From assembly GCF_003790525.1 (NCBI RefSeq), contig NZ_CP033633.1: a stretch of 64,000 bases of DNA. One strand, 5' to 3'. The stretch comes from Escherichia coli. Lineage in GTDB: Bacteria > Pseudomonadota > Gammaproteobacteria > Enterobacterales > Enterobacteriaceae. The notes beneath the pieces are model-generated. The model made no database searches and was not told the origin of the DNA. It was given only the letters and a program-made list of their open reading frames with translations. Position numbers and translations under genes: made by a program. This document shows positions 1-64,000 of the stretch, one piece after another; positions within the stretch are counted from its first letter, which is position 1, and each line of letters opens with the position of its first letter.

Positions 1-231
1 GGTTGCCGCGTTGTTAGCAGTGATGGCCAGCAGGTTGTAACGGGGGGCGGCAAAGTTGTGAAAGGGCCCCCAGTCAATCATGCCCCACAGTGTGTGCAGG
101 ATCAGGCAGGAGGCGAAGACGATTTCAGGTAAAAAGCGCCAGATGATAATCGCAAAGAGCAGGCATATGGCACCGACGATATACCATATAGCCATTGGAT
201 CTTCGGCGGCAGAAGTCTGTTGGTAAGACAC
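1..231 (-). CDS. hypothetical membrane protein, partial (start inside window, rest beyond left edge)
   Basis: Minus-strand open frame running off the left edge; candidate GTG start at 231 with GGAGGA 7 nt upstream, in-frame ATG at 195; hydrophobic N-terminus AIWYIVGAICLLFAIIIW. Absent from ORF track because no stop in window. Confidence 0.3.
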   Translation of the reverse strand, partial: MSYQQTSAAEDPMAIWYIVGAICLLFAIIIWRFLPEIVFASCLILHTLWGMIDWGPFHNFAAPRYNLLAITANNAAT

Positions 232-567
232 GGGGATTCCTCCATCGATAAATGGATAAATTTCGGGATGAGGCTGAGTGGAATTAATGCGAACAATCGC
301 CGGTAATGACCGGGCAGGGATGAAATAACCAGGGTATTTTCACAGGAACAGCAGAAGGCAGTGAGAGACAGGCACAAAAAAACGACTGGTGAGGTCGGTT
401 TTTTTGCTATTCCGGGGCGGAGTTGGTGACTCTGACCGAAAGGGAAATCACTCTACATCTAACACCATCATAGTAGGCTGCGCTTCTCTTTTTTGCAATC
501 AGAAAAATGACTATAATCGCTCCGTTAGCTCTGTCTGGTGATGCTTCTGCCCTTTAATAAAATATGC

Positions 568-744
568 TCAGGTTAAAAACCGAAAACCTTCCTGCACTTC
601 CTGCGCCTGTTCCCGTGAGTCAAACATGAGCCGGCTTTTCCCCGGAACTCCCCAGGAAATATATTCTACATCCACCCACCATTTTCCGTATTCTTCATAC
701 GGTCCGGATATCACTTTAGTGACAAATGCATCAACCAGGTTCAT
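568..744 (-). CDS. small hypothetical protein, 58 aa, below ORF-track length cutoff
   Basis: ATG at 744 preceded by AAGGTG about 6 nt upstream; TGA at 568-570; hand translation MNLVDAFVTKVISGPYEEYGKWWVDVEYISWGVPGKSRLMFDSREQAQEVQEGFRFLT. Confidence 0.3.
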   Translation of the reverse strand: MNLVDAFVTKVISGPYEEYGKWWVDVEYISWGVPGKSRLMFDSREQAQEVQEGFRFLT

Positions 745-894
745 TTTTACACCTTTCTGTTATTCTGCTTATTACGGCCAGCAAACAGCAAATATTAAAA
801 ATAACGCGGCGGTAAAAATGGCAATTTTTTCCCATACTGTATTTTTTCCATTTATTTGCTTTGAAATGTTTTTTTGCTTCATATCAGTAAATGA

Positions 895-1386
895 TTATTT
901 TTTATTCTGTTTCCTCCAGGCCCATGGTGGCACCGGATTTTCATCTGCCCATAATCCCCGTTTAAGGGCACGGGCATCGCGCTGGAGAGCCGGGAGAGTA
1001 TAGTCCTTGTTGTAGTCCGGGTATACCCAGGCCGCTCCCTTCCTGATTTGCTCACGATTCGCTTCAGTGCCGTCAGCGGTATAGACTCTGCCGAGAATAC
1101 GGTTATATCTGTCGGTCTGTAAGTATTGTACGGTTACAGGCTTACCGGCCACCAGGTCTTTTAACTGAGAGGCAGACCAGCGTCCAAAGGGCTGTTTCTT
1201 TTCCGGTGCATCAATATTTGCCAGGCGGACCCTGACAGTTTTTTTATCCTGTAATATTTCCAGTGTATCACCATCAAGAACGCGGATAACGTTTCCCTGA
1301 ATCTGTGCAGCGCAGAGGGAACCTGAAAAAATAATAGCGAGAGAGAACATATATTTTATCATTTTATTACATCCTTTTTTATTCAT
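895..1386 (-). CDS. nuc: secreted thermonuclease (staphylococcal-nuclease fold, plasmid Nuc-like)
   Basis: Translation has SNase-like motifs (VLDGDT, RLANIDAPE, DRYNRILGRVY) and a signal-peptide-like N-terminus MIKYMFSLAIIFSGSLCAAQ; true start may be the internal Met at 1362 or 1350. Confidence 0.7.
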   Translation of the reverse strand: MNKKGCNKMIKYMFSLAIIFSGSLCAAQIQGNVIRVLDGDTLEILQDKKTVRVRLANIDAPEKKQPFGRWSASQLKDLVAGKPVTVQYLQTDRYNRILGRVYTADGTEANREQIRKGAAWVYPDYNKDYTLPALQRDARALKRGLWADENPVPPWAWRKQNKK

Positions 1387-1526
1387 GAAAAACAGGCGGC
1401 GTTTATATTACGGAATAATATCGTTAAGTTGAGTTTATGTTTCCGGTAATGTAATGCTTCACGCAGAGCATGAATTCCAGTAGGCTAATATTCATGATGA
1501 TATAGTAACAGATATCCGGTGACAGT

Positions 1527-2150
1527 ATGCAGGAACATATTGATTATCAGATTGAGAAATATCAGTTCAGGGCCAGGAATGAGTCTCCGCGACTGATGCG
1601 CCAGTGGGCAGATGTCATGCGTGAATGCCGTGATACCGGAGCAGGAGCCAGGGAGCGGCTGCGGATTGCCTTACTTAATGTTGATTATGTGACCAGTTTT
1701 GAACTGCCGTTTCGTCTGCTGTTAACCCGGACACCGCAGATGATTGACAGCGTGCGGCGGGAATGGCAGCTCAGCCAGAAAAAAGTCGTATTCAATGAGC
1801 GGCAGCGGGGATGTGTATACAGTCTGCAGAATGACTTATCCGGCGTGCCGGATAGCTTCAGTTACAGTCTTGCGACGCGAATACGGCGGGTGGACAGCTA
1901 TGGCATGACGACGCGTTGTTTCACTGATATAGCCGGGCAGGTTAAAGCCCCGACAGCACGGCTGAAACTGGCGCTGGAAAGCGGGTTAATTGTCACCGCG
2001 CTGGATGGTCTGTTCTGGCTTGGTATTCAGCGTATTGCCGCAGATGTGCAGCGGCTGCGTCAGTCCGGAATGACAATCATCACCCGGGATGTTGAGGTCT
2101 CAGACTCGCTGACCGGAACCACACGGGTTGTTTCCGGGTACAGCCTTTGA
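1527..2150 (+). CDS. hypothetical protein, 207 aa
   Basis: Long ORF with protein-like composition; no family recognised by eye; converges on and overlaps the 3' end of the minus-strand small-gene operon. Confidence 0.4.
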   Translation: MQEHIDYQIEKYQFRARNESPRLMRQWADVMRECRDTGAGARERLRIALLNVDYVTSFELPFRLLLTRTPQMIDSVRREWQLSQKKVVFNERQRGCVYSLQNDLSGVPDSFSYSLATRIRRVDSYGMTTRCFTDIAGQVKAPTARLKLALESGLIVTALDGLFWLGIQRIAADVQRLRQSGMTIITRDVEVSDSLTGTTRVVSGYSL

Positions 2151-2351
2151 TTTATGCAACAAAGTATCGCAGCGTCGAATATGAGCTATGGCCAGATTTT
2201 TGTTAATCGTGGTTGTTGCAACATGTAAGGCGAATGACCACACTATTCCGGTACGCTCGTAATCACGCTGAAATTCTGCTTCCTGTCCTGCCGTGATGAG
2301 TTCCGACCAGGACATACGGCGAAGTGTATGTCTGTCAGTAATATCCGTCAT
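2100..2351 (-). CDS. hypothetical small protein, 83 aa
   Basis: Last gene of a run of four small minus-strand ORFs with 4-bp start/stop overlaps (translational coupling pattern). Confidence 0.25.
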   Translation of the reverse strand: MTDITDRHTLRRMSWSELITAGQEAEFQRDYERTGIVWSFALHVATTTINKNLAIAHIRRCDTLLHKSKAVPGNNPCGSGQRV

Positions 2352-2563
2352 GAGCTCTCAGCCTCCTCCTTCGTATTTCCGTCAGAAACACAAACGCCCC
2401 GCAGAGAAAATTCGCCAACATTCTCCTTTTTAATGGCGCGCAATGCATCGCGGCAGGCCCGTTCGGTATGAAAGGCCTGGCTGTGCACCGCCAGTGTGGG
2501 CTGACGGGCATCACCGGAAGAGACATTAAAGGGCGATGAAAGCCAGAAAATCAGTAGCCACAT
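2348..2563 (-). CDS. hypothetical small protein, 71 aa, hydrophobic N-terminus
   Basis: Coupled ORF in the same small-gene operon; N-terminus MWLLIFWLSSPF looks signal-peptide or TM-like. Confidence 0.3.
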   Translation of the reverse strand: MWLLIFWLSSPFNVSSGDARQPTLAVHSQAFHTERACRDALRAIKKENVGEFSLRGVCVSDGNTKEEAESS

Positions 2564-2566
2564 GCG

Positions 2567-2950
2567 TCACACCTCGTCCTTTTTATGCGGGTATCTGGAC
2601 AGAATATTGAGCGCCTGTAATGGCGCTTCATGCATTTCACGGATACAACGGGCATCGGTGATATTTTCCCGGTAATGTGTGGTTTCCAGCATCATATGAT
2701 GCATATGGAGCATCCGGGCCAGGGCTGCGCGGAGTTCTTCAATATGTTGTTCATGGGAATGCTGGCGGGGCTGTATCCGGCAGAGAGGGATAACCTCCAC
2801 ATCATCCGGGTGCGCGCGAAGCCACGCGTCAGTGACTGCAATGTCGTCAGTGTAAAACCATGTGCCGGATGTCCCGTTGGCCAGAAAACGCATTTTCCAG
2901 GCTTCTGGGGTGGCGGTTGTGTTGTTATCTTTCATGGTGCCACCACTCAT
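2567..2950 (-). CDS. hypothetical protein, 127 aa
   Basis: Protein-like ORF (WFYTDDIAVTDAWLRAHPDDVEVIPL); competing plus-strand ORF 2630..3031 is Cys/His-rich and looks like a shadow frame. Confidence 0.35.
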   Translation of the reverse strand: MSGGTMKDNNTTATPEAWKMRFLANGTSGTWFYTDDIAVTDAWLRAHPDDVEVIPLCRIQPRQHSHEQHIEELRAALARMLHMHHMMLETTHYRENITDARCIREMHEAPLQALNILSRYPHKKDEV

Positions 2951-3138
2951 TCAACAGGCTTAATGCTGTCCAGGCGCAGTCTGCTCAGACTGTCGTGGCT
3001 GCCACAGCGGCGTCCAGTGCTTTTGCTGTAGCACTCCTGCCCCCTGATACACCATGCCGTTGGCGTTTCGTAGAGGCTGACACGTCGGGTTTTATCTTTA
3101 ATGATGAGAAGCCCGGTGTAAGTTTTTGTCTTTTTCAT
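2947..3138 (-). CDS. hypothetical small protein, 63 aa
   Basis: First ORF of the coupled small-gene run (4-bp overlap with next gene). Confidence 0.25.
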   Translation of the reverse strand: MKKTKTYTGLLIIKDKTRRVSLYETPTAWCIRGQECYSKSTGRRCGSHDSLSRLRLDSIKPVE

Positions 3139-3234
3139 CGGTGGGGTACAAACGCAGAAATTTTGTTGTCATTACATCATCAGTTTTAGCCTGCAGAGAC
3201 GCTGAAAAATCAGCGTTTTCAGACCCTGTTCAGG

Positions 3235-3477
3235 TTAGTGAATATTCTTGCCTGGCCTTTCGGCAATATCAATCCCCTGGAGTTGCATGGATATGCCCAT
3301 ACCGTTGACCATGAGGCTGTTTATGGACTGAACACCACATTTCATCATGAGCTCAAAACACAGTGCGCTGAGCATGCCGAGCGCCTCTTCTGAGGACTGG
3401 CAGTGTGTATTCAAAAGAGTATTGAACTGTTTAACGATATCCGGGGTGAGGCACATACTTTGTATTTCGTCTTTCAT
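3235..3477 (-). CDS. small hypothetical protein, paralog A of a duplicated small-gene family
   Basis: ATG at 3477 with AAGGAG about 5 nt upstream; shares motif DIVKQFNTLLNTHCQSSEEALGMLSALCFELM with the ORF at 4011..4193; preceded by a conserved ~420 bp repeat. Confidence 0.45.
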   Translation of the reverse strand: MKDEIQSMCLTPDIVKQFNTLLNTHCQSSEEALGMLSALCFELMMKCGVQSINSLMVNGMGISMQLQGIDIAERPGKNIH

Positions 3478-3615
3478 GACTACTCCTTATTTCAGGCATT
3501 TTGCATTTTGGGTTAATAACACGAAGCCCGTAGACGGAAAACCTGAGGCGTTCGGATGGGATAATTCCCGGGTATTTTCCTGTTCCGGATACAAAAAATA
3601 TAACGGCATGAAAAG

Positions 3616-4035
3616 GATTGTGGCGGACAGGAAAACAATTAGAATAGCTGCGGGCGCTTGAGGCTGTATGCCGAAAGCGTTTTGTGGACGGCATGCAGCA
3701 GAAAGCCCCAGGCGATCTTTTTATCAATCAACCCAGGGCCCACTGTAATGCCTCAACAACATTATAGTAGCCCGATGACGGCCGAAAGGCAATGGAGGGG
3801 CTGCGATGCCACAACGAACGTTTTTAATAATGTTAATCGTCGTCTGTGTGACGATACTGTGTTTTGTCTGGATGGTGAGGGATTCGCTTTGCGGATTTCG
3901 TATCGAGCAGGGAAATACGGTGCTTGTGGCAACGTTAGCCTACGAAGTTAAACGTTAACGGGCAACACGGCGGCAGGACATCTGCCGCCGGATTGTTGCG
4001 AAGGCTGACCTCAATGCGCCTTGTTTGTCTTTTTT
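3616..4035. repeat. direct repeat copy 1 (~420 bp, ~95 percent identical to copy 2), non-coding element upstream of small gene A
   Basis: Aligned by eye against 4336..4755 (offset 720 bp); contains hairpin CGGCGGCAG-GACATC-CTGCCGCCG and a TATAAT on the minus strand; plus-strand ORF 3658..3951 inside it looks non-coding (Cys/Trp-rich). Confidence 0.8.
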
Positions 4036-4193
4036 ACCGGACGATGGATCCCACTCCTCCTCATCAGTTCGTAGCAGAGTGTACTCAGCATGGCAAGTGC
4101 AGCTTCTGATGATTTACAGTGTGTATTCAGGAGGGTAAGAAATTGTTTAAAAACATCAGGGTTTATACTGGTGCTTTGATATTCGTTACTCAT
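4011..4193 (-). CDS. small hypothetical protein, paralog B (about 60 aa from internal ATG of track ORF 4011..4313)
   Basis: ATG at 4193 with AAAGGAAA upstream homologous to the paralog A start region; motif DVFKQFLTLLNTHCKSSEAALAMLSTLCYELM; its stop codon lies at the edge of repeat copy 1. Confidence 0.45.
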   Translation of the reverse strand: MSNEYQSTSINPDVFKQFLTLLNTHCKSSEAALAMLSTLCYELMRRSGIHRPVKKTNKAH

Positions 4194-4335
4194 AGTATTT
4201 CCTTTCAGGTCATTATTACTTCCGGATTTAACATGATGTCTGTAACCATAAAATAATGAACGTGTTCCGGGAGTCATTGCCGTGTAGTTTCCCGTAAAAA
4301 TACTGTTGTGCATTACATGTCATTAGGTGGAAACC

Positions 4336-4755
4336 GATTGTGGCAGACTGAAAATCGATTAGAATAGCGGCGGGCGCTTGAGGCTGTATGCTGAAAGCGT
4401 TTTGTGGACGGCATGCAGCAGAAAGCCCCAGGCGATTTTTTTATCAATCAACCCAGGGCTCTACTGTAATGCATCGACAACATTATAATAGCCCGATGAC
4501 GGCCGAAAGGCAATGGAGGGGCTGCGATGCCACAACGAACGTTTTTAATAATGTTAATCGTCGTCTGTGTGACGATACTGTGTTTTGTCTGGATGGTGAG
4601 GGATTCGCTTTGCGGATTCCGTGTCGAGCAGGGAAACACAGTGCTTGTGGCAACGTTAGCCTACGAAGTTAAACGTTAACGGGCAACACGGCGGCAGGAA
4701 ATCTGCCGCCGGATTGTTGCGAAAGCAAACCTCAATGCGCCCTTTTTTACCTGGA
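4336..4755. repeat. direct repeat copy 2 of the ~420 bp conserved element
   Basis: Near-identical to 3616..4035 with a few substitutions and a 1-bp indel near its end. Confidence 0.8.
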
Positions 4756-4992
4756 TTTCTGCAGCGCGTTTCAGCATAGCATGCAGTTCTGTGCTGATCC
4801 TTGCTTCCAGTCGGGCAGTTTGTGTTGCAGATGGCATGATTTGTACTTCCTGAATATACTGAACGGCAAATTGCCGTATTGTGCTAATTACAGTCTGATA
4901 CAGGGACGGCAGACAGGCATTCTGCCTGAAAAGAAAAAGCCGGTTCAGAGAAAACCGGCTGACGGATTATCGTCTAACAGTTGATAGCTACC

Positions 4993-5637
4993 TCAAAATA
5001 CTTCTGCAACAGGAACACCGGCAACTTTTTCCCACTCTTTAACCCGATACCGGATCATCTGCGGGAAACGTTCCTTGTACTCATATCCACGTGCAGCCAT
5101 GGTGTGCATGGTGTTGGCCAGCGTCCTTGCTGAGATGCCGGAGATCTCAAGAGGAATCATCGGCAGACTCACATAGGTGGTGTGGATTTCCAGCTTGCCG
5201 TCTTCAGCAACTGTTCGGGTGAAGTTGTGAATATCCAGACCAATCACATCCATCACATTGTTTGGATAAATACGCACATACAGCATGGTGCCGTTTTTAA
5301 TGTCGATCCCGAAATAACAACTCTTTGAGAATGACAGTTGCTCGTAATCGCTGGTCGGCGCAAAGGGACTGCTTTCTTTTATCTTCTTAACAACCTGCAG
5401 GATTTTCTTTTTCTTCGCTCTGGTTTTCAGATATAGCCAGAGTAATGGGATTATGAGTAACGTCCAACTTCCATATGCATATATATAATCATATTTAGTT
5501 GAATAGATATCTAGACTTAATGCTGTAAAAGCAATGGCACAAAAAATTAAAAATGGAACTCCAAATAAAAAATAAGCGTTGCGGACAAGGTAATAATATG
5601 CCCACCAGGAAGGATATCTGCTTTTTTGTTCATTCAT
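4993..5637 (-). CDS. membrane protein at the position of entry-exclusion gene excA (downstream of traY)
   Basis: 214 aa, two N-terminal TM segments then a Lys-rich linker and soluble domain; AT-rich N-terminal half; identity as ExcA is by position and size only. Confidence 0.4.
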   Translation of the reverse strand: MNEQKSRYPSWWAYYYLVRNAYFLFGVPFLIFCAIAFTALSLDIYSTKYDYIYAYGSWTLLIIPLLWLYLKTRAKKKKILQVVKKIKESSPFAPTSDYEQLSFSKSCYFGIDIKNGTMLYVRIYPNNVMDVIGLDIHNFTRTVAEDGKLEIHTTYVSLPMIPLEISGISARTLANTMHTMAARGYEYKERFPQMIRYRVKEWEKVAGVPVAEVF

Positions 5638-5723
5638 AATAAACCTCCATATTCACCTGGTTGTATTTTAATATCACCAGGCGAATATGGCAATGCTTTT
5701 TATTTGTTTTTGATGTTTTTACT

Positions 5724-7889
5724 CTATTGTTTTATTCCATCCTTATCATTCCTATTAATATTTTTTAGTTTCTCTTCACGAACGCCAGGTGTTCTGCGTA
5801 TATTGGTGTTTCCGCCGGCAATAATATCTTTGACGGAAGAAACCATATTCCCCAGCATATTAACTCCGTCACGTCCGCCCAGGAAATTAATCACATGGTC
5901 TGGCAGATAAGCCTGAAGCGCAAAAACGCCCGCAACCAGTGTGGTACATGCGCGGGCATAAATCATCAAAAATCCCGCCACGCTGAACACGCCTGTTACT
6001 GAACTTACTTGGACATTCATCAGCGCAGCAGCAAACAGTGCATTCAGTATTGTGCCGCCGGCCACGATGGCGACCGATGCAAAAAAGAACCCGAAAACCA
6101 TCAACAGAGGCCTGATCATGCTGTCTATCAGGTAGATGTAACCGTAAGCAGCCCGGCTTCCCCGGTCCTGGCTTGTTCCCAGATGGGTGGCAGCCCACAG
6201 GGGGCCGGCGGCACATCCAATCAGCACGCTGACTATCCAGTTGCCGATGCCGGTCATCCAGAAGATAAACGGAATAAACGGCAGGTAAATGGATAACGAA
6301 AAACCGGCACAGAACAGCAAAAACAGCAGGAAGTAGAGCGGTGGTGCGGAGGCTTCCAGAAAAGCCTTTGCGGCGTCAGATAATCCACTAACGGCATTGA
6401 CCAGTCGACCAAAAATGGAGTTGCTGCCGGCAGAGGAAAGCACCCTGACGGTGGTATAACCCGCCCAGATGGTCTCGGTTGTTACCATTGTGTAATCACC
6501 GATATCCTTCATCTTCAGCAGAGGATTTGCCTGATAGGATGTAGTTCCTGTACTAGAATATACAGTTGCGATTTTATATGTCAGTTTCGTAAAGTCCGGT
6601 GACATTAACTTTATAATTGCACTTTGTGGATCATTTGTATTGGCAGCATATATCTCATCAGAAGATGTTAGATTTCCCAGCGCAGGAGTATATGGTGAGT
6701 TCTGCAACTGTGCCTGGTAAGCTCCTCTGACTTCCTTCAGGAACTCAGTATCTCCGGCTTCGCCCTGCGATGAAACTCCACTCACAGTGGGGGCACGGTC
6801 GGCCAGTTCTGCCAGTCGCTGGTTGGCGGTGGCAAAGGTCTGGTACCAGGCCCCCAGGGCAACCCAGCCGTAGGTGGTCAGGTAGGATTTCAGCTGCTCC
6901 CTGCGCTCAGTTTCTGCGTTATCTGTTGGCAACGCCTTCTGCACCGTTTCTTCATACCGGTTGGCAGCCTTCTGAATACGGCTTTCAATATCCGGCAGGT
7001 TGCCGTTACCCGTGTCGCGCCGGGTCCGGTACGCTGACACAAATTCCTGTGCTGCGCTGTCCAGGTCACGGAGCATGGTATCCATGGCAGACCGTTGTGC
7101 CGTCAGGACTCCCTGATACTCCGTTTCAATGAAGGGATTGAAAAAATAGTCCAGCGCGGACTGGTTGTTGCTGCCATTCCCTTTCACGGTGAGACTCACA
7201 CTCCCGCAGGTGGCACTGCCATTTGAAACGGTGACGGTATACCTGCCGTTCTCTGTCCGTGAGGATTCGCTCATGGGGGGCGTTGATGAACGGGCAGTAC
7301 GGTTAAAGTCATCGAGGCCTGCATTCATGGCGTGTTTGCACAGCGCCATCTCCAGTATTCCCCGTGCTGCCGTGCGGGTGGAGACATGAACTGGCTGTAC
7401 GGTCATTGAATAGCCTTCAGCAATGTTTTCTGCCGCTGTCTGAACCATGATATTGGCGGAACCGATGCCCATGATGGATGCGCCCCACAGCATGACCAGT
7501 TGCGCCAGACTCCAGCCGGAAGCGGTGGGCACAATCATCAAAAATCCACTCACGACACTGAGTATGCCGACGACGTCCCGTCCGTTGTTAAAGACACTGC
7601 CCTGGTGGCCGGTGCGGACAACATGACGGATACCAATAAACAGGAACCAGACTATCCCCATAATGGCGATAATTGCGTTAAACACCATGAACAGGTTGCC
7701 GATAATGGTGTTGCTGCTGGCTGTCAGGGGATTTGTGACCACGTCGCCAAAAATGGTGACCAGTGCCTGGCGCGACAGGTCATCCGGATTGGTGGCGGCG
7801 CTCACAATGTCCTGATAGGTGACGAATGCCTGTGCAGGTACGGCAGCCAGCGCCAGACCCGCACTCAGTGCTCTGGGTATGATTTTCAC
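5724..7889 (-). CDS. traY: conjugal transfer integral membrane protein TraY (DotA-like)
   Basis: 721 aa polytopic membrane protein with signal peptide, last large gene of the tra array; size and position match R64 TraY. Confidence 0.7.
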   Translation of the reverse strand: MKIIPRALSAGLALAAVPAQAFVTYQDIVSAATNPDDLSRQALVTIFGDVVTNPLTASSNTIIGNLFMVFNAIIAIMGIVWFLFIGIRHVVRTGHQGSVFNNGRDVVGILSVVSGFLMIVPTASGWSLAQLVMLWGASIMGIGSANIMVQTAAENIAEGYSMTVQPVHVSTRTAARGILEMALCKHAMNAGLDDFNRTARSSTPPMSESSRTENGRYTVTVSNGSATCGSVSLTVKGNGSNNQSALDYFFNPFIETEYQGVLTAQRSAMDTMLRDLDSAAQEFVSAYRTRRDTGNGNLPDIESRIQKAANRYEETVQKALPTDNAETERREQLKSYLTTYGWVALGAWYQTFATANQRLAELADRAPTVSGVSSQGEAGDTEFLKEVRGAYQAQLQNSPYTPALGNLTSSDEIYAANTNDPQSAIIKLMSPDFTKLTYKIATVYSSTGTTSYQANPLLKMKDIGDYTMVTTETIWAGYTTVRVLSSAGSNSIFGRLVNAVSGLSDAAKAFLEASAPPLYFLLFLLFCAGFSLSIYLPFIPFIFWMTGIGNWIVSVLIGCAAGPLWAATHLGTSQDRGSRAAYGYIYLIDSMIRPLLMVFGFFFASVAIVAGGTILNALFAAALMNVQVSSVTGVFSVAGFLMIYARACTTLVAGVFALQAYLPDHVINFLGGRDGVNMLGNMVSSVKDIIAGGNTNIRRTPGVREEKLKNINRNDKDGIKQ

Positions 7890-7961
7890 GATAACTCCGG
7901 AACCGAAGGGATGCAGGGCATCAGCCTCCGGAATGAGGAAAAGGAATTGCAGACCGGACGG

Positions 7962-8531
7962 TCAGTACTGCCGGTGGGTAATGGCCAGCCATGTGGCCTG
8001 TTTCCAGCCGTGCCGGGCCTGCAGGTAATCGGGGAAGGTGCCCTGTTCGTCCTCGCTGACCCGCCGTTCATTCAGTTGCCAGAGGCGGTATGACACAATC
8101 AGGGTTTTTGAGGCACACAGTGCTGCAATGGCACTCATCAGTAACAGGCAGGCCAGTATACGTATCAGGGTGATGGCCGGAAGCGCTGTGGCAGCAAGGG
8201 CCATGCCGCACAGCAGAAGTACCGGTATCATCATCAGCCAGAATCCTGTCCGCCAGAACATCCTGCGACGTCGCAGACGCCGATCCAGTTCGTTGACCGT
8301 AAGGCCGCTGGCCCTGACGGCTTCTTCCCAGGTCATACAGACCGGACTCTCCGGTTGCCGGTCGGGCATGAGGCGCTTCAGGCGCGTTTTATGCTGGCCC
8401 AGCATATGGCGGCAGCTGCGCAGCATCCACCGGGTTTCGGCCAGTGGTGCGAACAGGTTTATCCCGATGTCACCGATGCGGCGGAGACGGGGGGCCGGTT
8501 TTTTTTTGTCGGTGCTGTTGTCGTCTTTCAT
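7962..8531 (-). CDS. traX: conjugal transfer membrane protein (TraX by position)
   Basis: 189 aa, basic N-terminus then two TM segments; position between traW and traY. Confidence 0.45.
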   Translation of the reverse strand: MKDDNSTDKKKPAPRLRRIGDIGINLFAPLAETRWMLRSCRHMLGQHKTRLKRLMPDRQPESPVCMTWEEAVRASGLTVNELDRRLRRRRMFWRTGFWLMMIPVLLLCGMALAATALPAITLIRILACLLLMSAIAALCASKTLIVSYRLWQLNERRVSEDEQGTFPDYLQARHGWKQATWLAITHRQY

Positions 8532-9733
8532 CTTACGCTCCCCTGGCTCATGGCCTGTGACAGTTCACCGAGACGCTGTCCGTAATACTGTCGTGCCGCC
8601 AGTGCCAGCTGCTGCCCGGCGATAACATTACCCTGGCGTATCTGCTCTTTCAGGTCGTTCATCTGCCAGTTCAGCAGGGCGGTAGTGCGCAGCAGTTCAC
8701 GGAGAAGGTTATCGCCTTCCATGCCCTGCAGATCCTGCTGCCAGTCGGTGTTTGCATAGCGTCTGCCGGCTTCAAAGGCCTCAAACTCCCGCTGGCTCAT
8801 GTGACCACGGGTGCGGGCCTCTGATGATGCGGTACGGTCAAAATATGCCGCAGCGGATGGTGACTGCAGGGCTTCAGTCAGTGCTCCACGGGTGGCCTCA
8901 TTAGGGGTACTGTCAGCTATCAGTGACAGTTGCGGATGAGAGGCGGCATCGATGATGCCGTTGTATTCATTCTGCAGGCCCACATACGTGCGCCCGGTCT
9001 GTGTTCCCACTTCACCTTTCCCCGGGGCACGACCCGCTGACGGTCTGGCGGTGTTTTTCATATAAGCCGTGGCGGCATCAATCTGTTTCTGATCCCAGGT
9101 GAGGGCGGCAGGGGTATCTGCTGTGCCTGCGCCCTGATAGAGCGATCGTACCTGGCTGTCTCCGCCCGGCAGATCGCCCACGGCAGGGCAGACATCGGTT
9201 CCGCCAAAGCGGGCATACTCCGCTTCCGTGCAGTAACCGGCGTGGATGCCGGCACTGTCATACGCCTCGCGGACCGGGGAGTCTGCAGCCCGGGAGAGAC
9301 GTTCCCGGATGGGTTTACTGCTGACCCCTCCCCCCTGACTCAGACGTGCCGCTGCAGACGCTGCTGCCCGGCGGCTTTCTGCTGCAATGCCGGACGCGGA
9401 TTCACTGCAGATGGAGTCCGGCACGCTGAAGCTTTTCCTGGCCTCCTCGAGGCGGTGTGTTTCATTACTGAATATCATCTGCTGACGGGTGGCCTGCCCG
9501 TCCTGGGCAATGACGGTGGCCAGTTTTTCTGAGTTCTGGGTGATGGCTGTGCCGGTGGCCGTCTGCATACGGACCATCTCTGCCATCACGCCCTGAATGG
9601 CGGCCAGCTCCGGCATGATCTGTCGGGTGACCGGCTGACTGGACACAACATTCACAGAGTAGGCATGGGTGGCAGGGATAACCGCACAGCCTATCAGGAG
9701 TGCAAGCAGTGTGGTTGCAGATTGTCTTTGCAT
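8528..9733 (-). CDS. traW: conjugal transfer lipoprotein (TraW by position); start taken at internal ATG 9733
   Basis: Track ORF 8528..9838; internal Met gives signal peptide MQRQSATTLLALLIGCAVIPATHA and about 401 aa. Confidence 0.5.
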   Translation of the reverse strand: MQRQSATTLLALLIGCAVIPATHAYSVNVVSSQPVTRQIMPELAAIQGVMAEMVRMQTATGTAITQNSEKLATVIAQDGQATRQQMIFSNETHRLEEARKSFSVPDSICSESASGIAAESRRAAASAAARLSQGGGVSSKPIRERLSRAADSPVREAYDSAGIHAGYCTEAEYARFGGTDVCPAVGDLPGGDSQVRSLYQGAGTADTPAALTWDQKQIDAATAYMKNTARPSAGRAPGKGEVGTQTGRTYVGLQNEYNGIIDAASHPQLSLIADSTPNEATRGALTEALQSPSAAAYFDRTASSEARTRGHMSQREFEAFEAGRRYANTDWQQDLQGMEGDNLLRELLRTTALLNWQMNDLKEQIRQGNVIAGQQLALAARQYYGQRLGELSQAMSQGSVR

Positions 9734-10311
9734 TCTTTTTTCTCCGTTTTCGGGGGATACAGGATGTCTGGTACGCGATGACTGAGTGATTCCGGCAGCG
9801 GAGCCAGCGGGAAACACTGGAAGCGGCGCGTGATCCATCCCTGACGGTTACGGTTATCGATGAGCGTGAAGGTACGACGCTTCACGCGTTTCAGTGTCGG
9901 GGTGTCGCTTTCCATGACCGGCCAGTCTCCGGCTGTGAGTGCCGGTGTGCCGTGGACATCCGGCCACAGCCAGGTGTTGTCAGACATCAGCGCAGTGAGT
10001 GGTGCGGGCAGAAGCCAGTGAATGACATGCTGTATATCAAAAGGCGGTCGCTCCGGCACGTTAACCTGCCAGGTGGCCGTTGTTATCAGCGTGCCTGTCT
10101 CTCCGGGCAGGGCCAGGCGAATACCACTCATCTCCCCGTCAGCCCGTCTGTCACTGGCAAAAATGACCCGGGGATTGGGGGACGGTCGCAGTGTGAAGCA
10201 GGCGGACGGCAGGGTGAAGCTGAAACTGTCACCGTCCACGCGCAGCGTTTTCAGGAAGACCTGTCCCCGTGCAGGACGCCGGCAGCGGGGAGTGATGTGT
10301 ATGCTGTACAT
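9694..10311 (-). CDS. traV: conjugal transfer protein (TraV by position)
   Basis: 205 aa ORF tightly packed between traU and traW. Confidence 0.4.
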   Translation of the reverse strand: MYSIHITPRCRRPARGQVFLKTLRVDGDSFSFTLPSACFTLRPSPNPRVIFASDRRADGEMSGIRLALPGETGTLITTATWQVNVPERPPFDIQHVIHWLLPAPLTALMSDNTWLWPDVHGTPALTAGDWPVMESDTPTLKRVKRRTFTLIDNRNRQGWITRRFQCFPLAPLPESLSHRVPDILYPPKTEKKECKDNLQPHCLHS

Positions 10312-13300
10312 CAGAGGTGATATCCCTGCTTACGGATGAGTTCCGCAGCCAGATCATGGATGACGTTTTCACTGTCATGTGTACGGGCGCGGTGTTCTAT
10401 CAGTGAGGTGGCTGAACCACGGGGAAAGTTTTCTGCCAGGATCTGGCGTGCCCGCAGTGACCCGAGCTCCTGCGTCAGCGCACGTCTCAGGGCGCTGTCT
10501 TTGGGTGAGGAATTCAGAGCCCACAGCTCCAGTGGACCGAGAGTGAATTTCAGGATCCGGGCCAGCGTACCGTTTTTTACACGGAACACAGCCAGTACCG
10601 GGACACCGCTGCCATCCGGTGCAGCCCCTTCCGGCATTTTCAGAAAGCGCCGCAGGGTGACTTCAGGGACACCAAAATTATCCCGCAGAAACGGAATTTC
10701 GTCAGGGCGGTAACGCAGCAACCAGAGGGTGTTGGCGGATTTGAGAACTGCCGGTGGATAGTCCTGCAGTAGCTGGGTGCTCAGCACTGTGCGTATCCCG
10801 AACTTACGCTGCTCCAGCTCCTGGGTGTCCAGGGCTTCCCAGATGAAGTTGATCCCTTTTGCATTGTGCAGTTCGTCATAGACTTTGGTCTTGACCTCCT
10901 GATCAAGCTGTTCAATGCGGCGGAAAATCACCTCATGGTAGCGTGGGTCGAGATTTTTCCGTATTTCCTCCTGATACTGCGGCAGGACAAAATCCCCGCC
11001 GGCGATTTGTCCTGCCAGCAGGTACATGATGCCGGTGCGCAGACGCCCGGCAGGTGTCTTGTCACCGGCCACATTGTTCAGATCAACGGCCACAACGCGG
11101 GTGTCGGGGCTGAGCATAAACCGGGTACAGCCGGACATCATCGGGTAGTCACTGTGTCCCTGATCGAGGGCACGGCGGATGTAGTCCAGTAACAATTCTG
11201 CTGAGTTATCGCGCTGAACTGTGCCGAACACATCCCGGATGGATGGCTGTCCCAGCAGGGCGGACATTTCAGCCAGCAGGGGCATGGCCTGGTAGTGTGC
11301 CCGCTGGGCTGCGGGGATATTGCCAGCCATATGCAGCATGTCCCTGATTTCAAACCAGGTGGCAGCATTCCACCATCCGGCATCATGTTGTTCTGCGATG
11401 CCACTCTCTTCCAGGGCGAGATCCACAAGGGGCTCTGTTCCTGCACGGTACAGTCTGGGGTTGTTTTCGCCATACTCCCTGAAGGCCAGATCCACCAGGT
11501 TGCTTATGATTTGCCGGGTGTCACCGGGATTACAGGGCTGACCGGTGCCGGTATCCACGCACAGTGCGCAGAGTACAGATACCATGAAGTTCTTTTCCGG
11601 GGTGGCGGGTTTTTTAGCACCGTACATCACATCAAACAGGTTACGGGTGTGTTCCGGATCATTGCTCAGAATGATCCCCACGGCTTCGTCCTTTCTCTGC
11701 TCCGGCAGGCTGTCACGGATAAGCTGTACCAGTCCCTGTGCACTGAATCCCTTGTCGATATAGGCAATGAAAGGCAGGTTCTTCTGGGCTGAGGCTATCT
11801 GGATCTCCGACAGTGCGTTGATGAGTACCGATTTGCCCAGACCGGGTGCGCCGGGCGTCAGTTCCGTGTGCTTGTTCTGTTGTGACGATGCCAGCGCGAC
11901 CTCCCATGCAGAGCCGTCTTCGGTGTGCATCATCAGATTTCCCTGTCCCCGCCAGACAGAGCCGGCCCTGTTCAGGGGAAACAGGGAAAGGGCGTGTGAA
12001 AGGGGCGGGTAAAGGGGGACTGGACCGGAACCGTGGGAGGCCGCCAGAACCGTGTTCACCCAGGCACGTCTCGGATCACCGAAGGTGGTGGTGGTGCCGC
12101 ATACTCCCCAGCCTTCCAGCGCAGATTTCAGGAGAGCCTGGTTGCGGGTACAGACTTCCCGGCTGTTTCCCCATGTGGTGGCAACAATGGTCATGATACA
12201 GACCGGATCATGTTTGTTGATGTCATTCAGCATCATCACCGAGTCATACATGGGCCGGAGAGGGGAAATAAAGCTGCTGTAGGTCAGCAGGGTTTTCTTG
12301 ACCCCAAGCGCCTTCATGCCGCCGGGCATCAGATCCATCCGGATACGCCAGGGGATTGCGCGGGGCACATCCCTGACCAGCTGGTTGAATGTCCGCAGAT
12401 TCTGGGGTGGCAGGGTAATGGCGACCATACCGTGCCAGAGGTCACCGGCCTTTATCAGGCTGCCGTGTGTTTCAGGCTGTGTGGTGAATAACTGCAGATT
12501 CAGCGACGGTGCGTGGAATACAGAGGTATCCTCGCCCTGTCGCCAGCCGGCAGGACGGGCATCTTCAGGCAGATGAGGCTGCCATACTGCAGGTGTGCTG
12601 TTGCGCTCCAGTTGACGGCGGATTTCCCGTCCCACTTCATGAATATCCATCAGGCGAACCAGCAGACCATCAGAATCATGTGTCAGGGCCTGCTCCAGCG
12701 TGTCCAGAAAGGCGTCATGCCGTATTTTGAGTGCGGAAAGTGTCCAGCGCCATGGATCCTGCGCAAATCGGGCTGGCGGAGCGTGTTCAGCGAGTTTCCT
12801 GATACGGGTCTGGTGGTCCTTGCGATCGGTCCGGCTCAGCAGTTCTTCAGAGCTCCAGACGGTCAGCCAGCAGCGTTCCCGGACAAGCCAGGGGGTGAGC
12901 GTGGTGACTTTTTCATCCAGAACGTCCTGAAGCAGGATCCCCGTACGTGCGATGGATTTTCGCTGGGGTAAGAGCATGGCTTCGATTTCATCCCTTCCAC
13001 GCTCCGGATCGCGTTCGAAAACAAAACTGATTTTGTGACCGGTGTTTTTATAGGCAGTGTTCATTCGCTCTGCCAGCGCTGTTATCAGTGATTCCAGTGT
13101 GCCGGGGGCTGTCAGGTCCGGGTTTTCATCCATTTCTTTCAGGGCACCGCTGATTTCAAAGACGGAAAGGTAATACCCCTGTTTTGTGGTGGCAATGTAG
13201 GGGGCTTTCAGCCAGGGGCGGCGTTCGCGGTCCTGCTGGTCCAGACCGATGACGGTGTGCAGATCACAGTAATCGGGGAAGAATGCGGAAACGGAATACC

Positions 13301-13355
13301 GTGACAGGGTACTGATACAGTCTTCAATGGCAAAAATAATGCGGTTGATATTCAT
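10311..13355 (-). CDS. traU: conjugal transfer ATPase TraU (DotO/IcmB-like)
   Basis: 1014 aa, same length as R64 TraU; large uninterrupted ORF with strong coding character. Confidence 0.8.
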   Translation of the reverse strand: MNINRIIFAIEDCISTLSRYSVSAFFPDYCDLHTVIGLDQQDRERRPWLKAPYIATTKQGYYLSVFEISGALKEMDENPDLTAPGTLESLITALAERMNTAYKNTGHKISFVFERDPERGRDEIEAMLLPQRKSIARTGILLQDVLDEKVTTLTPWLVRERCWLTVWSSEELLSRTDRKDHQTRIRKLAEHAPPARFAQDPWRWTLSALKIRHDAFLDTLEQALTHDSDGLLVRLMDIHEVGREIRRQLERNSTPAVWQPHLPEDARPAGWRQGEDTSVFHAPSLNLQLFTTQPETHGSLIKAGDLWHGMVAITLPPQNLRTFNQLVRDVPRAIPWRIRMDLMPGGMKALGVKKTLLTYSSFISPLRPMYDSVMMLNDINKHDPVCIMTIVATTWGNSREVCTRNQALLKSALEGWGVCGTTTTFGDPRRAWVNTVLAASHGSGPVPLYPPLSHALSLFPLNRAGSVWRGQGNLMMHTEDGSAWEVALASSQQNKHTELTPGAPGLGKSVLINALSEIQIASAQKNLPFIAYIDKGFSAQGLVQLIRDSLPEQRKDEAVGIILSNDPEHTRNLFDVMYGAKKPATPEKNFMVSVLCALCVDTGTGQPCNPGDTRQIISNLVDLAFREYGENNPRLYRAGTEPLVDLALEESGIAEQHDAGWWNAATWFEIRDMLHMAGNIPAAQRAHYQAMPLLAEMSALLGQPSIRDVFGTVQRDNSAELLLDYIRRALDQGHSDYPMMSGCTRFMLSPDTRVVAVDLNNVAGDKTPAGRLRTGIMYLLAGQIAGGDFVLPQYQEEIRKNLDPRYHEVIFRRIEQLDQEVKTKVYDELHNAKGINFIWEALDTQELEQRKFGIRTVLSTQLLQDYPPAVLKSANTLWLLRYRPDEIPFLRDNFGVPEVTLRRFLKMPEGAAPDGSGVPVLAVFRVKNGTLARILKFTLGPLELWALNSSPKDSALRRALTQELGSLRARQILAENFPRGSATSLIEHRARTHDSENVIHDLAAELIRKQGYHL

Positions 13356-13530
13356 GGCATGGGGTACTCCGGTAAGGATGAATCATCACGGTCTTATATT
13401 TTTTGATGCCACAGCAGGGGATGTGGCATGAAAAAACAGCAGAGAAAATAAATAATCTGTTGAGGGGCGGGTGCGTATTTCTGTGTGATTACAGTAAATA
13501 ATAAAAATGTAATAAGGTGGAAACACGCTG

Positions 13531-13914
13531 TCAGCGTAGTGAATTTACTGGCGGATAAGTGATTTTATTAATATGTACAACAATACATTTTCTTCTTTCA
13601 TTTCGTATAAATACAGGGGGGATATAAAAGAAACGGAGACTGCAGAGACAGAGATGCAGTTGTTTTCCCCGTTTCCTTAATGAAAATTCAGTCAGGGGTG
13701 TGGCCGGATAATTATGCCGGGCGCTTAATTCCCTGTTGAACTGAAGTATTCCGGCAATATTCAGCAGTATGCCGGCCAGCCTGCCGTCATCATCCCGAAG
13801 GAACCGACGGAGTAGCCGGTGCTCTTCTTTGGCGGTACTGTCAGCTTTTCCGGCCAGGTGTGCGTGGATGAGTGTTATAAGCGTCTCCGGGGATATGCGG
13901 TGAATTTTCATCAT
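13531..13914 (-). CDS. hypothetical protein in tra array, 127 aa
   Basis: ORF overlapping the next gene by 4 bp; its C-terminal third runs into AT-rich intergenic sequence, so the true extent is uncertain. Confidence 0.3.
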   Translation of the reverse strand: MMKIHRISPETLITLIHAHLAGKADSTAKEEHRLLRRFLRDDDGRLAGILLNIAGILQFNRELSARHNYPATPLTEFSLRKRGKQLHLCLCSLRFFYIPPVFIRNERRKCIVVHINKITYPPVNSLR

Positions 13915-14339
13915 TCTTCTCCTGATTTTGTCGGGGGCACACCCGGATAGATAAACTGCTGGCGGCGAATGAAAAAATCACAGAAGGGCATATCCGGTAA
14001 TTCCGGGAGACCGGATACGGCAATATCCATCCATGAGAGATAGTTATCGACGCTCACTGTGACGGTGATGCAGTCATGGGTACGGGATTTTTCATGAATT
14101 TCTGCAGCCAGAAAGAGCAGCCAGCCGCCGTTAAATGCCGGGTGGCGGAGAATGAACCGGGCAATCTCTTTTTCAACTCCATCAGGCGGAATATCGTCCG
14201 TCAGTGTCCGGATAATAAAGTGCCGGAATGCATCAGCGGTGAACTGATATGCGGCAGAGAGGGTATTCATTTTTGTTCCTCTGTAAGTTGAGAGGGCCGG
14301 CAGAACGTCATCGGTACCGGTGTGGGAGGGCTGCATCAC
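13911..14339 (-). CDS. hypothetical conjugal transfer protein, 142 aa (TraS/TraT region)
   Basis: Coupled ORF (4-bp overlaps on both sides) in the tra array. Confidence 0.35.
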   Translation of the reverse strand: MMQPSHTGTDDVLPALSTYRGTKMNTLSAAYQFTADAFRHFIIRTLTDDIPPDGVEKEIARFILRHPAFNGGWLLFLAAEIHEKSRTHDCITVTVSVDNYLSWMDIAVSGLPELPDMPFCDFFIRRQQFIYPGVPPTKSGEE

Positions 14340-15154
14340 CAGACGAACTCCCTGTCAGGAAACGAATCCGGCAGCAGAATGAGCGCCACCCCGTCCATTT
14401 TCTCCCGCAGTGTTTTACGCTGTGCCGGCGGCCAGCGGCGCAGTGCATCAGCAAAATCCGCCGGACGCCAGGTGCGAAATTTCTCCTCAACGGCCAGGCG
14501 GTTCTGTACCAGGGCATTCAGTACGGCCCGTCCCTGTCTGATTCGCTTACGCTCATCGCTGAAAATTTCCTTCAGTGCCCGTGCATTGAGAGCAACTACC
14601 GAGGCCGGATGCAAATCAGGGAGCCAGACCATCACCCCCTGTGCGGCAGCGTAGCCGTTCAGGCAGTGCCAGGCGTGGCAGAAGGCACAGAGATGAAAGG
14701 GCGGGCCTTCAGGCTGCAGCAGTTCACTTTCATTTTCGCTGAGTGCATCTGTTGTGACGATTTGTGACTTTTCCACATGACGCAGGGCCAGTCGCCTGGC
14801 CGACAGGCGGGCCTGTGCCAGGGACCGCTCCGCATCCTGCAGGGTTCGGGTGTGTTTCTTTTTTTCGTCAGCGTTTTCCGGTACCGGATGTTTTTTCAGG
14901 CGCATCACCCGGGTGAGGTTTTTTTCCAGCAGGACGACCGTATCCCGGCAGGTGTCAGCCATCTGCTGTAATGGCCATGAATCCTCCAGAATGAAGCGGT
15001 GAGTGACGGTCCTGCGACAGCAGGGACAGCGTCCGGGTGTTGAGAGCACGGGTGGTGGCAGCAGGGATTCACCGCTGAATACCGTGTCCGGTTGCGGGAG
15101 CGGGAAAAGCCAGCGTTCCCGGGCCGGGGCGATGAGTGGCGGTGTTTTGTTCAT
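14336..15154 (-). CDS. hypothetical conjugal transfer protein, 272 aa, with Cys/His cluster (TraT by position)
   Basis: Contains HLCAFCHAWHC motif suggestive of metal binding; position between traR and traU. Confidence 0.4.
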   Translation of the reverse strand: MNKTPPLIAPARERWLFPLPQPDTVFSGESLLPPPVLSTPGRCPCCRRTVTHRFILEDSWPLQQMADTCRDTVVLLEKNLTRVMRLKKHPVPENADEKKKHTRTLQDAERSLAQARLSARRLALRHVEKSQIVTTDALSENESELLQPEGPPFHLCAFCHAWHCLNGYAAAQGVMVWLPDLHPASVVALNARALKEIFSDERKRIRQGRAVLNALVQNRLAVEEKFRTWRPADFADALRRWPPAQRKTLREKMDGVALILLPDSFPDREFVW

Positions 15155-15376
15155 ACGTTTTTCTCTCTGTATACAGGGTGACGGCAGCCAGAATCAGTGC
15201 TGCGATGGCGGTGGAATAACATTCTGCAAACACAAACTCCTGATTATCCCGGTTGTCGCGGGCAATCACGTTGCCGTGCTCTGTTCTGAGCAGGGTGAAA
15301 GGGGGCAGCTCACAGGACATGGTCTGGTCCTCTTCATTGTGTGAAGACGGCACCGGGAAACCGGTGCCGTTGTGGA

Positions 15377-15775
15377 TTAACTGATGGAGACCGGAGAAAG
15401 ACCGAGCGTTTTCTGTCCACTGCTCATCATTTCCGGTACGACGGCAAGACAGGCACCGACCACAATGGACAGTATGCAGGCCACCCCTGCTCCGGGTTTT
15501 TTACCGATTTGTTTGAGGCCAAGCAGGCCGGCAATAAAGAGCACCAGGCCAATAACCTGAGCGATGGTCACAAATGAACTGCTGGAGCCTTTTGCACCAT
15601 CGCCAACGGTTTTGATCATATCGAATAGGGTGTTTGCCATCGCTGTGTGGGGCAGCAGTATCACGGGAAGCAGAAGTAACAGGCGTATCAGCCGGTCACG
15701 GCAGGCCACCAGGCATAACTGAACATAAATAAATGCAGCGCACAGACGCGCCGCCATGGCACGGAATCGTGACAT
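15377..15775 (-). CDS. traR: small conjugal transfer membrane protein (TraR by position)
   Basis: 132 aa ORF with two TM segments; true start may be the internal MANTLFDMIK. Confidence 0.4.
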   Translation of the reverse strand: MSRFRAMAARLCAAFIYVQLCLVACRDRLIRLLLLLPVILLPHTAMANTLFDMIKTVGDGAKGSSSSFVTIAQVIGLVLFIAGLLGLKQIGKKPGAGVACILSIVVGACLAVVPEMMSSGQKTLGLSPVSIS

Positions 15776-15821
15776 ATAGTCTCCTTAACTAACAGACTGA
15801 ATTACTGAAAATGAATGTGGA

Positions 15822-16352
15822 TCAGAAGGCGAGACCAAGACTCGCCAGAGAGGCATCGATGACGCGATCGATAAAAACCAGCAGAACGCCGGCAACAAAC
15901 TTGACGTTTCCTTTGCTGATGGACTCACTGCTGCTCAGGGCGGTATGCCCGTCCAGCAGGGATTTACGCCAGATGGAAATGCCGTTCATGGCAAATCCCA
16001 CTCCGGCCAGTTTTACCAGTGAGAGCATGGCATTGGCGGCACCGGCAGCGGCACCAAAGGTGGTTGGTTGTACATAAGCGATAGGGCCGAAGGAATCTGC
16101 CCTGAATCCCATCTGGGTACCCCCGGCATTGATGAAGGATGGCAGGGCGACCAGCATGCCGCAGATGACGATACCGGCGATAAATTTTCCCGGTCCCATA
16201 CTGTGACGCCCTTCTGCCCGGGCGCGCATCAGATGACCAATCAGGCCGATAATCCCCAGCAGCTCTCCCCAGGTGAAGAGAAACTCCATGCCTGCACTGA
16301 ATATACCGCTGGCAAAGTTCTCTATGGCTGTCAGGGCATCAATGCTCATCAT
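15822..16352 (-). CDS. traQ: conjugal transfer membrane protein (TraQ by position, DotE/IcmC-like)
   Basis: 176 aa polytopic membrane protein, overlaps traP stop by 4 bp. Confidence 0.45.
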   Translation of the reverse strand: MMSIDALTAIENFASGIFSAGMEFLFTWGELLGIIGLIGHLMRARAEGRHSMGPGKFIAGIVICGMLVALPSFINAGGTQMGFRADSFGPIAYVQPTTFGAAAGAANAMLSLVKLAGVGFAMNGISIWRKSLLDGHTALSSSESISKGNVKFVAGVLLVFIDRVIDASLASLGLAF

Positions 16353-17062
16353 CGTAATGTACCGGCAGAGGTGATGACTGAGCGGCTGGACGGTTCAATC
16401 CGGGTGATGGTGATATTCCCCAGCCTGTCACCTTCCCGTACTGCCCAGGCGCTACCCTGCCAGCGGATCCAGGCCATTCCTTTTTCCACCGACATGATTT
16501 GCATGCCCTGCAGGCGGGAAGGCGGGGTTTTCGTTGACTGGCCGTTATTCCCGGTCGGGATTTGCAGTGGTCCCTGCATCTGCAGGGCATGCACCTGCTT
16601 ACGGGTTTCATCAAGCAACTGACGGGTTTCCTGTGCCCAGGCCTCATCTTTCCGTATGGTGTCGCCAAGGGTTGTGATGCTCTCTTTCAGCATGGTCAGG
16701 GTACGTCGGATTTCCTCATCCCGCCTGTCCAGCTCTGCTTTCAGGTCACGGGCAAGCTGCTGCATGTCTGCCTGTGGGGTGACAGGAGGCGCGGACATGG
16801 TGTTTCCGCTCCCGGTCTCCGTCATGGGCATGGGCTCTGCCCAGCTTTCAGCAGCGGGCGGTGTGACCGCGAAGCCTGCATCTGCAGGGGGCTCTGAGGG
16901 TGTCCGCAGAAACTTGTACCAGACTGCGGCCAGGATGATGAGGACACAGCCGGCCCAGACTGGCAGGCTGTATCCCATATACTGGCGTTTCAGGAAGGAT
17001 TTGCCGGATGCCGGTGTCGTTGTTTCGCCAAAACTGCCGGGATCTTCATGTTCGTTTTTCAT
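16349..17062 (-). CDS. traP: conjugal transfer protein (TraP by position, DotF/IcmG-like)
   Basis: 237 aa, single TM plus coiled-coil-like region; coupled to traO and traQ. Confidence 0.5.
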   Translation of the reverse strand: MKNEHEDPGSFGETTTPASGKSFLKRQYMGYSLPVWAGCVLIILAAVWYKFLRTPSEPPADAGFAVTPPAAESWAEPMPMTETGSGNTMSAPPVTPQADMQQLARDLKAELDRRDEEIRRTLTMLKESITTLGDTIRKDEAWAQETRQLLDETRKQVHALQMQGPLQIPTGNNGQSTKTPPSRLQGMQIMSVEKGMAWIRWQGSAWAVREGDRLGNITITRIEPSSRSVITSAGTLR

Positions 17063-18390
17063 GGATGACTTTCCTGTTGTATTCCGTAACGTTGCCGCAT
17101 TTCGTTCTGTTTACGCATGACAGCTGCCTGGATCCTGTCAGACGCCTGACGCTCTGCTTCTTCCTGGGTGAGCGGGCGTCCGGAGGGCGGTGGCACAGAA
17201 GGGGCAGTGCCGGAGGAGGGGGGACTGATATCGTTGCTCATGACCGGCTCAACAAACAGAATGGAGACAACCTCTCCGCGTGACACTGTCACCTGCCGGT
17301 AAGGTTCGCTCTCCGCCTGGCGGGTCAGCAACTGACTGCCCCGTTCGGCCATGCCGCCTGCAATGACGCCAGCCAGCGCCTCGCCATCAGGCATTCCCAC
17401 CCTGCCGGTAATGCTGCCGTAGTTTCCCTGAATGACCTGTGTGTTGGCGTCTTTGTAAAGACTTCCGACACTGCCCACCCCACCGAGCACGGACGGCAGA
17501 ACGATATGCTTAAACCAGCGGTGGTTCACGTCGCTGGCCACGGATGACATGCCGGTATGTTCATTCAGGGCATATGCATTGACTTTCAGAAACATGCCCC
17601 GCCACATCATCCGGTCAAAGTGGATATCCATTCCCTTGCCGGCGAGTCTGGCGTCCTGGCTGTAGAGGACGGCCCCGGCCCATGGGCCGGCAGGTACGGA
17701 GGCCACCACGCGGGAGACAGCATTGTCAGAGTCCACTTCCGTATCAATGAAGGCAGGTACGCGGGTCAGTGCCGGTATCAGCTGTATCCCTGTACGAGCT
17801 GCCGGGGTTGCCAGACTGGCCTCCTGCAGACGTGGTTGTGGTGATGTGCCGGTACCGGGTGGTGAGGCATGTGAGCTTATCCCGGGAGCACCAGTGGTAC
17901 CCCACATTGCAGCCGCCACTACCGGGGGGCGAGCGTCAGGATGCTGTGTGTTGATGCGGGCAAGCAGTTTTTGTAACGCTTCCCGCTGTTTTTCCCGGTC
18001 TGTTTGATCTGCCTGAGGGGGCGTTGATGGTTGACCAGAACCCTCTGCCTGGTCAGCAGGCTGAGTATCCCTTCTTTGATTATTTCCGTGATCAGTATCC
18101 AGTCCCCTGGGCAGACTGGCGATGAATGTCTGGTTATTACGTAATGCTTCTGCGGCCCCGCGCTCATTGTCAGCACGCAGTAAATCCCGGTAGTGCTGTG
18201 ACTCCACCACGGTCCTCCCGCTGCCTGTTGTCGTGCTGTTGATATTGACTGACGAGAGCGATGCGCTGTTTTCGGGGGAAAGCCAGGTGAGCAGCAGGTA
18301 TCCGCCCCCGATGATAATCACGCCCCCGAGAACCAGCAGGGCTGACAGTTTTTTGCCGGACTTTGCGGCTGTGTCCTGTTCTGTGCTCAT
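17059..18390 (-). CDS. traO: conjugal transfer protein TraO (DotG/IcmE-like)
   Basis: 443 aa, N-terminal TM, Pro/Gln-rich linker, conserved C-terminal domain; size and position match R64 TraO. Confidence 0.6.
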   Translation of the reverse strand: MSTEQDTAAKSGKKLSALLVLGGVIIIGGGYLLLTWLSPENSASLSSVNINSTTTGSGRTVVESQHYRDLLRADNERGAAEALRNNQTFIASLPRGLDTDHGNNQRRDTQPADQAEGSGQPSTPPQADQTDREKQREALQKLLARINTQHPDARPPVVAAAMWGTTGAPGISSHASPPGTGTSPQPRLQEASLATPAARTGIQLIPALTRVPAFIDTEVDSDNAVSRVVASVPAGPWAGAVLYSQDARLAGKGMDIHFDRMMWRGMFLKVNAYALNEHTGMSSVASDVNHRWFKHIVLPSVLGGVGSVGSLYKDANTQVIQGNYGSITGRVGMPDGEALAGVIAGGMAERGSQLLTRQAESEPYRQVTVSRGEVVSILFVEPVMSNDISPPSSGTAPSVPPPSGRPLTQEEAERQASDRIQAAVMRKQNEMRQRYGIQQESHP

Positions 18391-18393
18391 GAT

Positions 18394-28278: not shown

Positions 28279-29481
28279 TCAGAAGGTGAACTGTAACTGA
28301 GCAATGGCACCGTAGTTGTTGTCGGTGCCCATGAGGCCGGCGACATCAATGTGAATCACATCAAACGGTGAGAGCCCAATCCCGGCAGTGAATGCACTGC
28401 CGTTGTTGCTGGCCAGATTCTGGCGGTAACCGGTACGTAACTGTGCCCATTTCCAGGCATTAAACTCAGCACCAACGGCGGCAAACTGACGTTTGCTGTC
28501 TGATGTGAAGCCGCTGGCCGGGGTCAGATCCACATCCAGTGCCGTGGTGAACATGTCGTTGTGCCATGATACGCCGGTCGTTACCTGCGGACGGATCCTG
28601 AAGGTCTCGCTGACACCATTCACTTCTTTGGTTTCAATACTGCGGGGGAGCAGGTTCTGTGCGACCAGTCCCAGCGTCCAGTTGTCATCCAGGTCCATGC
28701 TGGCGCCGATGTCGGCGTTGATGCCATTTTTCGTGTTGTGGTAGCGGTCACCTTTGAATGCGCTGCTGTCATAATTTTTGACCAGCACGTTGTAGTTGAA
28801 CAGGTCAACACGCTGGAATTTTGGTGTGAAGCCCAGTGACCATTTTTGTCCGGCGGTCTCCAGTTCGGTGGCCAGCGCAATGCCCACATCAGTGACCAGT
28901 ACGGCACGGGCAAATGCCTGAGAGGTCAGTCGGTTTTTGTCCACATTCTGACCGTTGCTGTTTACAATGCTTTCCAGATAGTTCAGGTCTGCATCACTGA
29001 CCTTACCGTCAACGCTGACAGTACCGAAGGTTTTTAGCATCAGGGCTGCAGCGAGAGTATCACCGGGAAGGGCTGCCACAGCGGAAGCGCCCACCTGTGC
29101 GTCAGCATGCGTGTGACGGAAGTCCTGAAGTTGCGCCTTCAGACGCGCAGCGGTCTGCGGTACGCCGCTCTGTGCGTCGACGGCACGCTCAAAGGCTTTC
29201 CAGTCATCACTGATTTTATCGGCGTTGTCGGTGATATTACCCGGGTCGGACAATTGTGCCCCGACGGACGGAAGAAGAAGACTGAAGTCATCTTTTGCAC
29301 CGGATTTTGTCAGCAGTGCCGGGTTTGCCAGTGGGGCCACACCATAGTGAGAGGAGGCAACCCCCGTTCCTCCCATCGCATCATTGCGGGCTTCAAAATA
29401 TGACGTTGCTGCAGTCGAATTAAAGGAAAATAAAACGGCAGACGCGATGAGAGTACGGGTAATATGCTTTTTCATCATCAT
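28279..29481 (-). CDS. conjugal transfer protein with signal peptide and beta-barrel-like C-terminus (TraF by position)
   Basis: 400 aa, signal peptide, ends ...IAQLQFTF (outer-membrane-like terminal strand). Confidence 0.5.
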   Translation of the reverse strand: MMMKKHITRTLIASAVLFSFNSTAATSYFEARNDAMGGTGVASSHYGVAPLANPALLTKSGAKDDFSLLLPSVGAQLSDPGNITDNADKISDDWKAFERAVDAQSGVPQTAARLKAQLQDFRHTHADAQVGASAVAALPGDTLAAALMLKTFGTVSVDGKVSDADLNYLESIVNSNGQNVDKNRLTSQAFARAVLVTDVGIALATELETAGQKWSLGFTPKFQRVDLFNYNVLVKNYDSSAFKGDRYHNTKNGINADIGASMDLDDNWTLGLVAQNLLPRSIETKEVNGVSETFRIRPQVTTGVSWHNDMFTTALDVDLTPASGFTSDSKRQFAAVGAEFNAWKWAQLRTGYRQNLASNNGSAFTAGIGLSPFDVIHIDVAGLMGTDNNYGAIAQLQFTF

Positions 29482-29582
29482 TTCAGTTTCCTGTATTGAG
29501 GTATTTTGGGTATAACAACAGAGGGCACGGCTGTTCCATTAAAAACAGTTGGTGTATTATTCCGGTTTATTGCTCAGTATTA

Positions 29583-30404
29583 TTACCAGGGGGATAACGG
29601 AACCCTGAATAACGCAGTGGGTAATATTTTTCCTGTTATCAGATATTCTGCCTGTGCCGGAGTGAGTGTTACGGCGCGAACAGGGATATCCGGAGATATT
29701 TTTCGGGCCATCTGAAACCAGCCTTCTTTTTCTATATCCATTCTGACCGGATATAACGAAAGTACCGGATAAATAATGGTGTTATTAATTTCTTTTTTCT
29801 GCCTGAGCAGAACGCCGCAATATTCTCCGGAATGCGTTCCGGCAAACGGAAAACCATGCCAGAGAATAATGTCCATATTCTCGCGGGCTGAAATAATCCT
29901 GCAGAATATCTCCTGTGTGGCTGGCCAGTCTCCCGGACGATACAGTGGATAATGCACCCTGCCGTTCAGCCATTCCGGACTGAGATAAAACCAGTCAGCC
30001 AGTGCTGCAAGAATCTCCCCGGTCAGATAGTCAGTGAGTCTGTCCGGCTCCCGGAAGACGGCAGGGCGGATATTCCAGGGGGCCAGTAATGCAGCCATCG
30101 TTGTTGCGCTGATATCATGTGCCTGCATGATGTGCTCCATCCTGCTGAGAAGACGGCGGACGATGTTATCTGCAGGAAGAAACATTTCACTTAACGCGTC
30201 TTCGACCAGGATACGCGTCAGGTCAGAGACGGAAAGAGAAAGCTGTTCGCTCATGATACCAAGGGCATCCCTGACTCCCTGCGGATAACGAACCTGCAGG
30301 GGTGTGGACTGCAGCTGGCGATGACTGAGCAGGCATTCGCAAATTCGCTCCCTGTCCAGGGAGAGCATCATACGGGCGGCAATACCTGTGCTGTCAGTTT
30401 TCAT
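29583..30404 (-). CDS. conjugal transfer protein (TraE by position)
   Basis: 273 aa ORF, first gene after rci in the array. Confidence 0.4.
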   Translation of the reverse strand: MKTDSTGIAARMMLSLDRERICECLLSHRQLQSTPLQVRYPQGVRDALGIMSEQLSLSVSDLTRILVEDALSEMFLPADNIVRRLLSRMEHIMQAHDISATTMAALLAPWNIRPAVFREPDRLTDYLTGEILAALADWFYLSPEWLNGRVHYPLYRPGDWPATQEIFCRIISARENMDIILWHGFPFAGTHSGEYCGVLLRQKKEINNTIIYPVLSLYPVRMDIEKEGWFQMARKISPDIPVRAVTLTPAQAEYLITGKILPTALFRVPLSPW

Positions 30405-30677
30405 TTCACCTCCATGCGGGTCAGCGTGTTTTGTTCATAAATTGAGTCTAAAGAGAGTGTTTTTTAAACGGAAGCGAGTTATTTCGATCGTTATGATCGA
30501 GTGTGTTTCAAGAGTGCTTTTAACTCTGTTTTAAGCGTGAATGAAAAGGATTCGGACAGGACGTGATTTAGTATGCCGCTGGTCTGGCATTATGCTGCAG
30601 AGCAGACGGAGTCAGGAGATTGAAAGTATTTCGTTATATAATCTTTTCCTTTTCGGGATGAAATCAACGAGGTTCGT

Positions 30678-30998
30678 ATGAAAATTAAACAGCATAAAGA
30701 AAAACTGGAGATTATAAGGGATATTATTCGAGAGACGCTGTTGGGTAATGCTGCTCTTATTGTTCTGGCAGCCATGGTTCCGGTTGTACTGGTGAAACCA
30801 TGGGATTCGATGACATTTATTTTTATGGGGGCCGTGTGTGTTTCTTTTGCAGTCATTCTGTTTTGGCTGGTTTATATAGTTTGTTTGTATATAGGAACGC
30901 TTGTAAAGAATATTTTTATAAGGATTTTTGCTTTTTCTATTTGGGCCCTTTCTGCTGAGGGGGCAATTATTTATAACATGATAAAGATATTATCATAG
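30678..30998 (+). CDS. small hypothetical membrane protein, 106 aa, AT-rich
   Basis: ATG with GAGGT 4 nt upstream; three predicted TM segments; on the strand opposite to the tra/pil array. Confidence 0.35.
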   Translation: MKIKQHKEKLEIIRDIIRETLLGNAALIVLAAMVPVVLVKPWDSMTFIFMGAVCVSFAVILFWLVYIVCLYIGTLVKNIFIRIFAFSIWALSAEGAIIYNMIKILS

Positions 30999-31089
30999 AA
31001 AAGCTGTTTATATATTGGCTCTATGTAAAAAGAATGGTACCACTGCCAGAGTCCCCGTCGTTATTTTTATGCGTTGGGGCCATGAATGT

Positions 31090-31410
31090 TTATTTGGCAT
31101 CCCTTATCTCGCCCATCAGCAGGCGGATATGCAGCCAGGTGTCATGATCCAGAACAGGTGATGGTGTTACCATGCAAGCACAGTGCCCGATGGCGAGCGT
31201 ATCAAGGAAGCGTTTTGCATCGTTGGCACTTTCATATTCACCAGTATGGATCAACATCCACCTTTGCCCCAACGCTGATTCGGTGTGAATTGGTTGCGAG
31301 AATGCGATTGTGTAAACGTCTTCAATTGTAACGATACGATTATTATCCGCAGTGGCTGCATGGGAGGATAAGTGTTTCATAAAGGGTCTCATAGCGTTAA
31401 TTTTGATCAA
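31090..31410 (-). CDS. hypothetical protein, about 100 aa
   Basis: ORF between traE and rci; track start is TTG, internal ATG starts possible at 31392 or 31380. Confidence 0.3.
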   Translation of the reverse strand: MIKINAMRPFMKHLSSHAATADNNRIVTIEDVYTIAFSQPIHTESALGQRWMLIHTGEYESANDAKRFLDTLAIGHCACMVTPSPVLDHDTWLHIRLLMGEIRDAK

Positions 31411-31421
31411 AAATTATTTGT

Positions 31422-32591
31422 TCAGGAGGAGGATATGAAAATACTGTTCGCTTTTGTCATGAACTGGCTGTTTGTTAACGGACAAATCATGACCCGTTCA
31501 TCAATGTTTGCGGGTAGCTCGCCTGGTGTGGGGACGCGTTCACCCCGCTGAGCAGCCTGGGCCAGTGCGCGCAGCAACAATACGCTGGCGTGAGATATTG
31601 CCAGTTCCCGGGTTTCAGCACGGCTTTCAAGGTCGAAATCGTGCAGTGTCACAATGAACACTCCGTTTCTGTTTCTGACAGTTGCAGGGTAGGGAACAAA
31701 ATAAGGGGAAATTTTGCTGGTCTGTTTACGCCTTGCATCGAGTTTACTGACCAGGTGATATGCCCGGAGGTGTGTGTACCGTTTCAACATGTTCAGTGAG
31801 CGGTGACCGGAAATGGCTGCAATCTCCATAACGTTCAGTGTGCCGAGCTCGAACAGACGGCTGATGGCCTCATGGCGTAGATCGTGAAAATGCAGATTTT
31901 CTATTTTCAGATCCAGAAGAGCGGTACGCCAGGCGCTTTTGAAACCGGACGAGGTGTAATTGAACACATTGCCGTTTATCTGTTGTGGCAGAATTTGCAG
32001 GTAGTTACGTGCTTTCCGGGAGAGTGGTACGTCGCGTGGTGAGCCATTTTTCGTTTCAGGAAGATGCGCCACGCCGTGCTGCAAATCGATGTGTTCCCAG
32101 CGTAATGAGAGAATTTCTCCCTGGCGCATTGCTGTTTCCAGAGCCAGATGGAAGATAACGTAGAGCTGCGGATTTTTGTCCCTGAAATAGCGGGAAAGGC
32201 GGCGTTCTTCACCAGAAGTCAGTCGGCGGTCGCGGCCATTACTGATTTTCGGTTTTCGGACCAGTTCAACAGGATTCATACGGCATGTTCCCCATTCCAC
32301 ACGGGCGATATTGAATAATGATGATAAAAGGGCAAGTTCAAGACGGACGGTATTTCCGGTGATTTGACGCCCTGTTCGTGGGTTAATTTGAGCTAAACGC
32401 TGATCCCGGTAACCGGCGATATCAATGGTAGTGATTTCATCCATATAGCGCTCGGCCATAGGGTGACGTTTAATCACATTGACGCGATAAAACTCCTGCA
32501 GATGACCTTTTTTATGGACGGAAACGGTTTTCAAGTATTTGTCCAGCGCCCGGTTGAGAGTCATTTTGCGAATTTTGATTTTTCGAAACAT
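31422..32591 (-). CDS. rci: shufflon-specific tyrosine recombinase Rci
   Basis: Track ORF 31422..32906; real start at ATG 32591 ([20 protein letters not shown]), about 389 aa; integrase motifs ([25 protein letters not shown]); immediately adjacent to the sfx repeats. Confidence 0.85.
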
Positions 32592-32653
32592 ATCTGCCTT
32601 CCACGATAAAAACAGGGAAGGTAGGAATAGTGAAACGGAAATGCAATATCGCC

Positions 32654-32672
32654 GTGCCAATCCGGTGTGTGG
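32654..32672 (+). repeat. shufflon sfx repeat GTGCCAATCCGGTGTGTGG
   Basis: Exact 19-mer, also at 33148 and inverted at 33877; encodes CQSGVW in the PilV frame. Confidence 0.85.
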
Positions 32673-32879
32673 GTTGGAGGCAATAAAGTGAACTATTCTG
32701 CCTGTAAATGGTATGAAGCGACCTCCGCACATTTTATCGGTGGCAGAAGTGGAGGTTCTATTTATTACAAGCCGATTCAGTGCCCTGCCGGGTACGTCAT
32801 GACAGGTACAAGAATGTACGGCATCGGAGATGGTGTTGATGAAGAGCACGTCGATGCTTACTGTTGCCCTTTTGGTTAG
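32654..32879 (+). other. alternative PilV C-terminal exon (silent in this orientation)
   Basis: Frame continuing from the sfx repeat: [27 protein letters not shown]...CCPFG. Confidence 0.6.
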
Positions 32880-33139
32880 ATTCCGGCACCAGGAAGGTTG
32901 AGGCATGTCACTGTAATTGTGCCACCGGACTCATAATTTCCCCACGCATAATTATTCACATACCAAACCTTGTTTTGGTCGGCGTATATCTGCTGAAAAC
33001 CACCAAAAGGCGAGCCATTAAGGTATGTCCACGAGCAGTACGCATGTACGCCAATGCTCAGATTACGAGTATTTTTCCCGATATTGTATGTACTGGTAGT
33101 GAAGTTCATTTTTGTCGTTGTCCAGATACCGGATTGGCA
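32876..33139 (-). other. alternative PilV C-terminal exon (silent; not joined to the pilV constant region)
   Basis: Frame from inverted sfx at 33121-33139: [21 protein letters not shown]...NLPGAGI. Confidence 0.6.
33121..33139 (-). repeat. shufflon sfx repeat, inverted, variant spacer (GTGCCAATCCGGTATCTGG)
   Basis: Reverse complement shares the 12-bp arm GTGCCAATCCGG. Confidence 0.75.
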
Positions 33140-33147
33140 CGGAGGCC

Positions 33148-33166
33148 AGTGCCAATCCGGTGTGTG
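33148..33166 (+). repeat. shufflon sfx repeat GTGCCAATCCGGTGTGTGG
   Basis: Exact copy of the 32654 repeat. Confidence 0.85.
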
Positions 33167-33539
33167 GGTTGGCTTTGAATCCTACCCTGTGGGAAGCCCT
33201 ATCCCGTGGCCATCTGCCACTCCTCCACAAGGCTATCTGTTGATGAACGGCCAGTCGTTTTCCTGTTCCCGGTATCCTCAGCTTGCCCGTGCTTATCCTG
33301 GCTGTAAATTGCCCGATCTGCGCGGTGTTTTTATCCGTGGCTGGGATAACGGGAAGGGACTTGATGGTGATCGGAACAGACAACTCCTGAGTTATCAGGC
33401 CGATCAATCAGGCGTCTATCACGAACGTGGCGGATGGCTGAAAGGGCATCATAGTGGTATGCCATACTGGGCACAGGGGAGTACCACAGAAATGCGTCCC
33501 AAAAATATTGCATTCAACTACATTGTTAAAGCCAGCTAG
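33148..33539 (+). other. alternative PilV C-terminal exon (silent in this orientation)
   Basis: Frame from sfx: [20 protein letters not shown]...NYIVKAS; tail-fibre-like C-terminus. Confidence 0.6.
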
Positions 33540-33543
33540 GGAC

Positions 33544-34878
33544 TCACATCTGATAGGCATACACAGAGAAAACACCGTTACCACAGGCGTAATTTTGTGT
33601 TGGTCTGGAGATGATTTGATATGACGCTCCCACTGGCACGGCAAATGAAATAAATGCTGTCTTTCCGTAGGAGGGGTTATTGCTGGCATTCATACCAATG
33701 AAAGCGCCGTTCACATAGCCCTGAAGATTTGATGTGTTGGCGCAATCACCGCCACCGGCACCATTTCCACCGGAAGCGTACACAAACAAAGTTCCTCTGC
33801 CGTTATTTCTCCCGTTAAATGTTCCCCGGTGAGAACCCAGATTGCTGTAACTTCCGTCAGGTGCACCAATCGTTCGCCACACACCGGATTGGCACGAAAG
33901 TATTGCCCCTTTACTGTCGCGGCCTACAAGTCCGTCCGGTGAGCAGGAAGTACCTGCGGTGGCTGTTTTATCCAGCTGTAAATACTCACCCGTGGAAAGA
34001 CGCCCCTCAGACCGGACAGTTCCACCACTGACTTTTCCTCCTTTGAGCTCTCCTTCGGTTGTGATCCCTTTGTTGTTAACAGCACGTATCCATTGGCTGT
34101 CCGTCATGGTGAAACCGCCTCCGTGCGTCGTGTTCATCCACCCCTTGTTGTTTCTGGTGATAAGCCAGCCGTCTTCGCTGGTTATATCGCCTTTCACCGT
34201 GGCTTTCTGACCATTGAGGTTACCGGCGTTATTGATGTCATTTCCGCTCATGTTGATAGCTGTGTGCATCTGGTTCAGCTCTGGTCTCCCCGGGACCTGG
34301 AAACGATACAACCTGTCGCTTTCCTGCAGATCATCACCCGTCATGACGACGGCAATGTGACCTGCCGAACAGGTGAGTCCGTAATCCCCCGGTTTGTCTG
34401 TCCAGGCGCCGAATGCGCCGGTTGCTGTTCCGTTTTTACCAATATAACCACCCAGCCCGGGAAGCTGTCCTGCCACACTGCGCAGACCATCTTCTTTGAT
34501 ATTCTGCCCCCCTGTTGAGCAGGTCAGGGCTTCAAGACGTCCTGTAGTCTGGTTACGGCGGATACCCGTGATATAACTCTGCCCAAACGGAGAATGATTA
34601 AATCCCTGTTTCAGGTATCCCTTGCGAATCAAATCATCGGCTGTAAAGTTTGCCGGAAGGCTGCCGTTGTGCAGAGTGGCATTGTTATCGGCAATGTAAT
34701 TTCTGGCTGCGGTATTGTAGGCATCTGCATGAGAAGCAGCACTCTGGTAAAGCTGTTCATTCAGCCAGTTTTCTATTTCGGAATAAATCAGCGGCGTGGC
34801 GATACCAATCACTATCAGTCCCGCCAGTATTTCAAGCAGAATAAAACCTTTGTCGTCATCGTGTCTGAACTTTTTCAC
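33544..34878 (-). CDS. pilV: type IV prepilin-like adhesin PilV (constant region 33896..34878 plus active C-terminal segment 33544..33876)
   Basis: N-terminus KGFILLEILAGLIVIGIA (class III leader and hydrophobic helix); 444 aa; C-terminal region switchable by the shufflon. Confidence 0.85.
   Translation of the reverse strand: MKKFRHDDDKGFILLEILAGLIVIGIATPLIYSEIENWLNEQLYQSAASHADAYNTAARNYIADNNATLHNGSLPANFTADDLIRKGYLKQGFNHSPFGQSYITGIRRNQTTGRLEALTCSTGGQNIKEDGLRSVAGQLPGLGGYIGKNGTATGAFGAWTDKPGDYGLTCSAGHIAVVMTGDDLQESDRLYRFQVPGRPELNQMHTAINMSGNDINNAGNLNGQKATVKGDITSEDGWLITRNNKGWMNTTHGGGFTMTDSQWIRAVNNKGITTEGELKGGKVSGGTVRSEGRLSTGEYLQLDKTATAGTSCSPDGLVGRDSKGAILSCQSGVWRTIGAPDGSYSNLGSHRGTFNGRNNGRGTLFVYASGGNGAGGGDCANTSNLQGYVNGAFIGMNASNNPSYGKTAFISFAVPVGASYQIISRPTQNYACGNGVFSVYAYQM
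33877..33895 (-). repeat. shufflon sfx repeat at the junction of the pilV constant region and the currently expressed C-terminal segment
   Basis: Plus strand CCACACACCGGATTGGCAC is the reverse complement of the sfx 19-mer; encodes SCQSGVW in PilV. Confidence 0.85.
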
Positions 34879-35582
34879 GTGAATATCTCCGAAGTGCGGA
34901 AAACGGAATCAGGGAGGAGGGTTAGTGCATACAGTGATGCGCAGAGAAACGGGGCGAACGGCAGTGCCTGCTGATGTCTGTGACGGCAGAAGAGGAGGAT
35001 AAACAGAAATGCCCCGGAAGCTGCGGCGGTGATTAGCAGCGGCGTGTGTTGTGGCTGTGTCCACATTGCAATTCCTGCTATCAGGAATACATCACCAAGG
35101 CCGAGTGCTTCTGTTCCTTTTGCCGTTATGAAAAACTGCCGTAGCAGGTATGTCATGCCGAACCAGAGTGATGCGTTGAGGAGGCTGTATGTGAGCTCCT
35201 CCAGGCTGTACCTGAACGCTGCCCCCAGAACAATCAGTGAAAGCGTGAATATCCGGGGAAGCCGACAGACGGCGATGTCCGTCAGCGTCATTACAGTTAA
35301 TAATCCCGTCAGAATGGAAAGGAATAACAGCCCCGTGGCTTCAACACCATATGCGCCGTTGAGGCTGACACTCACTATGGCCAGAAGGCAACACACGTAC
35401 ACCACCGGCCTGGGCGGCCGGGTGTCGTGTACTGCTGACAGGTAGAGAGCGGCGGTGATGTATGCAAGATAAAGAATAACCGCCAGGATGATGATTATTA
35501 TTGTCATGCTCAGTAATGCGCTCACCGTCACCTCGTATTTATTAATATTGTCTGAAATACCGGTTGTGGATTTTTCGGGCAT
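34875..35582 (-). CDS. pilU: prepilin peptidase PilU
   Basis: Polytopic membrane protein, 4-bp overlap with pilV; start may be the internal Met (about 210 aa). Confidence 0.7.
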   Translation of the reverse strand: MPEKSTTGISDNINKYEVTVSALLSMTIIIIILAVILYLAYITAALYLSAVHDTRPPRPVVYVCCLLAIVSVSLNGAYGVEATGLLFLSILTGLLTVMTLTDIAVCRLPRIFTLSLIVLGAAFRYSLEELTYSLLNASLWFGMTYLLRQFFITAKGTEALGLGDVFLIAGIAMWTQPQHTPLLITAAASGAFLFILLFCRHRHQQALPFAPFLCASLYALTLLPDSVFRTSEIFT

Positions 35583-36018
35583 ATATCATGCGCCGGGCTG
35601 TGTTATTTTTGCTGAAACCGGCGTTATAGCTGCCCAGGCATTCCCAGTTAACGCCGCAGCGTTGAAAATGGCGGGCCAGTATCCAGGCACCGGTATGAAT
35701 ATTCAGGCAGGGCTTTTTAAGCAGTTCATCCTTGTTTTTAATGACGCCCAGTTTTTTCAGTTCAGGAATATGCACTGAATTAATCTGCATTATTCCGTAA
35801 TCCGTACTGATGATTTTTCCGGATTTGTTTTTATTGTGATTTATCGCAGTGGCGACCAGGCCGCTTTCCTGCTGTGCAATGGTTTTCAGAAGCTCAGGGG
35901 CAATCAGGTAACGTTTTCCGGCCTGAATAAAACAGGAATCGAGATGATTATTATTCATCACAGATGCGATTGATGTGTTACTGAATAAAAGCAGGACAGA
36001 GAGATATAACCATTTCAT
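35542..36018 (-). CDS. pilT: lytic transglycosylase PilT
   Basis: Signal peptide plus ESGL...DYGIMQINS motif typical of soluble lytic transglycosylases. Confidence 0.7.
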   Translation of the reverse strand: MKWLYLSVLLLFSNTSIASVMNNNHLDSCFIQAGKRYLIAPELLKTIAQQESGLVATAINHNKNKSGKIISTDYGIMQINSVHIPELKKLGVIKNKDELLKKPCLNIHTGAWILARHFQRCGVNWECLGSYNAGFSKNNTARRMIYARKIHNRYFRQY

Positions 36019-36076
36019 TATGATAATCCCGGCAGTGACAGCATCCTCTGGTATTTAAGGATGCTGTCCGGAAACA

Positions 36077-36613
36077 TTAGCTGTTTGTTTCAAGGGTGAT
36101 GTTATTTTTGTCGTTACTACATACTGTTACGGGATCCACAGTAGCCGGGGCGGTATTCATGATTTTGGTAAACATGGATGAACTGCGCAGGCTGTTAATG
36201 AGTTCCACGCAATTTTCTTTCGGTACATTATTGCTGGTAATCGTATAACCATACTTATCTGCCGTTGCCTTAATGGTGACATCACCGCCCCAGGCATTTT
36301 TGGCCTTGTTACCACCGGCGATCATATCGGCCGGCAGGGAACCACTCTGCGTCAGCGTTTTGATATAATCACTGCTGGTATATTGTCCCTGGAACTTGTA
36401 CTGCTTCATTTTGGTTGCAATGGTCTGCAGGTTTTTCAGTTCGCGCTGGTTATCACTGGATGACATGGTACTGGACATCTGACTTATTGCGAGAGCAACC
36501 ACAATACCGATAATAATCAGTGCGCTGGCAATTTCCAGTAAGGTTAAACCTTTATCCTCCTCTTTCTCTTTTTTTAAAGCAAAATAAGAATAAAGACATG
36601 ATCTGAAGTTCAT
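36077..36613 (-). CDS. pilS: type IV major prepilin PilS
   Basis: Prepilin N-terminus GLTLLEIASALIIIGIVVALAISQ preceded by a basic leader; 178 aa. Confidence 0.8.
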   Translation of the reverse strand: MNFRSCLYSYFALKKEKEEDKGLTLLEIASALIIIGIVVALAISQMSSTMSSSDNQRELKNLQTIATKMKQYKFQGQYTSSDYIKTLTQSGSLPADMIAGGNKAKNAWGGDVTIKATADKYGYTITSNNVPKENCVELINSLRSSSMFTKIMNTAPATVDPVTVCSNDKNNITLETNS

Positions 36614-36662
36614 ATATCACTCCTGGTTTATGGGATGTTTCAGAAATATTCTGTATGCGGGA

Positions 36663-37829
36663 TTATTGTTTCAGCATGTCGCTGATACTGTAGATGGCAG
36701 ATATCATGTTAAGAATAAAAAAGAAGACAAAACCTCCTGATATACCGGTAATAATTAATCCAATTCGTTTTACCCGTTTTTTTGCTTCCTCCAGCCACTG
36801 ATCGGCATAGAGTGCCATGGTTGCCACTCTGTCCTCCCTTTCGGAGTTCAGGAGCAGTTTATTGATGCATATTCTGGACGGAAAATCGTAACCGGAATTT
36901 CGCATTGCTGTGGCCAGATTCTGACCGGATAATACATGTTTTCGTATTGCCTGAATTCTCTCCTTTAACCATTTATTCTTTTCTGCACCTTTTTCCATTC
37001 GGAGCAGCGCCTGCGAAAGAGGAATATTAATCTGCAGCATGGATGAAATACTGAACAGATAATTCACCCCGTGTAAGGTCTGATACAGTGACCAGGGGGG
37101 AGCCTTGTCCAGCATCCTCCGGCCGGGGCCGGTATACCGGCTGAATGAAAAACGGATCAGAAGCGTCAGGGCGAAAATGGTCCCACAGAGCCAGAATCCG
37201 TACCCGATGAAAAATTCCGACATACCGGCAAGCAATTTCATCTGGAATGACCATTTATCTTCTGAAGCAAACGCACTGACGATGGGGATGATACGGGTAT
37301 GGGCGTTGTACATATTCACCACACAGAGCGAAAGCAGCAGAAGGGGGTAGAGGCAGACGGCAATGAGGCTGGATGTCATTTCCCGCCGGGCTTTAACGGT
37401 TCTGGCCACCTGGAAAAGGGCGTCGGCAATATTTCCGCGCTCTTCCCCGTTTCTGATTAACGTGGCTTCCTCCGGTGGCACCCAGGTTAACAGGGCACCG
37501 GATAACATGCCGCTGGCTTTGATGGAATCGATGCATTCTTTTGCCAGAAAATACATGCCGGATGTGCCTTTCTTTTCACCAAAATCGGTTTCGATCTCGC
37601 AGAGAAATTCGAGTGCACGCAGGGACGGCGTTCCGTCACGTATCATGCCGCCCAGGGCTTCGTAGAACTCCACCCGGTTCAGGGCAAAGGTTTTTCTGGC
37701 CATCCAGATGGTCAGCGCTGTCAGCTCAATGTCGGTGCTGTTGAGTTTTTCCAGAAATTTCATATCAGTGCAGCAGCGTATAGCTGTCCTCATCGACGGG
37801 AGATATATAATGGGCCGCCAGCGGATCAA
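36663..37829 (-). CDS. pilR: type IV pilus inner-membrane platform protein PilR (GspF/PilC family)
   Basis: 388 aa polytopic protein with duplicated GspF-like architecture; overlaps pilQ 3' end so true start is probably internal. Confidence 0.75.
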   Translation of the reverse strand: MIRWRPIIYLPSMRTAIRCCTDMKFLEKLNSTDIELTALTIWMARKTFALNRVEFYEALGGMIRDGTPSLRALEFLCEIETDFGEKKGTSGMYFLAKECIDSIKASGMLSGALLTWVPPEEATLIRNGEERGNIADALFQVARTVKARREMTSSLIAVCLYPLLLLSLCVVNMYNAHTRIIPIVSAFASEDKWSFQMKLLAGMSEFFIGYGFWLCGTIFALTLLIRFSFSRYTGPGRRMLDKAPPWSLYQTLHGVNYLFSISSMLQINIPLSQALLRMEKGAEKNKWLKERIQAIRKHVLSGQNLATAMRNSGYDFPSRICINKLLLNSEREDRVATMALYADQWLEEAKKRVKRIGLIITGISGGFVFFFILNMISAIYSISDMLKQ

Positions 37830-39273
37830 CCTGTCCGCTGTTGATTTTTCCCAGCAGATGCTGATTACGGGTCATTCCGCCCAGTTCCCGGTGCCAGTAT
37901 GTTCTGGCCTCAATACGCCCCTTTTCCCGGTACAACTGGAAAAAACGGGCATCCGGGGAGATGACTTCTGCGATCACTGTTCGTCCTGTCACGCCACGCC
38001 AGCAGTGCGGGCAGCCTTCATGATTTCGCAGATATACCTGGTCCGGGTTGCAGACGCTTTCCACCAGGCGCCGTTCATTATCCGTGCGCTCGGTAGCCAC
38101 CTCATGCCAGGGGCGACGGCAGTGCGGACATATCAGCTGAACCAGACGCTGGCTCAGCAGGCCAATGAACAGTTGCGGGTCGGCAATCATCCTGGCCTGT
38201 ACCCCCTCCATCTCAAGACGTTCGAGGATGTTAATCGGGTCGTTCGCATGGATGGTGGTCAGCATCAGATGCCCGGTCATGGCGGCTTTTATTGCCGTAA
38301 TGGCGGAATCGTGGTCACGGATTTCGCCGTTCAGGATCCCGTCAGGGTCAAGACGTAGTGCTGATTTAATGGAGTCCACCCAGCCCTGTGCGGAATCCAT
38401 GACGGCAGTCTGAATGGCACCGGGTATACGGCCCTCTGGCGGGGATTCAATGGTGAACAGCCTGCGACGGGGCAGAAGAATACCGCCGGTATTGTTGAAG
38501 CCGTACTGTTCAAGGTACGCCGCAGAGGCGGTTCTCAGCGTGGTGGATTTTCCTGAACCTGTTGGTCCTGAGAGCGTGATAATACCTTCAGGGCGCTGCA
38601 GAATACGGCGCAGGGTGCGCTCCTGCTCAGGGTGGTAGCCCAGCATGCTGAAGGTCGGGATTTGCAGACTGTCATCCTTGATCAGACGGAGCACAGCATA
38701 GAGGCCGCCCACGCAGGGATAGTGGGAGTAGCGTGCACCAAACAGACCGGCCAGTTTCAGGTACTGCTCTGAAAGACGCGCATCCTGAGGCACCCCGGGA
38801 TCAAACTGTGTGCCCTTGATGACGTCGGTCATGCCGGAATAGGTGGCCCCCAGTAATTCGAGGCCTTCTTCTTTCCGGAGGATATCGAGCACTTCCAGTT
38901 CGCCGTGAACCCGGGCTTCCACATAGGTGAAGTCCGTGTTGTCTCGTCCCGGGGTCATATGAAGGTCTGAGGCACCAAGAGAGGCAGAATGGCGGATATA
39001 GCCGAGCATTTTCTGCTGTACCGGGTTAATGACGCTTTCATCACCGGCGGTTGTGGTGTCCTGTCTGAGGCGGGCTATCACATCCAGGGTGGTGAATTCA
39101 AAGTCTCCCACACGCCCCTGATGACGTGCGCGCAGGCGGGTCAGATATTCCTGGACGGCACGCAGATGTTTTTTTCCCTCCACGACCCTGACCCGCAGAT
39201 GACCGGTTTTATCTGTGTCGATAGCCACATAATCCAGAATGTCATCCGGTGGCAGGTCTGCAGGATCCAACAT
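37765..39273 (-). CDS. pilQ: type IV pilus assembly ATPase PilQ (GspE family)
   Basis: 502 aa; Walker A GPTGSGKSTT; Cys-x2-Cys pairs typical of GspE-family ATPases. Confidence 0.85.
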   Translation of the reverse strand: MLDPADLPPDDILDYVAIDTDKTGHLRVRVVEGKKHLRAVQEYLTRLRARHQGRVGDFEFTTLDVIARLRQDTTTAGDESVINPVQQKMLGYIRHSASLGASDLHMTPGRDNTDFTYVEARVHGELEVLDILRKEEGLELLGATYSGMTDVIKGTQFDPGVPQDARLSEQYLKLAGLFGARYSHYPCVGGLYAVLRLIKDDSLQIPTFSMLGYHPEQERTLRRILQRPEGIITLSGPTGSGKSTTLRTASAAYLEQYGFNNTGGILLPRRRLFTIESPPEGRIPGAIQTAVMDSAQGWVDSIKSALRLDPDGILNGEIRDHDSAITAIKAAMTGHLMLTTIHANDPINILERLEMEGVQARMIADPQLFIGLLSQRLVQLICPHCRRPWHEVATERTDNERRLVESVCNPDQVYLRNHEGCPHCWRGVTGRTVIAEVISPDARFFQLYREKGRIEARTYWHRELGGMTRNQHLLGKINSGQVDPLAAHYISPVDEDSYTLLH

Positions 39274-39369
39274 AAGGCCTCCTTACGGGCAGCGGCGCCC
39301 GGAAAATATGTTTTCTGTTATTAAGCGAGGGAAATAATCAGTTCTTCTGCGGAGAGAATCTGGACATTT

Positions 39370-40044
39370 TCAGCACAGGCTTAACAGTGTAAAAATGATT
39401 ACGCCTCCAAAAGCGAATAACAGGGGAATGTTTTTCTCCGGCTGTGTTGATCTCAGCGTTAATACCGGTGTGGCGAGAGCGTAAAAAATAATACCTGCGG
39501 TATAAATAAAATAAGGTGTGATGCCGGACAGATTACATACACTGGCGAATATCATAAGCATGACGGCAACTACCGATAAAATAATGGAAGTATTCTTCCA
39601 TTCACCAGATGGTGTAAGTGAAATGATATCGCCATCCTGTTTATAGTTCGTGTTCAGCTTCAGGAAATGACGGATATCTTTCAGCGTGTTCAGTTTCTGC
39701 TGGATCTCTTCCACAAGTTCCTGTCTGTCGGTTTTTTCACGGAGCAGCTGGAATTTTGTCTCCCTCAGTACAGATATAATACGGTCCACCTGGCCGGGGG
39801 AGGGATAGTAATGATGTTCGAGCATCCACCGGATATCGGCGATTAACCGGTCAGTTACCGGTGTATTACCGTTGTTAATGAGAGGTGTTTCGTGCATCCA
39901 CTGAAATATGCGGTAGATATGTCGCTTAACAAAAATAAAATCATCGGTGGTTTTATTCTCCAGCATGAGATATATCCCGTCGAGTGTTAATAATAAAACG
40001 TCCCGGGTGTGAGGTGATTTGTGATGTATTGTACGGAATATCAT
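39370..40044 (-). CDS. hypothetical protein with C-terminal TM segments, 224 aa, extra gene inside pil operon
   Basis: AT-richer than flanking pil genes; larger intergenic gaps (96 and 131 bp) than the tightly coupled pil genes. Confidence 0.4.
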   Translation of the reverse strand: MIFRTIHHKSPHTRDVLLLTLDGIYLMLENKTTDDFIFVKRHIYRIFQWMHETPLINNGNTPVTDRLIADIRWMLEHHYYPSPGQVDRIISVLRETKFQLLREKTDRQELVEEIQQKLNTLKDIRHFLKLNTNYKQDGDIISLTPSGEWKNTSIILSVVAVMLMIFASVCNLSGITPYFIYTAGIIFYALATPVLTLRSTQPEKNIPLLFAFGGVIIFTLLSLC

Positions 40045-40175
40045 TTCTGCACTGTAATCGTTTACGCAGGTGATATATCACACCAGAGTAAATACAGCGG
40101 AATGAAGCTGTAGAGTGACCAGAAAAGCCCGACGGGATCTTTTGCCCACAGGCATAAGAATGTCAGTCCGGTGCA

Positions 40176-40616
40176 TCATGCGCCGGCAAGTGCCGCGCAT
40201 AATTCAGCGCCTCCGGAATTGCCGCTCTTCATCATATAACAGAGCGCGATCAGCAGTGGGATAATGAAGACGAGCGGCAGGACAAAGGATTCGGCTGCGG
40301 ATATCCATTCCCGGTAACGCCAGCGGTCGTTTAATCTGTCGGCATCATATTTCAGACAGTTGCTCAGGAACGCCAGATCGTTCATGAGGGGGGCGTCCTG
40401 GCCATACTGCGCCGCGAGGCGCATTCTGGCACCCCACAACCGGGCACTCAGGGCACGGAGTTGTGCCGGGGTGACCTGTTTTCCCCGACAAAGTTGTACC
40501 TGTAATTGTGTTGCCTCGTGGACAATATCTGTGTGGTTCACCCCATATTCTGCAGCGGCTGTTTCCAGGTCACGGATGATCAGGCTGAGCCAGGATATCA
40601 GTTCACTGATGTTCAT
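40176..40616 (-). CDS. hypothetical protein with C-terminal TM anchor, 146 aa, extra gene inside pil operon
   Basis: ORF between pilP and pilQ; soluble N-terminal domain then hydrophobic helix. Confidence 0.4.
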   Translation of the reverse strand: MNISELISWLSLIIRDLETAAAEYGVNHTDIVHEATQLQVQLCRGKQVTPAQLRALSARLWGARMRLAAQYGQDAPLMNDLAFLSNCLKYDADRLNDRWRYREWISAAESFVLPLVFIIPLLIALCYMMKSGNSGGAELCAALAGA

Positions 40617-40664
40617 TGTCGTTCATCCTTTTGTACGGACAGCCGCCTGTACTGGCGGCCGGTT

Positions 40665-41117
40665 TCATGGTCGCAGGGTTTTTCTGATGCCGGACTGCTC
40701 CAGTACCACACTGTCCGGTGTGATTTTCTCCACGAGATAAGGGGTTCCGGGGATGTTCTGGCCCGTCTTCACATCGGTGATGTGTCCACCCGAAAGTTCT
40801 ATCCGGGCTCTCAGCTGAGGCTGTACACCAAATATTTCTGTCAGACGGGGGGATGTCGCCGTCGACGGGGCAGTCGGGATGGCGGACGTGCTTTCCTGCG
40901 GACGACCGGGCTCTGCGGGAATACCCTGCTCCAGCATGCGCAGTTCATGACGGATTTTCTCTCTCGCCAGCATGGCTTCATACAGGGCTGTTTCGTCCTG
41001 TATCCGCTCAATCTGCAGTTGCCGGGGACTCTGTTCCTCTGCGTTTCCGGTTGTGGCCATTGCCGTTGCCGGTAACAGCAGCGCTGAAACCAGAAGGGCT
41101 TTTGTTTTAGCGTGCAT
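40665..41117 (-). CDS. pilP: periplasmic pilus assembly protein PilP
   Basis: 150 aa with signal peptide MHAKTKALLVSALLLPATAMA; size matches R64 PilP as recalled. Confidence 0.5.
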   Translation of the reverse strand: MHAKTKALLVSALLLPATAMATTGNAEEQSPRQLQIERIQDETALYEAMLAREKIRHELRMLEQGIPAEPGRPQESTSAIPTAPSTATSPRLTEIFGVQPQLRARIELSGGHITDVKTGQNIPGTPYLVEKITPDSVVLEQSGIRKTLRP

Positions 41118-42402
41118 AATATTTACCTGTAAATTGATAGTGGAAACGACCGTTCTCCAGTTGTCGTGTGACAGAGATAAAACGGACAGAAGGCGCCTTC
41201 AGACGTTCAACCAGCTGGTATGCCGGGAGTAGCGTCTGTATCTGAAGGTCATACTCTTTCCACGGAGGCTGGATAATATTTCCGTTTTCATCGGTGACGC
41301 TGTTACTGACCTCCTGCCAGTCCAGCGTCAGTGGCATTGACTGAGCAAGCGTGGTCAGTTGTTCTTGCAGGACAGAGCTTTCCGGCAGAGCATCAACGTC
41401 GACGGGATGTTCAGGCAGGCGGAAGCTGACTGGCAGGCCAATGCCGCCGGTCTTTCCTTCCGGCATCACAATAAAGGGGCGGGTACCCGTCATATCACTG
41501 ATGCGCCGGATGAAGTCAGTCACTGTCGCGCCAGCTGTATTAGTGTACGAGGCGCGAAGATTGCCGCTGCCGCCGTCAGTTGAACATTCAGCCAGCGAAT
41601 AACGCCATCCGGAGGCAGACAGTGGCAGTGACGTCCATATGTCAGCACATCCCTGGATAAAGGCGTCGGTTTCGGGGAGTCCGGGCCAGGGGGGACTGAT
41701 TTGTTCCTCTGTGACCTGTCGGGCAGCTGCTGCCTGCGCGGCTTGTTCAGTCTTCCACCGTTCATAATACTGCCAGCCGTACCATGCAGCGCCGAGAAGG
41801 GCGATGATCAGCGAGACAGTGATGAACTGCGCTCCCCGGGATACCGGATTCAGGCGCGCGGCAGCCGGATGTTTACCAGAGCCGGTCAGGGTGGACAGCG
41901 GCAGGGCCTGATTCTGATCGCCTGCTGAAAATGCCACCGGTTCATAGCGTGTCCAGCCCTGCTCCGGTTCGGTGTTGATGGAAAGAAAGGTATCCCGGGC
42001 TTCACGGACCTCTTCTCCGCTTCCCACCAGGTCACTGACGAGAACACCGTCGACAGCGGAAACAAAGCTGTAGCGCGGTGTTTCTCCGGGTAACGTCAGT
42101 TCCGTGATGGCATAGCCGCCATGTTCAAGCAGTGGCAGGATCAGCAGGGCGAGGGAGAAGCACTGACGGGGTTTTCCGGGCAGTATGCGGCGACTGACAG
42201 TGGCTACCATGGTGTGGGTATCGGCATCTTCATTACTGAGATACTGACAGGCCAGGAAAAGGTCGGCTTTCTGTGCCCGGGCAAAGTCGCGGGCATGCCG
42301 GTACTGTGAGGGCAGTGTTTTCCATTCCAGCCCGGCCAGAAACACATTGCGCCCTGCCGGCAGCGGAAACACCTGCCGCTCTGTCGGTGAAATATCCGTC
42401 AC
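41107..42402 (-). CDS. pilO: pilus assembly protein PilO
   Basis: 431 aa, size and position match R64 PilO. Confidence 0.55.
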   Translation of the reverse strand: MTDISPTERQVFPLPAGRNVFLAGLEWKTLPSQYRHARDFARAQKADLFLACQYLSNEDADTHTMVATVSRRILPGKPRQCFSLALLILPLLEHGGYAITELTLPGETPRYSFVSAVDGVLVSDLVGSGEEVREARDTFLSINTEPEQGWTRYEPVAFSAGDQNQALPLSTLTGSGKHPAAARLNPVSRGAQFITVSLIIALLGAAWYGWQYYERWKTEQAAQAAAARQVTEEQISPPWPGLPETDAFIQGCADIWTSLPLSASGWRYSLAECSTDGGSGNLRASYTNTAGATVTDFIRRISDMTGTRPFIVMPEGKTGGIGLPVSFRLPEHPVDVDALPESSVLQEQLTTLAQSMPLTLDWQEVSNSVTDENGNIIQPPWKEYDLQIQTLLPAYQLVERLKAPSVRFISVTRQLENGRFHYQFTGKYYAR

Positions 42403-42422
42403 GATCGTCCTCCTTGTGAAAA

Positions 42423-44042
42423 TCAGATGATATTGGGCGTGATCAGCACCACGAGAATGGTGTCGTCGTTTTCACTGTTGATCCCACCGCCAAGACCGAA
42501 GAATCCCGGCGTGCCTACACCCTGTTTTCCGCTGCGACGTCCTGACTGCTGGAAGCCACTGATAATGACCGTCTGCCCGGATTTCAGATCCACGGTCTGA
42601 TTGATGGTTTTCAGATCCACATTCGGCAGCTGGGCTTTACTTCCACCGCTCTCATAATTCTCAATAACCGGTTTGTCGGAGAGACTCATGGAATAGAGCA
42701 ACTGCAGTGTCTGTGAGTCCGGGAGAATGAACGGCAGAAGGGTCATGTTAAAACCGGTGGTGATGGTGGCCGCATTCAGGGAGGTGGATGAGCCGACATT
42801 GGCAGTGGTATCCGTCGTCACACTCTCGATGTAACTCTGCTGATTGGCGATCTGCATTGGCACCGGCGTCAGGTTTTTGGTGACGGCAGAGTGCTGGGTC
42901 ACCACACTGACAACCCCCTGGGAAGACAATGCTTTCAGGAAGGCTTTTGAACCGGTGAGTTTACCGTCCACAATGGAAACACCACCTGTGATGGCATCAC
43001 TGGCTGCACTGGTGAATGTGCTGCCGAGACTCAGTCCCAGCGTTCTGTCGCTGAAGACTGCGTTCCAGTCGATACCGGCCTGCTCATTGCGGGTTTTCCG
43101 GATACTCAGAATTTCCACATTCAGCACCACCTGACGTTTCATCTCTTCATTGCGTTTTTCAATGAATGCCCGGACCGTTTCCAGAACCTGTGGATTATCT
43201 GTGACGGTTATAAAGCCCGTGGACATGAACATGCGTCCGATACCCGGGGTCAGCATTGATGTGACCGCATTTTTCACATCCTGATACAGCGCAGACTTCA
43301 TATCCACGGTGGTGGTCTGGGTATTGCTGGCATCACCGGAAATGGCATCTGATGCACTGCCTCCTGATGAGCCGTTTGAGGACATGGTGCCGCTGACCAC
43401 AGTGGCGTTATAGGTCACCTGACTGTCCATATAGGTGATGGGGAAGGTCTGTGTCTCGAGATAATAGAAGATGATATGCGAGCCGTCATAGCGCCAGGAT
43501 ATACCGAGACGGGAGGAGACCGCATTCAGCAGGGTCGTCAGGCCGGAGGCATTCAGTTCAGACAGTGCTGCGGTATTTCCCGGCAGACGGGATGATGGCG
43601 TGTCAGATGCGCCAATGGCGGCAAGGGGAACCATGCCGCTTGCATCCGGTGGGGGTAACGCGCCCTGGATTTGTTGTGTGCTGCCGGTTGTGGATGTATT
43701 CAGGTATGTCAGTACATCAGGTGTGATCCGTACAGGAATATGGCAGCTTTCCGTGATCCGCTGAACCACCTGCTGAAGGGTGATGCTCTGACGGGTATGA
43801 ATGACAATGGGACAACCGGGAACGGTTTTGCCGGTGTTTTTATCCATGACCGGACGGGGATTGATCCATTGTCGAGAGGATTCCTTAACAACCGGCGTCC
43901 GGGTTCGCAGATCAGACATCATTTCCCGTGCCCGTTGTTGTTCCGCAACGGCTTCCTTTCTTGTGCTCTCAAGCTGTCTGTAACTGGCACAGCCCTGTAA
44001 CAGAGCGGCGGCAATCATAATGGCAAGAATTTTTTTATTCAT
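42423..44042 (-). CDS. pilN: secretin-family lipoprotein PilN
   Basis: 539 aa; lipobox ALLQGCAS; secretin-like C-terminus ...DDTILVVLITPNII. Confidence 0.8.
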   Translation of the reverse strand: MNKKILAIMIAAALLQGCASYRQLESTRKEAVAEQQRAREMMSDLRTRTPVVKESSRQWINPRPVMDKNTGKTVPGCPIVIHTRQSITLQQVVQRITESCHIPVRITPDVLTYLNTSTTGSTQQIQGALPPPDASGMVPLAAIGASDTPSSRLPGNTAALSELNASGLTTLLNAVSSRLGISWRYDGSHIIFYYLETQTFPITYMDSQVTYNATVVSGTMSSNGSSGGSASDAISGDASNTQTTTVDMKSALYQDVKNAVTSMLTPGIGRMFMSTGFITVTDNPQVLETVRAFIEKRNEEMKRQVVLNVEILSIRKTRNEQAGIDWNAVFSDRTLGLSLGSTFTSAASDAITGGVSIVDGKLTGSKAFLKALSSQGVVSVVTQHSAVTKNLTPVPMQIANQQSYIESVTTDTTANVGSSTSLNAATITTGFNMTLLPFILPDSQTLQLLYSMSLSDKPVIENYESGGSKAQLPNVDLKTINQTVDLKSGQTVIISGFQQSGRRSGKQGVGTPGFFGLGGGINSENDDTILVVLITPNII

Positions 44043-44072
44043 GGGAGATCCGTGAGTTATTCAGATTCGTGA

Positions 44073-44510
44073 CTAATTCATCCAGAGGATGACGTGATCG
44101 GGGATCACCGACGGAAGTGTGACGGAAAGCGCTCTGCCGGCGGTGTCCAGCAGCCGGCCGTTTTCCACCCTGCCGAGGAGGGCAGAGTCATGACTCTGTT
44201 CCCTGAGGGCGGCCATCAGGCCCGGGGTTTCTGTGGCCCAGACAAAAACACGTTGCTGGCTGATGATATGACTGACGGTATCCGTCCCGGGAAGCCCGAG
44301 CTGAGCGGATGTCAGCCGCCCTCCGGCTGTCCGTCGTTCCGGATTCTGATGCAGGTAATCATTGATGGCGTTCATATAACGAATGAACGTTGCTGCCTGT
44401 TGTGTGTTTTCTGCGGCCTGATGACGGTGTTCGCTGCGGGAGAGCTGACTGGTGAACCAGAAATTGCCGGTGGTCGTGATGACCATGATGAACACGATGA
44501 ACCAGCCCAT
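44073..44510 (-). CDS. pilM: pilus assembly protein PilM
   Basis: 145 aa with N-terminal TM; size matches R64 PilM. Confidence 0.5.
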   Translation of the reverse strand: MGWFIVFIMVITTTGNFWFTSQLSRSEHRHQAAENTQQAATFIRYMNAINDYLHQNPERRTAGGRLTSAQLGLPGTDTVSHIISQQRVFVWATETPGLMAALREQSHDSALLGRVENGRLLDTAGRALSVTLPSVIPDHVILWMN

Positions 44511-44514
44511 AAGG

Positions 44515-45585
44515 TTATTCCTGTGGACGATCTGTCACCCGCAGCAGACATTGTGCTGTGCTGGTCCGGGCATACAGCGGTTTTTCCACCGGGGTGTAGA
44601 GTGCAAATAGCTGTTCCAGCGCCTGGCGGAAACTGCCGGTGAAAACCAGAGGAGCATCGATGCTGTAGTTGACAGGTGTTTCCCAGCGCAGTGTCCATGT
44701 GCCGTGCGGGCATTTTTCGGATGATGTCCAGCGGGCCAGTCCGTCTTTCAGGGTGGTCCCCTTTTCCATTTTCCACTGCCGTGGCGGTATGACCTTCTGC
44801 GGTGGTGTCACTACCGGTTTCGTGGCCACCGGGGCTGGCGTGGTTGTTCTGCTCTCTGGTGTTCCGGATGTCCCGGTGGTGGTCTGAGCCCGGGATACGC
44901 TGACGGCAGGTGGTACCTGTGCCTGGTCTGCCGCTGTTCCGGTTGTGCTCCTGAACGGATTACGTGGTGTGTCCGCTGTTTTCTGTGAACCCTGCGGTGT
45001 CGTGACGTCGACCGGCGGTGTTGCAGAGGTCGTGACAGTCAGTATTTTCCTGTTCCAGTCCATATGTCCGTAAAGCTGCTGGCCGGCCAGCAGCGCATTC
45101 AGTGCCCGGTGCCACTGGTCATTAACGGACCAGGAAGGGAGGCGTTTGTTCAGTGCCGGTGTGGCGGCATTCTGCTGGCGGAACTGCCAGCCGGTTGGCA
45201 GCAGCTGGCGTATCCAGTCACTGACGGTGCGCTGACGTGCTTCACGTAAATAAACGACGGATGAGGGACCGGGCTTACCGGTCATAACCAGTGCAGACAG
45301 CGGTGTGGCCTGAAGAAGCGGGCGGGGAGGCAGTGCGGTACTCTGGCTGCTGACAGTGGTTGAGGGTGTCGCCGTTGTTGTCGGACGGGGCGGTGTCACA
45401 GGGCGGGTCACCGGTGGCGGAAGCAGACGTTTTTGCGTATGGGTGATAATGGCAGCACTTTCGCGAATTTGTCCGTCGACGAACACCAGAGCCGGAGGCG
45501 TGGTATCCGGAACAGGCGTGGCATTAAATGCCGTACAGCCGCTGAGTAATGACGGCAGAAGGAGTGTCAGTGATTTCTTTTGCAT
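44515..45585 (-). CDS. pilL: pilus assembly lipoprotein PilL
   Basis: 356 aa; lipobox LLSGCTAF; Pro/Thr-rich linker; size matches R64 PilL. Confidence 0.6.
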   Translation of the reverse strand: MQKKSLTLLLPSLLSGCTAFNATPVPDTTPPALVFVDGQIRESAAIITHTQKRLLPPPVTRPVTPPRPTTTATPSTTVSSQSTALPPRPLLQATPLSALVMTGKPGPSSVVYLREARQRTVSDWIRQLLPTGWQFRQQNAATPALNKRLPSWSVNDQWHRALNALLAGQQLYGHMDWNRKILTVTTSATPPVDVTTPQGSQKTADTPRNPFRSTTGTAADQAQVPPAVSVSRAQTTTGTSGTPESRTTTPAPVATKPVVTPPQKVIPPRQWKMEKGTTLKDGLARWTSSEKCPHGTWTLRWETPVNYSIDAPLVFTGSFRQALEQLFALYTPVEKPLYARTSTAQCLLRVTDRPQE

Positions 45586-45706
45586 AGAATATAATCCGGT
45601 ATATTACGGGTTACGGTATAAGACAGGTGGCGGGTAACTGGCCTTCAGATGAATATCATTTCATCGGGTTATTGATGATGAACCTTAAAAATCACAGAGG
45701 TGATGC

Positions 45707-46102
45707 ATGATAAAGAAGATGTGGCGTTATTTACGGCAAATTGATAAGTATGAATTGCTGCAGCAGGTGATTTCAGTACATGAAGTGGAACTGCTCAGGA
45801 AAATGATGACAGATTCATTATTAGGGTGCTCAGTAGGATATGTGTTTTCGAAAATACTGAAGATATTCTTTCTGCGTTTTATTCAGTCTGAGGGGGGATG
45901 GGATATTATTACTTACTTTTTGTGGATGCTGGGAATACTTATTGTCATGGCCGCGCTGTTTATCTGGATGTGCGCCGCTGTATGCTATGAGCTTCGGATG
46001 TATAAAATAAAAACAGGAAGGGAGAACGATATATTATTCTGGGTGTGGATTCTTCTTTTTGATGTCGCGGTTGTATTTTCGCTGGGTAATGTTATCTGGT
46101 GA
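45707..46102 (+). CDS. hypothetical membrane protein, 131 aa, AT-rich
   Basis: Plus-strand ORF in an AT-rich block upstream of pilL; two or three TM segments. Confidence 0.3.
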   Translation: MIKKMWRYLRQIDKYELLQQVISVHEVELLRKMMTDSLLGCSVGYVFSKILKIFFLRFIQSEGGWDIITYFLWMLGILIVMAALFIWMCAAVCYELRMYKIKTGRENDILFWVWILLFDVAVVFSLGNVIW

Positions 46103-46534
46103 TTATGGGTTCAGTGACATATGGAAAAAGATAAGTGCGAACATTGATACTGAAGAATAATATATCCAGGAATAGAAAAACATGAATTTCGGAGATGGTT
46201 TCTTCTGTCTCCTGTTTTTCAGGGGAGTCTGTGGGTCAAATGTTATCAGCGTCATTAAAGGATACCCTTTCATAAGAATAAAAATATAGACGCATAAATG
46301 AGCGTAAAGAGGTAACCTGTCCTGCCAGAACAGAATCATCATGATGACGGCAAGATGAAATGTCGTTACATTGATATAATAAAACCAGCTGTATTTACGC
46401 AGATACTGTTGGATATTCACGCTGTCAGCATGCGGTTCTGGTGAACAATTTATGCAAAAACAGAAGAAAGAAATGATGATGAACACGGTCAGAGTGACCG
46501 GTAATACAGTCACAAGCAGAAAGAGTATGGACAT
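46103..46534 (-). CDS. hypothetical polytopic membrane protein, 143 aa, AT-rich
   Basis: Converges on the preceding ORF with zero spacing; could alternatively be a divergent PilK-like gene. Confidence 0.3.
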   Translation of the reverse strand: MSILFLLVTVLPVTLTVFIIISFFCFCINCSPEPHADSVNIQQYLRKYSWFYYINVTTFHLAVIMMILFWQDRLPLYAHLCVYIFILMKGYPLMTLITFDPQTPLKNRRQKKPSPKFMFFYSWIYYSSVSMFALIFFHMSLNP

Positions 46535-46606
46535 AAAAATATCTCCGTCAGGATAGTGTGATTATTCCTTTATGGTTCCATAACCCGGCGTAGCTCCGTC
46601 GACTGG

Positions 46607-46849
46607 TTATAATTTTATCCGGGACCTGGCTTTAAGGGGTAATGCCACCTCTTTCCATTCACTACAGCTTCCGGGAATACGTTCTGTGCGTCGTATTATT
46701 CGTGTGTTCTGGCATACAATAATCAGGGCATTGTCTGCCGTCTGAAATGGCATTATAGCGATGTTTATATCTTCTGTTGCAGGAATATAACTGACTTTCT
46801 TTTCACATGTATTGGTGTATATGACAACTCTGAATTTTTCTGCGGACAT
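46607..46849 (-). CDS. small hypothetical protein, about 80 aa, downstream of flotillin gene
   Basis: Internal ATG at 46849 with AGAGGA 8 nt upstream (track ORF 46607..46924). Confidence 0.3.
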   Translation of the reverse strand: MSAEKFRVVIYTNTCEKKVSYIPATEDINIAIMPFQTADNALIIVCQNTRIIRRTERIPGSCSEWKEVALPLKARSRIKL

Positions 46850-46929
46850 TTTCAATCCTCTTTTAAGCCAGAATATCCCGTGAGGGCATTCTTTGTGAAA
46901 AAGATGCCGGAAAAATTCCGGCACGGGGA

Positions 46930-48624
46930 TTAAACCTGTTGTGGTTCTGAGTTATCCGGAGTGGTTACCGGTTCGCTGACATCCGGAACCTTTTCCGGGG
47001 CAGGCATGACCAGTGGACGTGTCAGGGCTGTAAGTCCTTCACCGGATAAACCCACCTCTTTCAGCAGGGAGTCGATGAGCGGAGCCTGTGTACGGTAAGC
47101 CAGAGCGGCGGTTACTGCCTGTTCAGCGAGATTTCCGCCACTTATGTCGGTTGTTGCTGTTTTACCGCGGGTAACACCGCCATTCAGACCATCCACCTGA
47201 ATGATTTTAATACCGTCAATGGATTTCATTGGTTCTGTGGACTTCTCTATGACGGCAGGTAATGCATCCAGCAGGGCAAGACGGAAGCGGAGGCTGGTCT
47301 GCTCATCCGAAAGCACGTTAATGGCATCGTTCAGTGCGCGCTGTGCTTCTGCTTCTGCCAGACCTTTCTGACGGGTGGCCTCCGCCAGTTCAATAATTGC
47401 TGCTGCCTGGAGTTCGGCTGCTTCTTTTTCAGCCTGTGCGCGAACCGTCAGTTCAACCGCTTTCGTTTCAGCTTCCTGAGCAGCAGCAATCAGGGCAACC
47501 TGTTTGGTACGGCCGGCCTCTGCAGTCTGGCGGGTGGTTTCCACATCCTGCTGGGCCTGTACGGCCTCAGCCAGTGCTTTACTTGCCCGGGCTTCTGCCT
47601 GTGACTGCTCTTCCGATTTTGCCGCCACGGCAATGGCTCTGGCCTGGCTGGCGATTTCGGTTGCCTGCTGTTGTTCAATTTCCCGTATGGCCACTTCCCG
47701 TTCGGCTTCGACCTGGCGGGTACGCACTATCTGCTGTCGTTCGATTTCGGCTTCCTCTATCTTACGTTCAGCCAGAATTCGCGCGGATTCTGCTTCACGA
47801 CGTCGTTCAGCTTCAATAGCAGCAATACTGGCACTCTGCTCTGCCGTACGGGTTTTTACCCGTTGTTGTTGCTCCAGAGTCATGAAGGCTTCCTGCTGTT
47901 CAATCTCCAGACGTCGGGAGAGTGCATCCCGGTTTTTTTCCCTGATGGCCACTTCAACATCCTGCTCAACTTCGTTGCGTTCGCGGCGACGACGTTCTGT
48001 TTCCTGGGTCAGAAGGGTCAGGCCTTCAGCATCAAAGGCATTGTCAGGATTAAAATGTACCCGTGCAGTCTGGTTGAAACTTGTCAGCGACACACTTTCA
48101 AGCTCCAGACCGTTTTTGGATAAGTCTTCCGCAACGGTGTTCTGCACACCCTGAACAAAGTTCTCGCGGGCATCCTGTAAATCCTGCATGCTCATTCTGG
48201 CCGCCGTGGCCCGTAGGGCATCAACAAATTTATCCTCGACCAGACTACGCAGATCTTCAGGTGTGAGCGTGCGTTGTCCCAGCGTCTGGGCTGCAGTGGA
48301 TATTCCTTCGGCTGATGGTTTTACCCGAAGAAAAAAGGCAACGGCAACATCAACACGCATGCGGTCGCGGGTTATGAGACTTTCAGCCGCTGCACGACTG
48401 ACTTCCAGCTTCAGGGTGTTCATGTTGACGGGAATTGTTTCGTGAAAAATGGGCATAACAATTGCACCGCCACTCATTACCACTTTTTGGCCTCCCAGAC
48501 CTGTGCGGACAAAGGCCTGCTCTGCCGATGCCCGGCGGTACAGGCGGGCAAATATCAGCCCGATAACGAACAGGGTGAGGACCAGCGCTATAACGGTAAA
48601 CAACCATCCCGGAAGATTAAACAT
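46930..48624 (-). CDS. flotillin-like SPFH/band-7 protein (YqiK-like)
   Basis: 564 aa; N-terminal TM, SPFH-like domain, then long Ala/Glu/Arg/Gln-rich coiled coil; paired with an upstream NfeD-like gene. Confidence 0.8.
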   Translation of the reverse strand: MFNLPGWLFTVIALVLTLFVIGLIFARLYRRASAEQAFVRTGLGGQKVVMSGGAIVMPIFHETIPVNMNTLKLEVSRAAAESLITRDRMRVDVAVAFFLRVKPSAEGISTAAQTLGQRTLTPEDLRSLVEDKFVDALRATAARMSMQDLQDARENFVQGVQNTVAEDLSKNGLELESVSLTSFNQTARVHFNPDNAFDAEGLTLLTQETERRRRERNEVEQDVEVAIREKNRDALSRRLEIEQQEAFMTLEQQQRVKTRTAEQSASIAAIEAERRREAESARILAERKIEEAEIERQQIVRTRQVEAEREVAIREIEQQQATEIASQARAIAVAAKSEEQSQAEARASKALAEAVQAQQDVETTRQTAEAGRTKQVALIAAAQEAETKAVELTVRAQAEKEAAELQAAAIIELAEATRQKGLAEAEAQRALNDAINVLSDEQTSLRFRLALLDALPAVIEKSTEPMKSIDGIKIIQVDGLNGGVTRGKTATTDISGGNLAEQAVTAALAYRTQAPLIDSLLKEVGLSGEGLTALTRPLVMPAPEKVPDVSEPVTTPDNSEPQQV

Positions 48625-48650
48625 AGTGAGAACCTCTGTATATGTCGGGA

Positions 48651-49271
48651 TTAAAGAACATCCGGCCAGGGATTCAGTTCGCCCAGCCAGCGGGAACCGG
48701 AAAGACGGCAGACAATAATCACTTTGTCTCCTCGTCTGAATTCTTTCCCGGCCTCCGGCTCCAGCAACAGGTAATGAACCTGCCCGAAGCGGTCTGTGAA
48801 GCGACCTTCACAGGGGGAACCCGCCACTGCGTGATAACCGGTGATGGTGGCCATACAGCCGATGAATGCCTCCTCGGTGAGCGCCGTTGTTTCATCACGG
48901 GGTAACCAGGGGGCAATCAGTCTGCCGGTGCGGTGTACGAGAGGACATGTCAGCAGCAGGCAAAGTGGTGTAAGGAGAATGTTCGGGGCAGGAGCCTGCA
49001 GCAGATGAATAATAAGACCCTGCAGGAGAATGCCGGATATACCAAAAAAACCTGCCAGCATACAGAGGACGATCAGCAGGGGGATCCGTCCGATGTTCAG
49101 CCAGTCCAGCGCCTCTCCTGTCAGCCCCTCCGGTAAATCAGGTGTATCCATAGCTGAAGAGAGGGAGTGTCCGCAGAGCAGGGCGATAAGTTCAGCGATA
49201 CCAGTAAGCAGAACAAAAGTCAGGGCTGCCAGATAGGGTGCGTTATACGCGGTAAGTAACGCCAGTGTCAT
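48651..49271 (-). CDS. NfeD-like membrane protein (YqiJ-like)
   Basis: 206 aa; polytopic N-terminal region plus C-terminal soluble OB-like domain; immediately upstream of the flotillin gene. Confidence 0.65.
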   Translation of the reverse strand: MTLALLTAYNAPYLAALTFVLLTGIAELIALLCGHSLSSAMDTPDLPEGLTGEALDWLNIGRIPLLIVLCMLAGFFGISGILLQGLIIHLLQAPAPNILLTPLCLLLTCPLVHRTGRLIAPWLPRDETTALTEEAFIGCMATITGYHAVAGSPCEGRFTDRFGQVHYLLLEPEAGKEFRRGDKVIIVCRLSGSRWLGELNPWPDVL

Positions 49272-49537
49272 TTTTCCTCCTGTGGCAGGTCAGTCAAACA
49301 ACATTATGGCGTGAAGCTTCCGCTTCTTTAATTGTCAGAAGAAGCATATCGTCAGTCATCAGAAGACAAGGGGATGTCTGCAGGAGGGGATGATAACAAC
49401 AGAAGCCTCACGCCGGAATGCGCTTTATGACAACCGGAGAGGACGGATAATCAAAAATGGGACATCCACATCAGCAAACCGCGATTTGCGAAAAAAAGTC
49501 AGCGGAGAGTGGCTGCCGTTGTGGCTGTCCCGGTATT

Positions 49538-50203
49538 TCAGTGTAACAGGTGATTGCTGTGATCTATGCCCCATTCGGCTTTCGGTAAACCTGAATGCCC
49601 CACATGAAGAATGCGTGACAGCATGTTTCTGCCGCTGCCGTTCAGGCTGCATTCGCGTCCGTGCGCGAGTATAAAACCTTCATCCCGGAATATATCTTCC
49701 ACTTCTGAAGATTCGAGGGATGCCGGATGAATTAATGAAAATGCCACCGGTCTGAGCATTCTGCCCGTGGTGGAAAAGGTGTCTCTGGTACTGTTCAGCT
49801 GCAGGATATGACGTTTACCTGTTTGCGCACGGGAAAGTGTCTCACTCAGCAGCTGGTCGTTCCATGCGCACGTGCCAATCTGCCATCCCAGACTTCTGCA
49901 CGCGGAAAGAGCCGAGCGGAAGCGGTACAGGTCGTATAATGCTGCGTTATTGCCACTTTCCAGCAGTGATTTCAACGTATTTGCTACCGGTATGTCCGTA
50001 TTGGTGGCCAGCAGTTTTCGCAGAGTCGTAAACTCTTCTGCCATTCCTCTGAACTCGCGCATCTGACGGGCAGTGTCAAGCCAGTTCAGCAGGTAACGCC
50101 GGCGACGCCGTTCGTTGTTTATGTTGTCCGGGGCGGTGGAGAGTGCTTCGAGCATATTCTCCAGTAACAGAATGACAGGGTTTTCCTGGGATAGAATGGT
50201 CAT
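49538..50203 (-). CDS. hypothetical protein, 221 aa
   Basis: First ORF downstream of the NusG-like gene; no family recognised. Confidence 0.4.
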   Translation of the reverse strand: MTILSQENPVILLLENMLEALSTAPDNINNERRRRRYLLNWLDTARQMREFRGMAEEFTTLRKLLATNTDIPVANTLKSLLESGNNAALYDLYRFRSALSACRSLGWQIGTCAWNDQLLSETLSRAQTGKRHILQLNSTRDTFSTTGRMLRPVAFSLIHPASLESSEVEDIFRDEGFILAHGRECSLNGSGRNMLSRILHVGHSGLPKAEWGIDHSNHLLH

Positions 50204-50343
50204 AAAGGCGTCCTGAAAAAATGCCCGACAGCCGCTCTCCGTACACCCTCAGGTGTCACCGGTGCCGGGCATTGTGGAAACAGAAGGGAAAAAAATCCCG
50301 GCCATAAAGGCCGGGAAAAGTCGTCAAATTAAGACAGCAATTT

Positions 50344-51051
50344 TCATGTCAACGCTCCGTCATCAGATACCAGGTGCAGGAGCAGGGCGATCCTCGACTC
50401 CGGCAGAGGCTGTGCATCAAGCCGGAGGAGGTACTGGTAACGCGCTTTTGTCAGCCAGAGGGTGGAGGCAGCATCCAGCTCCTCCCTGGCTGCCGGATTG
50501 AGCGCAGGATCCGGGTACACTTTCATTAAAGACTGAACGATATCCTCCCTGACGGTTTTGATTTCACCGGCCATTTTCACGAAGCCCAGAAAGGCACTGT
50601 GACGGCGCAGGTGAGTGAAAGCGTGGCGTTCGGGGTCTGCTTTCAGAAAGAAGTAACCGGGAAACACGGCGTGTATATGACGACGGTAACCACAGACTTT
50701 ATCCGTGCGGCGGACCTTTTTCAGTATCAGGGGTGTCCAGGGAAGGACGTGTTGTTCGGAAAGCCAGGAAAAGAGATGTTCGCGGTTTTTGCCGGCAGGG
50801 ATGTACTGTGCCAGATACCAGTTGCGTTGATGTAATTCACTGATATTCAAAATCCGGAACGCTCCGCGAAAATCGATCCCCGCAGGGGGGCTTCGATGTT
50901 GTTGTGAACGGCGAATACATAAAGCATGTGTCGGAAACAGCGGCTGACCCACGTTCAGCCCGGCCTGCAGTTCTGACAGGCACATGCACTGTGCACTCTT
51001 GTTAGCCTTGTGGACGGTTTCGAGGCGGGCGAAAACCGACAACTCCTGCAA
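50344..51051 (-). CDS. NusG/RfaH-family transcription antitermination factor paralog (ActX/TraB-like)
   Basis: NGN-domain alignment by eye to RfaH (WYLAQY vs WYLLYC; VFPGYFFLKADPE vs LFPNYLFVEFDPE); C-terminal domain does not show a KOW motif; real start may be TTG at 50850 (about 169 aa). Confidence 0.6.
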   Translation of the reverse strand: MQELSVFARLETVHKANKSAQCMCLSELQAGLNVGQPLFPTHALCIRRSQQHRSPPAGIDFRGAFRILNISELHQRNWYLAQYIPAGKNREHLFSWLSEQHVLPWTPLILKKVRRTDKVCGYRRHIHAVFPGYFFLKADPERHAFTHLRRHSAFLGFVKMAGEIKTVREDIVQSLMKVYPDPALNPAAREELDAASTLWLTKARYQYLLRLDAQPLPESRIALLLHLVSDDGALT

Positions 51052-51531
51052 ACAGGATTAATGGCTGGCAAATATATTACATAAGGATGTATCTGTGGCA
51101 ATAGTGAATATAAGTAGTTGAATAGATCGTTATATTTGATAAATAAGCGTATTATGCTGATTTGTGTGCAGTGTCTGGAGGATTAGATCGCTTAAAAATT
51201 TTAGGCGATCTCTTCTACTAAAAATGATGAAAAAAACAGCATAAAAGATCGTTTGTGAAATTGTTCATTTTTTGACACAGTTCAAAAAAACGACGCTTTT
51301 TAGGGGGTTAAAGAGGGCAACTGTAACCCTGAGAAATCGTGTCGGCTTTTCAAAGCGGTGGAAAAGGGGTATATTGCGGATCGTTATTCAGTGGCTTTTG
51401 GGATCCTCGCGGTCCGGAAAGCCAGAAAACGGCAGAATGCGCCATAAGGCATTCAGGATGTATGGCAGAAACGACGGCAGTTTGCCGGTGCCGGAAGGCT
51501 GAAAAAAGTTTCAGAAGGCCATAAAGGAAAA

Positions 51532-51582
51532 CCCCCATAATCTTCTCATCGAACTTGGCGGAACGTTAGAAGATTATGGGGG
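51532..51582 (-). ncRNA. candidate antisense copy-control RNA region (CopA/Inc-RNA-like stem-loop in repA leader)
   Basis: Perfect 15-bp inverted repeat CCCCCATAATCTTCT / AGAAGATTATGGGGG with about 21 nt loop, about 100 bp upstream of repA; promoter and 3' end not mapped. Confidence 0.35.
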
Positions 51583-51608
51583 CCTCACAGAATACGGGAT
51601 AAGTATAT

Positions 51609-51650
51609 ATGAAACCGTGTCAGAGATTCAACCCTTCGCAGTGTATTAAC
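51609..51650 (+). CDS. possible repA leader peptide (13 aa)
   Basis: ATG AAA CCG TGT ... TAA ([13 protein letters not shown]) 36 bp upstream of the repA start. Confidence 0.25.
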
Positions 51651-51685
51651 GCACGGCATTCTGTTTCCGCCATAAGCGACAGCTT

Positions 51686-52558
51686 GTGGCGGCCCTGAAC
51701 CAGACCTCATTCACTGAAAGCACATACCGTCAGGTAAAGAACCCGAATCCGGTCTTCACACCCCGTGAAGATGCCGGAACGCTGAAGTTCTGCGAAAAAC
51801 TGATGGAAAAGGCCGTGGGCTTCACCTCCCGTTTTGATTTTGCCGCGCATGTGGCGTATGCCCGTTCGCGCGGCCTGCGCCGGCGTATGCCGCCGGTGCT
51901 GCGCCGCCGGGCGATTGATGCGCTGCTGCAGGGGCTGTGTTTCCACTATGACCCGCTGGCCAACCGCGTGCAGTGCTCCATCACCACGCTGGCCATTGAG
52001 TGTGGTCTGGCGACAGAGTCTGAGGCCGGGAAACTCTCCATCACCCGTGCCACCCGTGCCCTGAAGTTCCTGGCAGAGCTGGGGCTGATGACCTACCAGA
52101 CGGAATACGACCCGACAATTGGCTGTAACATTCCGACCGACATCACGTTCACGCCGGCACTGTTTGCCTCACTCGATATCTCTGAAGAGGCGGTGGCTTC
52201 CGCACGCCGCAGCCGCGTGGAATGGGAAAACAAGCTGCGTAAAAAGCAGGGGCTGGATGCGCTGGGTATGGATGAACTGATAGCGAGAGCCTGGCGTTTT
52301 GTGCGCGAGCGTTTCCGCAGTTACCAGGCAGAGCGCAAGGCCCACGGCATGAAACGTGCCCGCGCTCGCCGTGATGCGGGCCGGACCCGTCAGGACATTG
52401 TCACCCTGGTGAAACGGCAGCTGACGCGTGAAATTGCGGAAGGGCGTTTCCGGGGAAGCCTGGAAACCGTGAAGCGCGAAATCGACCGTCGCGTGAAGGA
52501 GCGCATGATAATGTCGCGGAACAACAACTACACACGGCTGGCCACAGCCTCACCCTGA
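51686..52558 (+). CDS. repA: IncFII-family replication initiator RepA (RepA1)
   Basis: GTG start; translation [50 protein letters not shown] matches my memory of R100-type RepA1 nearly throughout. Confidence 0.9.
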
Positions 52559-52689
52559 GAGTGACCTCATCTGAATAATCCGGCCTGCGCCGGAGGCTTC
52601 CGCACGTCTGAAGCCCGGTGACGCACAAAAAAGCAGCACAGCACACAAAAAACAGCCTCATTATCTGCCTTCCGGCTCGCCTTGCTCCC

Positions 52690-52920
52690 CCTGTTTTTCA
52701 CGCAAAACACGTATCACAGACGGGGAATTCTGTTTATCCACATTTAACTGCAAGGGACTTCTCCGTAAGGTTACAACCGTTCATGCTATAAAGCGCCAGC
52801 CGCAGGCGTTACAGGGTGCAATGTTTCTTTTAAACCCCAGTACTGTATTTCCTTTAAACTACTTAATTACTTCCATTTAAAAAGAAAACCTATTCAATGC
52901 CTGTCCTGTGGACAGACAAA
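52690..52920 (+). other. probable replication origin region downstream of repA
   Basis: Consensus DnaA box TTATCCACA at 52734..52742 followed by an AT-rich stretch (52830-52900). Confidence 0.5.
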
Positions 52921-53504
52921 TATGCACCTCCCACGCTAACGCGCGGGCCCCAAACCTCACCGTTCTGAAACCACAGCAAAAAGACATCAGGAATAAAAAC
53001 ACCACACAAACGCAGCACCGTGCCCACCCCTCATAACTGAAAAGCGAGGCCGCCCCCGCCCGAAGGGCGGGAACAACATCGCTTTTAATTATGAATGTTG
53101 TAACTACATTGTCATCGCTGTCAGTCTTCTGGCTGGAAGTCCTCAGTACACGCTCGTAAGCGGCCCTCACGGCCCGCTAACGCGGAGATACGCCCCGACT
53201 TCGGGTAAACCCTCGTCGGGACCACTCCGACCGCGCACAGAAACTCTCTCATGGCTGAAAGCGGGTATGGTCTGGCAGGGCTGGGGATGGGTAAGGTGAA
53301 ATCTATCAATCAGTACCGGCTTACGCCGGGCTTCGGCGGTTTTACTCCTGTGCCATATGCTACAACGGAGTGCCGCCTTCCATGCCGCTGGCGCGGCATC
53401 AGAACAACTGAAGAGTGACGGCGCACATTAGCATCAAACAGACTTGTTAAGCAGTCTTTCAGGGTGTAATCTGAAGACCTGTTAAACAGTCTCAGAGGTG
53501 TGTT

Positions 53505-53756
53505 ATGCCCAGTATAATTTTGTCTGACACCAGTGCAAGCGTCAGTGAACTGAAAAAAAATCCAATGGCGACAGTCAGTGCCGGAGAGGGTTATCCTGTT
53601 GCCATTCTTAACCGGAATCAGCCTGCATTCTACTGTGTTCCAGCTGAGCTCTATGAAAGGATGCTTGATGCCCTGGATGACCAGGAGCTGGTGAAACTGG
53701 TTACTGAGCGCAGCAGTCAGCCTCTGCATTATGTGGACCTGGACAGTTATTTATGA
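53505..53756 (+). CDS. stbD: Phd/YefM-RelB family antitoxin (StbD-like)
   Basis: 83 aa; SASVSELKKNPMATV motif; 4-bp overlap with the downstream toxin gene. Confidence 0.8.
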   Translation: MPSIILSDTSASVSELKKNPMATVSAGEGYPVAILNRNQPAFYCVPAELYERMLDALDDQELVKLVTERSSQPLHYVDLDSYL

Positions 53757-54040
53757 CTTATACGGTTAAATTCAGGGATGATGCACTGAAAGAATGGCTC
53801 AGACTGGATAAGGCCATTCAGCAGCAGTTCGCAAAAAAACTAAAAAAATGCAGTGAAAATCCTCATATAGCCTCTGCAAAACTACGTGGATTAAAAGATT
53901 GCTACAAAATAAAACTTCGCGCATCAGGTTTTCGTCTGGTCTATCAGGTGATTGATGACATGTTAATTATTGCGGTTGTCGCAGTAGGTAAACGTGAACG
54001 TAGTCATGTTTACAATCTCGCCAGCGAGAGAATGAGATAG
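53753..54040 (+). CDS. stbE: RelE/ParE family toxin (StbE-like)
   Basis: 95 aa; RelE-like fold signature (YKIKLRASGFRLVYQVIDDMLIIAVVAVGKRE). Confidence 0.8.
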   Translation: MTYTVKFRDDALKEWLRLDKAIQQQFAKKLKKCSENPHIASAKLRGLKDCYKIKLRASGFRLVYQVIDDMLIIAVVAVGKRERSHVYNLASERMR

Positions 54041-54049
54041 GGGGTGTAA

Positions 54050-54337
54050 ATGCTTTTAAGTTTTAGTGAGTTAGATGTTCTTATTTATCAGGGGAAGGTT
54101 GGGGGTTTATTTCGTGAAAGAAAAAATGAAAGGGTTGCTACAGACATTGATTCCAGAAACAAGTCATCATCAAGCAGTCATGAATATGATTCAGTTTTAT
54201 CATTTCAATTTATTTGTGATAATGGAAAAGAAATAAATGTGAATTTAACAAATTGGAATATTAACATATTTCCAGGTCAAGAGCTCATTATTTATTTTGT
54301 GGAAAACTCAAAAAAAACAAAAAAATACCATACATGA
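54050..54337 (+). CDS. hypothetical protein, 95 aa, very AT-rich
   Basis: ATG 9 bp after stbE stop with GGGGGTG upstream; Ser-rich; GC far below neighbours. Confidence 0.35.
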   Translation: MLLSFSELDVLIYQGKVGGLFRERKNERVATDIDSRNKSSSSSHEYDSVLSFQFICDNGKEINVNLTNWNINIFPGQELIIYFVENSKKTKKYHT

Positions 54338-54594
54338 TAAAAAACAAAAGTACATCGGAAGTAACTAATAATGTTCAAGAAATGTATAAAGAGTTTTTTT
54401 ATACATCATACTTCAAACTGATAATACCTTTCCTGTTAATCATTTCTTACTTTATGTCATCCATATCTGTGGCTATCATGTCATTCGTTTTATATGTCAT
54501 AATCAGAAGAAGAATAGGAAAAGATTTCTTTTCAGAAATAAAAAGGAAAAGGTTAAAAAAAGAAGATATCATGGGGTTAGAGCACGTAATATAG
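54334..54594 (+). CDS. hypothetical small membrane protein, 86 aa, very AT-rich
   Basis: ATGA start/stop overlap with preceding ORF; one TM (IIPFLLIISYFMSSISVAIMSFVLYVII) and basic C-terminus. Confidence 0.35.
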   Translation: MIKNKSTSEVTNNVQEMYKEFFYTSYFKLIIPFLLIISYFMSSISVAIMSFVLYVIIRRRIGKDFFSEIKRKRLKKEDIMGLEHVI

Positions 54595-54595
54595 G

Positions 54596-54930
54596 GGCGA
54601 CTGGTCCTTATAAGGGACCGTCTAGGGACCGGAGTTCCATTGCTACGCCGGAACCGCCGAAATTTCCGGCGTAGCTCTCTCTTGCCTGGACGTTCTGTTG
54701 TGGGGTTTGAGGGCCAATGGAACGAAAGCGTACGGTAAGGGCTCCGTTTGGGAAACGGACAATATTGTACGGTTGCGTTATCGCGGTAGGGTGTACTCCC
54801 GCGCTGTACGGTGTTTTCAGGAGAATTGGTCTTAATCGGATAACCTAAATGCGATACAGCAAGAGCGACAACTTAAAAGCGATTAAACCTCCGCCGCCAG
54901 AACGGTACAGTCCCTGACACAGGCACCACT
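54596..54930. other. GC-rich structured intergenic element (candidate ncRNA or cis-regulatory structure)
   Basis: Nested inverted repeats: GCTACGCCGGAA...TTCCGGCGTAGC (54643..54675), GGTCC-TTATAA-GGGACC, GTTCCATTG...CAATGGAAC, CCGTTTGGGAAACGG; sits between two AT-rich gene clusters. Confidence 0.4.
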
Positions 54931-54966
54931 GGTATAATCCAGTAAAGAGCATATGGAGAACTTATC

Positions 54967-55203
54967 ATGTCGTTACGCAACTCTATACATGATTTTATAA
55001 TGCTGCTCCCGGCGCTGCTGTTGGTTGGGTGGTTAGTTTTGGTGATAATTCTCATGTTTAGGGATGATAAATGTGACAAAACTTACCGTGAAGGTTCGTT
55101 TCCCGAATTTATTTGTCTCCATTCTGAACGCTCGTCACTTCGAGAAACCGATTCTGAGAGACTCAATGTCAAATATACAGAAAACAATCACAAAAATAGG
55201 TAA
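54967..55203 (+). CDS. hypothetical small membrane protein, 78 aa
   Basis: Follows an extended -10 (TGGTATAAT) at about 54935; one TM helix; AT-rich. Confidence 0.3.
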   Translation: MSLRNSIHDFIMLLPALLLVGWLVLVIILMFRDDKCDKTYREGSFPEFICLHSERSSLRETDSERLNVKYTENNHKNR

Positions 55204-55455
55204 AACTAATAATACTATAGCTAAAAAAATAGTTACTTTTCTGTATCACCTGTCTCTCTCTGCTTTTTCATGGCTACTGTCGTATTTATGTCTGTTGCGC
55301 GGTTTTATCTGTGTGTATAAAATACATCTTTATTCATTGTTATCTGAAAATTTGCGTATGCTGATAAAAAATCCCATTTCTTATTTTCATATTGGCACAT
55401 TTTTATTATCAGGAAAAAAAGTCATCTTCTGGAATACTGGAAAGCAGAAGTTATC

Positions 55456-64000: not shown

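Follow-up and report, generated by a model that had tools for sequence, protein, structure and literature searches.

Judged by its homology and gene order, the open reading frame (ORF) that heads the long minus-strand gene array of the window (i.e. the whole 64-kb stretch of plasmid DNA analysed here) is traB of the traABCD regulatory region of I-complex plasmids, which encodes a NusG/RfaH-like activator of conjugation. Its coding sequence is most likely shorter than annotated. It is preceded by a conserved structured leader and followed by a conserved terminator, and this leader–traB–terminator layout is, as far as sequence can tell, the one expected of a self-loading antiterminator. The reading that we favour is that TraB is probably loaded in its own leader and would carry RNA polymerase through two terminators into traC and the pil and tra genes.

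The window region belongs to an IncK2/Z (I-complex) plasmid: the 2.3 kb around the gene are 99.5% identical to Escherichia coli plasmids (e.g. pE16-3). On pE16-3-type plasmids the gene is annotated as 'transcription termination/antitermination NusG family protein' and is followed by traC, with repA divergent on the other side. We identify the gene as traB because of this annotation on near-identical plasmids and because homologues are present in more than 2,000 plasmid records. The window TraB shares 62–65% identity over 163/168 residues with TraB of IncI1/I-gamma plasmids (i.e. R64, R621a, pESBL and pESI), and it occupies the position of traB in the I-complex, adjoining rep on one side with traC and the pil genes on the other.

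For I-complex plasmids, both the identity of traB and its role are established textbook knowledge. TraDIS identified traBC as regulators that are required for I-complex conjugation (PMC10286972; see also PMC5801416), and TraB is known to be an essential positive regulator of transfer and pil genes (PMC5013300, PMC5801416, PMC10286972). For pESI, the likeness of TraB to NusG has been noted, and deletion of the gene prevents transfer altogether and reduces pilV, pilS and pilT transcripts by a factor of ∼4 (PMC5013300). Antitermination of tra operons by NusG paralogues of plasmids was put forward by Wang et al. (PMC7593976), and IncI-complex plasmids hold 45% of plasmid nusG-family genes (PMC11880322). 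In IncI1 plasmids, TraA exerts further control, and Hfq and small RNAs may do so as well (PMC5801416).

The first-pass annotation had described the protein as a NusG/RfaH paralogue with an NGN domain and without an obvious KOW motif, and our searches bear out both points. The NGN domain (Pfam PF02357) is matched in the window protein (E = 2.4e-5) and in 24/25 family members, while KOW (PF00467) is matched in 0/25. The best PDB sequence match of the family profile is the IncX3 protein PrfaH (9ik0; E = 5e-14 over the NGN domain), and the profile also matches RfaH over its whole length, C-terminal domain included (E = 5e-7). The NCBIfam RfaH models give E-values of ∼1e-8, though with scores below their curated cut-offs (NF006534, 36.2 bits vs 124; TIGR01955, 35.3 vs 144.5), and the LoaP model NF033641 likewise stays below its own (21 bits vs 125). 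TraB is a NusG-family protein that falls outside the curated RfaH and LoaP families. Its C-terminus aligns with the RfaH C-terminal domain up to residue ∼152–154 of 162, with the KOW glycines replaced. The 168-aa TraB of the window and most homologues stop before the last strand of RfaH, and the C-terminus of IncI1/I-gamma TraB is ∼9 aa longer (177 vs 168 aa).

Structure prediction agrees with these matches. In the AF2 model (mean pLDDT 74), the NGN domain reaches pLDDT values of 80–90 and the C-terminal domain is all-helical, at a low-confidence pLDDT of 47–69. The top Foldseek matches are RfaH, PrfaH and NusG, all with a probability of 1.00, and the best of them are autoinhibited RfaH and PrfaH. 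The model superposes on autoinhibited RfaH (8pib) with a target-normalised TM-score of 0.81, in which the C-terminal domain has a pLDDT of only 47–69. The predicted fold of TraB resembles that of autoinhibited RfaH and IncX3 PrfaH. However, RfaH-style coupling to the ribosome may not apply to TraB because its low-confidence C-terminal domain is KOW-less and ends before RfaH's last strand.

Three different starts can be proposed for the gene. The maximal ORF (50344–51051, minus strand) comprises 235 aa from a TTG codon, and the PGAP call on a 99.5% identical plasmid corresponds to 50344–50985 (213 aa). In the protein alignment, homologues from IncI-gamma, R621a, pESI, Yersinia, Enterobacter and Citrobacter all begin at the TTG codon at position 50850 of the window, and the aligned start codon varies among them (TTG, GTG or ATG). 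Upstream of this point, other loci have in-frame stop codons 11–40 codons before the aligned start, and the DNA alignment contains 1-nt indels that are not multiples of three. PGAP itself annotates the short 168-aa form on other plasmids. From these lines of evidence, the true start of traB is most likely TTG 50850, the corrected coding sequence occupies 50344–50850 on the minus strand (168 aa, i.e. the NGN domain plus the KOW-less C-terminal domain), and the apparent N-terminal extension is leader. The 213-aa and 235-aa N-termini were accordingly rejected as artefacts on the grounds of homologue start alignment, non-triplet indels and upstream in-frame stops. We found no earlier description of this start-codon correction.

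The leader and all its elements lie on the minus strand, as does traB. Its conserved core, a 5′ untranslated region of ∼170 nt, spans 50845–51015 (nhmmer E = 2e-44), and the ATG at 50985 chosen by PGAP falls inside its main stem. A covariance model of the leader scores 113 bits at this site and 9.5 bits at the next match in the window. The leader profile is found directly upstream of traB in 19/20 loci, down to 48% protein identity, and a second leader copy precedes traA in IncI1, I-gamma, pESI, pESBL and R64. Within the window, further copies of the leader or of its short blocks before the pil, tra or exc genes were sought with nhmmer, with the unfiltered covariance model and by allowing mismatches, and none was detected. 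A search of the window against Rfam returned no family for the leader and matched only the replicon PK-repZ and CopA-like RNA.

RNAalifold predicts two hairpins from the 14 aligned leaders, and both also appear in the single-sequence fold. The long stem of HP1 (50913–50998) comprises 19 + 4 consensus pairs, and its apical part varies. Its pairing was assessed with RNAalifold and pair counts on 14 aligned leaders, with slid partners and 500 shuffles as controls: 16 pairs of the leader show compensatory changes, and 89% of cells are paired vs 32–46% in the slid controls, a level reached in 0/500 shuffles. G–U pairs make up 59/414 cells. Pairing would fall to 77% of cells on the antisense strand, as against the 89% of the sense strand, so that it is the sense strand, most simply as RNA, that is under selection. 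HP2 (50872–50897; AUCGA-AGC-CCCC-CUGC-GGGG-A-UCGAU) lies 22–47 nt before the start codon, and the GATC in its 3′ arm (50875–50878, within GGATC) is kept in 14/14 aligned leaders. Its position is close to that of the PrfaH site at −42 to −25, and the two sequences are weakly alike. We regard HP2 as a candidate ops-like site.

The primary sequence of the leader is conserved in a few short blocks. The best conserved is the GTCAGAACTGCAG block at 50965–50977, which is placed in an internal or apical loop of HP1, occurs nowhere else on the window's minus strand and carries GUCAGAACUGCAG / GUCAGAACU. Also among the best-conserved sequences of the 14 leaders are GGATC and GCGCGGAGCGTT, the latter including a Shine–Dalgarno-like GGAG. 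This GGAG (50862–50865) is situated 11 nt before the TTG start within the TCGCGGAGCGTT block (50858–50869). The traA-leader copy of IncI-gamma carries this block unchanged and has no annotated ORF immediately after it. Further upstream, a promoter-like sequence (TTGCCA-16-TAATAT, 51074–51101), which is conserved in pO121, is the putative traB promoter. When the R64-drd11 and pESBL 'Hft' mutations were compared with leader copy 1, the pESBL differences at 35678 and 35662 lay 23–39 nt downstream of that element (35701–35867). We found no earlier description of the structured leader, its duplication or the invariant GATC in HP2.

The first-pass annotation had suggested looking for an ops-like pause element and a hairpin in the leader downstream of 50344. 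Conserved hairpins (i.e. HP1 and HP2) are present, but the canonical RfaH ops element GGCGGTAGnnTG has no match on the coding strand of the 64-kb window. Only two matches with one mismatch occur in the 64 kb, both on the plus strand, which is below chance expectation. The ops core GGCGGTAG was found in antisense orientation only, upstream of the traB leader in Yersinia and Erwinia loci. Homology between HP2 and the ops-like site of PrfaH was considered and rejected: the alignment is too weak, and the leader covariance model finds nothing in an IncX5 locus.

Downstream of traB, an intrinsic terminator (T1, 50289–50316, minus strand) begins 28 nt after the stop codon and consists of UCCCGGCC-UUUAU-GGCCGGGA followed by U7, with a hairpin at 50316–50296 of about −17.3 kcal/mol. 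In 14/16 distinct loci an equivalent terminator lies at this position, built from a stem of unrelated sequence, and Y. ruckeri has a weaker one. In the fold of the intergenic region, 13 nt separate the traC ATG from the end of a second terminator-like hairpin (T2, 50216–50272, minus strand), which is followed by U6. We likewise found no earlier description of the conserved terminator that follows traB. The next gene, traC (49538–50203, minus strand), encodes a 221-aa DUF2913-type co-regulator and follows traB in 18/19 loci, i.e. in every locus whose contig extends far enough. The TraC protein of the window has no Pfam match and no PDB sequence or fold match, and its only relatives in the AlphaFold database are DUF2913 proteins; its structure model is confident, yet without known fold relatives.

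The co-directional array beyond traB extends over 4938–50203 on the minus strand and comprises traC, genes for an NfeD-like protein and a flotillin, pilI–V, rci and the shufflon, traE–Y, sog and excA. From 50850 down to excA (4993–5637), the long ORFs are almost all on the minus strand, and the identities of the flotillin, PilN, the PilQ-type ATPase, the rci-type recombinase, TraY and ExcA were verified. Plus-strand interruptions are few (e.g. 45707–46102 and shufflon segments). ORF strands and gene identities bear out the initial description of a traB-headed minus-strand array from ∼51 kb to 5 kb with few opposite genes. A terminator closes the array after excA (4960–4938, minus strand), and terminator-like sites occur on its coding strand after the flotillin gene (46924–46904, minus strand) and at 25631–25614 (minus strand). 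Because promoter-like sites, plus-strand ORFs and an invertible shufflon occur within it, the array may consist of several operons.

We compared this arrangement with the closest known systems. RfaH, which acts with an ops element, is encoded on the E. coli chromosome and activates the F tra operon. TraB has the same NGN fold, a C-terminal domain that can be aligned to RfaH residues ∼115–154 and a predicted helical, autoinhibited-like state, and its proposed role, operon-specific antitermination of long horizontally acquired operons, is similar. Unlike RfaH, TraB has lost the KOW glycines, is plasmid-encoded and lies in cis to its target. LoaP is a Bacillus NusG paralogue that recognizes a leader RNA hairpin and keeps its KOW domain. 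Both LoaP and TraB are specialized NusG paralogues encoded beside their target operon, with a leader that contains a conserved hairpin and terminators. By contrast, TraB is KOW-less, scores only 21 bits with the LoaP model against a threshold of 125, and its RNA binding is putative.

A described parallel outside the I-complex is the ActX-type protein PrfaH of IncX3 plasmids (9ik0), which acts as an antiterminator by way of an ops-like site in the 5′ untranslated region of its gene and has a stem-loop termination signal before virB1 (PMC11880322). In both systems a promoter (putative for traB), a signal in the gene's own 5′ untranslated region ∼25–45 nt before the start (a candidate one for traB), the gene, a terminator and type IV secretion system genes follow one another, and the last 14 aa of PrfaH are dispensable (PMC11880322), which parallels the short C-terminus of TraB. 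However, the two proteins cannot be aligned outside the NGN domain. The TraB leader lacks the PrfaH site TCGGGGTCATCCGAG, showing only a weak CGGGG(A)TC resemblance, and it is much longer and contains a 19-bp covarying stem. Moreover, TraB serves MPF_I and a type IV pilus, whereas PrfaH serves MPF_T. Within the I-complex, IncI1/I-gamma plasmids (R64, pESBL-EA11 and pESI) have the same gene order (traB–terminator–traC–pil), leader element and rep neighbourhood. The IncK2/Z window differs from them in that it (i) has no traA and only a single leader copy, the first of the two being absent, (ii) has an NfeD-like/flotillin gene pair between traC and pilI and (iii) has a second terminator before traC.

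These comparisons suggest how TraB may work. Transcription would start near 51100–51074 and produce a leader of ∼215 nt followed by traB. When TraB is absent, most transcripts would stop at the strong T1 and at T2 before traC, as the terminator sequences suggest. By analogy with RfaH/ops and PrfaH, the NGN domain of TraB would bind RNA polymerase during elongation, at a signal within the traB leader, and the polymerase would become resistant to pausing and termination; the best candidates for this signal are HP2, which contains the invariant GGATC, and the GUCAGAACUGCAG loop of HP1. The modified polymerase would then pass T1 and T2 into traC and, beyond it, the flotillin, pil and tra genes, and TraC, the DUF2913 protein, would act as the second essential regulator. 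Because traB lies upstream of the terminators, such an arrangement could form a positive-feedback switch for transfer competence.

The proposal that TraB is an antiterminator, which the first-pass annotation also made, is well supported by homology, local anatomy and published genetics of homologues, and it is already in the literature (PMC7593976). Its extension to a single 45-kb transcript, with TraB on RNA polymerase throughout, and to Dam-sensitive control is conjecture. Our own analysis shows the homology and predicted fold, the synteny of traB and traC, and the conservation of both the structured leader and the terminator. That pil expression and transfer need traB and traC is known from published work on homologues of the window genes. 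A literature search on TraB read-through returned nothing relevant. Counting against the model are the missing canonical ops element, the weak similarity of HP2 to the PrfaH site, the low-confidence and KOW-less C-terminal domain, the additional control known from IncI1 and the possible division of the array into several operons.

The last of these bears on how far TraB would act. Instead of a single processive unit of 45 kb, TraB might read through T1 and T2 for the sake of TraC alone, and TraC, with or without TraB, might activate the pil, tra, trb and nik promoters in trans. The terminators sit exactly between traB and traC, traC is always the next gene after traB, the leader is single-copy in the window with no ops-like repeats elsewhere, and the array contains a terminator after the flotillin gene, plus-strand ORFs and the shufflon, all of which would suit such a cascade. 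In addition, nikB of pESBL, which lies outside the array, also responds to the regulators (PMC4288162). On the other hand, TraC has no recognizable DNA-binding or sigma-like domain and only DUF2913 relatives. We therefore consider the cascade possible but less likely than not to be the full account; a single leader copy is compatible with both schemes, and they are not exclusive, as they have the first step in common.

A different role for the leader itself is somewhat less likely again. Its hairpins could serve post-transcriptional control (e.g. of translation or stability, or as a target of a small RNA with Hfq) rather than the loading of TraB, in line with the preference of the structure for the sense strand, its many G–U pairs, the position of HP2 next to the Shine–Dalgarno region and the second leader copy before traA in IncI1. 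However, the element occurs only beside traB-family genes (19/20 loci), and in LoaP there is a precedent for recognition of a leader RNA hairpin by a NusG paralogue. Effects of hfq on traA and traBC, mentioned as unpublished by Poidevin et al. (PMC5801416), would fit post-transcriptional control, but the proven PrfaH site is found at the corresponding position of the prfaH leader (PMC11880322), which argues for a loading signal. It is very unlikely that TraB needs no site at all, i.e. that it is a NusG competitor or an ordinary activator that relieves Rho/NusG silencing of foreign genes wherever RNA polymerase is bound. The missing ops element and the absence from TraB of the KOW region, which contacts Rho in NusG, would accord with such a role, but the characterized specialized paralogues (i.e. 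RfaH, PrfaH and LoaP) all need a cis signal, the leader strictly co-occurs with traB and the predicted autoinhibited-like fold implies triggered recruitment. Loading of TraB in its own leader remains our preferred explanation.

The region upstream of the leader contains a cluster of four GATC sites (51125, 51186, 51207 and 51247) within 126 bp (51125–51250) at 31% GC, as the first-pass annotation had reported in describing an AT-rich, GATC-dense stretch. It is the only place in the 64-kb window with at least four GATC in 130 bp, the window mean being 2.3 per kb. The sites have the extended motif AACGATCT three times plus one inverted copy, and GATCG is oriented three times on the plus strand and once on the minus strand. 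Four other IncK/B/O/Z-type plasmids retain these positions and spacings (40, 21 and 61 bp), and the extended motif is likewise kept in IncK/B/O/Z relatives. The pO121 cluster has three extra tandem ACGATCT units. In IncI1-type plasmids, a stretch of ∼150 bp that is equally far from repA contains 7 GATC and lies upstream of traA and its leader copy, the first of the two. The region upstream of prfaH in an IncX5 plasmid has 6 GATC in 195 bp. From this conservation of positions, spacings and motif in relatives, and from the GATC clusters of IncI1-type and IncX5 plasmids, we conclude that the cluster is not a product of chance. It lies between divergent promoter-like sites for traB (51101–51074) and rep (51347–51375), and the rep control RNAs are located at 51523–51673.

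The function of the cluster is a separate question, on which a literature search for Dam/GATC control of I-complex tra or rep genes found nothing relevant. The most far-reaching answer is that the newly recognized leader is the recruitment signal for a KOW-less NusG paralogue, and that the GATC in HP2 and the upstream cluster make TraB loading or traB transcription Dam-dependent, so that under-methylated plasmids, newly transferred or newly replicated, would switch on the whole transfer regulon. We rate this combined proposal as a long shot. A considerably better chance, although one that falls short of even, attaches to the view that the cluster is no Dam switch for traB and either serves replicon control (i.e. 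SeqA/Dam timing of rep) or is incidental to an AT-rich region bound by H-NS that silences the traB promoter. In IncI-gamma as in the IncK-type window, the cluster is found ∼435–560 bp upstream of repA, while its distance to traB differs by ∼1 kb, and H-NS represses PprfaH in IncX3 (PMC11880322), which would fit a region of such low GC content. Against this view stand the number and spacing of GATC kept across IncK/B/O/Z plasmids, the extended motif common to the sites, the similar density upstream of prfaH in IncX5 and the further GATC inside HP2 that is invariant among the aligned leaders. If the Dam-dependent switch were real, it would provide a molecular basis for the transitory derepression and 'epidemic spread' of I-complex plasmids.

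Plasmids of the I-complex (i.e. IncI1, IncK, IncB/O and IncZ) are major carriers of ESBL and AmpC resistance genes, and their transfer depends on traB and traC. The corrected start, the single structured leader, the GATC in HP2 and the terminator(s) turn the general idea of antitermination into a model that can be tested by mutation. This model points to small cis targets, mutation of which could either raise or abolish the spread of I-complex plasmids.

Many of the traB starts given in sequence databases appear to be set too far upstream. Both the PGAP start (ATG at window position 50985, 213 aa) and the maximal-ORF start (TTG at 51051, 235 aa) lie within the conserved non-coding leader (window 50851-51051), and the N-terminus that they produce is probably wrong. 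It is present in hundreds of database entries, while others contain the 168-aa form.

The leader is also found elsewhere. An extra copy occurs upstream of hp1 and traA in IncI1/I-gamma/pESI-type plasmids, directly after their GATC cluster (L003 1412-1575; pESBL, L022 2702-2868, i.e. 35701-35867 of the pESBL record; R64, L024 3459-3625). Differences specific to R64-drd11 are located 23-39 nt downstream of this second copy. In pESBL the copy adjoins the 'Hft' region, where insertions increase transfer ∼20-fold.

The product of the gene after traB, TraC (window 49538-50203, minus strand), has no match in Pfam and none in the PDB, either by sequence or by fold. Its AlphaFold2 model is confident (pLDDT 84): the N-terminal half is helical, and the other half is rich in beta structure. 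Its relatives in the AlphaFold database are TraC and DUF2913 proteins only, some of which are chromosomally encoded in Vibrio, Photobacterium and Shewanella. Between traC and pilI, an NfeD-like gene (OB-fold, YqiJ-type) and a flotillin gene are inserted (window 46904-49271, minus strand) and closed by a terminator-like hairpin of their own (46924..46904). Neither gene is inserted there in IncI1/I-gamma plasmids. Some 16 kb of the tra/sog region present in the window (9685-25842) is missing from pE16-3, the closest of the plasmids used for annotation, and the window and pE16-3 are therefore not colinear throughout.

On the replicon side, the control elements (window 51523-51673) comprise a PK-repZ pseudoknot on the plus strand (Rfam, 177 bits) and a CopA-like antisense RNA on the minus strand (Rfam, 41 bits, below the gathering score). 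Two GATC sites (window 51379 and 51402) lie directly downstream of the rep promoter-like site.

In an IncX5 plasmid (L025), the ops-like sequence published for PrfaH, TTCGGGGTCATCCGAGTCG, precedes the prfaH gene at a distance of 27-45 nt (1150-1168), and a 195 bp stretch upstream of it (870-1064) contains six GATC sites, an echo of the I-complex GATC cluster. In the Yersinia ruckeri and Erwinia loci, the RfaH ops core GGCGGTAG is present ∼170 nt upstream of traB in antisense orientation (minus strand; L006 2325-2332, L013 2329-2336 and L015 2326-2333), directed toward the divergently transcribed side, which in Y. ruckeri pYR4 (L006) contains an HTH regulator gene. Between this gene and the traB leader, pYR4 contains a near-perfect long inverted repeat (AGCACCAAACTTCATCAGATCAAAT / ATTTGATCTGATGAAGTTTGGTGCT; L006 ∼2245-2300) with two GATC sites; the repeat looks like an operator.

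Follow-up and report, generated by a model that had tools for sequence, protein, structure and literature searches.

Positions 51520 to 53500 of the 64,000-nucleotide stretch of Escherichia coli DNA analysed here (the window) carry a plasmid replicon directly beside genes of an I-type transfer system. Which type of replicon is this, does its position point to a hybrid plasmid, and what is the role of the GC-rich, hairpin-prone DNA beyond its origin? The original prediction described an IncFII-type replicon in a hybrid backbone, and suggested that the DNA beyond the origin may be a single-strand initiation or partition-related site. The elements that it named (a near-canonical RepA1, a target hairpin, a leader, a DnaA box, an AT-rich origin and a structured region) are all present in the sequence. 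We found that the locus is very probably an IncK2/Z basic replicon (IncK2/Z being a recognised subgroup within the I-complex), in which FII-type initiation is combined with I-complex copy control. Sequence identities, family matches, mosaic boundaries, Ter orientation, hairpin covariation and strand asymmetry were computed here.

The initiator gene repA (51686-52558, + strand) starts with GTG and encodes an intact IncFII-family protein of 290 amino acids that matches TIGR03474 and PF02387. The match to TIGR03474 (incFII_RepA) scored 562 bits and covered positions 1-275 of the 275 in the profile, so that the protein is a near-canonical RepA1 of the IncFII (R1/R100) type, as had been predicted, and is not truncated. 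RepA is 86% identical to R100 RepA1 over 284 amino acids, while its similarity to R64 RepZ (24% identity) extends over 101 amino acids only. The gene is annotated identically in NZ_CP063494 and NZ_CP119729.

The CIS spacer between repA and the origin (52559-52733, + strand) is 82.6% identical to the R100 spacer, and that of R64 is unrelated. In R1, CIS keeps RepA cis-acting. The oriR-type origin that follows, with a DnaA box, a RepA-binding stretch and an AT-rich end, was placed at 52713-52900, outer limits that are approximate and were set by analogy with the 188-bp oriR of R1. The origin is 89.7% identical to R100 oriR and about 46% identical to R64, which is the background level. The DnaA box (TTATCCACA) lies at 52734-52742, the GC content is 0.40 (52700-52899), and three TTTAAA-containing 11-mers start at 52824, 52848 and 52871 with a spacing of 23-24 bp. 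The DnaA box and AT-rich origin of the original prediction were therefore both found, in an origin that is of IncFII type and intact. The locus has the order known from IncFII replicons, with oriR 3' of repA, CIS between them, a DnaA box and AT-rich 9-mers.

The DNA upstream of repA is of another type. Rfam PK-repZ (RF01087) matched 51524-51673 on the + strand with 177.4 bits (gathering score, 44) over model positions 1-150 of 150, and this match marks the I-complex translational control region with stem-loop I and its pseudoknot partner. The arms of stem-loop I lie at 51532-51545 and 51569-51582 with the loop TTGGCG at 51555-51560, and the distal pseudoknot partner (TTTCCGCCAT) lies at 51664-51673, just 5' of the repA start. 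Identity of the control region is about 80% to R64, 92% to pCT and 35-60% to R100; the stretch corresponding to CopA/CopT is 61% identical to R100. A candidate promoter found by consensus scan (TTTTCA-17-TATATT; 51347-51375, + strand), which may drive the leader/repA mRNA, sits inside a block 92% identical to pCT.

The gene for the antisense RNAI (Inc RNA) was assigned to 51523-51610 on the - strand from a CopA-like Rfam match and a promoter scan. With 41.1 bits, the CopA match does not reach the gathering score of 60, and the same bases match PK-repZ. A candidate RNAI promoter (TTGAAT-18-TATACT) lies at 51631-51602, and a hairpin with a T-run lies at the RNAI 3' end. The ORF list and DNA alignment further identified a RepY/RepB-type ORF for a leader peptide of 29 amino acids (51609-51698, + strand); its DNA could be aligned with the R64 leader but not with tap of R100. 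The ORF ends 10 nt past the repA GTG, i.e., inside repA, which implies translational coupling. The RepY/RepB-type 29-amino-acid leader is a functional analogue of Tap. No homolog of CopB, Tap or RepZ was found in the window by tblastn; the best match of R100 CopB had an E value of 0.9 and was located elsewhere in the window. The I-complex features, a UUGGCG loop, a distal CGCC near the rep start and a leader overlapping the rep start, were all found. The predicted antisense-target hairpin and leader are thus present but are of the I-complex repY/repZ type (PK-repZ, 177 bits) and not of the IncFII type.

We also compared the stem and loop of RNAI with those of IncZ, IncK2, IncI1 and IncFII plasmids. 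The upper stem and interior loop of stem-loop I/RNAI differ at about 5-6 positions from IncZ pO111-CRL-115 and at more from IncK2 pDV45. These differences are common to the window and its 99% relatives. Differences in the upper stem of RNAI might alter incompatibility behaviour.

The relatives of the locus agree with the assignment to IncK2/Z. In PLSDB, 171 records cover at least 80% of the query 51100-53500. The replicon region is 95.5-95.8% identical over 2.4 kb to pO111-CRL-115, pO26-CRL-125 and pDV45, and 99% identical to plasmids of chicken E. coli. The closest complete plasmids, from chicken E. coli, are 99.8% identical over 24.5 kb and are typed IncK2/Z, MPF_I and MOBP, with IncK2/Z as the sole replicon typed. 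Replicon types of the relatives (95-99% identity) are those of MOB-suite/PLSDB. The IncK2/Z subgroup was described with a repA nucleotide identity of more than 95% inside the subgroup (PMC6361801), and the locus exceeds this value when judged on the whole 2.4-kb replicon region. The architecture of I-complex replicons has also been described, and transposon-directed insertion sequencing (TraDIS) of a plasmid with an IncZ replicon showed that the replicon region is needed for maintenance (PMC10286972). "IncFII-type replicon" does not hold as a name for the whole, since the control region is of the I-complex, CopB and Tap are absent from the window, and the relatives are typed IncK2/Z. Nor is RepA truncated with replication left to another replicon outside the window: RepA is full length, and the closest complete plasmids carry IncK2/Z alone. 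The replication region is an ordinary, previously described type, and a reading of it as novel fails.

Directly upstream of the replicon, on the - strand, lie pil/tra genes encoding NusG-like TraB, TraC and PilN/PilM/TcpQ-like proteins. TraB and TraC are orthologous to their R64 counterparts (65% and 38% identity, respectively), and with PilN/PilM/TcpQ-like genes, traC and traB adjoining rep and relatives of the MPF_I/MOBP type, the transfer system is I-type. In R64, pil-traD-traC-traB are likewise located directly upstream of the rep gene, so that a rep gene beside pil/tra is the normal I-complex layout. The adjacency noted in the original prediction is real, but the hybrid backbone deduced from it is not supported, because the gene order is that of R64 and only a 1.2-kb cassette differs from pCT. 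This cassette, repA-CIS-oriR (about 51711-52923), is the only part swapped relative to IncK1 pCT; the breaks lie at about 51710 and 52924, and both flanks are 92-94% pCT-like.

RepA and oriR share 85-90% identity with R100, and their neighbours are I-type pil/tra genes. Another explanation for this would be that an IncFII (F-type) plasmid recently joined with an I-type conjugative plasmid into an unusual hybrid or cointegrate. We consider this highly improbable. The FII-like DNA is limited to 1.2 kb between flanks 92-94% identical to IncK1 pCT, the window has no CopB, Tap or F-type tra genes, and 86% identity to R100 is not recent. Moreover, the same arrangement occurs in the 171 PLSDB records that cover at least 80% of 51100-53500, typed IncK2/Z, and a description of the mosaic dates back to 1991 (Praszkier 1991, as cited in PMC5466382). 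FII and B/K/Z replicons are reported to recombine (PMC5466382).

Beyond the cassette, an I-complex-type post-origin segment (52926-53084) is 95.6% identical to R64, 94% identical to pCT and 68% identical to R100. It contains a GC hairpin (53049-53077) that is terminator-like on the - strand by terminator scan and shows a compensatory change in the alignment of the window with R100. Ter scans of 52926-53084 found no terRL, the left Ter site present in R100. The segment is followed by a predicted Tus-binding Ter site, a terRR homolog (ATTATGAATGTTGTAACTACATT; 53088-53110, + strand), oriented to stop rightward forks. Within it, GAATGTTGTAACTA at 53093-53106 is an exact match to GNRNGTTGTAAYKA and the sole zero-mismatch match in 64 kb. 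G6 and core positions 8-19 are present, and 17 of the 23 positions match TerB. The sequence 53085-53107, which includes 20 of the 23 Ter bases, is identical to R100 and R64. The site is predicted to arrest rightward forks; this polarity was derived from TerB, which in MG1655 precedes tus and is on the + strand. The leading strand of R1 starts beyond the ter sites as seen from oriR, and terRR halts the fork once one round is complete (PMC10331603).

By homology, the DNA beyond the origin is the conserved Ter and putative primase start-site (G site) module of R1/R100. Over 53088-53399, identity is 95-100% with R100 as well as with R64; 53108-53399 is 95% identical to R100, and the module region matches R100 at 40240-40519, and also R64, with 95% identity. 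At least 5000 plasmid records contain the module with an identity of 90% or higher, and at 74-97% identity it is located 3' of oriR in FII-type replicons from Pantoea, Erwinia, Hafnia, Citrobacter and others. The window has no second copy of this downstream module. A scan of IMG/VR found the module in six contigs, one of them with an FII RepA, while in four of the six no adjacent FII RepA or RepZ was detected. In one such contig that we inspected, the module resembles a replicon remnant.

The GC content of 53100-53399 is 0.59. When folded as single-stranded DNA, the - strand gave a z score of -3.3, with none of 200 shuffles as good, and the + strand a weaker z score of -1.9. The hairpin quoted in the original prediction (GCGGCCCTCACGGCCCGC) lies at 53160-53177, within a conserved multi-hairpin cluster (53148-53238, - strand) that shows covariation and strand asymmetry in diverged homologs. 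Among 19 diverged replicons, 98.9% of cells are paired in this cluster. Compensatory changes were found at 7 of 29 pairs, a number reached in none of 500 shuffles; slid controls gave 0-3. The consensus fold has an energy of -38.6 kcal/mol on the - strand and -27.3 kcal/mol on the + strand; folded as DNA, the - strand also has the lower energy in all 19 homologs. The right end of the module is a terminal conserved hairpin, ATGCCGC-N4-GCGGCAT (53382-53399), with a 7-bp stem in which 3 pairs show compensatory changes when 16 homologs are compared.

A coding function for 53100-53420 can be considered, as close relatives have a 55-amino-acid CDS annotated here in RefSeq and a 128-amino-acid ORF of R100 spans the Ter sites. 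It is extremely doubtful that a small protein, either the annotated hypothetical protein or a RepA4-like product, is encoded here: there is no Pfam or NCBIfam match, diverged homologs keep the DNA while the ORF has stops, no start and non-triplet indels, and base-pairing rather than codons tracks the conservation. The original prediction saw no convincing ORF beyond the origin, and the only one (53251-53418; 55 amino acids) is indeed not conserved as an ORF in diverged homologs. The 55-amino-acid "hypothetical protein" is probably a false gene call over the conserved non-coding Ter/priming module.

Since covariation alone cannot separate RNA from single-stranded DNA, the hairpin cluster could instead work as RNA, i.e., as a small RNA, a terminator or a 3' untranslated region (UTR) element, and terminator-like hairpins are present at 53324-53338 (+ strand) and 53049-53077 (- strand). 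This is very unlikely. A search over 50000-55000 found no Rfam family in 53100-53500 (E ≤ 1); the - strand is favoured, yet there is no leftward promoter-like site to the right of the cluster; and the homologous region of R1/NR1 is the start of leading-strand synthesis (PMC10331603). A partition (centromere-like) site has next to no probability. The region is non-coding and adjoins the replicon, but 53100-53400 has no iterated array of direct or inverted repeats, no ParA or ParB gene is adjacent, and relatives carry ParA elsewhere. On a plasmid with an IncZ replicon, TraDIS mapped partition to a separate parAB locus (PMC10286972). The partition-related alternative of the original prediction is thus not supported, and its guess of a single-strand initiation site gains support from the homology of the module to terRR and the primase start of the leading strand (G site) in R1/NR1.

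Judging from its sequence relatives, such a single-strand initiation site is the most likely role of the region beyond the origin. The region lies a few hundred base pairs 3' of oriR on the leading-strand template, is homologous to R100 and is structured on the - strand. The candidate primer start is a hairpin-TACTG motif (53311-53330, - strand) that consists of the hairpin CCGGCGTAAGCCGG (53316-53329) and CTG (53313-53311). The candidate primer, 5'-AGUACCGG..., would start at 53312 and grow rightward. The exact primer start and the G-site limits in this DNA are putative and were placed with the help of homology. In R100 coordinates, the candidate start is 419 bp past the right end of oriR; the repA4-like ORF of R100 ends 12 nt before it. 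Deletions of repA4 in NR1 reportedly reduce copy number or stability. The hairpin at 53316-53329 is kept by compensatory changes in the Citrobacter and Hafnia homologs, as read by eye with the loop length varying among homologs. The CTG of the candidate start is not conserved in more diverged replicons.

The single-strand initiation region recognised by primase probably includes the hairpin cluster at 53148-53238. Alternatively, the cluster could be separate from the G site (about 53312) and serve as a PriA-type assembly site or as a second primase site with the CTG at 53144-53146. A second hairpin-TACTG on the same strand (53144-53148) makes two such modules, the region has two conserved domains with a less conserved stretch between them, and the R1 derivative pSY343 reportedly has two single-strand initiation signals. 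This separation is unlikely: domains I and III of the R100 G site are both bound by primase, the CTG at 53144-53146 is not conserved in diverged replicons, and a separate element would look the same here as a bipartite G site. We likewise give a low probability to the proposals that the cluster is an element of its own outside the published description of the G site and, separately, that the RNAI variant defines a new IncK2/Z incompatibility subtype. Compensatory changes preserve the structure of the cluster across FII-type and I-complex replicons of Enterobacterales. Such an element could load the primosome or act as an additional priming site, or could help the origin-loaded helicase to pass Tus at the neighbouring Ter site with its wrong orientation. 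The proposed secondary structure was reportedly found to be dispensable by Tanaka in 1994, which sits uneasily with the covariation observed here.

The structured region of the original prediction extended over 53100-53500. It is conserved up to 53399; the remainder, 53400-53500, has no similarity to R100, R64 or pCT and is likely the operator region of a toxin-antitoxin pair. Two 18-nt imperfect palindromes at 53440-53492, found as a repeat family outside the replicon, are likely the operators of the Phd/YefM-RelE pair at 53505-54040, which was recognised from Pfam PhdYeFM and ParE_toxin matches on two ORFs.

A working model for the replicon takes the RNAI/pseudoknot mechanism, the cis action of RepA, priming by primase and arrest by Tus from homology to R1, NR1 and ColIb-P9. 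Constitutive antisense RNAI (- strand, about 51523-51610) would pair with stem-loop I of the rep mRNA and block translation of the 29-amino-acid leader as well as formation of the pseudoknot between the loop GGCG and the downstream CGCC (51667-51671), which repA translation would require. RepA would then act in cis on the adjacent oriR-type origin through the DnaA box, the RepA-binding stretch and the AT-rich 9-mers, and DnaB would be loaded there and unwind rightward. The exposed - strand would fold into the conserved hairpins, DnaG primase would lay down the leading-strand primer about 400 bp past the origin, most likely at CTG 53311-53313, and replication would proceed rightward only. After one round, the fork arriving from the left would be stopped by Tus at Ter (53088-53110), short of the leading-strand 5' end, and this stop would prevent strand displacement and rolling-circle over-replication. 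With its polarity, Ter would also stand in the way of the helicase when it first travels from oriR to the priming site, a point against the model.

The correct label for the locus is an IncK2/Z (I-complex) replicon and not IncFII, and the NCBI product name "incFII family RepA" invites mis-typing as IncFII. The significance of these results beyond annotation is small. A mildly useful by-product is comparative evidence for selection on the structure of the module hairpins in the leading-strand template, drawn from the covariation and strand asymmetry of about 20 diverged replicons. The I-complex versions of the module carry only one of the two R1 Ter sites.

Compared with known systems, the locus is closest to IncK2/Z plasmids (IncZ pO26-CRL-125 and pO111-CRL-115; IncK2 pDV45; and pE16-3 and pEF5-18-41_2 from chicken E. 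coli), which have the same architecture throughout. Nucleotide identity to IncK2/Z replicons is 95.5-99.2% over 51100-53500 and reaches 99.8% over 24.5 kb in pE16-3-like plasmids, and these relatives share the MPF_I/MOBP transfer system and the downstream Phd/YefM-RelE pair. IncI1 ColIb-P9/R64 and IncK1 pCT share the PK-repZ control, the TTGGCG loop and the traB/traC/pil order; the R64 leader is identical to that of the window at 21 of 29 amino acids, and the post-origin segment, Ter and priming module of R64 and pCT are 94-96% identical to the window. However, R64 and pCT have a 343-amino-acid RepZ with its own CIS and origin, unrelated in DNA and 24% identical in protein over 101 amino acids. 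In IncFII R100/NR1 and R1, repA, CIS and oriR are 83-90% identical in nucleotide sequence to the window and terRR is identical, while the window lacks CopB, the Tap leader and terRL, has RNAI and the pseudoknot in place of CopA/CopT, and has an I-type instead of an F-type transfer system.

The primase-only complementary-strand origin of phage G4 is alike in having a hairpin directly 5' of the template TACTG and an AGUA primer start, but the number and arrangement of its hairpins differ from those of the window. Local alignment of the G4 origin with both strands of 53000-53450 gave scores of 19-20 against a shuffle mean of 18.5, no better than chance; the short hairpin-TACTG motif is all that the two share. 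Finally, while the E. coli chromosomal Ter sites such as TerB form a two-sided trap, the Ter site of the window is plasmid-borne and single, lies about 190 bp past the origin and would end a unidirectional round of replication.

Positions 51300-53400 of the window form a complete plasmid replication unit. The initiator gene repA (51686-52558, + strand, GTG start) encodes a 290-amino-acid protein that matched the TIGR03474 model, "incFII family RepA," over its full length (562 bits; cut-off, 447) and also Pfam PF02387. R100 RepA1, from the IncFII reference plasmid, aligned with it without gaps at 86% identity, and near-identical plasmids carry an annotated repA at equivalent coordinates. RepA in the window is intact and untruncated. 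The origin has a DnaA box (TTATCCACA, 52734-42), an AT-rich stretch (GC 0.40) and three TTTAAA-containing 11-mers spaced 23-24 bp apart. FII-type RepA loci with 85-86% identity to the window RepA were also found on a Streptomyces morookaense contig and a Lachnospiraceae MAG contig, most likely contaminating enterobacterial plasmid contigs.

We then analyzed the boundaries of the unit by global alignment of the window with R64 (IncI1) and R100. Segment 51400-51698 was 61-82% identical to R64 and 34-61% identical to R100, whereas in segment 51725-52925, which contains repA, CIS and oriR, the identity was 42-46% (background) with R64 and 83-90% with R100. The relation was reversed at 52926-53084 (96% with R64 and 68% with R100), both plasmids were close at 53085-53399 (93-100% and 95-100%, respectively), and both were unrelated to the window beyond 53400. 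The cleanest comparison was with pCT (IncK1): window 51004-51710 aligned with pCT 3-711 at 91.8% identity and window 52924-53399 with pCT 2087-2564 at 94.4% identity, while the window between 51710 and 52924 gave no alignment to pCT. At this position R64 and pCT encode a 343-amino-acid RepZ-type initiator, which is only 24% identical to the window RepA over 101 amino acids. Thus, a 1.2-kb FII-type initiator-plus-origin cassette takes the place of the RepZ cassette in a frame that is otherwise I-complex. RepA of R1 works in cis on its own origin. Because of this cis action, an FII initiator and its origin must move jointly, with antisense control as a separate module, and the cassette swap makes biological sense.

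The copy-control region belongs to the frame. Upstream of repA are a long hairpin (arms at 51532-45 and 51569-82) and a 29-codon leader ORF (51609-51698) with its stop 10 nt into repA. The Rfam model PK-repZ, the IncI1 repZ pseudoknot control region, matched 51524-51673 over its full length at 177 bits (gathering score, 44). For CopA, the antisense RNA of IncFII, the antisense match scored only 41 bits, below the threshold of 60. The hairpin loop contains TTGGCG, and the complementary TTTCCGCCAT lies 13 nt upstream of the repA start codon, an arrangement that fits the I-complex pseudoknot requirement. The leader aligned with the R64 leader but not with R100 Tap, and no homologs of R100 CopB or Tap were found across the entire window. 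Thus, while the near-canonical RepA1, hairpin, leader, DnaA box and AT-rich origin of the original prediction are all present, its IncFII-type replicon holds for the initiator and origin and fails for the control region; as a unit, the replicon is not IncFII. In stem-loop I/RNAI, some 5-6 positions of the upper stem and interior loop (51546-51568) are not shared with IncZ plasmid pO111-CRL-115, and the divergence from IncK2 plasmid pDV45 is greater; the lower stem and TTGGCG loop are identical to IncZ. This RNAI variant, common to the 99% identical chicken E. coli relatives, may be a distinct incompatibility variant.

The prediction had also proposed a hybrid backbone from the adjoining I-type transfer genes. 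In R64, the NusG-family traB, traC, traD and pilI to pilV lie upstream of repZ (across the record origin) on the opposite strand. Gene order and orientation in the window match R64, with TraB and TraC 65% and 38% identical to the R64 proteins. The sole difference here is two inserted genes between pilI and traC (46930-49271), one for a flotillin (SPFH/Band 7) and the other for a YqiJ/NfeD-like membrane protein with an OB fold; R64 lacks this pair at the corresponding place. Since the layout is R64-like and no F-type transfer gene was seen in the window, the term hybrid backbone does not apply; rep adjoining pil/tra is, by comparison with R64, the normal I-complex layout.

Beyond the origin, one exact match to the Ter core GNRNGTTGTAAYKA was found in the window at 53093-53106 on the + strand (full 23-mer, 53088-53110). 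In MG1655, TerB reads AATAAGTATGTTGTAACTAAAGT on the + strand just upstream of tus, and TerB stops the clockwise fork; the window Ter is therefore oriented to stop rightward-moving forks. R100 has the same Ter plus an inverted second Ter 131 bp leftward, and both sites were found in 13 of the 20 FII-type replicons scanned from other Enterobacterales, whereas the window, R64 and the scanned K2/Z references pO111-CRL-115 and pDV45 have the right-hand Ter only. The post-origin segment 52926-53084 lacks terRL, which in R100 lies at 40060-40100. R1 carries two ter sites, both placed after oriR and before the point where the leading strand starts; at terRL the counter-clockwise fork is halted immediately, and at terRR the clockwise fork is halted once the plasmid has been copied (PMC10331603, review). 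The window Ter corresponds to terRR, and fork arrest is predicted there. Its blocking face would also oppose a helicase on its first pass from oriR to the priming site. A promoter-like ATGACA-16-CATAAT (10 of 12 matches; 53088-53115, - strand) overlaps Ter and resembles the overlap of TerB with the tus promoter region in E. coli, a likeness that may be due to chance.

Region 53100-53500 had been described as GC-rich and hairpin-prone with no convincing ORF, and as a possible single-strand initiation or partition-related site. This description fits 53100-53399 (GC 0.59, with the hairpin quoted at 53160-53177), while 53400-53500 is unrelated to the replicon. The latter contains two imperfect 18-nt palindromes, AGACTTGTTAAGCAGTCT and AGACCTGTTAAACAGTCT (53440-57 and 53475-92), just ahead of a toxin-antitoxin pair, Phd/YefM with RelE/ParE (53505-54040), and the palindromes are most simply the operators of that pair. 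At the equivalent position pCT has a different pair, yacA/yacB. The adjacent 54050-54600 is very AT-rich (GC 0.23-0.29), has two small ORFs (95 and 86 amino acids) and looks like foreign DNA.

Segment 53110-53400 recurs in at least 5000 plasmid records, with at least 90% identity among the matches listed, and across those records is far more uniform than the adjacent rep genes. The module also follows oriR and Ter in FII-type replicons of Pantoea, Erwinia, Hafnia, Izhakiella, Mixta, Citrobacter, Lelliottia and other genera, at 74-97% identity. RefSeq relatives have a 55-amino-acid hypothetical protein annotated at 53251-53418; diverged homologs retain the DNA but not this ORF, so the conservation is not protein-coding and the CDS annotation over the priming module is probably spurious. 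Hairpin cluster 53148-53238 has a common multi-hairpin fold in 19 homologs (98.9% of cells paired). Two-sided changes were found in 7 of 29 pairs, compared with a mean of 1.2 in shuffles (0 of 500 reached 7) and 0-3 pairs in slid controls. The consensus energy was -38.6 kcal/mol for the - strand versus -27.3 kcal/mol for the + strand, DNA-parameter folding favored the - strand in 19 of 19 homologs, and the window's own sequence gave z = -3.3 and -1.9 for the - and + strands, respectively. Hairpins 53316-29 and 53382-99 are likewise maintained through compensatory changes. The covariation argues that the structure is under selection, at odds with the reported dispensability of the secondary structure proposed for G site(R100). 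Four IMG/VR contigs filed as viral (L033, L036, L037 and L038) carry the post-origin/Ter/priming module with 92-94% identity, and neither FII RepA nor RepZ was detectable beside it. In L038 (6619-7093), it is flanked by cytochrome bd-type oxidase genes on one side and the same RelE gene on the other and looks like a replicon remnant.

In vivo as well as in vitro, DnaG primase on its own primes the R1 leading strand, at a "G site" lying some 380-400 bp past oriR, and homologous G sites occur on R100 and ColIb-P9. The NR1 leading strand starts close to where the repA4 ORF ends, and this ORF includes the ter repeats; the only ORF in R100 that fits repA4 (40033-40419) ends at window position ~53299. 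We assign the whole module, with good confidence, to the R1/R100 G-site region by homology, which bears out the single-strand initiation site but not the partition-related site. The leading strand would then extend rightward, templated by the - strand, a direction that the Ter orientation leaves open. On the - strand, TACTG comes immediately after hairpin 53316-29, and its CTG (53313-53311) in R100 coordinates is 419 bp beyond the estimated right end of oriR. The annotated origin of phage G4 is arranged locally in the same way, with a hairpin and then CCCTACTGC, and its primer 5'-AGUAGGG starts opposite the T of CTG; a primer from 53312 would read 5'-AGUACCGG. Overall similarity to G4 was at chance level, the CTG is not conserved in distant replicons, and TACTG occurs again at 53144-48, after the hairpin cluster. 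The exact primer start at CTG 53313-53311 is therefore predicted with moderate confidence.

A PLSDB search with a 2.4-kb query returned 171 records with at least 80% query coverage. The records inspected (pEF5-18-41_2, pO111-CRL-115, pDV45 and pE16-3) are typed as IncK2/Z, conjugative, MPF_I and MOBP. Replication from another replicon, with RepA truncated or non-functional, does not hold, as RepA is full length and IncK2/Z is the sole typed replicon in pEF5-18-41_2 and pE16-3. Complete 130-150-kb chicken E. coli plasmids are 99.7-99.8% identical to window 39500-64000. Within the I-complex, the rep gene and the origin repeats define IncK2/Z as a recognised subgroup (PMC6361801). An I-complex replicon comprises repA, leader repB and RNAI, and transposon sequencing of an IncZ-replicon plasmid identified the replicon region and parAB as the units required for maintenance (PMC10286972). 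In PMC5466382, Praszkier et al. 1991 is cited for recombination of IncFII with IncB/K/Z replicons. The locus is already known: the mosaic is a known lineage, and all its parts map to described systems present in hundreds to thousands of sequenced plasmids.

What the first reader, a model, noticed from the sequence alone, without database searches (positions are those of the whole stretch)
54596..54960. GC-rich, heavily structured ~330 bp non-coding element between two AT-rich gene clusters
Multiple nested inverted repeats (a 12-bp perfect stem GCTACGCCGGAA/TTCCGGCGTAGC, a flanking GTTCCATTG/CAATGGAAC pair, and several short hairpins) in sequence of much higher GC than its surroundings suggest a structured RNA or a protein-recognised DNA structure such as a single-strand initiation or recombination site. 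An extended -10 (TGGTATAAT, about 54935) at its 3' end may drive the downstream acetyltransferase operon. No coding frame of note crosses it.
Basis: seen in the sequence. Interest (0 to 1): 0.5.

Follow-up and report, generated by a model that had tools for sequence, protein, structure and literature searches.

The report
Scrap heap of Tn3-family transposon ends
The GC-rich "structured" stretch is not an RNA gene: it is a patchwork of leftover ends of three different Tn3-family transposons, including a truncated copy of the known miniature element MITESen1, joined to a fragment of a toxin gene, which is an ordinary recombination scar on a conjugative E. coli plasmid.

Summary

The structured-RNA reading is not supported. 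Rfam finds nothing. Both strands fold about equally and only modestly better than shuffles. The stretch breaks into pieces that occur independently in thousands of other plasmids:
- The 12-bp-stem palindrome (54642-54675) is built on bases 7-34 of the terminal inverted repeat (IR) of an autonomous Tn3-family transposon.
- 54702-54739 is a complete 38-bp gamma-delta/IS101-type IR.
- 54739-54883 is the left IR plus interior of a MITESen1-family miniature transposon (a TIME), cut off at MITESen1 position 165.
- 54884-54927 is an internal fragment of a RelE/ParE toxin gene.

The MITESen1-type interior aligns in order with the tnpA-tnpR intergenic (res) region of autonomous partner transposons. The short dyads are therefore best read as transposase and resolvase binding sites.

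About 75 bp at the left (54595-54642 and 54676-54701) remain unexplained. This is a known kind of element and of low interest. Side results are the res homology of MITESen1 and a speculative transposition-immunity role.

The parts
54595..54641 (.). GC-rich segment specific to this plasmid lineage, origin unknown. It starts with GGGG at the stop codon of the AT-rich ORF. It carries a GGTCC/GGGACC dyad and two AGGGACCG copies 11 bp apart.
   Evidence: Repeats are. No match was found outside about 37 plasmids of this lineage. It is not recognisable as a Tn3-type IR.
54642..54675 (.). Perfect 12-bp-stem palindrome. Its core (54643-54670, CTACGCCGGAACCGCCGAAATTTCCGGC) equals bases 7-34 of the terminal IR of an autonomous Tn3-family transposon. 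I call this IR-C. The outer GGGGTT of the IR is missing.
   Evidence: One search gives the arms. The first 26 nt of the core recur in more than 1000 plasmids. The IR GGGGTTCTACGCCGGAACCGCCGAAATTTCCGGCCTATG lies at the end of a tnpR/tnpA transposon in pEntYN10, and its TnpA scores 776 bits against NF033527. Solo copies are present in pLVPK and in Pseudomonas syringae and Aeromonas plasmids, and a 44-bp full palindrome in an Enterobacter kobei plasmid.
54676..54701 (.). Spacer of unknown origin (CTCTCTCTTGCCTGGACGTTCTGTTGT).
   Evidence: No independent matches were found.
54702..54739 (+). IR-A, a complete 38-bp terminal inverted repeat of the Tn3 subgroup (gamma-delta/Tn1000, ISEc63 and IS101 type): GGGGTTTGAGGGCCAATGGAACGAAAGCGTACGGTAAG. 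The outer end is at 54702 and the transposon interior would lie to the right.
   Evidence: It is 87% identical to both IRs of IS101 in pSC101. It is about 95% identical to transposon ends that overlap genes annotated as Tn3-like ISEc63-family transposases, and it matches 3389 plasmid records. It matches 37/38 in Salmonella phage SJ1.
54739..54773 (+). IR-B, the left terminal IR of a MITESen1-family TIME (variant GGGCTCCGTTTGGGAAACGGACAATATTGTACGGT). It sits in tandem with IR-A, directly after it.
   Evidence: It aligns with the left IRs of complete elements in PhiR41_1, L011, L002, L003 and L004. A near-identical IR, GGGGCCGTTTGGGAAACGGACAATATTGTACGGTAAG, occurs in L011.
54776..54883 (+). Interior of the MITESen1-family TIME (54779-54883 = MITESen1 positions 62-165), truncated at 54883. 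The right IR is missing. It contains three res-like blocks: 54778-54809, 54832-54857 and 54863-54883.
   Evidence: It aligns over 105 bp, about 90% identical by my count, with the ISfinder MITESen1 sequence taken from PMC13367494 Table S2. It is 93-97% identical to copies in L004 and L002. It aligns in order with the tnpA-tnpR intergenic region of autonomous transposons L021 and L022. The local alignment score is 156, against 65 +/- 11 for shuffles, with 0 of 500 shuffles reaching it, and the reverse-complement control is not significant.
54884..54927 (+). Internal fragment (about codons 22-39 of 91) of a RelE/ParE-family toxin gene. It is joined to the TIME within a stretch of microhomology.
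   Evidence: It matches L007 2131-2181 (92%) and L002 5041-5083 (93%), both inside annotated toxin genes.
54930..54938 (+). TGGTATAAT, an extended -10-like motif, followed by GGAGA (54954-54958) and the ATG (54967) of a 78-aa ORF. It lies just outside the transposon relics, at another recombination breakpoint (54927).
   Evidence: The sequence is. The consensus scan did not call it because the -35 is poor. Homology with the deletion variant L006 resumes at 54927.

Best explanation
The 54596-54960 stretch is a DNA-level recombination scar, not a gene for an RNA. Over time at least three different Tn3-family replicative transposons, or their miniature derivatives, landed next to one another. The site lies downstream of the replicon and toxin-antitoxin module of this IncK2/Z conjugative plasmid. 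Later deletions removed everything except their ends.

What remains, from left to right:
1. A fragment of one terminal inverted repeat, which has been made into a perfect palindrome (the 12-bp stem).
2. A complete 38-bp gamma-delta/IS101-type inverted repeat.
3. Directly after it, the left inverted repeat and interior of a MITESen1-family miniature transposon (a TIME). This is cut at its position 165 by a microhomology-mediated deletion.
4. A 44-bp fragment of a RelE/ParE toxin gene, to which that deletion joined the TIME.

The high GC content and the dense dyad symmetry come from what these sequences were: binding sites for Tn3-family transposase (the IRs) and for a serine resolvase (the res-like interior).

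Shown here: the homologies, the mosaic boundaries, the existence of complete copies elsewhere with a 5-bp target-site duplication, the autonomous partner transposons, and the res homology.

Inferred: the order of events. With only left ends present, the relic cannot transpose as a normal two-ended element. Any residual activity (transposase binding, target immunity, resolvase recombination) would need proteins supplied in trans.
For: - The window is an IncK2/Z plasmid identical to NZ_CP029742.1.
- A megablast of the region hits 1448 plasmids, but only 27 cover at least 80% of it. The other hits match discrete sub-segments.
- Segment boundaries come from a local BLAST against the fetched loci.
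- MITESen1 family: the alignment with complete elements is. L004 3932-4188 is a 257-bp element flanked by TACTT on both sides. The published 256-bp MITESen1 sequence matches it.
- IR-A matches the IS101 IRs and the ends of Tn1000/ISEc63-type transposons.
- IR-C is the IR of an autonomous tnpR-tnpA transposon.
- Autonomous transposons carrying MITESen1-type IRs exist: L022 7001-10865, with tnpA scoring 1122 bits against NF033527 and a serine recombinase gene.
- The interior is homologous to their res region.
- The toxin fragment is shown.
- No Rfam family matches, and fold z-scores are symmetric.
- The variant L006 lacks 54626-54776. This cuts the IR-B-to-interior continuity seen in complete elements, so it is a deletion derivative.
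Against: - About 75 bp (54595-54641 and 54676-54701) match nothing outside this lineage and are not explained by the transposon model.
- The IR-C fragment lacks its outer GGGGTT, and I cannot show how it became a perfect palindrome.
- IR-B starts GGGC rather than the canonical GGGG.
- The whole mosaic is 98-100% conserved across IncK, IncF and IncI-gamma/K1 plasmids and in E. albertii. This fits recent spread as part of a module, but it does not exclude retained function.
- No transposase or resolvase binding was tested.
Confidence: 0.85

Rival explanations
1. The relics have been put to use by the plasmid. The solo IRs bind cognate Tn3-family transposases and give the plasmid target (transposition) immunity against three classes of Tn3-family elements. 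In addition, or instead, the nearly complete res-like site acts as a resolvase-dependent multimer-resolution or module-exchange site when a cognate TnpR is present in the cell.
For: - IR-A is a full 38-bp IR, and IR-B keeps most of the inner domain.
- All three res-like blocks are retained, and they are the most conserved columns between TIMEs and autonomous transposons.
- No other copy of these IRs and no Tn3-family transposase is present in the 64-kb window.
- The mosaic is conserved at 98-100% on several plasmid backbones.
- From my own knowledge of the Tn3 and gamma-delta literature, a single IR is enough to confer immunity. IS101 carries a functional res site, as cited in PMC13367494.
Against: - No resolvase or Tn3 transposase is encoded in the window.
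- Natural variants that delete all three IRs exist (L006 type).
- The last half-site of block 3 is altered by the truncation (GCGATAG becomes GCGATTA).
- The high identity is equally well explained by recent horizontal spread.
- Nothing was tested functionally.
Confidence: 0.1
2. The region encodes a structured non-coding RNA or a structured 5'/3' UTR: for example, a terminator or stability element for the upstream AT-rich ORF, or a leader for the downstream ORFs.
For: - Strong local hairpins sit immediately after the stop codon at 54594.
- The + strand fold has z = -2.32.
- The 12-bp GC-rich stem is followed by the pyrimidine-rich run CTCTCTCTT.
Against: - No Rfam match, even at E <= 10.
- The minus strand folds almost as well (z = -1.97).
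- The terminator scan calls nothing on the + strand.
- The stems coincide with transposon IRs and res dyads that recur in unrelated contexts and in both orientations.
- The homologs show no compensatory substitutions.
- The variant lacking 151 bp keeps the same flanking genes.
Confidence: 0.04
3. It is a single-strand initiation (ssi, G4-type or primosome assembly) site used in plasmid replication or conjugative DNA transfer.
For: - A MITESen1 copy lies about 160 bp beyond oriR in a Klebsiella IncFII plasmid. From memory, this is roughly where the R1/R100 G-site lies.
- Several hairpins are present in the region.
Against: - That Klebsiella copy is flanked by a 5-bp target-site duplication and Tn3-type IRs, so it is an insertion and not part of the origin.
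- pO157-type IncF replicons lack it.
- A blastn search against 50,697 phage records gave no hit to any microvirus complementary-strand origin.
- The element occurs in either orientation relative to repA.
- In the window it lies about 2 kb from the origin, beyond a toxin-antitoxin module.
Confidence: 0.02

Closest known systems
MITESen1 (ISfinder; a 256-bp Tn3-derived inverted-repeat miniature element, TIME)
   Same: Window 54779-54883 aligns with MITESen1 positions 62-165 at about 90% identity. The preceding 35 bp is a variant of its left IR. There is no transposase gene. Complete relatives carry 38-bp GGGG...TAAG-type IRs and a 5-bp target-site duplication.
   Different: The window copy is truncated after position 165, so the right IR is gone. 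It lacks the 26-bp hairpin at MITESen1 positions 37-61, as does the PhiR41_1 copy. Its left IR is diverged (it starts GGGC) and is preceded by a second, unrelated IR in tandem.
IS101 of pSC101, and the ends of gamma-delta (Tn1000) and ISEc63
   Same: 54702-54739 is a full-length 38-bp IR. It is 87% identical to both IS101 IRs and about 95% identical to Tn1000/ISEc63-type ends.
   Different: Only one IR is present. The sequence that follows it is not IS101 or Tn1000 interior but a MITESen1-family element.
Autonomous Tn3-family transposons with a tnpA-res-tnpR layout (Providencia rettgeri p15758D_70, L022 7001-10865; K. pneumoniae pHNAH212836K, L021)
   Same: They have MITESen1-type IRs (84-92% identical). 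Their tnpA-tnpR intergenic region aligns in order with the TIME interior retained in the window.
   Different: The window has no tnpA or tnpR. Similarity in the res region is limited to three blocks, roughly 60% identical overall by my reading of the alignment.
Tn3-family transposon of ETEC plasmid pEntYN10 (L017)
   Same: Bases 7-34 of its IR match the core of the 12-bp-stem palindrome in all 28 positions.
   Different: The window fragment lacks the outer GGGGTT. The internal 7-bp dyad of the IR has been extended to a perfect 12-bp palindrome.

Membership tests
TIME / MITESen1 (Tn3-derived miniature element) | Sequence homology to the MITESen1 reference | tested here: met
   54779-54883 aligns with MITESen1 positions 62-165 over 105 bp at about 90% identity. 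It is 93-97% identical to copies in L004 and L002.
TIME / MITESen1 (Tn3-derived miniature element) | Two terminal Tn3-type inverted repeats of about 38 bp | tested here: not met
   Only the left IR is present (54739-54773). The element is cut at 54883 and joined to a toxin-gene fragment. It is therefore a truncated relic, not an intact member.
TIME / MITESen1 (Tn3-derived miniature element) | 5-bp target-site duplication flanking the element | not testable with these tools
   One end is missing in the window. The feature is met for the complete copy L004 3932-4188, which is flanked by TACTT on both sides.
TIME / MITESen1 (Tn3-derived miniature element) | No transposase gene, size 50-500 bp | tested here: met
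   The remnant is 145 bp, and only ORFs of 68 aa or fewer cross it.
Tn3-family terminal inverted repeat (Tn3 subgroup, gamma-delta/IS101 type) | 38 bp, GGGG at the outer end, ...ACGGTAAG at the inner end, and homology to the IRs of known elements | tested here: met
   54702-54739 is 33/38 identical to both IS101 IRs. It is about 95% identical to ends that overlap annotated Tn3-like ISEc63-family tnpA genes.
res site of a Tn3-family serine resolvase | Homology to the tnpA-tnpR intergenic region of a cognate autonomous transposon | tested here: met
   The alignment runs in the same order. The score is 156 against 65 +/- 11 for shuffles, with 0 of 500 reaching it, and it is orientation-specific.
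res site of a Tn3-family serine resolvase | Resolvase binding to the sub-sites and strand exchange at site I | not testable with these tools
   This needs footprinting and recombination assays. No res site of this transposon subgroup has been mapped experimentally, to my knowledge.
Structured RNA family (Rfam) | A match to a curated covariance model | tested here: not met
   No family reaches its gathering score in the region. The best permissive matches have E = 0.14-4.6 and fall far below threshold.
Structured RNA (novel) | Strand-specific stability and compensatory covariation | tested here: not met
   z = -2.32 on the + strand and -1.97 on the - strand. Five homologs differ at about 11 sites with no compensatory pairs, though the set is too similar to be powerful.
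G4-type single-strand initiation site | Sequence similarity to phage G4/alpha3-type complementary-strand origins, and a fixed position and orientation relative to oriR | tested here: not met
   There are no microvirus hits in the phage collection. The element is absent from pO157-type replicons and is inverted in L004 relative to repA. Priming activity itself was not tested.

The most novel reading that the evidence does not exclude
The tight cluster of three unrelated Tn3-family terminal repeats plus a nearly intact res-like site is kept next to the replicon because it works as a passive defence and recombination module. On this reading, each solo IR recruits its cognate transposase and makes the plasmid immune to insertion by that class of transposon. 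The res-like site lets resident resolvases resolve multimers or swap maintenance modules between IncK, IncF and IncI-gamma plasmids.
Probability: 0.08. Interest if true: 0.5.

Novelty: new member of a known kind. Interest (0 to 1): 0.15.

Why it matters
Mainly as a caution. Dense palindromes in GC-rich non-coding plasmid DNA can be relics of transposon ends rather than RNA genes or replication signals, and unannotated TIMEs and solo IRs are very common. The IR types seen here match 1065, 3389 and 4733 PLSDB plasmid records.

Two modest by-products came out of the analysis:
- The MITESen1 interior is homologous to the tnpA-tnpR intergenic (res) region of small autonomous Tn3-family transposons. 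A 2026 survey (PMC13367494) could not relate it to the Tn3, Tn21 or Tn1721 res sites. The homology suggests which transposase and resolvase mobilise and resolve this widespread element, which is linked to resistance genes.
- Solo IR clusters next to plasmid replicons offer a testable case for whether transposition immunity is exploited by plasmids.

Tried and rejected
- **Rfam.** Gathering thresholds on the whole window and permissive thresholds on 54300-55300 gave nothing relevant.
- **Phage collection.** A blastn search for G4-type origins or other relatives found only a TIME copy in phage-plasmid PhiR41_1, an IR in a P1-like phage, and a short chance-level hit.
- **ssi / G-site idea.** I raised this because a related element sits just past oriR in a Klebsiella IncFII plasmid. 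I rejected it once that copy proved to be a 257-bp insertion with Tn3-type IRs and a TACTT duplication.
- **Group II intron domain V.** I considered this because of GTACGGTT motifs. I dropped it when the 38-bp spacing of GTACGGT turned out to mark the inner ends of tandem Tn3-type IRs.
- **IS101 as the source of the interior.** Only the IR matches. The IS101 interior does not.
- **Covariation among full-length homologs.** They are 99% identical, so the test has no power.
- **Origin of 54595-54641 and 54676-54701.** A blastn search against the plasmid collection found nothing outside this lineage.
- **The 9-bp arm at 54634-54642 as a remnant of an inverted IR-A.** Only the 9 bp match, so chance cannot be excluded.
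- **Consensus promoter scan.** It did not call the TGGTATAAT site.

Full report
**Context.** The window is a conjugative IncK2/Z (I-complex) E. coli plasmid. Rfam finds the repZ pseudoknot at 51524-51673, just upstream of an IncFII-family RepA gene (51686-52558), and two sok RNAs. The finding region is 100% identical to NZ_CP029742.1. That record annotates IncI-type tra, pil and shufflon genes upstream. Downstream of repA it annotates a small hypothetical gene, a Phd/YefM-RelE toxin-antitoxin pair, an AT-rich hypothetical gene, then a gap with no annotated gene, then a ProQ/FinO gene. The finding sits in that gap.

- The 12-bp perfect inverted repeat lies at 54642-54653 / 54664-54675 and the 9-bp pair at 54634-54642 / 54715-54723, along with several shorter dyads.
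- GC rises from 0.23-0.31 to 0.55 and falls again.
- TGGTATAAT is at 54930-54938, with a Shine-Dalgarno sequence and an ATG behind it.
- Only small ORFs cross the region.
- By my estimate a 12-bp perfect hairpin is far beyond chance (about 0.002 expected in 365 bp). The 9-bp pair is not (about 0.25 expected).
- As RNA the region folds somewhat better than shuffles, and nearly equally on both strands (z = -2.32 and -1.97). That is the signature of DNA palindromes rather than of a strand-specific RNA.

**The region is a mosaic.** A megablast against 72,556 plasmids hits 1448 records, but only 27 contain most of the region. The rest match discrete sub-segments. A local BLAST against the fetched loci fixes the boundaries:
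- 54779/54787-54883 recurs on its own in IncF, Klebsiella IncFII and ColE1-type plasmids.
- 54884-54927 matches the inside of RelE/ParE toxin genes.
- Homology with a deletion variant (L006) covers up to 54625, then 54777-54820, then resumes at 54927.

**The recurring segment is MITESen1.**
- Alignment with the other plasmids and the flanking sequence show that the full unit is about 257 bp. It is bounded by 38-bp inverted repeats of Tn3 type (GGGGTCAGTTTGG...GTACGGTAAG).
- In the Klebsiella plasmid L004 (3932-4188) it is flanked by a perfect 5-bp duplication, TACTT. This is the hallmark of Tn3-family transposition.
- The supplement of Gomi and Yano 2026 (PMC13367494, Table S2) gives the ISfinder sequence of MITESen1, a 256-bp Tn3-derived inverted-repeat miniature element (TIME). 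It is this element.
- Window 54779-54883 aligns with MITESen1 positions 62-165 at about 90% identity.
- The 35 bp before it (54739-54773) are a variant of the left IR, nearly identical to the IR of the copy in L011.
- Like the copy in phage-plasmid PhiR41_1, the window copy lacks the 26-bp hairpin of the reference.
- The element stops at 54883. Its right third and right IR are gone.

**Two further Tn3-family ends.**
- Immediately before IR-B lies 54702-54739, GGGGTTTGAGGGCCAATGGAACGAAAGCGTACGGTAAG. This is a complete 38-bp IR, 87% identical to both IRs of IS101 in pSC101. It is about 95% identical to ends that overlap genes annotated as Tn3-like ISEc63-family transposases, including one on a large E. 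coli K-12 plasmid record.
- These tandem IRs explain the GTACGGT repeats spaced 38-39 bp apart.
- In the ETEC plasmid pEntYN10 the same sequence is the terminal IR (GGGGTTCTACGCCGGAACCGCCGAAATTTCCGGCCTATG) of an autonomous transposon with a serine recombinase and a Tn3-family transposase. The transposase scores 776 bits against NF033527, above the cut-off of 500.
- That IR already contains a 7-bp internal dyad. In the window the dyad is extended to 12 bp. In an Enterobacter kobei plasmid it is extended to a 44-bp perfect palindrome of two outer ends.
- How the perfect palindrome arose is not shown. Correction of a quasi-palindrome by template switching is my inference.

**The interior is res-like.**
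- Searching with the MITESen1 right IR finds 4733 plasmid records. A few of the matches lie under Tn3 transposase genes.
- Two of these, in Providencia rettgeri (L022 7001-10865) and K. pneumoniae (L021), are small autonomous transposons. Their tnpA scores 1122 bits against NF033527. In L022 a serine recombinase gene (tnpR) runs divergently from tnpA. The L021 copy is cut short by IS26 and has no annotated tnpR.
- Their tnpA-tnpR intergenic region is where res lies in Tn3-type elements. It aligns in order with the TIME interior in three blocks built around the motif TTATCGC / GCGATA.
- For the window segment the local alignment score is 156, against 65 +/- 11 for shuffles. None of 500 shuffles reaches it, and the reverse-complement control is unremarkable.
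- The window keeps all three blocks (54778-54809, 54832-57 and 54863-83). The last half-site is clipped by the truncation.
- The 2026 survey reported that the MITESen1 interior shows no similarity to the Tn3, Tn21 or Tn1721 res sites. The comparison here is with a closer partner.

**The right-hand junctions.**
- 54884-54927 corresponds to about codons 22-39 of a 91-codon RelE/ParE toxin gene. That gene follows an RHH antitoxin gene downstream of repA in pO157-type and other IncF plasmids.
- In L002 a MITESen1 copy lies about 940 bp upstream of the homologous toxin position.
- The junction falls in a short microhomology...GCGATAACTGCTGACGC in the TIME and ...AGTAAACCTGCTGCCGC in the toxin gene. 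This fits an illegitimate deletion.
- At 54927 homology switches again, and the TGGTATAAT motif begins three bases later.
- The L006-type variant deletes 54626-54776. This breaks the IR-B-to-interior continuity that complete elements have, so it is derived from the window type.

- The structured-RNA idea has no support. There is no Rfam family, folding is symmetric, there are no compensatory changes among five 99%-identical homologs, and the stems coincide with transposon parts that occur independently and in both orientations.
- The ssi idea is contradicted by the target-site duplication around the origin-proximal copy, its absence from other IncF replicons and the lack of any microvirus-origin hit in the phage search.
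- The 'protein-recognised recombination site' alternative is essentially right, in the sense that these are transposase and resolvase recognition sequences.
- The promoter motif is real as sequence but untested. The acetyltransferase it might serve is frameshifted here.

**Unexplained.** 54595-54641 and 54676-54701 match nothing outside this lineage. The first begins with GGGG exactly at the upstream stop codon. It carries a GGTCC/GGGACC dyad and two AGGGACCG copies 11 bp apart.

**Verdict.** This is an ordinary recombination scar made of known mobile-element ends, so interest is low. The most novel reading that cannot be excluded is that such solo-IR clusters confer transposition immunity, or that the res-like site is used by resident resolvases. 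I give that about 8%.

Noticed in passing
window 3652-3808 and 4372-4529: Two tandem hok/sok loci. Rfam sok scores 123 and 117 bits, and two Hok/Gef genes are annotated in the matching record.
   Followed up: no
window 54050-54594: The AT-rich hypothetical gene is a single 181-aa ORF in related plasmids (L001, L018, L020). In the window it is split into two ORFs by a frameshift in an A-run near 54295-54337.
   Followed up: partly
window 55358-55944: The serine acetyltransferase gene (195 aa in L001) is frameshifted near 55387-55420. The downstream 'acetyltransferase operon' is therefore a pseudogene in this plasmid, and it is not listed as a CDS in the matching record.
   Followed up: partly
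window 53036-53395: This non-coding stretch downstream of the replication origin is conserved at 74-83% in IncF and IncFII plasmids (L002, L004, L007). It is a better candidate than the finding for the IncFII-type G-site / single-strand initiation signal.
   Followed up: no
L010 2997-3040 (Enterobacter kobei pSTN0717-53-2): A 44-bp perfect palindrome, GGGGTTCTACGCCGGAACCGCCGAAATTTCCGGCGTAGAACCCC, made of two outer ends of a Tn3-family IR fused head to head. It could be a minimal IR-IR element. It lies next to what I read, from the sequence only, as the 3' end of an IS3-family transposase gene.
   Followed up: partly
L014 about 2455-2545 (Pseudomonas syringae pYunnan2.4): A Tn21-type IR is directly followed by an IR of the pEntYN10-transposon type. 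This is the same tandem arrangement of unrelated Tn3-family IRs as IR-A/IR-B in the window, which suggests a recurrent pattern.
   Followed up: no
L004 3932-4188 (Klebsiella pneumoniae MGH 39 IncFII plasmid): A complete 257-bp MITESen1 copy with a TACTT target duplication is inserted between oriR and the conserved downstream region of an IncFII replicon, apparently without harming replication.
   Followed up: partly
L021 10012-10180 and L022 10012-10177: The tnpA-tnpR intergenic regions of small autonomous Tn3-family transposons carry repeated TGCGATAA / TTATCGCA motifs, some in direct rather than inverted arrangement. This res architecture has not been mapped experimentally, to my knowledge.
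   Followed up: partly
window 374-462 (- strand): A borderline Rfam hit to AgrB (41.6 bits against a gathering score of 40).
   Followed up: no
window 57671-58846 (- strand) and about 60776-60889: An IS91-family transposase gene and, further on, the EAST1 enterotoxin gene astA, as annotated in the matching record. The region to the right of the finding is an IS-rich accessory area.
   Followed up: no
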